From Octopus vulgaris (Eukaryota): a stretch of DNA of 64,000 bases. The stretch lies in contig OX597814.1 in assembly GCA_951406725.2 (NCBI GenBank), positions 22,010,001-22,074,000 of the forward strand. The letters are read 5' to 3'. A program made the position numbers and the translations under genes. Below, in pieces: positions 1-64,000 of this stretch (the first letter of the stretch is position 1; each line of letters begins with the position of its first letter). A model generated the notes under the pieces. It saw nothing but the letters and a program-made list of their open reading frames with translations. It ran no database searches and was not told the DNA's origin.

Positions 1-4
1 AAAA

Positions 5-150
5 ATGAATAATGTGAATATTAAGTTACAATTGGACACGGGCAGTGATATCACGATAATTAATACAGATACATGGAGAAAATAGGGAAAATCTGGATTA
101 AAGGAAGCTTCGAAAATTGCGCAAAGTGTTTCAGGAAAAGCTTAGACACT
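5..150 (+). pseudogene. Ty3/Gypsy-type aspartic protease remnant
   Basis: Frame from ATG at 5 reads MNNVNIKLQLDTGSDITIINTDTWRK*GKSGLKEASKIAQSVSG. LDTGS is the retropepsin catalytic motif, and the frame has in-frame stops. Confidence 0.7.
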
Positions 151-674
151 GAAGCTTATTTTCGTGGACTAAGAAAGGAACCAAGTAGAACGACTCGCGC
201 GGACAGCCCAGGTCTGTCGCTGAAGTAAACCGAGTTTAAAAACAGAAAAAAAAACAAGTGGTATATGGTCACATATGCGAAAAGTACGGCAATCAAGCGG
301 AAGATTACGAAGTTTAAATCAGTTATAAGAGTAAGGTTACCACTGGAGAAATATTCAGAAGAAACCAAGTGATTAATTATTGACAGGGATAGATATGAGA
401 AATTGAAAGAACTGTTCGGAAATAGTATAGACCTATTAGGGGTAGAAATTGAATTCGACGAATTGCCACCGGTCGTGGAGTTTAAAGATTTAAAGCCCTT
501 TATGAACTGTTAAAAAGAGTAAAGTAAGCAAAAATTTTAAAAGAGAGAAAAAATAGACTTTCCCAAGAAAAAATGGAAAAAAGGAAAAGAACGATGCTAA
601 AAGAAAAAAAAACTGTAAGAAAGAAATGTTAATTTGTATAATTTAACTGTTAAATGGTACTGCTTGAGAGCGGG

Positions 675-1094
675 TAAGGCGGCGAGCTGGCAGAATTTCG
701 TTAGGACGGTGGGCGAAATGCTTAGCGGTATTTCGTCTGCGTTACGTTGTGAGTTCAAATTCCGCCGAGGTCGACTTTGCCTTTCATCCTTTCGGAGTCG
801 ATAAATTAAGTACCAGTTACACATTGGGGTCGATGTAATCGACTTAATACCTATGTCTGTCCTTGTTTGTCCCCTCTGTGTTTAGCCCCTTGTGGGTAAT
901 AAAGAAATAGGTATTTCGTCTGCCGTTACGTTCTGAGTTCAAATCCCGCCGAGGTCAACTTTGCCCTTCATCCTTTCGGGGTCGATAAATTAAGTACCAG
1001 TTACGCACTGGGGGTCGATGTAATCAACTTAATACCTATGTCTGTCCTTGTTTGTCCCCTCTGTGTTTAGCCCCTTGTGGGTAATAAAGAAATA
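675..1094 (+). mobile_element. tRNA-derived SINE, family A, with tandem duplication of its 3' part
   Basis: A-box-like TGGCAGAAT and B-box-like GAGTTCAAATTCC. About 911-1094 repeats the body and tail. 19-bp TSD ggtactgcttgagagcggg at 656-674 and 1095-1113. Confidence 0.9.
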
Positions 1095-1639
1095 GGTACT
1101 GCTTGAGAGCGGGGTTCAATGCAGCAATCCCACCATCATTTAATCTTTATACATGATTCATTTTTCATTCGCTTCATATTTTTGTCCCCACTGTGGTGTT
1201 CTGTCTGTCCTTGTGCTGCCCTCTCTGTGTATGAGCCTGAGTGCTTAATAGAGAAATATAGAGAGCGCTTGGTAGTCTCACAAGTACGTCGTGTGAACAC
1301 ATTGATTAACTTCCATTTCGTTAAGTTATATATCCAACGTGTGTTAAGGATATGAAATATATGTACGTGTGTATATCATATATATATATATTATAATAAA
1401 AGCCACAAAGTGTCTTGTGAAATACATTTACCATGGGTTTCCTGACCGAAATATTAATTCATTTCGTCATTTATCATGTTGGTAAAAACAAGGCAGTTTA
1501 GTAACTGTATTCGATGCAATTGAGGTTTGAATGAGCACACGTATTTAGAAAAAGGCGGAGAGCAATTAAGGGGTGATAAATAACTACATAGAAGATATAA
1601 CCAGTATTTTACGAGTGTTAAAAAAATGACATAAACCAA

Positions 1640-4600
1640 TACCAATACTGAAATGGATTATCGGGAATCTGCTGGTTTATTCTTAATCCTGTATTTACCT
1701 GCATCCGTATCACTTTCGTGCATCCAGTATTTTTGTTATTTCTTGTAACTGTGTTGAAAAAATGCGCCTTTCAAAGTGGGAGCTAATATCCCAGTTATTG
1801 GTCCAACATAGACTACTTTGGCTATCTATTTTACTGTTACTTCCTGGCTTTCTGGCAACATAACAATAAATAATCTTCTCTTGATATGCATACAGAAATA
1901 CATTCGATGATCTGTTGCAGAAGTGTTGTACAACTCTGGTTGCGAAAGGATGTGCCGCTCAGGTAACTGGGATTTGAGCAAACCGAAAAGATGCTACCAT
2001 CCTTTTCATCTCACAGTTTTGTTAATAAAGAGTGTTCCATACTCCAACAAACACCTTTCCTCAAAATTTGTTCAGTTGTGATGATATTAATATCTCAGTA
2101 ATCTTGAGATGGGATATAGCTTCACTCAGGGCAGCGAGCTGACAGAAACGTTAGCACACCGGGCGAAATGCTTAGCGGTATTTTGTCTGTCTTTACGTTC
2201 TGAGTTCAAATTCCGCCGTGGTCGACTTTGCCTTTTATCCTTTCAGGGTCGATAAATTTAGTACCAGTTGCGTAGTGGAGTCGATCTAATCGTCTGGGCC
2301 CCTTCCCTAAAGATTTCGGGCCTTGTACCTAGGTAGAAAAGTATAGCTTCACTCAGATTGTATACATTTTATACATTAGATTCCGGTATGCAATTGACCA
2401 GGGGTTTTTATCCATGTAAGCGGTAGTGTTTTGGGTTATAATTTTAATTTTTGCCAGCGCCACCCAGCTTGGTTTGTTTACATCACCGTTGAGTCCTTGC
2501 AGGTAAAGGTCAGTATTTCCGCTAGAAGGTCAGTTGATTTCATTAGTACCCGAGAAACAAATCTCTTTCAGGTGCTTTCTTATCCCGACATTTTTAAATG
2601 ATGGTGTATCCCCATTGATGGTGTATATTTTTGATGGACATTAAGGGCAATGCTTATAAGCGCAATCCTTGTTTCAGAATTTATTTCCATTTTTGGCTAC
2701 GATGCCTCCTGATTAAAGTCTTTCTTCACCTCAGTTATTTTTTTTAATGAATCTGTATCTTCCTGAGAAGCCTCTTAGCATTTATTTTCACCTTATATCT
2801 CCGTGAACTTCTGATTGATTCCAATTAAATTCTTTGTTAATTACTTTTCGTTCAACTCAACTACCATTTCTTTTGGTGCTGGATTTTTTTTACTAGAGGC
2901 TTTAACTCTGGTTTATGAGTGTTTACTTTACACTCAACTATTCTCTTTTTACTGTCCCTAAGCATTGTTTTTGTTTTATCATCTGTTCTTAATTAACGTG
3001 GAATGTAGTCGTTTGTTTGTTCCCATGTGATAAGCAGTTCCACATAACTAATAGTCTACTGCAGAAGACTATTTTACCCCAGTTTTCCAAATTTATATGG
3101 CCATCTATTTTAATTGTTTTGTTTTCCTCTTCTTCTTCAGTACCTCCAATCCGCTGCATTGTAGATAAGTGTTAATTTGCCAAAGTGAAAGAACATTGTA
3201 GTGTTGTAAATATTCACCATCAAGTTCGTTAATCACTTATTTTGGAAGAAATGCTCACATCAGCAGGGCAGCTGACTTCTATGACTACACATAATTTTTC
3301 TTTCCTGTCCCAAACAAATATATCAGGCACATTATGTTTGCACTTGGCAGAAGTTTTGATGAGACTGTTTTACCAAGATAATGTGTCCTAGAACTGATGC
3401 GTTATCGATGTTTAGCCCAGAGCAGTCTTTCTTACGAATGACATCATTGTGTTAGCAACATCATATCACAATGGGAAGTAGGAACTCGATTGCATTTTGG
3501 GGAAACTGCTATAACCTATATAGCTTTGACAGAAGTGTAACGCAAGCACCATTTTCGTTTGCAGCTTAGGAATTTAAGCTGTCTCCTGTTCTTGGATTGC
3601 AAAAGATTAATCATCAAAATGCATTGTGATGTAACTGTCTGCAGTTCAAGAGAAGCTATACTTCATGTTAATATTATCAGCCTCATCTTTACACGTTAGG
3701 TAATCTCATAAGCTTTCTGTGGTATGCAGAATGTTTCTCTTCTACTTTCATTTGTTTTTGGGGGGCATGCTAAACCTACAATTCTGGGGTTACATTGGAG
3801 GCCATTGGAAAGCTAATATGAAGAATTCACTACGAACCAGTAAGATGTTGTTCTCATCACGTTTGAGCATTTGGTTGGTGTATTTACTTTTGCAGATGCT
3901 GTGAGTGATACCACAGTTTGCACTGATCTTAAACCTCTGCCTCACTTGTTTCTTCCTAGAGTTTGTCAGTATCACTGTTTATGTGGAGGTTGCATTTCAT
4001 ATGATGATCCTGTAGGCTTTAATTTCCAAGGATCAGATTTCCTCTATAGACTAGTCGAGTATTCTAATTGTTAGAATCAGTACAGATACTGCAAATGCTT
4101 TGTGGCATATTGTTCCTTTGTGAGAGAAAAGCTCTGACAGTATTTTTGTAGAATATTCTTTGGTTACTATTTGTTCACAGCAACTTAATATTATTATGTA
4201 TTTTTAGATATTTGTAGTACTCATTATGCAGAACAGAGGGAATAAACAAACCATTATTGCAAAGTTTTGCGATTTGGGAAGTGGTTTTACAGTGTTCCAC
4301 TGTCAAATATAAATAGTTTTTGGCCAAACTCCATCTCTATATCAGCAGAAAATCTAGGTGTTTCTCAGCATTGTAAATGTTTCAAGGTAAATTTTTAAAT
4401 CTCCACAAAGTTAAGGGATGCCCTAGTGTCTATTATTCTTTTAAACCCTACATAACCAGTGACTTGAGTTTTCTGTTAAAGTAATAATAGTGAGTTTAAA
4501 GACAAAATACACAGAAGTACTTACTTTTAGGTTTCCTTGGAATATTTCTTTTGATTTATAAAATCGGAGAAAATCGTTTCGATTTCAGTTGCATGTTAAA

Positions 4601-5570
4601 GAGTGTTGGCTTCATCTTTGCGAGCTTTTTAATGGTATCAACTAAAGCAAGCTTTAGTCTGGAATAGATTCTAATATCTTTCTGTAATCAAGCCGTAACG
4701 TTTCTGCATACTTTCTTTCATCACACTGTACAGCATTATTTACCGAAAGTTTTTCAGCACATCTCAGACTCGCTCCTTTCCTTCTACTTACTCATCAGTC
4801 TTTATATTGTTTAACTCGAAGTAGTCTTGTACTAGCGTCAGCATCCAACTATTGGATCTCTCCTTGATGTTTTTCCCCCATTATGCAGCTTTAAATGCAG
4901 CATTGTAGAGAATGCTAACGTCGACTGTGTAAGTTTTATTGTTGTATTATTTCTTGATATTAACATGTCACGATGCATTCTGATTAAAATCTTTCCTTTC
5001 TTTCCATCTCTAAGACCACAACTTAACATCTCCACGAGAAGAGCACATTTTATTAAGATCTTTTTTCTTCATCCTCTTGTAATTCAGCTTGTAGATTAGA
5101 AGCAAACTTGTGATTAATACTGGGTCATTCTAAAATGTTTTTTCAATAGCGGAATTTTTCACTCAGCGTCTTGAATGCATTTTTAAAGTTATAATATATA
5201 ATGAGATAGATTTTGATGGATGGATGAATGGACAACTAAATTTATTTTCAACGCATATTTACGGAGGAGGGTAGCGCAATTGTTCAAATTTTTAGTCTAT
5301 GAGAATGGTAAGAGTAAGGGAGGAAAGGATCTTCAAGCTAGAGACCTGATCCGGATGCTTACTTGAGAGTGAAGGGTATATATATATCACGGATAGTAAC
5401 TTTAATCTGTTGCCGTGTTTAACACCACTACCGGGCCTTTGTATGCCTTTCCTGAAGTTCGCTTTTCTACAAGCATCCAGACTAGGTCTTATCTGAGGAT
5501 AACTCCTACCCATCTTATACTCCTGAAAAATGGCCGTGAACGCTGCCCTTTTCCCATTGACGAAACAGAA
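1640..5570 (-). mobile_element. Heavily degraded R4/Dong-like (RLE-type) non-LTR retrotransposon fragments
   Basis: The minus strand at ~3245-3365 reads IKTSAKCKHNVPDIFVWDRKEKLCVVIEVSCPADVSISSK (PD-(D/E) restriction-like endonuclease). Other pieces are fragmentary. The region abuts (ATAC)n at ~5580. Boundaries are approximate. Confidence 0.55.
2130..2341 (+). mobile_element. SINE family A (alternative 3' tail)
   Basis: Same head and body as 675-910. 15-bp TSD tatagcttcactcag at 2115-2129 and 2342-2356. Confidence 0.88.
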
Positions 5571-5699
5571 AAAATATATACATACATACGTACATGCATG
5601 CATACATGCTTACATACATACATACATGCATGCATATATAGACACATACATACATGCATGCACACATGTACGCATACATACATGAACAACCTAGAAATG

Positions 5700-5848
5700 C
5701 AGTCTTCGTTCCGTAGGAAAAGCTGCAAGCGCCTTTGGGTATGATGCGAATGCTCAACAACACAACGCACCATCCGGTCTAGGAATTGAAGCCACAATCT
5801 CTAGATCGTGAGTGCAGCACTCTAACCACTAGGTCATGCGCCCCCACA
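5700..5848 (-). mobile_element. Old SINE copy related to family B
   Basis: The reverse complement resembles the tRNA-like head of 13848-13930 (gtggttagagtgctgcactcacgatc...ttcaattcctagaccg). Confidence 0.55.
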
Positions 5849-6118
5849 TATTCATTATACCTAACATCATAATAATAATAAACAAAGGCTGCTAGCAAAC
5901 GAAAGACCCTCTATGTGCTCGGTCGACCTGTAAGAAATAGTGGCAGAATCTTCTCCAAATGAATCTCACCGTCTTCCATGGAAGGATGCATTGGATAATG
6001 TAGTCCTAGATTTTCCTAAATATGGACTGTGTTAGCTGGAATGGTTTTGAACAAGGCTGACCTGAAGATAAATATCAAAAGCAAGAAAATAAAACTGAAA
6101 CATAAAACGTATACTTAC

Positions 6119-6185
6119 GCAAGTTGATTTGGAGGAATAATGGTCCGGGCAAAGTTGCCAAATCCTGTTGTGACGCCATACGCAA
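6119..6185 (-). CDS. HAL: Histidine ammonia-lyase coding exon 4 (67 nt, phase 1 to 2)
   Basis: tag|TTGCGTATGGCGTCACAACAGGATTTGGC...CAACTTGC|gtaagt encodes (V)AYGVTTGFGNFARTIIPPNQLA, containing the YG.TTGFG active-site-loop motif of MIO ammonia-lyases. Confidence 0.95.
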
Positions 6186-6285
6186 CTATTAAGATAAATA
6201 AACAAGAACGAAATGGAGTACTAATTTACACAAAGAGTAACTTCATTTGTATATTAGTCACTGTTGATTTTTGTGTGCATGTATG

Positions 6286-6698
<413 letters not shown>

Positions 6699-7019
6699 AG
6701 AAGGAGAAAGAACAGTTAAAGCCAATTCCATGCGTGTTGAATGGCCGTTGTTTTTTTTAATAAAAAAAAATAAAATAAAAGTAAACGGACGTTTCTTCTT
6801 GGTACGAAAATGATGTAAGGCGGACGAAATAGATGAAGTCTATTTTATTAATGACTGCGGCCAATACAAAACTAGTTTCTTTTTTAATGTAGAAACTAAT
6901 AAATCAATTTTTAAAATTTGATTTAATTTAGAAGTACATTTGACGATCTACAGTTGTATATACCATATTTTAAGAACAAATATAAATAACTATAGAATAT
7001 ATTTACCTTCATTTAAGAC

Positions 7020-9728
7020 AAGATCTGAGTAGAATAGAAGCCTGGAAACTGAACACGTTAGAAAACACAAGATGCAATCTTCCCTTGAGAAAAGATACTT
7101 AGTCAAAGGGAAAGGATTTGAGATAGTAATAAAGAGTTGAAACAGCGTATCATAGCACAGTAGCAGGCAAGCCCTCCAGATATCGGAAACGAATAGATCG
7201 GTATCAACAGAATAGATTATCTGAGACAGACCAGAGGAGATTTTATGACCAAATAAATAGTGGAGAACGAAGTAGTAAATATGAGAAACCTAATGCAGAA
7301 AAAGCTAGAAAGTTCTGGAGTAATATTTGGGATAAGCCAGTCAATCATAATGAAGATCTATTATGGTTAAAGAAAGTGAGGGAAAAGTAGTGACTGAGAA
7401 GCAGCAAAATCTAAGACTAACTAGTGCATTAATGAGTAAAGTGTTAGGGGAAAATGCCGAATTGGAAGGGCCCAGGACCAGATTTAGTTCAAGGGAACTG
7501 GCTAAAGAAATTTAGTAGGATGACTAGAGTGAGAATGATTCTCCTTATAAAAGATAAGAGCAAAGGTAACATAACTAGCAACTACAGACCAATCACTTGC
7601 TTACCATTAATGTGGAAACTGTTAATTGGAATGCATTCAGAAAGCATTTACGTGCACCTTGACAACCAGAATTTACTGCCAGAAGAACAGAAAGGTTGCA
7701 GGAAGAAGGCTAGAGGAATACATGATCTATTATACATAGACAAAGTAGTTTTAAATTAAGTAAAAGCTAGAAAGAAAAATCTAACAATAGCATGGCTAGA
7801 TTATAGGAAAACCTATGACATGATCCCACACTCATGGATAAGTGAATGTTTGAGTACATTCTGTATAGTAGACAACATAAGAGAATTAATTAGCTTTAGC
7901 ATGAAGAAATGGAGAATAGATCTTTACTCAGGTGACACAGCCTTAGGGAATGTTAATCTCAAGAAAGGAATTTTCCAGAGGGACCCGTTGACCCCTTCAC
8001 TGTTTGTCTTATGTTTGATCCGCCTCAATTTAGTATTATGGAAGGCAAAGGCTCAGTATCAGAAATAGTAAAGGAAAAGTTAACCATTTGCTCTACAGAT
8101 GATCTGAAGCTTTTTAATAAGAATAAAAATGAGAAAGATTCCTTAATACAGACTGTAAGACTCTTCAGCAAAAATACAGGCATGGATTTGGCATAGATAA
8201 GTGTGTAATATTAATCATGAATAGGGGACATGTAGTCAACAGCGAAGGCATCAAATTACCAGATGGCCAGACATTAAAATCATTGAAAGGAAGAGAGAGT
8301 TATAAGTATCTAGGAGTATTAAAATCTGGTAGAATATTAACTATAGAAATGAAAACGAAAATTAAGAAGGAGTACATCAGAAGGGCGAGGAAGCTAATGA
8401 AGTCAAAGCTAAATGATCCGAATCTAGTCAAGGCTGTAAATACTTGGGCAATATCTTTACTTAGATACTCAGCAGCTTTTGTAGATTAGGCAAAAACTGA
8501 ATTAGCAAAGCTAGACAAAAGCACTAGAAAGGAATTCAATATGAATGGCAGACTCCACCCAAGATCAGGAGTAGCAAGATTATACTTTCCTAGAAAGGAA
8601 GGCAAAAGAGAGGTAATATCAGAGAGGTGATATCAGAATAGAGTATTTACAGCCTTCACTAGATACGGACCATTTAGCTTTGACTTCATTAGCTTCCTCA
8701 CCCTTCTGATGTACTCCTTCTCAATTTTCGATTTTTCATTTCTATAGTTAGTACTCTGTCGGATTCTATCAGTAGATAAAAACTCCTACGTAGGTAATAG
8801 TGAAGAAAATCTATTAAAAACTGCTAGAGTCACAGCAAGCCATAAGGAATCCAAAACCCACAAAGAAATTAAAAACCAGGAAAAAGAACAGAAACTATCT
8901 GACTGGCAGGAGATTTAGTTGCATGGTAGATTCCCAAAGATAGTTGCAGCAAATAGTAATAGTGAGACATGGTTATGGTTGCAGAAAGGAAAACTGAAAA
9001 GGGAGACAGAGAGGTTGTTAGTAGCAGCACGAGATCAAACATTAAAGGACTAATTAGATAAAAGCGAAGGTTGACAAAATCAAATAGATAGCCAATGTAG
9101 GTTATGCAAATCTAAAGGGGAAAACATTATTCATATAGTAAGTGAATGTAGCATGCTGGCACAGAAAAAAATACAAGATAAGACATGACAACCTAGGGAG
9201 AGTAATCCACTGGGAGTTGTGTAGAAAGCTAGGATTTGAACATACTGATAAATGGTATGAACATTAACCTAGTAAAGTGCGAGAAAGTAAGAAATACAAA
9301 ATGTTATGGGACTTTAAAATTCAGACTGACAGAGTAATAGAAGCTAGGTCTGGTTTAGTAGGAGATAAAAAAAATAGAAAATGCCAGATAATTGACTTTA
9401 CAGTCCCAAATGATGAAAATGTCAATATGAGAGGTATAGAAAAGATAGCAAAGTACCAGAATCAAACAGAGACTATGGAAAGTGCGAGTAAAATGTATCC
9501 CAGTAGTTATAGGTGCATTGGGAACTATCCCTAATGATTTGGACAGATGGATAGAGGAAATAGGCATGAAACCCAAATTAGTACAGCTCCAGAAAACAGT
9601 GTTATTAGGGACAGCTAGGATACTTAGGCGGGTTATTGGCCTCTAAGGTTACTTGATGCAGCCCGACGTTAGGATTTTTCTTTTCCAACAGTCTAATCTG
9701 ATGTATGTACATAATAATAATAATAATT
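7020..9728 (+). mobile_element. Degraded R4/Dong-clade LINE (RT, CCHC, RLE), 5'-truncated
   Basis: Fragments WKGPGPD, NYRPITCL, EQKGCR, GIFQ.D, DDLKLF, YKYLG, CRLC..ENIIHIVSEC, RHDN and LWDFKIQTD..IIDF.VP.D. Many stops and frameshifts. Ends in (TAA)n. Confidence 0.9.
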
Positions 9729-9732
9729 ATTA

Positions 9733-9811
<79 letters not shown>

Positions 9812-9812
<1 letters not shown>

Positions 9813-10305
9813 AATCATGTACATTGTTTTGTCTTGGTATAAAAGATGGGCTACAGCAAATATTCTGCTCAATACCACAGATTTGCTTGTCAGTTGTTTG
9901 ACCTTAATCAGTTGAGCATGTCCCTTAGTGGCTGACGATATGTGCATCTCTGATCACGAGCAGAAGTAGTGGGGGAGCATCATAGCCATGTGTTGAGAGG
10001 GATTCTTTGGGGTTTGAATAATTCAGCTCTGGAAACATGGGTGTTTCATTCAACATCCTTAAACAACCCTTATTCAGGGACCTTTTGAGCAGGATGGGCT
10101 ACTCAACCTGAAGAAATTTCTAACTGGGCTCCACCTGCAAGGTCATGTGCTGTTTATCTTGATATGAGATCACCATGTCGCGCACATATGGTTGTGATGC
10201 ATGTGCCTGGTGTACCCTTATCAGACGGGTAGTCATGATGGGTATATTGGGCTTCGATAATTTTACCCCAGTGTCACTTTGATGGCATGAACTGCTCTCT
10301 CACTC
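9812..10305 (+). mobile_element. Non-coding interspersed repeat flanked by (TAA/TTA)n
   Basis: A reverse-complement copy lies at ~54977-55345. Both copies abut TAA-type microsatellites. No ORF. Confidence 0.8.
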
Positions 10306-10326
10306 AATAATAATAATAATAATAAC

Positions 10327-10394
<68 letters not shown>

Positions 10395-10396
10395 TG

Positions 10397-10466
<70 letters not shown>
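10306..10466. repeat. (TAA)n microsatellite
   Basis: Directly visible. Confidence 0.95.
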
Positions 10467-10468
<2 letters not shown>

Positions 10469-10721
10469 GTTCAAAGACAAAAAAATTAGAAGTGCATAGG
10501 TTACTTAATATGTTTTATTTCAGAACTGTGATATCTATCAACTCTGTCAGAAGAGTATCAAAAGCAAAATGTTCCTTCTTTTCAACTCAAAATTCGTTTT
10601 AAAATGATAAAAGCAAATGTTTTTGTTGTTGTCTTTTTATTTCTCATAAATTGGGGTTGCAACATCAACAGGGCTACACCATCGAAAAATTCATAGCTAA
10701 TCTAAATGTCATATCAGTTAC

Positions 10722-10794
10722 CTTGATTCTTGGCAACAATGTCATTCAGTAGATCACGTGATTTCCTTACTCTTTCCAAGGCATCATCTGAAAT
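10722..10794 (-). CDS. HAL: Histidine ammonia-lyase coding exon 3 (73 nt, phase 0 to 1)
   Basis: ttctgttcag|ATTTCAGAT...AATCAAG|gtaact encodes ISDDALERVRKSRDLLNDIVAKNQ(V), similar to vertebrate HAL LTPTAEKRVQKSREVIDSIIKEKTV (recalled). Phases join both neighbouring exons. Confidence 0.93.
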
Positions 10795-12129
10795 CTGAAC
10801 AGAAGTAAAATTATGAAACTGGTACTTAATTCAGATATTCAAAATGGTTGCTTGACAAAATTTAGTTTTTATTTTTTCAAATTAAATAGGGTCATAACTC
10901 ACCTGGAAAATTTAAGAGATTTTTGTTTTGTTTTTCTTTTTTTTCTTTTGCGAACAACCTAAACATTTGTCTATTTGGTACATTCATTCAATTTGATAAA
11001 ATGAAACGAGCAATGCTGGTTTCTAAAATCAAAATCATAATACCGAATATTCGTTCACATATTTTCAAATTGTAAAATGTTACGTTTCTTGTTTAGATAG
11101 TTGGAGATGGTGGACTTAGCTGAGTGCCAGCGTATCTATCGAAGAGTGGTTGGTTTGTAGTTTGTCCTTAGCGTCACACTTTAAATTTGGCAAATGCGCT
11201 CAATTTTCGTGACCACTTGATATCAAATATATACTATGGATATGTACATCACGTCTCTTGTTACCACACCAATATAAATTTTAGTAAAGTAATCAGTACT
11301 GATCTGAAAATCTCCAGTGAACAATGTTGGGAAGAAGTGTAGTCTCCTCTCGAAAGCAAAATGTATTTGTTGGAAAAAATATAGGCTATTTTAAGCTGTC
11401 GTTCAACAGCAGATATGATCATTTACTTAGCAGATCATAGAGCCTGCTTTCTCAAATCGGAAATGTGGGCTGGATGTTGATTTTTTATGATTAAATAACT
11501 ATTTATTGTTTGGGAAAATTGAGGTCTCTAGACTCTTCAAAGAATTTTAGAAAAGTCGAGCAGTTTCCATACTCTCTAGTTAAGAAAAAAGAGAAAGAAA
11601 AGTGCAGACACGGCACTGGAAGTTAGAATCTATATTAGGAGTTAATATATTTGGTGCAGTAGAGACTGGCATGGAATAGAGAACAGCCTTTTAAGAGGTC
11701 TAGACCATGGAGAAGATAAAATAAATGAGTTGAAGGGTAATACATAGAAATAAGGTGAGAATGAAACATTACTTCATACGGTTAGCGAAATAAAGTACTA
11801 TACAGGATTAGGAATACATTTTTCCCTCTCTTAGCTTTACGCTTGTAATTGAAGCTAAAATGTACAAGCGGTAGGGGCGGTCCGTCCCGGGTGGCACTTT
11901 TAAAAGGGAACCAGTTTTGGGTCTGCTGAAGACAATATGTATTTTTTGTGACGTCCAGGCGGCACACACTCTAGATACGCTAGAGCTAAAATGATTAATT
12001 TATTCAAAATATTTCTATAAAATATTTGATACTTGATCGACTGAAATGATAAATGAATTTTGTGATACCAAAAATAATTCTGCTTTGAACATAAAATAGC
12101 TTTAAAAGAGACACAAAATACTCACTAAC

Positions 12130-12204
12130 CTTGAGAAGGTGTTCACCTTTTCCCAATTGAAGCAGGGCGCTTGTCGTCAGTGAATAACCATCGAGAGTTA
12201 TGTA
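12130..12204 (-). CDS. HAL: Histidine ammonia-lyase coding exon 2 (75 nt, phase 0 to 0)
   Basis: ttttag|TACATAACTCTCGATGGT...CTCAAG|gttagt encodes YITLDGYSLTTSALLQLGKGEHLLK, similar to HAL YIELDGDRLTTEDLVNLGKGRYKIK (recalled). Confidence 0.93.
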
Positions 12205-13612
12205 CTAAAATATAAAATTGAATTTTTGTTTAATTATTTAAAATGAAACTAATTATATATTGGGTTGTTATTCTTCACTTAACTGAAACCGGCAGTGCCA
12301 GGACAATTTGCATACCACCTCGTATGTTTCGATTTTCGAGTTATGGAGAGCAATCTTAAATGTGAAAATTGATTCGAACTGTTGGTTTATGACTGCTTGA
12401 TTTATTCTGAAAATGTTGAGATTTGATAACAATTTGAACACAATTGGGAGAGATGGTATGACAACTTTAGTGATATTACTGTATATTTGCCAATAGAAAT
12501 CTTATATTGATGGAAATGGCTTGCCAAATGTAATTTAGGATATTTAAAATTAAATATATATAATTTTCAAAGAGAATGCACCATTATAGAATTGAGGAAT
12601 TTGTCGATATACTTAAGAAAGAATTCGAAAGAAAATCGAGATTTTAGTTACTCTGGTGACTGGAGCTCTCACCGTTTGCTGCACCTTTATTCTCAACAGC
12701 AAAAAAATAAATAAATAAACATTTGCAGCAAAGTTTTGTTGGTGAGTTCTATTCTCAGTATTTTAAAAGATGATATTTACATTCATAGACACCTGTATAC
12801 ATACGTTTGTTTAGATAAAACCATTTAACAATAAACGTCTGTAAGACTTGAAACACTAAGGAATTATAACAATAGAATATATTACGTTGACATATTGGCA
12901 AATTATGAGTCCATACTTCGGTAATGGTACCTAAAGAAGTCAGTATTATGTTTACTTGCCAAAAACAAATAAAAAATTATATTAATCATTTGCTGATATT
13001 GTTTTTATTTTTTCATCACATATTCGGCTTCCACCGTACTAAATTGCTGACATCCACTTATTTACTCGTTTTAGTTAGTCTGTAACAAAAACCTCGAAGA
13101 ATTATCACATTGGAATTTTATGGCTAAAACCTTTGCTTTCAAGTATTTTGTAAGTGAAGGCAATATAGTTAACCAGCTCGACATCGCTATGGCATTTTTG
13201 ACCCTGGTCAATCCTCAGTAAGATTTGATCTCGAAACTGAAAGTTCATCTTTCTATTTTTCAGCCAATTCTCTTGCGCTCTGTAATATTCATAAAATCTA
13301 TTTGAATGTATTCGATGTAACCTAATAATTTGTTAAAAGTGTATGTGTGAACCACTGAAATGCTTTGGATTCTAAGAACAGTTCAATTGTCAACAAACAT
13401 AACAGCCCAATTTGCCACTTAATATCAACGAAGAAGTGGGTTTTGTTTGCATTCTTGTTTTTTTCGTTATCGCATTGTCAAAGCATTGTTGCTTATTGCT
13501 TTATCAACGCTGAAGTAAATCAGTACGATGTGGTCATTAGTATATGATATTTAAACATGTCCTAGAGATGTACTACTTTTGAAATCGTTACAAACACACA
13601 CATATACATAAA

Positions 13613-13707
<95 letters not shown>

Positions 13708-13847
13708 TATATATATATACGAGTGTGTGTGTTGTGTATGTATGTGTTACACGTGCACATACAGAAATAGTTTTACATTAAACTGAATAATTACCCAACA
13801 TTTTTTGTAGGGTTCATATCCATTATACTTTTAGTAGAAGAGTGTTA

Positions 13848-14145
13848 GTGGAGGTGCAATGGCTCAATGGTTAGGGCAGCGGACTCGCGGTCGGAGGATC
13901 GCGGTTTCGATTCCCAGACCGGGCGTTGTGTGTGTTTATTGAGCGAAAACACCTCAAAGCTCCAGCAAGGGGTGGTGGCGACCCCTGTTGTACTCTTTCG
14001 CCCCAACTTTCTCTCGCTCTTTCTTCCTGTTTCTTGAGTAACGCTGCGATGGACTGGCGTCTCGTCCAGCTGGTGGGGAACACATACGCCATAGAAACCG
14101 GGTCCATGAGCCTGGCTAGGCTTGAAAAGGGCGCATAAATAAAAT
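13848..14145 (+). mobile_element. tRNA-derived SINE, family B (tail type 1)
   Basis: A box TGGCTCAATGG and B box GGTTTCGATTCCC. The first ~190 nt are shared with 15810-16194. Confidence 0.85.
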
Positions 14146-14699
14146 ATATACAGCATATAATGATCTACACATATTTCCGCTGCAGTGTCTACTCATTGTT
14201 GCAAACGCAACCTTGCATTATTGTTGGTGCAACTCATCTGGGTCCGTCCATTTGGTCATCCTCGAAGTGATGAGTTTGTCATTCATAGGCTTGGTCTTAA
14301 AAAGGTTGCAGTCGTCATTAGGTCGAGTTTTTGTAAGGTTCTTTGTTCATTTTAATGGATGCGTGTGTTTTGCTTTTTTTAAATTTCGACTGGAGTGCTT
14401 GTACTGAAGAGTTCATATTTGTTTATATTCTTTTTTTTTTTTTTGGTTTAGCTGCTCTTGGTTTGTGTTATACATTGGGTAGAGTATATGTTTTTTTTTA
14501 TTAATGGCGGTTATTAAATATTTTTATGTTTAGGTTATGTTATTTTATTTGTATGTATGTACTATGTATGTAAGCCTGTATGTATGTATGTATGTATGTA
14601 TGTATGTATGTATGTATGTATGTATGTATGTATGTATGTATGTATGTATGTATGTATGTATGTATGTATGTGCAGATTTTTATGTATGTGCAGATTTGT

Positions 14700-15280
14700 A
14701 TGTTTTATGCATGTATTCTCATGCATATAGTTGCATATAAACTTCTGGAAAGTTTTAGATTTTTACAGTTCCAGTAATAGATTGGATCTGTAGTCTTCGA
14801 ATTAGTTTTCTACTTTCTGATCCTGAGAAGCCCAATTTCTCAAGACTGGTATTTAGACAGTGTGTTACATATCCCAGGACCCCAATAATTACAGGTATAA
14901 ACCTGAGCTTGTAATCTGGATAGAGTAAGTACAGATTTCTCAATTGTTCAGCATAGGTGTTCTCTTTTCCACTGATCTTCAGCTTTATGTTAACATTCAC
15001 CGGGCAGCTAATTTCCGTATGTGTGTAGATGTGCGGATTTGTATGTTTTGCTTTATCTATGTATTCTGATGCATATGGTTCCATATCTAGACATGCTCAT
15101 ATGTATTTAAATGCAAAACTTCCGGAAAGTTTTACAATTTTTTTCAGTTCTAGTAATGGATTGGATCTGTAGTCTTCGAATTAGCTTTCTCCTTTCTGGT
15201 TTTGAGAAGCCTAATTTCTCAAGATTGGTACTTAGGCAGTGTACACATATCCCAGGACCCAAATAATTACAGGTATAAAC
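14700..15280 (-). mobile_element. Two tandem 3'-end fragments of an RLE-type LINE embedded in (TATG)n
   Basis: ORF 14755-15084 has EISCP..NI..K...KENTY..L..FIPVIIG.LG (end of the RLE domain). The same C-terminus recurs at ~15107-15280. (TATG)n lies on both sides. Confidence 0.8.
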
Positions 15281-15809
15281 ATGTATGTATGTATGTATGT
15301 ATGTATGTATGTATGTATGTATGTATGTATGTATGATTGCATGCATGTATGTATGTATGTATGTATGTATGTATGTATGTATGTATGTATGTACGTACTG
15401 TCTGCTTGAGAAAGACAAGTGCCTACCCAGACTTAATACATATATATTGACAAAATATGAAAAGTAAATTATTTCGATTTTTTAAAATAAAAATCCTATT
15501 TTTATGCACGGTATTCAACTAATTAAATCAGGAAAGGCTTAATATTTTAGATAACCACGATTCACGCTATCAATTTCAATGTATATACATTGAAATGGAT
15601 GGATGGATGTATGGATGGATGGATACATACATACATACATACATCCATACATACATACATACATACATACATACATACATGCATACATACATAGCAATGA
15701 CAAAACTTTGAAGTCAATGCTATCAACTTTAAAATGTTTAAATATGTATTCTATTTTTAAAAGTATTGAGCAATCATTCAGTATAATTTTAAAGTGTTTC
15801 TATATATAG

Positions 15810-16194
15810 TGTGGAAGCACTCCGTCGGTTACGACGACGAGGGTTCCGGTTGATCCGATCAACGGAACAGCCTGCTCGTGAAATTAACGTGCAAGTGGCT
15901 GAGCACTCCACAGACACGTGTACTCTTAACGTAGTTCTCGGGGATATTCAGCGTGACACAGAGAGTGACAAGGCTGGCCCTTTGAAATACAGGTACATCA
16001 GAAACAGGAAGTAAGAGTGAGAGAAAGTTGTGGTGAAAGAGTACAGCAGGGATCACCACCATCCCCGCCGGAGCCTCGTGGAGCTTTAGGTGTTTTCGCT
16101 CAATAAACACTCACAACGCCCGGTCTGGGAATCGAAACCGCGATCCTACGACCGCGAGTCTGCTGCCCTAACCACTGGGCCATTGCGCCTCCAC
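15810..16194 (-). mobile_element. tRNA-derived SINE, family B (tail type 2)
   Basis: Head gtggaggcgcaatggcccagtggttagggcagc. 15-bp TSD gtgtttctatatata at 15794-15808 and 16195-16209. Confidence 0.9.
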
Positions 16195-16496
16195 GTGTTT
16201 CTATATATATATAAAACTTCACATAAAAACGTGTGTGTATGTGCGCGTGCATGATTATGTATATATCCGGAAAGTGGAGTTTAAGCTAATATATTTAGGC
16301 ATACATACACGTACACAGGCATATACAAGTGTGTATGTGACAGACAGACAGACAGACAGACAGGCAGACAGACAGACGGACGGACGGGCGGGCAGATAGA
16401 CAGATAGACAAACAGACAGATTTACATGTAAAAGAAGAACATAACTTAGTATAATTGCAGACATTAAGGTTAACAAAAATATTTTCTACACTTATA

Positions 16497-16902
16497 GGCG
16501 TAGGAGTGGCTGTGTGGTAAGTAGCTTGCTAACCAACCACATGGTTCCGGGTTCAGTCCCACTGCGTGGCACCTTGGGCAAGTGTCTTCTGCTATAGCCT
16601 CGGGCAGACCAAAGCCTTGTGAGTGGATTTGGTAGACGGAAACTGAAAGAAGCCCGTCGTATATATGTATATATATATATGTATGTGTGTGTATATGTTT
16701 GTGTATGTGTGTTTGTCCCCCCAACATCGCTTGACAACCGATGCTGGTGTGTTTACGTCCCCGTAACTTAGCGGTTCGGCAAAAGAGACCGATAGAATAA
16801 GTACTGGGCTTACAAAAGAATAAGTCCTGGGGTCGATTTGCTCGACTAAAGGCGGTGCTCCAGCATGGCCACAGTCAAATGACTGAAACAAATAAAAAAA
16901 AA
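16497..16902 (+). mobile_element. SINE family C (CORE-like ACCTTGGGCAAGT motif, internal microsatellite)
   Basis: tRNA-like head ggcgtaggagtggctgtgtggtaag...ggttcagtccc. About nine copies or fragments in the window. Confidence 0.9.
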
Positions 16903-17184
16903 TTAAACAGATTACACCGAGTAAATCTGTTAATAGGAGACAGAAAGAAGAGAGAGAGAGAGGAGTGTGTGTGTATGTGTGTGTGCATATGTATGTGTGT
17001 ATATGTGTGTCTGCGCGTGCGTATGTATGCGTGTGCATGTGCGCTCACCCATCGGCGTGCGCGCTGCATGTGTACGTGCGCGCGTGCGTGTGTGCATGTG
17101 AGTGTGTGTATTCGTGCGTCTCGCCTACGGCTGCGCTCACACATGGGTGCGCGCGTTGTATGTATGCAGGCATGGGTGTACTCT

Positions 17185-17395
17185 TACTCTTTTACACTTT
17201 TACTTGTTTCAGTCATTTGACTGCGGCCATGCTGGAGCACCGCCTTTAGTCGAGCAAATCGACCCCAGGACTTATTCTTTGTAAGCCCAGTACTTATTCT
17301 ATCGGTCTCTTTTGCCGAACCGCTAAGTGACGGGGACGTAAACACACCAGCATCGATTGTCAAGCAATGCTAGGGGGACAGACACAGACACACAA

Positions 17396-17467
<72 letters not shown>

Positions 17468-17625
17468 GACGGGCTTCTTTCAGTTTCCGTCTACCAAATC
17501 CACTCACAAGGCATTGGTCGGCCCGGGGCTATAGCAGAAGACACTTGCCCAAGATGCCACGCAGTGGGACTGAACCCGGAACCATGAGGTTGGTTAGCAA
17601 GCTACTTACCACACAGCCACTCCTG
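17185..17625 (-). mobile_element. SINE family C
   Basis: Near full-length reverse complement of 16497-16902. Confidence 0.9.
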
Positions 17626-17899
17626 TGTATTTATGTATATATGTAAGTAAGCATCTAGTAAAAAAAAAAAAAAAGCAGCAATTGAAGAAGAACAAACGAG
17701 AACGAGACTTGAGTGGAACGAGTTTAGAGTGGAATTTTAAGCATGAACTAAATATAAACAACTTTTGTATAACGATTCGAAGTTACGGATACGATAGTCT
17801 ACCTTTCTTGGCACTAGCAAACAATTCTCTACCGACGTGATTACTAAAGTATGGATTATGTGGACTGCTTTATCATGAAAACACACAGGTAAGTACAAA

Positions 17900-18070
17900 A
17901 TTACATACACACAAACATACATACATACACGTATGCATACATACATACATACATACATCATACATACATACATACATACATACATACATACATACATACT
18001 TACATGCATGCATACATACATACATACATATACATACATACATACATACATACATGCATACATACATACA

Positions 18071-18102
<32 letters not shown>

Positions 18103-18420
18103 CATACATACATACATACATACATACATACATACATACATACATACATACATACATACATACATACATACATACATACATACATACATACATGCATACA
18201 TACATACATATATATACATACATACATACATACATACATGCATACATACATATACATACATACATACATACATACATACATAAAAATGTACGTACATACA
18301 TACATGTGTGTACAAAAGTGTACATACCTGTGTACATACACAGGTATGTATAAATTTATATACACGCATACATACATACATACATACATACATACATACA
18401 TACATACATACATACATTCA
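17900..18420. repeat. Long imperfect (ATAC)n microsatellite
   Basis: Directly visible. It is the source of the HTYI/MYVC pseudo-ORFs. Confidence 0.95.
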
Positions 18421-18496
18421 TAAACGTACGTACATACATGTGTGTGTTGATATGTTAAAATGTTTTTTATCAAAATTTGACGTGAAAACAACATTA

Positions 18497-18544
<48 letters not shown>

Positions 18545-18639
18545 GTGATAAAATTTATAAAAGTAAACTTCAATATAACCGTTTACTAAGGCGGCGAGTT
18601 GACAAAATCCTTTACTCGATAAAAATGTATTGAGCAATT

Positions 18640-19051
18640 CTCTTTACTCTCTTTTTACTTGTTTCAGTCATCTGACTGCGGCCACGCTGGAGCACCGCCT
18701 TCAGCCGAGCAAATCGACCCCGTGACTTATTCCTTGTAAGCCCAGTACTTATTCTATCGGTCTCTTTTGCCGAACTGCTAAGTTACGGGGACGTAAACAC
18801 ACCAGCATCGGTTGTCAAGCAATGCTAGGGGAACAAACACAGACACACAAACATATTCACACACACTTATATATATATATACATATATACGACAGGCTTC
18901 TTTCAGTTTCCGTCTACCAAATCCACTCACAAGGCATTGGTCGGCCCGGGGCTATAGCAGAAGACACTTGCCCAAGATGCCACGCAGTGGGACTGAACCC
19001 GGAACCATGTGGTTGGTTAGCAAGCTACTTACCAAACAGCCACTCCTGCGC
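18640..19051 (-). mobile_element. SINE family C
   Basis: Full-length reverse-strand copy. Confidence 0.9.
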
Positions 19052-19169
19052 TAATTCATCGAGTTTAACGTTAAATAACAACAAACATTTATATACATAC
19101 GCCTTTTTCTTTTTATCTGCGTAAAAGAATTTTTTAGTTTAATGAATCGACCCCCAGTACATTTTTTTT

Positions 19170-19895
19170 TTCAGGTGGGTTGGGTTAAGACCAAGCTGAA
19201 ACCTGTCGGTGATGGCCCGGACCCTCCTCCCCTCCATATTGACCCCGACGTCGTGGAGTTTGTCAGTCCCATCATCTACCTGAGCTCCACGGTCACCAAC
19301 AACCCCGGAGGTGAGCTACAAACGGGTCATGTACTCCCTATGGAAGTACATTTGGCGCCAGTATTCTACCTCCCGGAAGACGAAGCTTTGCATCTAGAAT
19401 ACGTCGGTCCTCCTCGTTCTTTTCTATGGAGCAGAAACGTGGCCCTCACGAAGACCCTGGCAAAGAGGATCGACAGCTTCGTCAGCAAAGCCTGAGAACC
19501 ATTGAGAATATCAGAGGATACCCTCATGTTTCCAACAAAGAACTGCGCGTGTACAAGCATCAGCTTCAAGCCTCCCGCCTCATAGCTATCCACTAAATGC
19601 GCTGGTACGGACATGCCGTCTGCATCCATCCAGTTCGACCTACCAGGGCCTTACTCTCATTTGATGCAGCAACTGCTGGCTGGAAGAGGCCCCGTGGCAG
19701 GCACTTCACCAGATTGCTGGACGTGATTAAGGAAGACCTCGGGGGACTCAACGTCACCTTGGAGGGTGCAAAGGGCTGGCACAGGACCGTCGACGAATGG
19801 AAGCACTGGTCGACCTGGTCGACTCTACGCATGATGACGCTTTAGGACCACTAGCCTGAGATAATCTTAGCCCCATCAAATAAAAGTAAGTAGCA
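19170..19895 (+). mobile_element. RTE-clade LINE 3' fragment (degraded)
   Basis: RWYGH..R...P.R.L......GWKRPRGR...R.LDVIKEDL is the typical RTE C-terminus. Frameshifted. Confidence 0.8.
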
Positions 19896-20009
19896 ATCAA
19901 ACATTTATTTATGTTTATATTTACAAACACACGCATGCATACAACATATAGAGCGAAAGATAGATAGAAAGAAAGGAAGAAAGAAAGAAAGAAAGAAAGT
20001 GAGAGAGAG

Positions 20010-20067
<58 letters not shown>

Positions 20068-20282
20068 TGGGTAGGTGGGAGGACGAAGCAACTCCTAGCA
20101 GCTATGAGTCTCTGTGTGCCTTCGCATCTTCATGTATGTGTGCGTGTATATGTATGTGTTAGAGTGTGCGCACGTGTAGGCATACTTGACAGCTATGTTC
20201 CTTAGAAGAATGCTAATGAAATGTAGGTACGTGGTATTTCGTTATGCAACCGTAATTTTTATATGTATATATGTATGTATAT

Positions 20283-22756
20283 ATTGGGTCATCCCATAAA
20301 TGTCTTGCAAACAACTTGCACATGCAAGTGCTACGAGTTAAAAGCTCCGTATACCGGAAGCTAGCAAGTGTAAGGGGTCATCAGGAGAGAATGCGCGCCG
20401 TTTCGGGGCCTACCTCTCGACGGCATCAATGCGCACCGGCCCCCCTCACTGATATGAGGCCCCGCTTGCTAGATCAGCTGGTTATGAAGAACTCAATATA
20501 CTTCTAGCCATCGCTCATCGTCTCTTTTTAACCAAATCTGGTGGCTAGCCTTCTCCACTGTAGATTGGATATCAGTCATGGTGGTATTGACTTTACGGTG
20601 AGTTAAGCCTATCGATAACAACATTCGTCTCACGCTGTGTCCAACAAACCCTCTACATCCGACTTCGATAGGAAAATGTTCCGCTTTCCAGCCTGCGTCT
20701 TCACATTCCTCGAGGAGATTTTCATAACGGTTCAATTTTCGAGCCCGAGCGGCGTCCATATTATCTTCATGAGGAACCGTTAGCTCGACTATATTTACAA
20801 CTTTCTTTCTTTTACACCACATCAAAATATCTGTTTTTTTCGAAACTGGGATGGGAAAGAAAACCTGGCACCCAGGTAAATCTGCAGTTACCTCCCAATA
20901 GCCGTTCCACTTTTCATTTTTCTCAGGAAGTTTCTTGATCTTCTTCTTGAAACGGATCCGCTGACCTGGTCGCACGAAGGTAATGAAATCTCTTGATGGT
21001 ACTTTTAACGGTTTTTCCTCAGTGTTGTTGAGATGAATTTGATTCTTTATAGCATTGAAGATAACCTTAAGGACCAAGTTGTGCCTCCATGTATACCTGT
21101 TCAATGCTAAAGAACAGTTAGAAAGAATATGTTTTAGTGTACCGACCTTTCCACATTTGCAGATGTCATTCTCTAAGACGTTCCATCTTACTAGATTCGT
21201 AGGTGATGGCAAAACATCATAAGATGAACGAATCAGGAAACTCAGCCGAGATGTCGTCCACTTCCACATCTCATCCCAACTTATCTTCCTCTCAACAACA
21301 TGTTCTTCCCATCTCGTCATCTGACCTTGATGAACACATCGGATCAAATGAAGCTCTCTTCTCTCTGCTTCTCTTGTTTTGATGCTGTTGCTAACAACAG
21401 ATCTGCGTTCACTCCGCATCATGCTTGCAAACGGTCTGAACTGATCTGCGCTAAAACCAAGTCCTTTCCGATGGTTCTGCTTTGCTCCCACCATATCTCT
21501 GTGTATAGGAGAAGACAAGATGTTGTCAGTTTCTGCTTCTGCTTTCCACTTCCTGGCTGTTTTCACCTCTGGTGGGTTACGCCTGATTTCCATATCCTTC
21601 GATTCTCTCAGCATCATGACTGTCCGTATCTTCCCCAGCTTATATATTTCGACTATTGATGCTATTGGTAGCTGCAACGAACCTCTTTTACGATAAAGAG
21701 CTGAGCTGTTCAACATACGATGTAGGCCTAGCCACTTTCTAATGCACACATTACATTTTTGTTCAATCCTTTCAACTCGTGACAATGCTACTTCGTATAT
21801 TACAAGTGGCCACGCAAGTCGCGGGTACAAGCCGAACTGCAAGCACCAAATTATAATGCGGATTTTTTATACTACTTTTATTTTGCAAATTTAAGATAAA
21901 CAAAGTCCTTTTTTTAAATCTAAAATATACTCTCCTTCATTTTCTATAATGCTCTTCCATCTATTTGGTAAACTTGCAAGGACCCTCTTTCAAAATTCAC
22001 TTGTCCATGACGAAAAATATTCCTCCAGTACTGTTCTGACCTCGTCTACAAAATTCATATTTTTTTCTGTCCAAATGATTTTGAAGACTGCGGAATAAAT
22101 GATAATCAGACGGCGCAATGTCCGTCGAATATGGTAGGTTGAGAATTGTTTCTGAGTCAAACTGCTTCAGTCTTTGGAATGCCATCCTCGCTGTATGTGG
22201 CCGAGCATTATCCTAAAGGAAGAACACCTTTCGTCTTGAAATCAAAGAAGATCCTTTTCCTCTAGCGTTTATTTGAACGACCTGTTGAATGACCAAATCC
22301 AAGCTTTTCTACTGGTTCCTCAATAGTTACAATGGGATTTTGTTCCACCAGGGTTTGCAGGGCGTCCTCGTCAAGCTCTACAAATCATTCCGGACGAGGC
22401 TCGTCTTCTAGGCTGTAGTTTCCGACTCGGAATTTCTGAAGTCACCGTTGACTTACGCTTATTGTCCGATCCGCATATACTGCATTACTATTCCTCGCAC
22501 TTTCCGTTACGTTGTTGTCTTTATTGAACTCATAAAGCAAAATATGCTGAATATGCTCCTTTGTCACTTCCATTATAGCTTTAAAAAAATAACTGTTAAA
22601 ATCGGACTGCATTCTTCAAAATTTGTACAAAGAATAAGAACAAGGTAAAATTACTACCTGCTTTTATAACAAGTTGATTCAGGTAGTGTATCCCGGTTCC
22701 CTCCAACTTTTAGTTCATGCAATTGGAAAAAACCACATTATTTATGAATCGACCCA
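20283..22756 (-). mobile_element. Internally deleted mariner transposon, with one TIR split by a LINE
   Basis: N-terminus MEVTKEHIQHILLYEF... (~22573 down) and LPYSTDIAPSDYHLFRSLQNHL (mariner YSPDLAPSDYHLF motif). TIR ttgggtcatcccataaat|aatgcggattttt is inverse to aaaaaccacattatttatgaatcgaccca at 22728-22756. Confidence 0.85.
20493..21842 (-). CDS. C-terminal part (RT thumb, CCHC, RLE) of a 5'-truncated HERO/NeSL-like R2-group retrotransposon; element spans ~20302-21851
   Basis: Uninterrupted 449 aa with CKCG...TLKHILSNC, RYTWRHN, KTDILMW..IVELTVPHED, K..RY and PIEVGCRGF. Confidence 0.88.
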   Translation of the reverse strand: MQFGLYPRLAWPLVIYEVALSRVERIEQKCNVCIRKWLGLHRMLNSSALYRKRGSLQLPIASIVEIYKLGKIRTVMMLRESKDMEIRRNPPEVKTARKWKAEAETDNILSSPIHRDMVGAKQNHRKGLGFSADQFRPFASMMRSERRSVVSNSIKTREAERRELHLIRCVHQGQMTRWEEHVVERKISWDEMWKWTTSRLSFLIRSSYDVLPSPTNLVRWNVLENDICKCGKVGTLKHILSNCSLALNRYTWRHNLVLKVIFNAIKNQIHLNNTEEKPLKVPSRDFITFVRPGQRIRFKKKIKKLPEKNEKWNGYWEVTADLPGCQVFFPIPVSKKTDILMWCKRKKVVNIVELTVPHEDNMDAARARKLNRYENLLEECEDAGWKAEHFPIEVGCRGFVGHSVRRMLLSIGLTHRKVNTTMTDIQSTVEKASHQIWLKRDDERWLEVY

Positions 22757-22920
22757 TGTGGTAAGTAGCTTGCTAACCAACCACATGGTTCGGCAAAAGA
22801 GACCGATAGAATAAGTACTGGGCTTACAAAGAATAAGTCCTGGGGTCGATTTGCTCGACTAAAGGCGGTGCTCCAGCATGGCCGCAGTCAAATGACTGAA
22901 ACAAGTAAAAGAGTAAAGAG

Positions 22921-22921
<1 letters not shown>
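22757..22921 (+). mobile_element. SINE family C, internally deleted
   Basis: The head is joined directly to the tail at a ggttc microhomology. Confidence 0.8.
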
Positions 22922-22959
<38 letters not shown>

Positions 22960-23008
22960 ATGCATATATATATGTGTGTATATATATATATATATGTATA
23001 TATATATG

Positions 23009-23045
<37 letters not shown>

Positions 23046-23058
23046 GTATATATATATG

Positions 23059-23089
<31 letters not shown>

Positions 23090-23242
23090 ATACGTATGTA
23101 TATATATATATATACATATATATAATTATATGTATATGTATATATGTATATATATATTTATGTATATACATATATATATGTGTATGTATATGTATATATG
23201 TATATATATATATTTATGTATATACACATGTATATATATATA

Positions 23243-23275
<33 letters not shown>

Positions 23276-23397
23276 ATGTATATATATATGTATATATTGA
23301 TATATATATATGTACATGTATATGTATATGTCTATATATATATTCTTGTATATATATATACACATATATAGGCATATATATATGTGTGTGTGTGTGT
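22922..23397. repeat. Imperfect (TA)/(TG) microsatellite
   Basis: Directly visible. Confidence 0.95.
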
Positions 23398-23482
23398 AAT
23401 TGTTAAAGAGGATAACAAAAGTTAAGGCAAGACAAACATCTCAAGTCATATTCCTTATTATTATTGGAAAAATTCATTCAAA

Positions 23483-23538
23483 GTCTTACAGTTGTTTCTA
23501 GGATATCCTAGAGTACGGGATATTCCGTCATCGGAAAC
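23483..23538 (-). ncRNA. Degenerate minimal hammerhead ribozyme of Penelope-like-element type
   Basis: gttt-CCGATGA-c-ggaatatcc/cgtactcta/ggatatcc-ta-GAAAC-aac-TGTA-agac shows the hammerhead core order with a short stem III. The core has a U4-to-C change. Confidence 0.55.
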
Positions 23539-23943
23539 AAATAGAGGAAAATGAGAAGAGTAAAGATTAATGAAATGACGACATAAAGGACAAGAGAGGA
23601 GGAATAAGGAGATGAAGAAAGAGAGGAAAAAAAAGAAGCATGAAAGTTCACAGTTCAACTTTCCGTAAGTCCTTAAGGTACAATCTTGTGTAAATCCATG
23701 TAGGTTAAAAATCTTGTGTAAACATCCAGAAATAAACGCGAACGTATCAACGTTCCATAACAGAATAGTAGCGGAGGTGGCTATTAAGGAGTAAAGAGGA
23801 AGAAAAATATATAAATAGAATGAGAGGTAGAGAGAGTGCTGGAGGAAATCTACAATAGTTCCATAACTCTTGGAGCCCTGGTAAGTCGTTACAGCACTTA
23901 CCCAACGTACCTAGTCGTTTAGATCACCTGTATACATATATAG

Positions 23944-24031
<88 letters not shown>

Positions 24032-24105
24032 CATTCTGTCTTTTTATAATTTTTCCTTGCCTATCATTTCTCCACATGCGGTCAACACAACCCCACTATT
24101 TATTG

Positions 24106-24144
<39 letters not shown>

Positions 24145-24886
24145 CATACATACACTAAATATAAAATCCCCGTATTTGGTGTATGTATACATTTTACATA
24201 GTTAATGCGTGAAAAACAAAATAGGAAGTTTCTATAAAACTAGTTTTTAAACATCGAATGACTGTAAGGGATCCACCAGAAGAAAATAATAAGAATCAAA
24301 GGGGTCCATAGATTAAAAAAAAAACACGCTTGAGAATCCTTGCTCTACAGTGTTCACAAAATATTAAACAGCAGCCATGATATTGATATTTTCATCCTAG
24401 CACGAATCATCTTGACACAGCTAACTCTTTTCTAATATTCAATTGGCTTCCAGTCTATCATGTCAGCAACATTTTTCTCAACTCCAACTTTAATCCTTAT
24501 GCTTTCCAACGTTGTTCACTATTCACCAATACATCAAGCTGTTCTTGAAAGAAGGAGACATAAAAATTGTCAAATTTACCCCCCGAACACCCATTATAGT
24601 TCTCCATGAGAAGTGTATAAGTATTGTATAACTGCCGAATAGACATTACAGTCAATAAAACCTGCTAAGTATAGATTTTCAACGCATCTTTTTACGCGTT
24701 AGTTAATTTTCCTTGGCTCACTTTCATTTTGAATCGGATATCAAGGGCGTTTTTCTCATGAACATATTCGGCAAGACTTTCATATATTCGTCGATTTTTA
24801 CCATTTTTTTTCAATTGTTACCTGCGTCTCATTCTGTTGAAACTTTCAACCAACCAAAATACCGTCACATTAGTGAGTGCGTATAT

Positions 24887-24926
<40 letters not shown>

Positions 24927-24986
24927 GTGCGTGTATGTGTGTGTGCTTGGGTGTATGTGAGTGTGTATATGTATGTATATATATAA

Positions 24987-25053
<67 letters not shown>

Positions 25054-25171
25054 TATAATTGAAATATAGACTTCATGTGATCTCCCCCAGTCGCTGGGGC
25101 AATTTCACCAAAGTAAATGATATAAATATATTTACAATATCTCTTCACTTCACGCTGAACATTTTTCTTAC

Positions 25172-25189
25172 CTCTTTTGCAGTGTTCAT
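25172..25189 (-). CDS. HAL: HAL first coding segment MNTAKE within the 22-nt exon 25172-25193
   Basis: aaacag|AGAA ATG AAC ACT GCA AAA GAG|gtaaga. The phase-0 end joins YITLDG. An in-frame TAA lies upstream in the previous exon. Confidence 0.75.
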
Positions 25190-25193
25190 TTCT

Positions 25194-25253
25194 CTGTTTA
25201 AATTAATAAAGGAAAATTGTTCGGGAAATTACCATTGGGAATTACAGAGAAAC

Positions 25254-25349
<96 letters not shown>

Positions 25350-25605
25350 GTGACAGAAAGAGAGGGAGAGCAAGTAGATTTTTATACAATTATGCTTGGT
25401 AAAGAGAAAATTTTTTTTTAATTTTTTAAAAAGTAAAGATCAACAACGTATCGGATTTACCACTTTCTGATATTCATTGATGTAAGTTACAATTTTCTTT
25501 CATTTAGTTGCTTTTCCTTTTCTTTTTTTTTTTTTTTTTTTTTGCTTTTTTCTTTAACGATATTGAAGTATATTAAATGAATCATACAATTGATGTAAAG
25601 GATAC
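25194..25605 (-). other. HAL: U12-type (minor spliceosome) GT-AG intron in the HAL 5' UTR
   Basis: 5' splice site GTATCCTTT. Branch-like TTTTCCTTTAT ~13 nt from the AG. No polypyrimidine tract next to the AG. Confidence 0.75.
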
Positions 25606-25658
25606 ATTTCTTTTTCTTAGCACAAGTTTTTCAGACTAGTCAATGTTACCGTCTACTC
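25606..25658 (-). other. HAL: HAL 5' UTR exon (53 nt)
   Basis: Strong acceptor (poly-T then cag) and a U12 donor. Stops occur in the frame of the downstream CDS. Confidence 0.7.
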
Positions 25659-26261
25659 CTGAAAAAAAAAAACAATAGCGTGCTAAAATAATTTTCATTA
25701 ATTATGTTGGCATTTTTTGATTAATTATTTTCAGTTTTAGGGTGGGGATTAATAATCATGCTGGTACGTTTGATATACATAAAATAGAAAAGAGTTGTTC
25801 GATCTTCCCTAAGAAAAGAATTTTAAACCATTAGCTAATGTAAAAATGAAAAATTATAGTGAAATATATGCCTTGAATTCACTGTTAACTTGTTTGTCTG
25901 GTATCTAGATTAAAGTTAAGACCCCTACGATTAAAGTTAAGACCCCCGCCAAAGTCAACTTTCCCTTTTCTCATCTTGGAGCACGATAAAGATCAAGTAA
26001 GTACTGTTGAAGTATCACAGTGGAATCAATTAAATATGTCTCCAGAAATTATATTCTGATCCCGAAATTCGTTCGAATTGCCTCGAAGTAGATTAGCAAT
26101 TTTGTTTCATCTTCTTTCTAAATAGTATAAATAAGTAGAAGAAAACTATGCAAGCAACAACTATATTAAAAAATATATATAATAGACACTGATAAAATAA
26201 CTTAATTATATACAACAGTTAGAGAAAAAAAAAGGGAAATATATGTGCATAAATATATTAC

Positions 26262-26520
26262 CTACCGTTTCAAAATTCCTGTAGTTCAATATTTTCTTTA
26301 AAATAACCAAACACAGTTTAGAATTTTCTGATTTCTTTTAAATTTCGATAATTGCTTGGAATCTTCTTTGCGAGACAATGTTGCTTTCTGCTATCTTTAT
26401 AAAGTACAGAATAAGTTTCAGTTTGCTTCGTTTGACTGACCTGTCTTATATGCAAAACCTCCTTATCAACAGCTTCCTTTTAAAGATCTGACCTCAACCC
26501 TATTGACGAATGAGATAACA
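26262..26520 (-). promoter_or_regulatory. Candidate HAL first exon and promoter
   Basis: Donor candidates at 26261 and 26265. TATA-like catataag near 26450. GATA motifs (tgataag, agataa) and AGGTCA half-sites nearby. Motif-level evidence only. Confidence 0.3.
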
Positions 26521-27389
26521 GGAAAAGTAGCAATAAATAATTTGCCTTTTTTACGCAGCCCAAAACACACTTCCAAGAATTTTGCGTTAATTTTTTTCGT
26601 CGAAAAATATTTGCGTTATAAATTTAACAATGAATAAATCGTGTTGTCAGGTCTTGTCGAATAATCAATGGTTTCTATAGCTACTTGGCTGCGTGAATAA
26701 ATTAACATTGAGGGCGGGTAAAATTTTTTGAGTATTTCACCAACCTTAGAGATATTTGGACTTTAGCACACACATCTATTGTTGTTGTTTAACCCATGGT
26801 TTGCCTGATCGAGCAAACTTATGATCCAAGGCGTTCTAGTCGTTACCATGTTGTCTTTAATTCAAACATTTAAGACTATATTATCAAGTGCCCCACTCAA
26901 AAAATAAATTGGGGGAGATAATAGAGTAAGATTTAAGGAAAAATCGGCTCCTATTTCCAGCAGGCCTACGAATACTGTAGGGACCTCACCCATTTGCTTT
27001 TTACAATAGTCTCATATTTTACAGAAAGTGGAATTGAGGGCGACGCGATTTGTCTTTGTTAATTACTTAAACTAGATAAACTACCACTTCTTCCCGCCTA
27101 ACCTTTTGGGTAATATAAATACAATTTAATTAAAATGTAATATATTGAATATTGTATGCAAAATAAATCTTAATTGAAATTTTCTTCTTATTTAGTCTAT
27201 GAAAACAAAAACCTAGCTGTACTTTTTAGTGACTCTCAAAGAAAAGAAGAGACAATTTCGAAAGATTAAAATTTATTTCTCCAGTTAATTCATACATAGG
27301 AGATGCATTTGTAAAATGCACAACATTTTTGTTTCTCTTCAGGTGGTTGCCTTGCATGATTTACGATGGTATTCAACATTCACCCATGT

Positions 27390-29110
27390 GAAAGAGGTGA
27401 GTGAGTTTTTCTCGGTGGGGTAGATGGCATTCTTTACATGTAAACCACTTTAAATATTTGGGTGTACTGAATTTATTTGTATGAGATGCGTGAATAGATA
27501 ATTGATGATTTCGATCACCTGCTCAACTGTCTTAGAAAAAATCAAAAATTAGAATCTGCGGAATTTGATGGTGGTCTGTGTCAGCAAACGTCATGATGTG
27601 AAGTTTGTATGCTTGTATAAGTTCATTTTATGTGAGACGAAATAAGTACTGCCATTTTGAAACTGACCTTTGAGAACGACAACCAAATTCGTTCTGCGAA
27701 AAGTCAGATGTGAAGTGCATTTCCTGCCAAGTTATCATAAAACTAACGGACCTCCGATCTCTTAGATGACTTATATACGTTTCGAAAGGTAGGATGTTTT
27801 GTAGTATGTAGATATGTGCTAGATACCTTTGATTAGGTGATGGTCAGACTGTCCAATTCGTGCAGAGACAGGGAGAAAGATAAATATTTGAAATGATGTC
27901 TGTCCATGAGGCTATGAGCAAATGATGATACTATCGCAAAGGTTTCGGTTTCTGGTGAGGAAACCGAGAACCAAGAGGAATTAAATCGGAGAGAGAAATG
28001 ATATGAGAAAAAGTAAGCTAAACATTTGTAGACTATCGGAAAAGTTTGTTTGTATTGGTAGCAGATAAATATAAACGGGTGAGGCTAGGAAAAATTGAAC
28101 CAGAGTCACGGAGTGGTTTTTATTGCTGATATTTTTTTACTCGCTGAGTATGACCTTTATAGGTCTACTAAGCTTGATATCATTAATCTTCTGTTTGAAT
28201 TGTTGCAAGTCAACATCAGTAGAAAAGTCGTGAGCAGGGAGAAGATTCCAGAGGCTCTGTATTGGCAGAGACTGAATATAGTTGTTAGTGCAACGTTGGA
28301 GGTGAAGTTGAATGTAGCCAAGATAGAAAGAATAAGTCGTGGTTTATTGAATGGTGAGGTACTGGACATGCCTGCTCCGTGAAGTAAGACAAAGAGAATA
28401 TAGTATGCCTATAGACCAGGGCTGGAGCTTGTCTGTTAGTATTTAATAGCAATTACACGGGTAACCTTACTCAGTCCAGGATATCTATGCGCGGATCAAT
28501 GCCGTCCCAGATGCGGGAGTAGTACTCTATTTTGGGCCTCACTTTATCTTTATAAGGTGTCAGAAACGGTTAATATTTTCAGGCCCTTAAAACGGTCTAG
28601 TTTTGGGGATGCGTCCTAGCTATGTTAAACATGTGCTTTCACCAAGTGAGATCCTCGACGATAGCAAGGCCCAACACTTTGAGCGACCGTGAGGGCTCTG
28701 ACTGAATACCGCATGTATTTTGGAGGTTTGCAGTTGTAATTCCTTGGTATGGGTAGAGCTTGACTTGTGTATTGTTAAAAGATAATATATTAGCATGGCC
28801 CTGATGGACGATGCTGTCGAGGTCTCCATCTTTGAAATTAATGCAGGTTTGGATTGTGGTATGCATGGTTAGGAAAAGTTAGAGAGAAATAAAGGGTCGT
28901 ATCATCTGCATAAGTGTGAGCGTTGTTGGATGTGCTGGCAAGTTGGTAATTTCTGTATAAAAGGAAGAAAATGAGGCAGAAAGGCTATAGTCAACTCAAG
29001 CTGCAGTGATGTGATCTGATAGAAAGTTACCAGTCCAAGAGATTAGAGATGGGCGGATCCCATAGGCTGGAAATTTCGATAGAAGATTCGCATATCAGAT
29101 AGATCGGGAT
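27390..29110 (-). mobile_element. Degraded Jockey/CR1-group LINE
   Basis: HTYADDTTL (~28890-28918), LKVLG and LYK.KVRP.IEY on the minus strand. Endonuclease-like remnants also flank the Chapaev element. Confidence 0.7.
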
Positions 29111-29696
29111 GAGAAAGATGAGTGATAGAAAAATAGACTCAAAAATAGGCACAAACAGCAGCTTTCAAAGAAAAGCATAAGTACAGAGTGTAGCTTGGAT
29201 AATACAACTGTTAGAGATAAAGGGCACGTGACATGCATGTTAGTAAGAGTTTAAAACCATAGACGTTGCTAACTGCTACTTCATACATATTCTACTGTAC
29301 ATCGAAAAGAAGTTATCTGTTTGATTAACTGGCCTACATATTTTACTCCAACCAAACGAGCCGACCATGGAGCCCCTGTGTAAGTGCTTAACTTCTTAAA
29401 AATAGCTGCCATATTTACTTCTGATCACATGTTATCGCCTTATAAAGGAAAGATACGTTAGATAACTCAGTCCTGAACATATTTGGTCTAAATGATGGGA
29501 GTTTCTTCGTATCCGAAGATCACGTGGAAGAGCAGCACGCCCTTAAGTGACAAGTGGGTATATAAATCGATCCTTAATTCTTTAAGGTTTTTCTTTCTGT
29601 CTGCACTTAGTAATCTTAACAAGAGAGACAATCCGCACAATCTGATCTCACTCTTCATACTTGGAGGTCTGACCACAGTAGCTCAGCGGACTATAA

Positions 29697-32327
29697 CACT
29701 GGGCAACAAAAAATTTTTCATATTTAAACTTATTCAGCTGATTTGGGGTAATTTTAAGGTGCTGAATCCGAATCTGACATCAGTTTTCAGACAGCACGTG
29801 TAGTGTTTTAGTTATTCACAGCATCAAATTTTCCAACCAGTTGATAATATTGACTAAGTAGTTGGCTAATTGCTTTCGATTTTTATTCATATATTCATCC
29901 CTGAAACAAAAATAGGTACTGATAAAGGGAAATGTATGCTACCTGTTAAATTGCCACACAAGATGAGAATTTATTTTAATTTGTTATCGCTGTAATTATA
30001 GTAAAATTCTCCTTACAGTAGGCTATTGATATTAGGTTATAGTAAGCCACTCAGACTCCCTTCTTTTGATAACTGCTAATGCTGTTAAAACAAAGTACAT
30101 CAAATAAGTGAGCCAGGTTATATGAAAAGTAGTTTTGTAGTAAGTTTAGTTATTTATTAAAGTGATCAATGAAATTTAGAGATGGGAAAAATTGTTTCAT
30201 GATAGCCATAGCTTCAGTACATTCTATAATAATTTCAATGATTTTTTTTTGTTAGAAATATATTTTGATGTTTTACAGTAACATTTAGAGTTGACTAATT
30301 TTATAAATATAAAATTACTGATAGGCTTCCTTGAGTGTTGATTTAAATTATTACTGTATGTGTTTATAATGAGCAGAAAATTTCTGTTAATCACCCGGAC
30401 AAATTTTGTTACGTGTGTGGAAAATATACGCCAAAAGATCAGAGAAATAAGCTTACAAAGAAATTTTTAAATGCTTACAAGCTTTACTTTAGGTGCAAAG
30501 TTGGGACCAAGATAAACTGCGGGCGCCTCGTGTTTGTTGCAAAAACTGCTACATAGCACTAACCCAATGGCTGAATAGTAAACGGAAAAGTATGCCATTT
30601 GCAGTACTAATGATATGGCACGAACCAACAAACCACTATACCTATTGTTATTTCTGCTTCACTGATATCACAGGTTTCTCTAAGGAGAACAAATCCAAGA
30701 TTGTTTATCCAGATTGCCCTTCAGCTTTAAAACCAGTTGCTCATGCTGCTGAAAATAGTCCAATTCCAGAACCTCCTTCATCTTTTGGCAATGATAGTTT
30801 AAGTGAAGAAAGTACTGCAACTACTTCAATTGATGGCGAGCCGAGTGATACAGCAGATCACTGTGATGAACCAGGATCTTCAAAAAATGTTCCTCGTTTA
30901 TTAAGTCGACTTGAATTAAATTATTTGGTTAGAGACTTGGGTTTAACAAAAGAAAAGTCAAAACTACTGGGCTCCAGGTTGAAACAATGGAATCTTTTAC
31001 ACGATGGTGTAAAATGCTCGTATTTTCGAAAACGGCATACAGAATTTCATGAATTTTTTACGGAGAAAGACGGTATTCGTTTTTGTTGTGATGTTGAAGG
31101 ACTCCTACGTGAGATGAGGTATGGCTATAATCCTAAAGAATGGAGACTTCATAGATTCCAGTAAAGCAATCCTAAAATCTGTTTTGTTGCATAATAGCAA
31201 TCAAAAACATTCAATACCACTAGCACATACTGTAGGATTAAATGAAACTTATGAATCAATGGACAAAATTTATGTGATTAAATATGTGATTAAATATTCT
31301 GAGCGCAAGTGAGATTTGAAAGTTATTGGTTTGCTTCTTGGGTTGCAAATGGAGTATACAAAGCATCAGTACTTTTTGTGCCTTTGGAACAGCAGAGAAG
31401 ACAAGCATCACTATGATCAAAAAGAGTGGCCAAAGAGAAGTGATTTCACTCCAGGGAGACACAACGTTAAACATATCCCTTTGGTTGACCCTCAAAAGTT
31501 TACCTTCTTCCCTTACACATTAAACTTGGCTTGTTTAAGAATTTTGCTAAGGCCATGAATGAAGACGGTGAAGGATACAAATATCTCAGAGAAAATTTTG
31601 TTTCTAGCAGGAGTGAAGCTATGATCAAAGTTGGTGTTTTTAATGCACCAGAAATTTGCACACTAATTTGTGATGAGGTTTTTCAAGAACAATTAAGCCC
31701 AGTAGAGAAAACTGCATAGGAAAAGTTTACTTCTTTTGTAAAACATTTTTGGGGAAATGAAAAATCATCTAATTACGCTGCAATTATGAATGATTTTTTT
31801 TATAAGCAACTTGGAGCAAGAATGTCGCTAAAAATTCATTTTCTCCACTCTCATCTTGACTTTTTTTCCACCCAATATGGTTGATGTAAGTGATGAGCAT
31901 GGTGAACGATTTCATTGAGAAATCAAAAAGGTAGACTTACACCAAACATGCTAACGGACTACTGCTGGTTTTTAAAACGAGAAACGGACATGCAACATAA
32001 GAGTAAAAAGAGGACACCAAAGCTATTCTTGAAAAACATAAAATTAATATTCACTTTACACTTTTGTTTTGTGTTGTATTAGTTTTGGAGATACTTATCC
32101 ATCTAGTTGCTATTGTTCTTATACCAAACAACGGTAATTTACGCTTCACATAACATTCATTTTATTTGTCATGAATTTTCACATTATTGTAATTTTGATA
32201 GCAGTAATTGATAGCGCATAAACGTGACGTGCTAAAGCAAAAATGATTGCAGATTCGGAATCAGCTCTCCCAAATTACCTATGAGCACCATTTCGTCCAA
32301 TAGTAACCAAAATTTTGTTGTCTAGTG
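29697..32327 (+). mobile_element. Chapaev3-type (CMC superfamily) DNA transposon with disrupted transposase
   Basis: TIRs CACTGGGCAACAAAAAATTTT / AAAATTTTGTTGTCTAGTG, TAA TSD (29694-96, 32328-30) and subterminal inverted repeats. Transposase motifs HPDKFCYVCG, CCKNC, IW.EPTNH..CYFC, LVRDLGL.KEKS.LLGSRLK, LHIKLG, KIHFLHSHLDFF and SDEHGERFH. Confidence 0.88.
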
Positions 32328-32893
32328 TAATCGCTGTGGAAACCAGCAAGCTGTAAGTTCTACATTGAAGTGATCTCCTCTTAGGTGAGGGCTGGAGAAC
32401 TCAGCCTTTCCTAGAATTTCCAGAAGAATACCAAAGAGAGCACTGGACCGCCTGACGGGCTCCACTCCTGGATAGTCGAGGTTAACTTCCCGAGCCTCTT
32501 TCTTTACCGAGGAACTCACAAGGCAGTGAGGGTTTGTGTTTGAATTTCTTCCATAACATGCTAATTAACCTACAGCTGGGACCCTGAAATGCGCTAATAT
32601 TCCGAGTCAGAGTGAACCTAGGAACAACAGTGGCTATGAGATGGTTATATACATCTCAAAATCTTGGATTCCATTTCCGGATGCAGTTTACTTAGACAAA
32701 TATCTGAATAAAAGATGAGGTAATTACACTTAGCCAGTCTGTATTTGATCGCAGGTCTGTTCAGTCAGGTTCACAGGGGTCTAAACAACAACTATAATAA
32801 AACCATTATCAGGAATGTAACGGTTGGGTGCTGCTATGTGGACGTTGACTGGAAATTCAGCCTGCTTGGATGACAAGCACTCACACACACACA

Positions 32894-32934
<41 letters not shown>

Positions 32935-33276
32935 AGCGCAGAAATATGCAAATACAGACAGAAAGAGAGAGGTGGTAGTGACATTACAATTTAGTAATTA
33001 AACACGATTGACATAAACATTTCCCTCAATTATTCACATTGAGAAATATGCTCTCTCACACAAATAAACAGGGAGAGGGAGAGGCGGGATGAGTGAGAGA
33101 GAGGAACAGAACAAGAGAAACATTGAACCGGGGAAGCATTAAAATGTTTGGTATGATATACGTCAGCGTCGGCGTCAGCGACACAAAACGATTACACCAA
33201 AACAGCGGTGCCAGAACTTGTTCACTCTTCATAGTCTCTTCCTCCACCATTATCCATCAATGCTTCTACAGGAAGC

Positions 33277-36023
33277 TGTAGTGATCCTATACAACGGCGC
33301 GCGCTCGCGCACCGTCCATTTGTATTTCGCGCGTGTTGGTGCCTTTACCAAGGCAGAGAGAGGAAGGGCCCTCTCGCGCATGCGCGAAGCACCGGAAGAA
33401 GAACCCTTTTGCCTACGTAGCAGTTAGCCGAGGCAAGGGGGTCGTAAGACGTTGACCACCAGCGTCCAGCAGCAGCGGCGACTTGGGACGGCAGCGATTG
33501 AAGGCGACGGTCACGAAATATTTTCTCTCCGTTCGAACTGATTCTAGCAGCACCATACCAAAAGGCCTTTAACCAAAATTGTTGCAGACCAACATCGTCT
33601 CCATTGTTCGACGCCATCTTGAACCCGTTCTGTTTTTAGCGGCTGAACATTGTAAATATTACAATCGATTAACTTTCAGCCTTGCGCGCCCCGAACCAAG
33701 GACATCAGATAATCACTTATTGTTACTGTTACCAAGAAAGAGAATAAAGTAGTATATATATATTTTACGTCTGCGTCTTGTTGTTTCTGACTAGTAGAAT
33801 TCTGGATTATTAAAGCAACGGCTAGTGATTGCTTTCTTGTACCCCGAAAGTACAAGAGAAGATCTATTCACTCACACTAAGTTCGTTACAGTGGTGACCA
33901 CCCGACGTGATTCTGGTCTAAAACCAGAGATCACTTATCAACAAAAAAGAATCCAGTTTTTCTGCGAAGTCGGAACACGATTTAACTCTACGCATCATCT
34001 TTCGACGATTTGTTTCCGGCCACTACAAACAGTTGTAGAAGGAGCCTCTTTCTTATTCTACAGCCATGATGACGGACGCCATCATATATTCGATGCCTTT
34101 TCTCCACCTTCGTCATCGCCATCGTCGTCTTTCTACTTCACGTCGTCGCTATCTTCGTCGCCATCATCACTAAGAACGATGTTGTCTCAAGTCCACTACA
34201 GTCGCCACCACCACCGTCGCCTTTCAACACCGTCGACCTCCACAAGATGTACATAGCAACTCGCGGAACTTTAGCTTGCACGCTGTATGTGCATATGCAC
34301 ACCAAGGATAAACAGCACCGTCTATCTACGAGATTCTTCTGTTCCAGTTAACCTGTCACAGCATTGAAGCTACAACCGCTACACATTGTGTTCAACCGGC
34401 ATCTGCATTTTGTGATTTCAACATTTCTGTTACAGAACGAACTGCTATTGTGCATCAGGCTATTACAGACTGGTAAATTAACTCTTGTCTGGAATGGCCC
34501 CGAGAGACATTTTTTCTATGCACTGTATTATTATTTTGCTCGCATTCCCCTTGTATGTATTTTTGTCGCACACACGTACACACACATAAATGCTATCTCT
34601 CTCACATACATACGTCACACATGCTTTTCTCGCTTGTTTTTTCCATGCTAAATTTGCCTTTTGTGGACACACCTCATTTCTATAGACCCTAAGGGGTCAC
34701 GTATACATAGAGAGGGTTGTTTGTTCATTATAACGCGCCAGCATGTCATACCTTTGTTCCTGTACGAACGAGGCATATGATCGCTCAACCACTGGCATAT
34801 TCATTGCTGTTTTTCGGTCTGGCAAGCACTATTGCATTTCATGCGCCTTTTGCTTCGCACGTGTACTTGCCTTGTTTTTGCAACACGTTTGCGTTGGCTT
34901 AGTTCTTTTCCCGACTCATAGGACGTCGGATGTTCACATGCGCTGCGCCATGTTTAGGCGTAATTATTTTTCCCTGTTAGACCACTGTTGGTCACGTAAT
35001 TAACAGAAAATTATCTGTGTCGCGCATCACACCAGCATGTTTGCACTTTTGCCTTTTGTGTTACTAGCGAGCTTCTGTCAATTCCATTTCCTCTCCTGCA
35101 GCAATTGATTTAACTGCTATTTTGCAGGAACAACCACCTTTAGAGGAGTTGGATTTAATTTCGCCTGGGTTCATTGACTGTGAGTTTTGCTTTCCCTCCG
35201 CTCCTTTCAGCGGAAGGGTTTATACTTCGTGACGTATACACTTTCATGCATGCACTCTTGATTTTTGCTCATTGAGTATTTTTTCTCTTTTTCCTTTAGT
35301 AAATTTCTTGTGTATGATGTAAATTTTGCCATTTTATTATATTGTGTGCTATTTGGTTATCTGGTGTCCACCTTGAGTTTTATAGTCACTACAGGAAATT
35401 TTGTGTCGTGCTAACGCACTGGGGTGGAGCTCTGTAGTGATCCTATACAACGGCGCGCGCTCGCGCACCGTCCATTTGTATTTCGCGCGTGTTGGTGCCT
35501 TTACCAAGGCAGAGAGAGGAAGGGCCCTCTCGCGCATGCGCGAAGCACCGGAAGAAGAACCCTTTTGCCTACGTAGCAGTTAGCCGAGGCAAGGGGGTCG
35601 TAAGACGTTGACCACCAGCGTCCAGCAGCGGCGGCGACTTGGGACGGCAGCGATTGAAGGCGACGGTCACGAAATATTTTCTCTCCGTTCGAACTGATTC
35701 TAGCCTTTAACCAAAATTGTTGCAGACCAACATCGTCTCCATTGTTCGACGCCATCTTGAACCCGTTCTGTTTTTAGCGGCTGAACATTGTAAATATTAC
35801 AATCGATTAACTTTCAGCCTTGCGCGCCCCGAACCAAGGACATCAGATAACCACTTATTGTTACTGTTACCAAGAAAGAGAATAAAGTAGTATATATATA
35901 TTTTACGTCTGCGTCTTGTTGTTTCTGACTAGTAGAATTCTGGATTATTAAAGCAACGGCTAGTGATTGCTTTCTTGTACCCCGAAAGTACAAGAGAAGA
36001 CACTCACATTGAAGTTCGTTACA
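33277..36023 (+). mobile_element. Non-autonomous LTR retroelement (Gypsy-like), structurally complete
   Basis: TG..CA LTRs at 33277-33890 and 35433-36023. 4-bp TSD aagc. PBS 33892-33911 matches tRNA-Trp (tggtgacc[ac]ccgacgtgat). PPT ggggtggagctc. The ~1.5-kb interior has no gag or pol motifs. Confidence 0.93.
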
Positions 36024-36067
36024 AAGCTTTATGTACTCGTCTGACATGCTAGAAATACTAAGTAAAT

Positions 36068-36292
36068 AAGGCGGCGAGCTAGCAGAATCGTAAGCACACC
36101 GGGCGAAATGCTAAGCGGTATTTCGTCTGCCGGTACGTTCTGAGTTCAAATTCTGCCTAGGTCGACTTTGCCTTTCGGGGTCGATAAATTAAGTACCAGT
36201 TACGCACTGGGGTCGATGTAATCGACTTAAGTCTTTTGTCTGCCCTTATTTGTCCCCTCTATGTTTAGCCCCTTGTGGGCAATAAAGAAATA
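36068..36292 (+). mobile_element. SINE family A
   Basis: 17-bp TSD agaaatactaagtaaat at 36051-36067 and 36293-36309. Confidence 0.9.
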
Positions 36293-36613
36293 AGAAATAC
36301 TAAGTAAATTTCCTTTGTATCCAACCTTACTGTCTTACCAAGATATATCAAAAGTTGGGAATTCTGATTTTAGATACATGGTACTCGGAAATATACGTGA
36401 TGGTCATGGCCAGAGTGATTTTCATCATAATTCAACTTAATCGGGGTCACTACTAGAGCTAAACGACAATTAACACCATAACAACCACTAACACCATTAG
36501 CATCGATCCATTGGAGAAATATTTATGCAGTCATTCAACCTGCTAGATACACCATCAAAATCTCCGTCTTAAAATGCATAGATTCATTAAGATACGAGGA
36601 TATGAAATATATA

Positions 36614-37022
36614 GGCGTAGGGGTGGATGTGTGGTAAGTAGCTTGCTTACGAACCACATCGTTCCGGGTTCAGTCCCACTGCGTGGCACCTTGGGCAAGT
36701 GTCTTCTACTATAGCTTCAGGCTGACCAAAGCCTTGTGAGTGGATTTGGTAGACGGAAACTGAAAGAAGGCCGTCGTATATATGTATATATAATGTGTGT
36801 GTATGTTTGTGTGTCTGTGTTTGTCCCACCAACATCGCTTGACAACCGATGTTGGTGTGTTTACGTCCCCGTCACTTAGCGGTTCGGCAAAAAAGACCGA
36901 TAGAATAAGTACTAGGCTTACAAAGAATAAGTCCTGGGGTCGATTTGCTCGACTAACGGCGGTGCTCCAGCATGGTCACAGTCAAATGACTGAAACAAGT
37001 AAAAGAGAAAAGAGAAAAAGAG
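36614..37022 (+). mobile_element. SINE family C
   Basis: Full-length copy. Confidence 0.9.
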
Positions 37023-37234
37023 AGAATATGACCGTGAAAACATACAACGGTTATAAGTCAAGTAGAATAGGACTGACTAGAGTTAAACAGCAACAATAGA
37101 ATTCAACTTGTTAAATTAAGGCAGGGTCTCCGAGAGAAATCGAGCACGGCGGAACACGACTACTTTCGGGTCCCTAAAAGTAGGGAGAAATAACAGAGTG
37201 AGTAGGGAAGTTTGTCAAAAATACACTAGTCCCC

Positions 37235-38063
37235 TACCTAGTTCCATCTGAGCCAAATAACATAAACTTAGAATCATCACGGAAATGCAGCGTTTGTCAT
37301 TTTTCTTGAGACCACAACACATGTTCGGTTGCAAAGGTAAGACGACACTTTTTATTCTTGGAGCTGATCAGTGGCTTCACTGCAGGTGCTCTTGCTTGTA
37401 GGTCATGTTCAACTAAACGACGAGACACAGTTTTTCGAGATAAAGTTTTCTTCAGTACAATGCTCATTTCCCGAGAAACAGCAGCAGCAGTTTTAAATCT
37501 GTCCTTTTTAACCAACTTTACCATAGCACGATTTTCTCTCTTGGTCGTTTTTCTTGGCCTACCTGTAGACTTTCTTGCTTCACACGAACTACAATCATCG
37601 TAGACCTTAAGAATACCGTGAACAACACTTTTTCACTTGTTAACAATCTTTGCAATAGACCCAATACTTAAATTATCCTTCTTTCGAAGTTTAATAATCT
37701 GCTGACGAATTGGTAACGGTGTAAGTGGCAAAGTACACTGCAGATATTCTTACTAATGTTTAATAAACGAACCGTCAGGTAAACAAGTTCAAAACATTAG
37801 AGTTCACCGGTTAAATATACTGAAACACGGAGTAAAAGCAACAGTTCTGATCATTTTGGCCGCCATGGGTTTTGCAGTAAATCACTAAATCATCCATAAC
37901 TTTTGTATTATCCTCTCGAATTACACCAAAATCTCAGACAATAACAATTAATATTGTATTTATTGTCTGTGAAAATTATAGAAACTAAAACAACTTTGAT
38001 AAAAACATATACCTACTTTTCTGACAAAAACAATGCCGTTCTGAACATTTTGGCCGCAACTGT
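37235..38063 (-). mobile_element. Tc1-like transposon, 5' half
   Basis: TVSRRL.E..L.AR...KPL.S......RL.FA..H..W followed by F.DDSKF.LFGSDG. Terminus ta|cagttgcggccaaaatgttcagaac, with an inner direct repeat at ~37845 (IR/DR type). Confidence 0.85.
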
Positions 38064-38689
38064 AGCTCTCACCTTAGTGATTTTCAACTGGCTAAGAAAT
38101 ATATCCATATAATAAATATGATAAAAAGACACATCAATGAAATAATATTGACATGTCAATTATATAATGAAAAAGGCGCTACATTAATGTTTAATGATAT
38201 GTGTATGTGCATATGTATGCGCGTGTGTATGTGTGAGTGTGTCCTTGTATTATATTGTTAAGCATACATTAAACCTAACCCAATATAATATGTGTTTTCA
38301 GTACGACTTAGGAATGTGTCCTGTAACTTCTAATCCTTTATGGCATTGTTACTAAGAAACTGAACCACTTGAGAAATATATCCTCCAAATACAAAATATT
38401 AATCAAGTTTATCACAATGAGAAACACAAAACATATTGCAGCTAATTTTTTCAAATTTACACTCAAGATTTCTTCATGATCCTTTTTTGTAATAAAGGGA
38501 ACGAAAGTCATGCTTGAATAGGATATCTTTAACCAGTCAAAACCTATAAGTTCAATTTAGTCGAAATTAGCCAACACCGAGAGAAATCATCCCCCTTATA
38601 TCCTTTATTTTTATACTCAAGTATGGTTCTTTATAGCTAACCTATTTTGTTGCACAACTACTGTTATCACTTTCATGGGGACTTTGAAT

Positions 38690-38950
38690 GCTGTGGTCTC
38701 CTATTACAGCAAGGCTTTGGCAGCAAGCGTATTTATACCAGGACCTAACACTCACAAAAGAAAGTGTTACCGTGAGGTCATTTGGTTTGCCCCACCCTTC
38801 CCACTCAACGTCAAAACATGCATAAGGATCATTTTTAGCTTAGTAAACAAGCATTTAATACACAAAACTTAGGGGTCTCATTCAGCTATGCGCCCAGTGT
38901 TAAAAAGATTTTAGTGAACGCCACCCCTAGACCCTGTACAGAAGTAGGAT
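38690..38950 (+). mobile_element. Penelope-like element remnant
   Basis: REVIWFAPPFPLNVKT resembles the PLE R.IIWFNPPFS.NVKT motif. Confidence 0.6.
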
Positions 38951-38969
38951 GCTTATGTAGGATTAACAT

Positions 38970-39133
38970 GGATGGGCTTCTTTCAGTTTCCGTCTACCAA
39001 ATCCACACACAAGGCTTTGGTCGGCCCGGCGCTATGGCAGAAGACACTTGCCCAAGATGCCACGCAGTGGGACTGAACTCGGAACCATGTGGTTGGTAAG
39101 CAAGCTACTTACCACACAGCCACTCCTACGCCT
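38970..39133 (-). mobile_element. SINE family C, 5' half
   Basis: Matches the head and CORE-like part. Confidence 0.85.
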
Positions 39134-39134
39134 A

Positions 39135-39167
<33 letters not shown>

Positions 39168-39585
39168 GCCCACCCCCACCCCTACACATTCCTACCCCAC
39201 CTTCCCTTTCCTTCCCATCCCACCCCATCACATCCCTTACATCCTCTCCCACATACCTCACCTCTACCCACACCCTCTTCCTACCCACATACCCCACCTC
39301 TACCCCAACCCTCAGTCTAATCCACGCCCCACCCGTGCTTTCCCCACTCTCGCCTCCTCCACCTTCCAACACCATCACACCACACTACACTACACCATAC
39401 CACACAACACATCACATAACAACACACCACCACGCATACACCAGCACTGACCAATTCCCATCACCACATTTTCTCATCCCCATTTTTCACACCTACACAT
39501 ACACACACGCACACGTCAAGATCACCAGCCCTCTCTCACACGCACATATGTACTCTCATACATACATACATACATACATACATAC

Positions 39586-40140
39586 TTGGTGGCTGCCCCC
39601 TCGTTATCGAGTATGGCCATTGCACGAAGCTTAATCAATGTTGTTATCGTGCAATGCCTGTGCAAGAAGACTTTTTTTAAAGTGAGGAAAGGCTGTGCAC
39701 TGAGTCAATCCCACTCACTAAGCAGCAGCAGCCATAACCCGAAAAGAAGAACAAGTCAACATCATCGGTAACCACCGAGCCGCAGGTTTTATGTTGGAGT
39801 TATCCCAGTTACCTGAGTTACCTTCTCCTAGAAGGATGCCCTAACAAAGGCTAGGAGTCCTTCACTCCCAATGGTTTAACTGCGCGATCGGGTATTCAGT
39901 CCGATTATTTCTATGTCCCCGCGCATGATACAGTCTTAAGACATTTATTGGATGGCTGTTGACTCTCAAGAGTTCCTCCGCCCTTTGACGGGTTTTGTTT
40001 TTCATCCCGCAGGGTGTCCCAATAAACACCCTCCTCACCAAGCAAGCTTGGTGGAGTTGCCGGTTTAGTCGCCGACGACCCGACCATGCAACAGGTTGTA
40101 CTGGCTTACATGTTACCAGTAGCACTCGAAAGTGACCTGA
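39586..40140 (-). mobile_element. Non-autonomous RTE-derived element (5' UTR-like part plus 3' tail) in (ATAC)n
   Basis: The minus strand has agggcatccttctaggagaaggtaactc (RTE 5'-UTR-like motif) and ends ...ccatactcgataacgagggggcagccacc (RTE-like tail). No ORF. Confidence 0.55.
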
Positions 40141-41149
40141 CATAAACATACATACATACGAATATATGTACGTACATACATACATACATACATACATACA
40201 TACATACATACATACATACATACATACATACATACATACATACATACATACATACATACATACGAATGTACGTATATACGTACATGTGTATTGAGCTTAA
40301 TCATGAATTTGATTGACAAAATCTGAGCATGTATATTGTTTTTCCTTTCATAAATGAAGTAGAGACTACGGTTTTGGTCTGTAGATATACAGTCTCTGCG
40401 TTAAATTCACCTTCGTAACACTAGATATTTGGCGAGCAAGATAAGACCGGTAGATTGCGTTTGGAGTTCTCAAGTTTCTTTTGATCCGTCACCTCTTACA
40501 TATTTTTGTTTTGCAATAACACGGTGACTGTGAGTAAGACCATATTTGCATAAAAATGCATTGATTTGTGCTTGCTCTTTTTCTCTTGACTCTCACTGAA
40601 TTTGCCCAGAGATAATCTCAACAGGTACCACTCTCTAGCGAGTATGATTTGATAGCATGTACCATACTTTCGCTAATAGTTTTAGGCACTTGTGCTGCCT
40701 CGTGCTGACCCCGATACTCTTTCGATCCTACCACTCTAACTCAGAAGGACAGCCACAATATCACAGCAGGAGAGACAAGATTGCACCAGCACTAGGCCGA
40801 TACTCATAAGGTCCGAACAGCATGAAATGAAGTATCTTGCTCAAGGACATAACGCGCCGCTCGGTCTAGGAATTGAATCCATGGCCTTACGATCCTATAC
40901 TCAGCACCATAACCACTAAGCCACTTTCAGAAATAATCCCATTATTTATGCACATGAAATACTTAGGAGATTAATCATTGAGTGTATAGCGTCTACGTAT
41001 TCGATAGAAAAAAGTATAACTGCAAAATTCTATTAAAACTCACAATCAACCCAAGCCCTCCAACTGCCCTGCAGCAGTTTAGGTAAAACCAAGACTTTCA
41101 ACGCTTAGCAGAAACCAATCAATCTTACAAACTACAATTTTGTTACACC

Positions 41150-42240
41150 ATCATTTTGGACATGAAGGATATTTCTATGCATCACACATTCCTCAAGTAT
41201 CCCAACTTTCCAAAATGCAGCCAGTCCATCTCTTCCTTCTCTTTCGTTCAATCCTCATCTCTTCGACTTCTCAACCATGATCGTTCTATGAGCAGTGCTC
41301 CAACGGAAAAAAAAAAACGTCTATATTCAACGTCCGCCTTGCGTCCGATCTCACAATACACGTAATTGGCAAATCTTTGCAAAATTTATTCCTTCATCTC
41401 GTACACTCACACACTCATTCACACGCATATTCACGAGCACCTCTGGTTATTTCAAACAAACAAGCACATAGGCCCGAACAATGTCCTTTGAATTACCTTA
41501 AAAAACTGAACTCATTAAACACTTCACTCTCTTTCTCTCTTCAGGAATATATCCCAAATTATAGAAATACACCACAGTGTATGTCACACCCAAGAAAGTA
41601 TTCCTATGCTCCTCTTTGCTATTTTCCAAACACACTTGCTTTGCTTCCATCATTTCAAAACTAATGGTGACAGTCATTAACAACCTACGGTACTGTATCA
41701 GGTACGTGAAATCCTTGTTAGGACTACCTGCCAGTGAGTACTCTCTACCTTTCGCTTTTTTTTTTCTTCCTGTCTTATCGTGCTTTCGTGACACGTGCTA
41801 GCAGAGCTTTCTCTGATTCATAGGTTATCATCACATGGTGGTTCCGGAAGTTTTGCTCCAGTGATTTTTGTTCTCTTTCCCAATAGACTCTTCCGTTTCC
41901 TCCAATAACGTCTACACTTGCACAGATTATGCCAACCTTCATTTCTTCCTAACCTTTCGCGTTCAGTATTATTCTCACTAATCTGCAACGAATCTCATAA
42001 GCAATTACTGCGAAGACATCAACAAGTGGAGTCATGACAGTCTTGTCAGCTTCCACAGCAAAAGTAAATAATTACTGCACTTATCACGGAAACATCGCAT
42101 CTAACCACCACTACACTAAACATGAACAGCATGCAGTTATAACCATCCCGATCATTTCAATTACTAGACCTCACTAACATTGCTGATCTCTTCTGGCGAA
42201 CACATACTGCTTCTAAGACAACACTGTCCAGTGTGTCTTT
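41150..42240 (+). mobile_element. Very old Jockey/CR1-group LINE remnant
   Basis: Faint RT motifs (G(V)PE..VL.P..F.LF at ~41840, YA..L.F at ~41930). Highly degraded. Confidence 0.4.
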
Positions 42241-43343
42241 CCTTATTTGAGATATTCGTGTCTGGTTTGGGGAAAATTTGGCTGATATTTCTAACAATCG
42301 TATAAACGCATAATGTTTTGTGCTTTAGATTGAGAAATTTTCGTTGTTGATTAACCCCCAAAACCAACCCTAATAGAGTAGAGATATGATGAAACACACT
42401 TCGACTATGAATATCTTGTCCTGTTTTCAGTCATCGAATATTCTAGTTCACAATATGTAAACATGTATTTTCTTTTTTCAAGATTAGAGTGTCAAAAATA
42501 AAGGGAGATTTTACAACTAATACTAGCTATTCGAGTGACCACATAAAAGCATAAAAGCTCTTGTTGATCCTTTTACTGTTACTATCGTTGTTGCTGGGAG
42601 GGGCAGGTTAGCCCCAGCTCAAGTCTGAGGAAAAAGTCTATGATCAAAGACATTCCAACCATAACCATCTTATTCTTTTTTTCTTGTATGCAAATAATTT
42701 ATGACTGCATTATCCAGTGTACTCTTGACTGAGAAGCAATGTGTGGTCTAAGGCTGATTTGGCTACTATATCTAGCATATCGAGTAACAAAGTAGGGATT
42801 TCTTGGTTGTTGTTTATATCGATGGTAATGTTTTTGTTTTTTCTAGACCCCGCAGGATGAGACTTGAAGGAGATTAGACTCTCCTTGCTAACAGTTCGAA
42901 CGAACGTGTAGAAGGCTCCCTTGTGACTCTGTTGTCGCTGTCGGTGGTGGTGCTATTTAGTCGCAGTCAGTTCCGATGTTGCCAGTCTAGAAGTAAAAAC
43001 TCGTTACAATGGTCCTGGATGGACCGTCCTAACGAGTGAATTATATGTCCTTCCCAACAGAAGTATTTATTTTATTGATATCATTTAATATACATCACGA
43101 ATTCAAGAACAACAGGATCTGACTGCCTACTCAACACATAGCCTATCTTTGAGGTGTAAAATATCTCCGGTTTTTGCATAAAAATGCGAAAGCAAATTTT
43201 TATGACTAATTGTAATTCCAAGAAAATTCACGTTTCTCTATTCTGAGAAACTGAAAGGTTTGTATTCAAATATATTTAGTTGTGATTAAATAATAAACCT
43301 ACCGTGTTTTATTAAACAGTCTCCTGTTGACGCAGAGTCACCC

Positions 43344-44624
43344 TTGATTTCTTCCCTGGAGACGTCCAAACCGAAGGGAACAAAATCGAAGCGGCCAAAG
43401 AAGGCGAAGGAACCGGCGGTAGTTTCTGCACATGATCGTTCCTGTGCGGATTCTTCCCCATCTGCCTTTTCGGTCCTGGAGGTTCCCCAACCGAATTTGA
43501 GGAGCGTAGACTCAAACCCACCTGAAGACCGTTGTTCTCCCCAAAAGAAGAAACGTCGTCAAAACTCCAGTGGGGCGGATTTAGCTATGAAACATGACCA
43601 CGATAAACGGTCTCCTGTTGACGCAGAGTCACCCTTGATTTCTTCCCTGGAGACGTCCAGACCGAAGGGAACAAAATCGAAGCGGCCAAAGAAGGCGAAG
43701 GAACCGGCGGTCGGTTCTGCACATGATCGTTCCTGTGCGGATTCTTCCTCATCTGCCTTTTCGGTCCCGGAGGTTCCCCAACCTAATTTGAGGAGCGTAG
43801 ACTCAAACCCACCTGAAGACCGTTGTTCTCCCCAAAAGAAGAAACGTAGTCAAAACTCCAGAGGGGCAGATTTGGCTATGAAACCTGATCACGATAAAAT
43901 CCGTTTGGATTCTCCCTCACCTGTCCTTCCCATTAATGCCATTGCTCAACCAATTCTGAACGATCTCGATGTGAGTTCATCTGGGGAGTGGCGCTCCCCC
44001 AAACCGAAGAAGAGGCAGTGCAGTTCCAAACCAGGCGGGAAAATTATGACCACTACACCCATTCCGATCGACCCCACAGGTCGACATAAGTCCGATGGCT
44101 ATGAAACCACCCTTTCGAAATCCTCCAATGAAGAATCGAATACCACAGCTCATAGTAGAGAACATTTTGCCCACTCAAGATCAGCAATAATTTACGGTAA
44201 AGCTGAATCCACCCGTGATACAGGCATAAACCGCCTAAAAGATGACATTAATTTTGTTTCCATTTTGGTTGGAGAATTGTTCTCCGTGAACGAAAAGGTC
44301 AGTGTCCTTAAGGTCGCTCGGCTAGGAAGATTCCAAGCGAACCCAACCGCAGATACTAGACCACGCCCAATAAGGGTAATCTTTTCTTCTGATCGGGAGG
44401 CTTCAGTCTTTCTGAACAGAGCTCAGACGCATGCCTGGGAGGACCCCAATATGGGTTTTCGCGAGGAATACTCACTAAGAGAGAGAATTCGCCGGAGAAA
44501 CCTGATATCCGAACTAAAGATGAGGAAACAAATGGGAGAGAAGGGTTTACGAATCCAAGATGGACAGATAATCAAGTCCTATCTCTGGTCCCATGCTGTA
44601 GTGCTGACAGGGAAAGTGATGTGA
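43344..44624 (+). CDS. LINE ORF1 (5'-truncated) with a 97-aa tandem repeat
   Basis: 426 aa open. The C-terminal RSAIIYG.AES...RLGRF...RPRPIRV.F resembles CR1/L2-type ORF1. A 291-bp duplication lies at 43319 and 43610. Confidence 0.8.
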   Translation: MISSLETSKPKGTKSKRPKKAKEPAVVSAHDRSCADSSPSAFSVLEVPQPNLRSVDSNPPEDRCSPQKKKRRQNSSGADLAMKHDHDKRSPVDAESPLISSLETSRPKGTKSKRPKKAKEPAVGSAHDRSCADSSSSAFSVPEVPQPNLRSVDSNPPEDRCSPQKKKRSQNSRGADLAMKPDHDKIRLDSPSPVLPINAIAQPILNDLDVSSSGEWRSPKPKKRQCSSKPGGKIMTTTPIPIDPTGRHKSDGYETTLSKSSNEESNTTAHSREHFAHSRSAIIYGKAESTRDTGINRLKDDINFVSILVGELFSVNEKVSVLKVARLGRFQANPTADTRPRPIRVIFSSDREASVFLNRAQTHAWEDPNMGFREEYSLRERIRRRNLISELKMRKQMGEKGLRIQDGQIIKSYLWSHAVVLTGKVM

Positions 44625-47498
44625 GGGCAAATCGAAGTGAAGTTGATACCCCCGTCAACGATGCTATCTCTGATACCCCTTATTCTGCTTGCTCCCAAAC
44701 TCCCACCCCTCAGACTTCACAGCTCAGCATCGTCTACACCAACTCGTGCTCCTTATTCCCAAAGTTCAGTGAGCTATTTACACTGGCCATACGTGACTCC
44801 CCTGATGTGATAGCTATCACCGAGACTTGGCTGACTCCAGCAGTAAAGGACTCAGAAATCCACCTGCAGGGCTACGTCCTTTTCAGATGTGACAGAGGAA
44901 AAAGGCGAGGTGGAGGTGTTGCTGTGTATGTTAAGTCTGAGCACAAACCGTCCAGCGGTATTCTACCCACTAATGCTCAGCCTACAACAAAATTCGATGC
45001 CGTCTATTGCAAGCTGAGCCTATCTGAGTTTTGCCTGCCCGTGTTGGCTGTCTACAGGCCGCCTCTTGCCGACCCCCAGGACGATGCTCATTTACTCGAA
45101 GCGATAAGATTCGTTTCAGCTTCGCATGACTGTTTGGTACTAGGAGACTTCAACGCTCCCACGATCGATTGGCCCGCATCAATTTGTACAACATCTTCCC
45201 GGTTCGGCCAGGCCCTTCTTGACGTGGCTGAAGATTGTTTTCTATCGCAACATGTTGAATATCCGACAAGGCATCGGTCTGGGCAGCAGCCATCTATGCT
45301 AGATCTGGTATTCTCCCGCTATCCAAGATCAGTGTCAGACGTATCTGTGTGCGCCCCTCTTGCCAAGAGTGATCATGCGGTCCTGAAGTTCGTCATGCAC
45401 ACAACTTTTTCTACGCCCACGACTACTTCGCTGCCACGTAGAGTCTTCTCTGCAATTAATCTTGAAATTCTAACCGAGGCTTCCGCGCTTCTGGACTGGC
45501 GATCCCTGATGACGTTGTCCTCAGTTGACGAACTATGGTCATCCCTCAAAGCATATGTAATCTGTTTGACTGACCAGGCAGTTCCCGTTGGGCTCCCCAA
45601 GAAGAAGAAACACAAGCCCTGGGTGACGAAGAGGGTTAAACGAGAACGTCGACTCAGAGATATTGCTTGGGCTGAATTCAAAAATCTGGATTCGACTGCA
45701 GCTTTTGAGGTGTACAAAACTCAACGAGACCGAGCCGTGAAAATTGAAAAGAAAGAACGCTTCAGTTACGAATACAAAATCGCGGCAAATGCCAGTAGCA
45801 ATCCAAAAAGCTTCTTTGCCCATGTCCAGCGGAATTCCCGCTTGAACAACCAGATTGCAACGTTGGTAGACTCAACAGGCGTATCGATTGAGGACCCTTA
45901 TCAACAGAGTCAATTATTTGCCGAGGCTTTTTCAACTATTTTCAAACAAGATGATGGTCGTGAACCCCCTCCATTTGATAGATCGGTACCTCCAATGCTT
46001 CGATTGGTCATCACGCGGGACGAAGTCAAACGTGTTATTCAAGGCCTCGATGTCAACAAAGGTCACGGCCCTGACGGCATACACCCACAGGTTATCAAAG
46101 CGTTGGCTCCGGTCATCTGCGAGCCCTTAACACGACTATTCAATATGTCATTGGCGACGGGTGTTATACCTGCAGACTGGAGAACAGCGATAATCTGCCC
46201 AATTTTCAAGAAAGGGAGCCGCGAAGACCCGCTTAACTACCGACCGGTTTCCCTTACATCAATTATCAGCAAGATGTTCGAAACCATCCTTAAGAAAAGT
46301 ATGATGCTCCACCTCCTAAACACAGCCTCTATCTCTGATTCCCAACACGGCTTCGTGCCGAAGAGATCATGCTTGACCAACCTACTAGTAATGGAAGAAT
46401 TGGTGACGCGCATCCTCGATGATAGTGATGCTGTTGACATCGTTTTACTGGACTTTGCCAAAGCTTTTGACTCGCCTATTGCTTGTCAAGCTTCAAGCAT
46501 ATAGTTTCCATCCGGATGTTGTACGATGGGTTGGTGCCTTCCTCTCAGATCGCTCCTTCCAAGTCCAAGTTAATGGTTCGCGGTCCGACGTCTCCAGTGC
46601 GAGCAGTGGCGTGCCTCAAGGTTCAGTGCTTGGGCCCTTGTTGTTCTTAGTCTTCATAAATGACTTGCCCGACGACCTCACGCAACACACCCTTCTATTT
46701 GCCAACGATATCAAACTGGTCGCTCCTCGCGGTAATATAGAGGATCTTCGTCGATGCCTCCACCAAATTTGGAAGTGGTCTAACAATTGGGACCTGTGTC
46801 TGAACGTGTCAAAGTGCTGTCATCTGCCTGTCGGCTCTACTCCTGCAACTCAACTTGATTTCGAGCCGGGTCGTCTGCTGCTGGAGAGGACCGATCAGGT
46901 AAAGGACCTAGGTATCTTGGTGGATTCCTCCTTTTCGCCTTCGGCCCAGTGCGTCCATGCTGCCAACAAAGCACGCGGAATTCTGTTCTTGATTCGACGG
47001 TCATTCGGAATGCTCACAGCAGCCATATTCCTACCACTCTATGTCACGCTGGTGAGACCCATATTGGAGTATGGGATTCAAGCCTCTTCTCCTTATCTCC
47101 TCAAAGACATACAGCATCTCGAAAGAGTCCAGAAGCTGGCTACCCGCATGGTTCATGGTCTCAAAAATTTGTCCTACGAAGAAAGGCTGAGGACGCTCGA
47201 CCTTTATTCTCTTGAAAAACGCCGCCGCCGTGGTGATCTCATTCTCGCCCACAACATCATAAGCGGAAAGTGTAACCTCTCGAAAGAGCTGTTCTTCACC
47301 CCTGCTCCAGAGCGTCGGCTGCGGGGTCATTCCGAAAAGCTCTACCTGCGACGATTTCATCTCAATCGAAGGAGAGGAGCTTTCTCCGTCCGGGTTGCGG
47401 ATCCGTGGAACAAGCTGCCAGACGAGATGGTGAAGATGCCGACGACCGCTTTGTTCAAAGCCTCCCTTGACCTCAAGTGGCCTGAACTCTTTACATGA
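44621..47498 (+). pseudogene. LINE ORF2 (APE endonuclease + reverse transcriptase) with one frameshift at ~46470
   Basis: ITETWL, YRPP, GDFN, LDL, SDH, GPDGIHP, NYRPVSLTS, QHGF, LDFAKAFDS, then in the other frame GVPQGSVLGPLLF, FANDIKL and KDLG. Confidence 0.95.
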
Positions 47499-47562
47499 AC
47501 ACCACCCTGTACTTAACTCCATGTCCCCCTACATGGCCTTGCTATTTGCTTTTGAGCCAAAT

Positions 47563-47594
<32 letters not shown>

Positions 47595-47664
47595 ATTACC
47601 TAAAAGGTCTAAACAATTTGACAGTTAAGAATTACAGTATTACTAGCTGAGATGCCCGGTAATA

Positions 47665-48033
47665 GGATCTTTTCTTTTTGAAAGCCAGATTTTCCTAGTT
47701 AACTAAACAATTTGAAACTTCGTATACTGGTAGAATGTGTCAAAAGAAAACATAATTGTAAACCAAAATGAAAACGGAATTGTAATCTCTAAGTTTAACG
47801 TTGTTTAAAAATTCGATTTTTAACCAATGATATTCTTTCTTTCGGCCTCATATTATTTACTGCTTCTCAAAGTATTGTTACTGTGACGTAAACAGCTATT
47901 TTTTGACGTAGTTAACGTAAACATGTAAATAGCTAACTAAAATGTAAACATCTCCGCTTATCATAAACTTCGTAGAGTATATATAAAATTTGTGTAGATC
48001 CTAAATAGCTACACACACATGTATACAAACATA

Positions 48034-48068
<35 letters not shown>

Positions 48069-48502
48069 CTATACACACATATTCTAATGCATATGCATAT
48101 ATGTGTATATATTTATAATGTGTATGTATTATAGATGCATACATTATATATATATAAAAGATGTTTACATACAATATATATATGTTATATACATCTACAT
48201 GTATATGTATGTATGAATATATAAGTACCACAGAATTTGAATCAAACTGTTTTGATCCATACATACACACACACACACACCAACACTACCATCCATGAGA
48301 CATCCTAACATAATCAATGCTACTACTACTATCATCATCATTATCATCATCATCCATTTTAAACTTATAAAATACATTTTTGTCAAAAAAACTAGTTGAA
48401 ATTATTGTTTTCTTTTGACACATTCTACCAGTATACGAAGTTTCAAATTATTTAGTTAACTAGAAAAATCTGAAAAATCTGGCGTTCAAAAAGAAAAGAT
48501 CC
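47665..48502. mobile_element. Non-autonomous long-TIR DNA transposon (MITE), Merlin/MULE-like
   Basis: TIRs of ~95 bp begin GGATCTTTTC. 8-bp TSD cggtaata at 47657-47664 and 48503-48510. No ORF. Confidence 0.85.
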
Positions 48503-48761
48503 CGGTAATATCCTAGAGCGGGGATATTCCCAGTACCCATTACAATGTCTAATTTTTCTCAGACAAAAATTAAATCAAGACATAGGACAGATAATAGAAG
48601 ACGAAGCAAATTCATTCACGAAACAATAATACAAATAAATATGTGTGAAACCGAAAAATGACAAGCGTTTAGTCAGATGAGCGGAAAGCTGCAAATATAT
48701 AGTCAATGGAAGCATCAAGAAAGGAATTGTAAATGAGTATTATAAAAAAAAAATGAACATA

Positions 48762-49181
48762 GGCGCAGGAGTGGCTGTGTGGTAAGTAGCTTGCTAACCA
48801 ACCACTTGGTTCCGGGTTCAGTCCCACTGCGTGGCATCTTGGGCAAGTGTCTTCTGCTATAGCCCCGGGCCGACCAATGCCTTGTGAGTGGATTTGGTAG
48901 GCGGAAACTGAAAGAAGCCTGTCGTATATATGTATATATATATATAAGTGTGTGTGTATATGTTTGTGTGTCTGTGTTTGTCCCCCTAGCATTGCTTGAC
49001 AACCGATGCTGGTGTGTTTACGTCCCCGTTACTTAGCGGTTCGGCAAAAGAGACCGATAGAATAAGTACTGGGCTTACAAAGAATAAGTTCCGGGGTCGT
49101 TTGCTCGACTAAAAGGCGGTGCTCCAGCATGGCCGCAGTCAAATGACTGAAACAAGTAAAAGAGTAAAAGAGTAAAAGAGT
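48762..49181 (+). mobile_element. SINE family C
   Basis: Full-length copy with a (taaaagag)n tail. Confidence 0.9.
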
Positions 49182-49237
49182 ATAAAAGTTTGAAAAGTAA
49201 ACAAAAAATTATTTAGAGAAAAGAGATTTATACTTAC

Positions 49238-49338
49238 AAAAACGGCTGGTGTGCAGAGGTGACAATGTGGCGGTCATAAGAGTCGAAAGATGCTATTAGA
49301 ACGGTAAAGAAGCATACAAAAATAACGATTTTCATCAT
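49238..49338 (-). CDS. First coding exon of a putative small secreted peptide precursor (exon 49238-49361)
   Basis: Acceptor ttttctctcag, then aaaATGATG, MMKIVIFVCFFTVLIASFDSYDRHIVTSAHQPF and a consensus donor gtaagt (phase 2). The N-terminus is signal-peptide-like and the sequence is non-repetitive. Confidence 0.6.
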
Positions 49339-49779
49339 TTTGGGGCAAATTCTCTTGCAATCTGAGAGAAAATTGTAAGTGCACATGCACTTAATTTGAC
49401 GACTGCGTTTCATGGGTATAATTCCACTGATCGCGAGAATCAAACATCGATTGCAACGGTTAGAACCGACAATTTTAAATGCGGCTGTTAAGAAAATACA
49501 TGTTACAGCAACCTAAGAATGCTGAAATAATTGATGACCATTTTAACCCTACAACAATATAGGTCAAATTTCGTTAATCAGTTAATCAAAGATCATCTTA
49601 CGCTTTGCTTGAGTGGCCTAGGTAAAAATTTATTTGATTCACCACATCCTTAGTGCATATTCCATCTGTGTATATAATTTCAAGAAAATCTGTTGAAAGC
49701 ATTAAACGTTATGGCAGAAAATAACATTCGATGCTGATTAAAAATTATCGATAGTTTTGAAATTCTAAGTGCGTAAGTG

Positions 49780-49925
49780 ACTCCATGGGCATAAGCACCA
49801 CACACGTATCAAGTTTCATCAAGATTGGTTGAATAGTCTAGGAGGAGTTAAAGTAACAAATTTACAAACACATGCACACACACAGCCACAAACAGACAGA
49901 AATTGCTATTTATGTATATAGATTG
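49780..49925 (-). mobile_element. Possible non-autonomous Helitron-like terminus (similar stretches at ~60790-60975 and ~62060-62220)
   Basis: aagtttcatcaagattgg...acagacag...tatatagat architecture. Pattern recognition only. Confidence 0.35.
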
Positions 49926-49974
49926 TCATCATCGTCGTCGTCGTTGTTATTATCATTGCTGTTATTACTATGTA

Positions 49975-50803
49975 GTGAAAACTCAGCTTATTTTGCTGGG
50001 TATGATAGAATGTGTCAGTTGTCCACAACCAGCAGACTATGGTAGCACATGTTTACTCGTCATGCTCCAAGAACCCTGCAAAGAATTCTTGCAGTCCCAA
50101 GTACTGCTGATTTTTGTAGGTGTTCTAACTTCACACTTTTTCAGCAATGCTGGAAGTTGAGTGCTGATACTTCCAAGCGCGCCAATTACTATTGATGCCA
50201 CGTCTACTCTCCTAATTGACCACAACCTTTGCATATCCCACTTCAAATCGTCATAGTTGTTTAGTTTTTCTTGATCCTGTTGTAACCGGGGCATGCTACG
50301 TCAATTAACATGCTTGTTCTTACTTTTTTATTCACCACAACAATGTCCGGTTTCCGATGTCTGGTCAGGTGATCGCACTGAATCATTGCATCCCACAGGA
50401 TTTTGCAGTTCTCTTTCTCGGTGACTCCTTCTAGGGTTTTCTCATACCACGTTTTTATTAATTGTAGGACGTGATTTCCGTAGAGCTCCCAATGGATCAT
50501 TCTTTCCACATTGTCATGTCGTATTTTGTATTCATGTTGTGCCAATTTCAGGCATTCGTAACGATGTTTCATACCGCTTCACCCCTCTCACTACACATTC
50601 TGCATTTGTCGTTGTCGGTAGTATTGTCTATTCTGCATTTCACATAGTTGGTCCTTAACGCTTGTTCTTGAGCTGCGCATGAGTGTTTCCGTCTCTATCT
50701 TAAGGTCACTCCTCCTCATCCATAGTCACCGGTCTTCTGCATTTGTCTTGATGTTCACATCTCTTGCAAACTTACCGTACATTTTTTCCTTCCATGGTTT
50801 TTC

Positions 50804-50836
<33 letters not shown>

Positions 50837-51655
50837 CATTTCTTCTTTAAATTTTTTTTTATTACACTATTTTCAGTTTTCATGACGCCGGCCTTCGTGT
50901 GTTTCAACAATGGCTCCACGGCATTTTTTATAAACCACTATAAGCTGTTTCCCTCTGCTTCGATACAGTCCTGGCAACTGATCAAAACTCTCCCATCATT
51001 TCTTCTGGACAAGTACAGCCCATCGGTGTCACTCTTAGGATGGAAGGCTCCGTGTCAACACTTTTCTGGTCTTAGTATTCATTTTCATCACCTATCTTTT
51101 GCCATTTTATAATTCATGCTCCATACCGAAGTGATACCATCGTCTACGTATTAACTTTTGAGCGCAACACCAACCTTAGTCTTCGGAAGTATTCCATCCT
51201 CAGTTGCTCTTCTATTTCCTTCTCCATTATCTCGTTGAGCTCTAGTACACCAAGGTATCTGTAGCCTTCCGTTTCAATTTAATCAAGTCTCTATTTGGTA
51301 ATTCTATTCCTGCTAGGGACTGTACCTTGCCTCTTTTTAGGTAGATTATTCCGCACTTCTGGGCCGTGTTTACCAAAGAACTCACTTGTGTCTCATCTTT
51401 GCTATACAGTTTCATATTATCCATGAAGAGGGGGTGATTGATTGTTTGGGATTTAATTGGTACCGCGGGTTCATTTTCCTAAGTGCCAAGATCAGTTATA
51501 TCATGCAGAGAACAAAATGCAATGGAGATAAGTTATCACCCTGGAAAAGCCCTCTTTTGATATCAAGGGTGTCCAAGCTTTTTCTGTAAGATGTCAGTTC
51601 AGTTTTTCACCCCACCATACTTCTCTTATTATTATTATTCCTCGCAATTCCAAAC
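49975..51655 (-). mobile_element. Degraded R4/Dong-clade LINE
   Basis: FQGDNLSP, MDNMKLY, RHDNV...IHWEL, ILWD..IQCD, KPDIVV, IDVACP and IVIGALG. Confidence 0.85.
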
Positions 51656-51659
51656 AGTC

Positions 51660-64000: not shown

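What the first reader, a model, noticed from the sequence alone, without database searches (positions are those of the whole stretch)
25172..26270. HAL seems to have converted its N-terminal-domain exons into 5' UTR while keeping a U12-type intron
Seen: a 412-nt intron with a GTATCCTTT donor and TTCCTTTAT branch-like site, upstream of a 22-nt exon carrying the ATG, and in-frame stops in the 53-nt exon before it. Recalled, to verify: vertebrate HAL has 61, 28, 75, 73 and 67-nt exons and an N-terminal Par3/HAL ubiquitin-like domain. The 75, 73 and 67-nt exons here match that series, and the 22-nt exon has the same 1+3n structure as the 28-nt one. Read in phase 1, the 53-nt exon starts (G)VDGN, resembling VIEGD. 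Inference: the domain was lost by exon decay, giving a catalytic-domain-only HAL. A minor intron kept in non-coding sequence could act as a rate-limiting regulatory element.
Basis: partly seen in the sequence, partly recalled or inferred. Interest (0 to 1): 0.72.

Follow-up and report, generated by a model that had tools for sequence, protein, structure and literature searches.

The report
Octopus histidase lost domain, kept intron
The octopus gene for the histidine-degrading enzyme HAL encodes a shortened protein without the front domain that other molluscs have, and a decayed, likely once-coding exon and a spliced intron with minor-spliceosome signals now lie in its untranslated leader; the intron likely persists because it still has to be cut out, and a special regulatory role is untested.

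Summary
Transcript-like contigs from 5 of 6 RNA-guess runs (5 studies) remove the 412-nt GTATCCTTT intron exactly. They join a non-coding first exon, the 53-nt exon and the 22-nt AUG exon to the catalytic exons. The leader has no AUG. The gene encodes an intact 527-aa HAL. Octopus and Argonauta HAL lack PF12053, while their sister lineage and other molluscs keep it, and no full-length paralog was found. The intron is likely ancestral: vertebrate and annelid gene models point to a U12-type donor at the same phase-2 site. Three corrections: (1) the 53-nt exon is a decayed linker exon, and no relic of the domain-coding exon was detected; (2) the gene keeps a second U12-type intron in coding sequence; (3) persistence needs no regulatory selection, since retention would add five upstream AUGs. 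Octopod HAL also lost the C-terminal Ser-Pro tail, as did an independent short fish paralog clade. Verdict: a real lineage-specific truncation that left an ancient minor intron in a 5' UTR; regulation is untested.

The parts
26266..26477 (-). Exon 1, non-coding, AUG-free. The 5' end is not fixed (contigs reach 26309-26477; a low-depth piece reaches 26680). No detectable homology to the lost domain.
   Evidence: tables 5, 8
25659..26265 (-). Intron 1, 607 nt, GTAGGT...CAG, major-type with a pyrimidine tract; inferred equivalent of the ancestral phase-1 intron after the domain exon
   Evidence: intron read-through proteins P0235/P0239/P0240 and P0174
25606..25658 (-). Exon 2, 53 nt: decayed former coding (linker) exon, 61 nt inferred in the sister lineage; stops in all three frames; now 5' UTR
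25194..25605 (-). 412-nt GT-AG intron with U12-type signals, in the 5' UTR, at former phase 2; contains an (AGAT)24 repeat at 25254-25349
25597..25605 (-). U12-type donor GTATCCTTT; with the exon's last two bases it forms an AUG in unspliced RNA
25206..25214 (-). Branch-site-like TTCCTTTAT, putative branch A at 25207 (-14); complementary to this genome's U12 snRNA
25172..25193 (-). Exon 3, 22-nt micro-exon (1+21) with the first AUG at 25189-25187, where the public 527-533 aa Octopus HAL models start
12130..12204 (-). Exon 4, 75 nt, first exon of the catalytic core
   Evidence: loose ends
10722..10794 (-). Exon 5, 73 nt, coding
6119..6185 (-). Exon 6, 67 nt, coding. The gene continues for 16 more exons outside the window, to G000:C1:21978270.

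Best explanation
Octopus HAL is an intact 527-residue catalytic core that starts at an AUG in a former linker micro-exon, so the spliced 412-nt intron with U12-type signals, likely inherited from the bilaterian ancestor, now lies in the 5' UTR, where it likely persists because it must still be removed. Shown: the splice pattern, the AUG-free leader, the open 527-codon frame, the absence of PF12053 in octopod HAL and its presence in the sister lineage, and residual homology of the 53-nt exon to the linker exon. Inferred: (1) on the stem of Octopus plus Argonauta a new start arose in the micro-exon and the old start and domain exon were lost; whether that exon was replaced or decayed beyond recognition is unresolved; (2) the linker exon then decayed freely (stops, net 8 nt shorter) but kept its splice sites, because retaining the intron would put five AUGs upstream of the main one; (3) the intron stayed U12-type because only precise deletion or conversion to the major type could change that; (4) the minor spliceosome excises it.
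For: Both joints in 5 of 6 RNA-guess runs, 5 studies. Leader has 0 AUG against 4.0-5.8 expected in 269 nt (P0 0.002-0.005; for the shortest 101-nt leader P0 0.07-0.13), while the flanking introns hold 8 and 4. The 20-exon reading frame is stop-free, all GT-AG, and 526 of 527 residues match P0121; active-site motifs are present. Pfam: no PF12053 in P0121 or P0003, present in P0126 and P0127, which are sister to octopod HAL (100/98 on the core-only tree). 53-nt exon against the sister linker: 5'-anchored p 0.0002-0.058 over 20 tests, 19 of 20 below 0.05; whole-exon frameshift-tolerant alignment reached by 0 of 500 shuffles for P0127 and 8 of 500 for P0126. The anchor is independent of this test: P0235/P0239/P0240 read into the intron at that residue. 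Position: 5 of 173 models read Y-P-F/C/A at this site, which is what a GTATCCTT donor gives in phase 2 (4 vertebrates, 1 annelid). Human HAL has a 107-nt minor intron with an acceptor variant 6 nt away, and P0179 lacks two residues at this site. U11 and U12 genes are present. Retention creates 5 upstream AUGs. A second U12-type intron is kept in the coding region.
Against: No test shows which spliceosome cuts this GT-AG intron; the branch site differs from the recalled consensus at 2 of 9 bases, and U12 duplex energy discriminates weakly (this intron ranks 1 of 21, the second U12-type intron only 4 of 21). Orthology rests on protein read-throughs and coordinates, not on aligned DNA. The 3'-anchored test of the 53-nt exon is weak (p 0.015-0.42). 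Larue and Roy report that minor introns are lost or converted somewhat more often than major ones, so persistence is not guaranteed under neutrality. A diverged Octopus run (X13) shows 0 of 52 changes in exon 2 against 15 of 325 upstream, a non-significant hint of extra constraint (Fisher p 0.13 for 1 of 97 UTR bases). P0126 and P0127 are unnamed; calling them squid or cuttlefish is inference from the tree only. Contigs drop rare isoforms.
Confidence: 0.7

Rival explanations
1. The UTR minor intron is kept by selection as a regulatory switch. Slow or stress-dependent minor splicing would leave a leader with five upstream AUGs (one formed at the donor itself) and lower HAL output.
For: Retention makes 5 upstream AUGs in an otherwise AUG-free leader. 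The donor is a perfect match and the U12 duplex is the strongest of 21 introns. Minor introns are proposed as switches set by U6atac level (PMC3728624 abstract). The human 107-nt intron is marked responsive in the MDS column (PMC11347168 supplement).
Against: A second U12-type intron in the coding region already ties the gene to the minor spliceosome. Four AUGs in a 412-nt AT-rich intron is ordinary (8 in the 607-nt major intron). No contig bridged a retained U12 junction by the tool's 31-base rule. [quoted passage not shown]
Confidence: 0.2
2. One reading: exon 1 is itself the old domain-coding exon, decayed in place into UTR. This concerns exon 1 only and is compatible with the rest of the best explanation.
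For: Exon 1 (at least 212 nt) sits where the 232-nt coding part of the domain exon would be, directly before the linker exon. A six-residue local match to P0126 exists in exon 1.
Against: That match is not above shuffles (16 of 40 reach it). Donor-anchored tests give p 0.67-0.93. The best profile score in exon 1 is 19.5, against a background of up to 34.4 and 107-176 for 9 intact distant domains.
Confidence: 0.4
3. The truncation is only one isoform or an annotation artefact; a full-length HAL is made from another upstream exon or a paralog.
For: Short isoform or partial models exist in lineages with the full-length gene (P0162, P0237, P0238). Contigs cannot show rare isoforms, and the genome searches use a filtered first look (stricter).
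Against: PF12053 hits only two Par3-like exons on C9 (2 of 2 matches). P0127 gives 13 of 13 matches at this one locus, none to the N-terminus. P0235 gives nothing below E 0.49. No intact domain exon lies in the 38 kb upstream. The 53-nt exon is closed in all frames. Four species' models are short.
Confidence: 0.04

Closest known systems
Vertebrate HAL, a two-minor-intron gene (human chr12:95994826-95994932, 107 nt, and chr12:95980864-95983910; mouse 105 and 2564 nt; PMC6717393 Additional file 9)
   Same: Two introns with U12-type donors. The 5' one sits before the micro-exon that precedes the catalytic exons; the octopus 3' one follows the D-N-P motif, which likely matches the second vertebrate intron.
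   Different: In vertebrates both lie in coding sequence and the protein has PF12053 and a Ser-Pro tail. Here the first lies in the 5' UTR and both appendages are gone.
GT-AG U12-type introns in untranslated regions
   Same: Known to occur and counted by intronIC pipelines (PMC7367187; PMC10639083).
   Different: PMC10639083 says almost nothing is known about them. This one has a traceable origin: it became a UTR intron because the start codon moved downstream.
Core-only histidine ammonia-lyases with solved structures (PDB 6v6h, 538 aa; 1gkm, 509 aa)
   Same: They match octopus HAL over residues 8-516 and 13-503, so a core-only protein is an ordinary HAL architecture.
   Different: The octopod form is a secondary loss from an animal HAL that had the domain (tree).
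Short HAL-like proteins of catfish and pike (P0230, P0241, P0243, P0101)
   Same: They lack both the N-terminal extension and the C-terminal Ser-Pro tail (PF12053 checked and absent in P0230 and P0101).
   Different: An independent, likely paralogous clade beside the full-length vertebrate clade; these are gene models, not checked against RNA here. The octopus gene is the only HAL found in its genome.

Membership tests
U12-type (minor) GT-AG intron | Extended 5' splice site RTATCCTTT (consensus recalled; same motif in the mouse Hal row of PMC6717393) | tested here: met
   7 of 7 bases at +3..+9; 2 of 21 introns of the gene match
U12-type (minor) GT-AG intron | Branch site complementary to U12 snRNA, close to the 3' splice site, with no pyrimidine tract | tested here: met
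   TTCCTTTAT with A at -14; lowest duplex energy of 21 introns (-10.8 kcal/mol) with this genome's U12; two departures from the recalled consensus
U12-type (minor) GT-AG intron | Excised exactly at these sites | tested here: met
   5 of 6 RNA-guess runs
U12-type (minor) GT-AG intron | Host has minor-spliceosome snRNAs | tested here: met
   U12 E 1e-23, U11 E 4e-15; U4atac and U6atac not searched
U12-type (minor) GT-AG intron | intronIC or PWM score above threshold | not tested
   No trained matrices were on hand
U12-type (minor) GT-AG intron | Splicing depends on the minor spliceosome | not testable with these tools
   Needs knock-down or lariat mapping
Histidine ammonia-lyase (PF00221, MIO enzyme) | Full lyase domain, Ala-Ser-Gly triad and active-site motifs | tested here: met
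   PF00221 1-465 of 466; 8 of 8 motif patterns found (patterns recalled); alignment to 1gkm and 6v6h
Histidine ammonia-lyase (PF00221, MIO enzyme) | Deaminates histidine | not testable with these tools
   No assay
Animal-type HAL with Par3/HAL N-terminal domain | PF12053 at the N-terminus | tested here: not met
   Absent in P0121 and P0003, present in P0126, P0127, P0170; the domain's kinship to the Par3 N-terminus is seen (4i6p, 3zee, 2ns5)
Animal-type HAL with Par3/HAL N-terminal domain | C-terminal tail with a Ser/Thr-Pro-Thr/Ser motif (defined here from 130 of 132 long forms) | tested here: not met
   Absent in 4 of 4 octopod rows; stop codon seen in the last exon
Decayed coding exon turned UTR | Homology to the orthologous coding exon: 53-nt exon | tested here: met
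   profile test p 0.0007-0.006
Decayed coding exon turned UTR | Homology to the orthologous coding exon: exon 1 against the domain | tested here: not met
   sensitivity to heavily decayed relics is low

The most novel reading that the evidence does not exclude
Animal HAL carries a two-part regulatory module (Par3-like N-terminal domain plus Ser-Pro/basic C-terminal tail) that is discarded as a unit, at least twice. Octopods replaced this protein-level control with RNA-level control: the stranded minor intron acts as an upstream-AUG switch in the 5' UTR.
Probability: 0.15. Interest if true: 0.7.

Novelty: new variant of a known kind. Interest (0 to 1): 0.42.

Why it matters
It gives a UTR minor intron with a known origin and a built-in control: the same gene's coding minor intron, and the coding ortholog in the sister lineage. 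That makes it possible to test whether minor introns persist for regulation or by default, in a class about which one survey says almost nothing is known (PMC10639083). It also supplies a natural deletion mutant for HAL's N-terminal domain and tail, for which my searches found no described function. The short protein itself is already in public annotations.

Tried and rejected
Free frameshift-tolerant alignment of the leader to 7 N-termini: none clearly above shuffles (best 3 of 40). A by-eye match at the end of exon 1 was rejected after anchored tests. The CCT exon context in PMC6717393 file 1 was dropped as evidence for this intron, since it fits the Pro before the second minor intron equally. 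X3's 116-nt contig over the U12 donor has only 27 exon bases and does not count as bridging. Run search: no RNA holder listed on record, RNA status is a guess; X16 laid nothing. Complex prediction of the sister N-terminal domain with its tail: no answer, score 0.02, alignments not used. Naming the sister lineage failed: only the two unnamed proteins were returned, and the representatives search gave no names. One search misplaced the 73-nt exon by 2 nt and one boundary by 3 nt; both are corrected. One search printed nothing (pattern error). HAL was not found in the PMC6865273 supplements; PMC8848931 supplements could not be read and might give intron ranks. bioRxiv supplements are closed. Literature searches listed no paper on cephalopod HAL truncation or on the function of HAL's N-terminal domain; most subscription papers are not searched. 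Earlier scan notes held nothing on this locus.

Full report
Observation. On the minus strand the 412-nt intron 25605-25194 starts GTATCCTTT and has TTCCTTTAT with its A at -14. It lies between a 53-nt exon closed in all frames and a 22-nt exon with ATG at 25189. Contigs from X1, X3, X9 and X13, X14 skip it exactly; these are 5 of 6 RNA-guess runs laid, from 5 studies. The same contigs skip a 607-nt intron to a first exon ending at 26266, and continue from 25172 into the exon at 12204. X19 and X20 cross the 607-nt intron unspliced. The runs' RNA status is a guess, but exact GT-AG skipping implies spliced RNA.

The gene. Twenty coding exons (four in the window, sixteen in G000:C1 below it) give a stop-free 527-codon frame. 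It matches an Octopus sinensis record at 526 of 527 residues, and all 19 intervening introns are GT-AG. Three Octopus records start at this same Met, so the short protein is already annotated. The lyase domain and active-site motifs are complete. The spliced leader has no AUG. Shuffles expect 4-6 in 269 nt (P0 at most 0.005), though the shortest observed leader is not significant. This fits a working 5' UTR.

Domain loss. PF12053 is absent from Octopus and Argonauta HAL and present in P0126 and P0127. These two unnamed proteins are sister to octopod HAL within molluscs; that they are squid or cuttlefish is my inference from the tree. In the genome, PF12053 hits only two Par3-like exons on C9. 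P0127 hits only this locus (13 of 13 matches; a stricter first look was used), and P0235 finds nothing below E 0.49. A profile scan of the 38 kb upstream peaks at 34, against 107-176 for nine intact distant domains. The loss maps to the stem of Octopus plus Argonauta.

Which exons decayed. Sister-lineage proteins that read into the intron fix the phase-1 boundary, so the orthologous exon would be 61 nt. Anchored there, the 53-nt exon resembles it: 19 of 20 tests give p below 0.05, and the whole-exon alignment is reached by 0 of 500 and 8 of 500 shuffles. The 3'-anchored signal is weak. The AlphaFold model of P0127 has a folded domain at about residues 2-79, a low-confidence linker at about 81-100 and the core from 107. 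The 53-nt exon is therefore mostly the linker exon, and the new start leaves the core whole. Exon 1 shows no detectable homology to the domain; decay in place and replacement remain open. Argonauta's model starts two residues further upstream than Octopus relative to the core, so the start may have shifted or arisen twice; that model is unchecked.

The intron's age. HAL is listed with two minor introns in human and mouse (PMC6717393, supplement rows seen). The human 107-nt one has an acceptor variant 6 nt away (PMC11347168, supplement rows seen), and P0179 lacks two residues at the site before the micro-exon. Five of 173 models read Y-P-F/C/A there, as a phase-2 read-through of a GTATCCTT donor would: four vertebrates and the annelid Ridgeia. 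This points to an ancestral bilaterian minor intron, but it is inference from proteins, not aligned DNA. Octopus also keeps a second U12-type intron after D-N-P (1657 nt), and two gastropod models read V-S-F there. U11 and U12 genes are in the genome.

Mechanism. Most likely a new start in the micro-exon made the upstream coding sequence dispensable and the linker exon decayed. Its splice sites stayed under selection because retaining the intron adds five upstream AUGs, one of them formed at the donor. [quoted passage not shown] The switch model (PMC3728624, abstract seen) is possible but untested, and the coding minor intron would already provide it. A diverged Octopus run shows few changes in the UTR exons (1 of 97 against 15 of 325 upstream; p 0.13), which is not significant.

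Beyond the finding. 130 of 132 HALs with a long N-terminus keep a C-terminal Ser/Thr-Pro-Thr/Ser motif. Of 20 short rows, 12 lack it (4 octopod, 7 catfish or pike, 1 sponge) and 8 keep it; those 8 look like isoforms or partial models, which is my inference. Three of the 155 rows were of intermediate length and not counted. The fish short forms are an independent clade, so the two ends were lost together at least twice; two events are a lead, not proof. The octopod core evolves faster than the sister's in 11 of 16 non-independent relative-rate tests, and in none of the 4 with the mammal outgroup. A general octopod rate effect was not controlled.

Literature. Passages were also seen in PMC7367187, PMC11347168 and PMC10228655. 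[quoted passage not shown] Nine searches (listings only) showed no report of this truncation; the library lacks most subscription papers.

Verdict. A real and well-supported case of lineage-specific N-terminal truncation that leaves an ancient minor intron in a 5' UTR. The component processes are known kinds; the worked example and the paired loss of both termini appear undescribed. Interest 0.42.

Noticed in passing
G000:C1:21994730-21993074 (L007): Second U12-type intron of HAL (1657 nt, GTATCCTTT, branch-like TTCCTTGAC), phase 0 after D-N-P; gastropod models P0023 and P0154 read into the same donor.
   Followed up: yes
G000:C1:21978338-21978270 (L009): The last exon stops early: octopod HAL lacks the C-terminal Ser-Pro/basic tail, as do short catfish and pike HAL-like proteins that also lack the N-terminal extension.
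   Followed up: partly
window 26270: Runs X13, X14, X19 and X20 have G where the window's plus strand has T; X1 and X9 match the window over exon 1. It is a variant 5 nt from the end of exon 1.
   Followed up: no
window 26430-26889: Low-depth contigs (X1, X13) extend upstream of the main exon-1 ends: a longer 5' end, upstream transcription or DNA carry-over.
   Followed up: no
G000:C1, intron ending at 21994812 (L007): The major-type intron 14 has a TTCCTTAAA branch-like motif near its acceptor, next to the second U12-type intron.
   Followed up: no
P0121 residues about 279-284: Octopus and Argonauta share changes just before the Q-D-A-Y motif (His to Glu, Arg to Lys) at columns invariant in six other HALs; 12 such shared changes in all.
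   Followed up: partly
P0235, P0237-P0240 (cluster of P0127): Sister-lineage contigs give domain-only 94-95 aa and core-only 554 aa products, consistent with retention of the intron after the domain exon or an alternative start.
   Followed up: partly
G000:C9:91383607-91383735 and 91318616-91318831 (L004, L005): Two exons of a Par3-like N-terminal domain, 65 kb apart; the only PF12053 hits in the genome.
   Followed up: partly
P0122: This public model has a different last 17 residues from the reading frame built here and from P0121.
   Followed up: no
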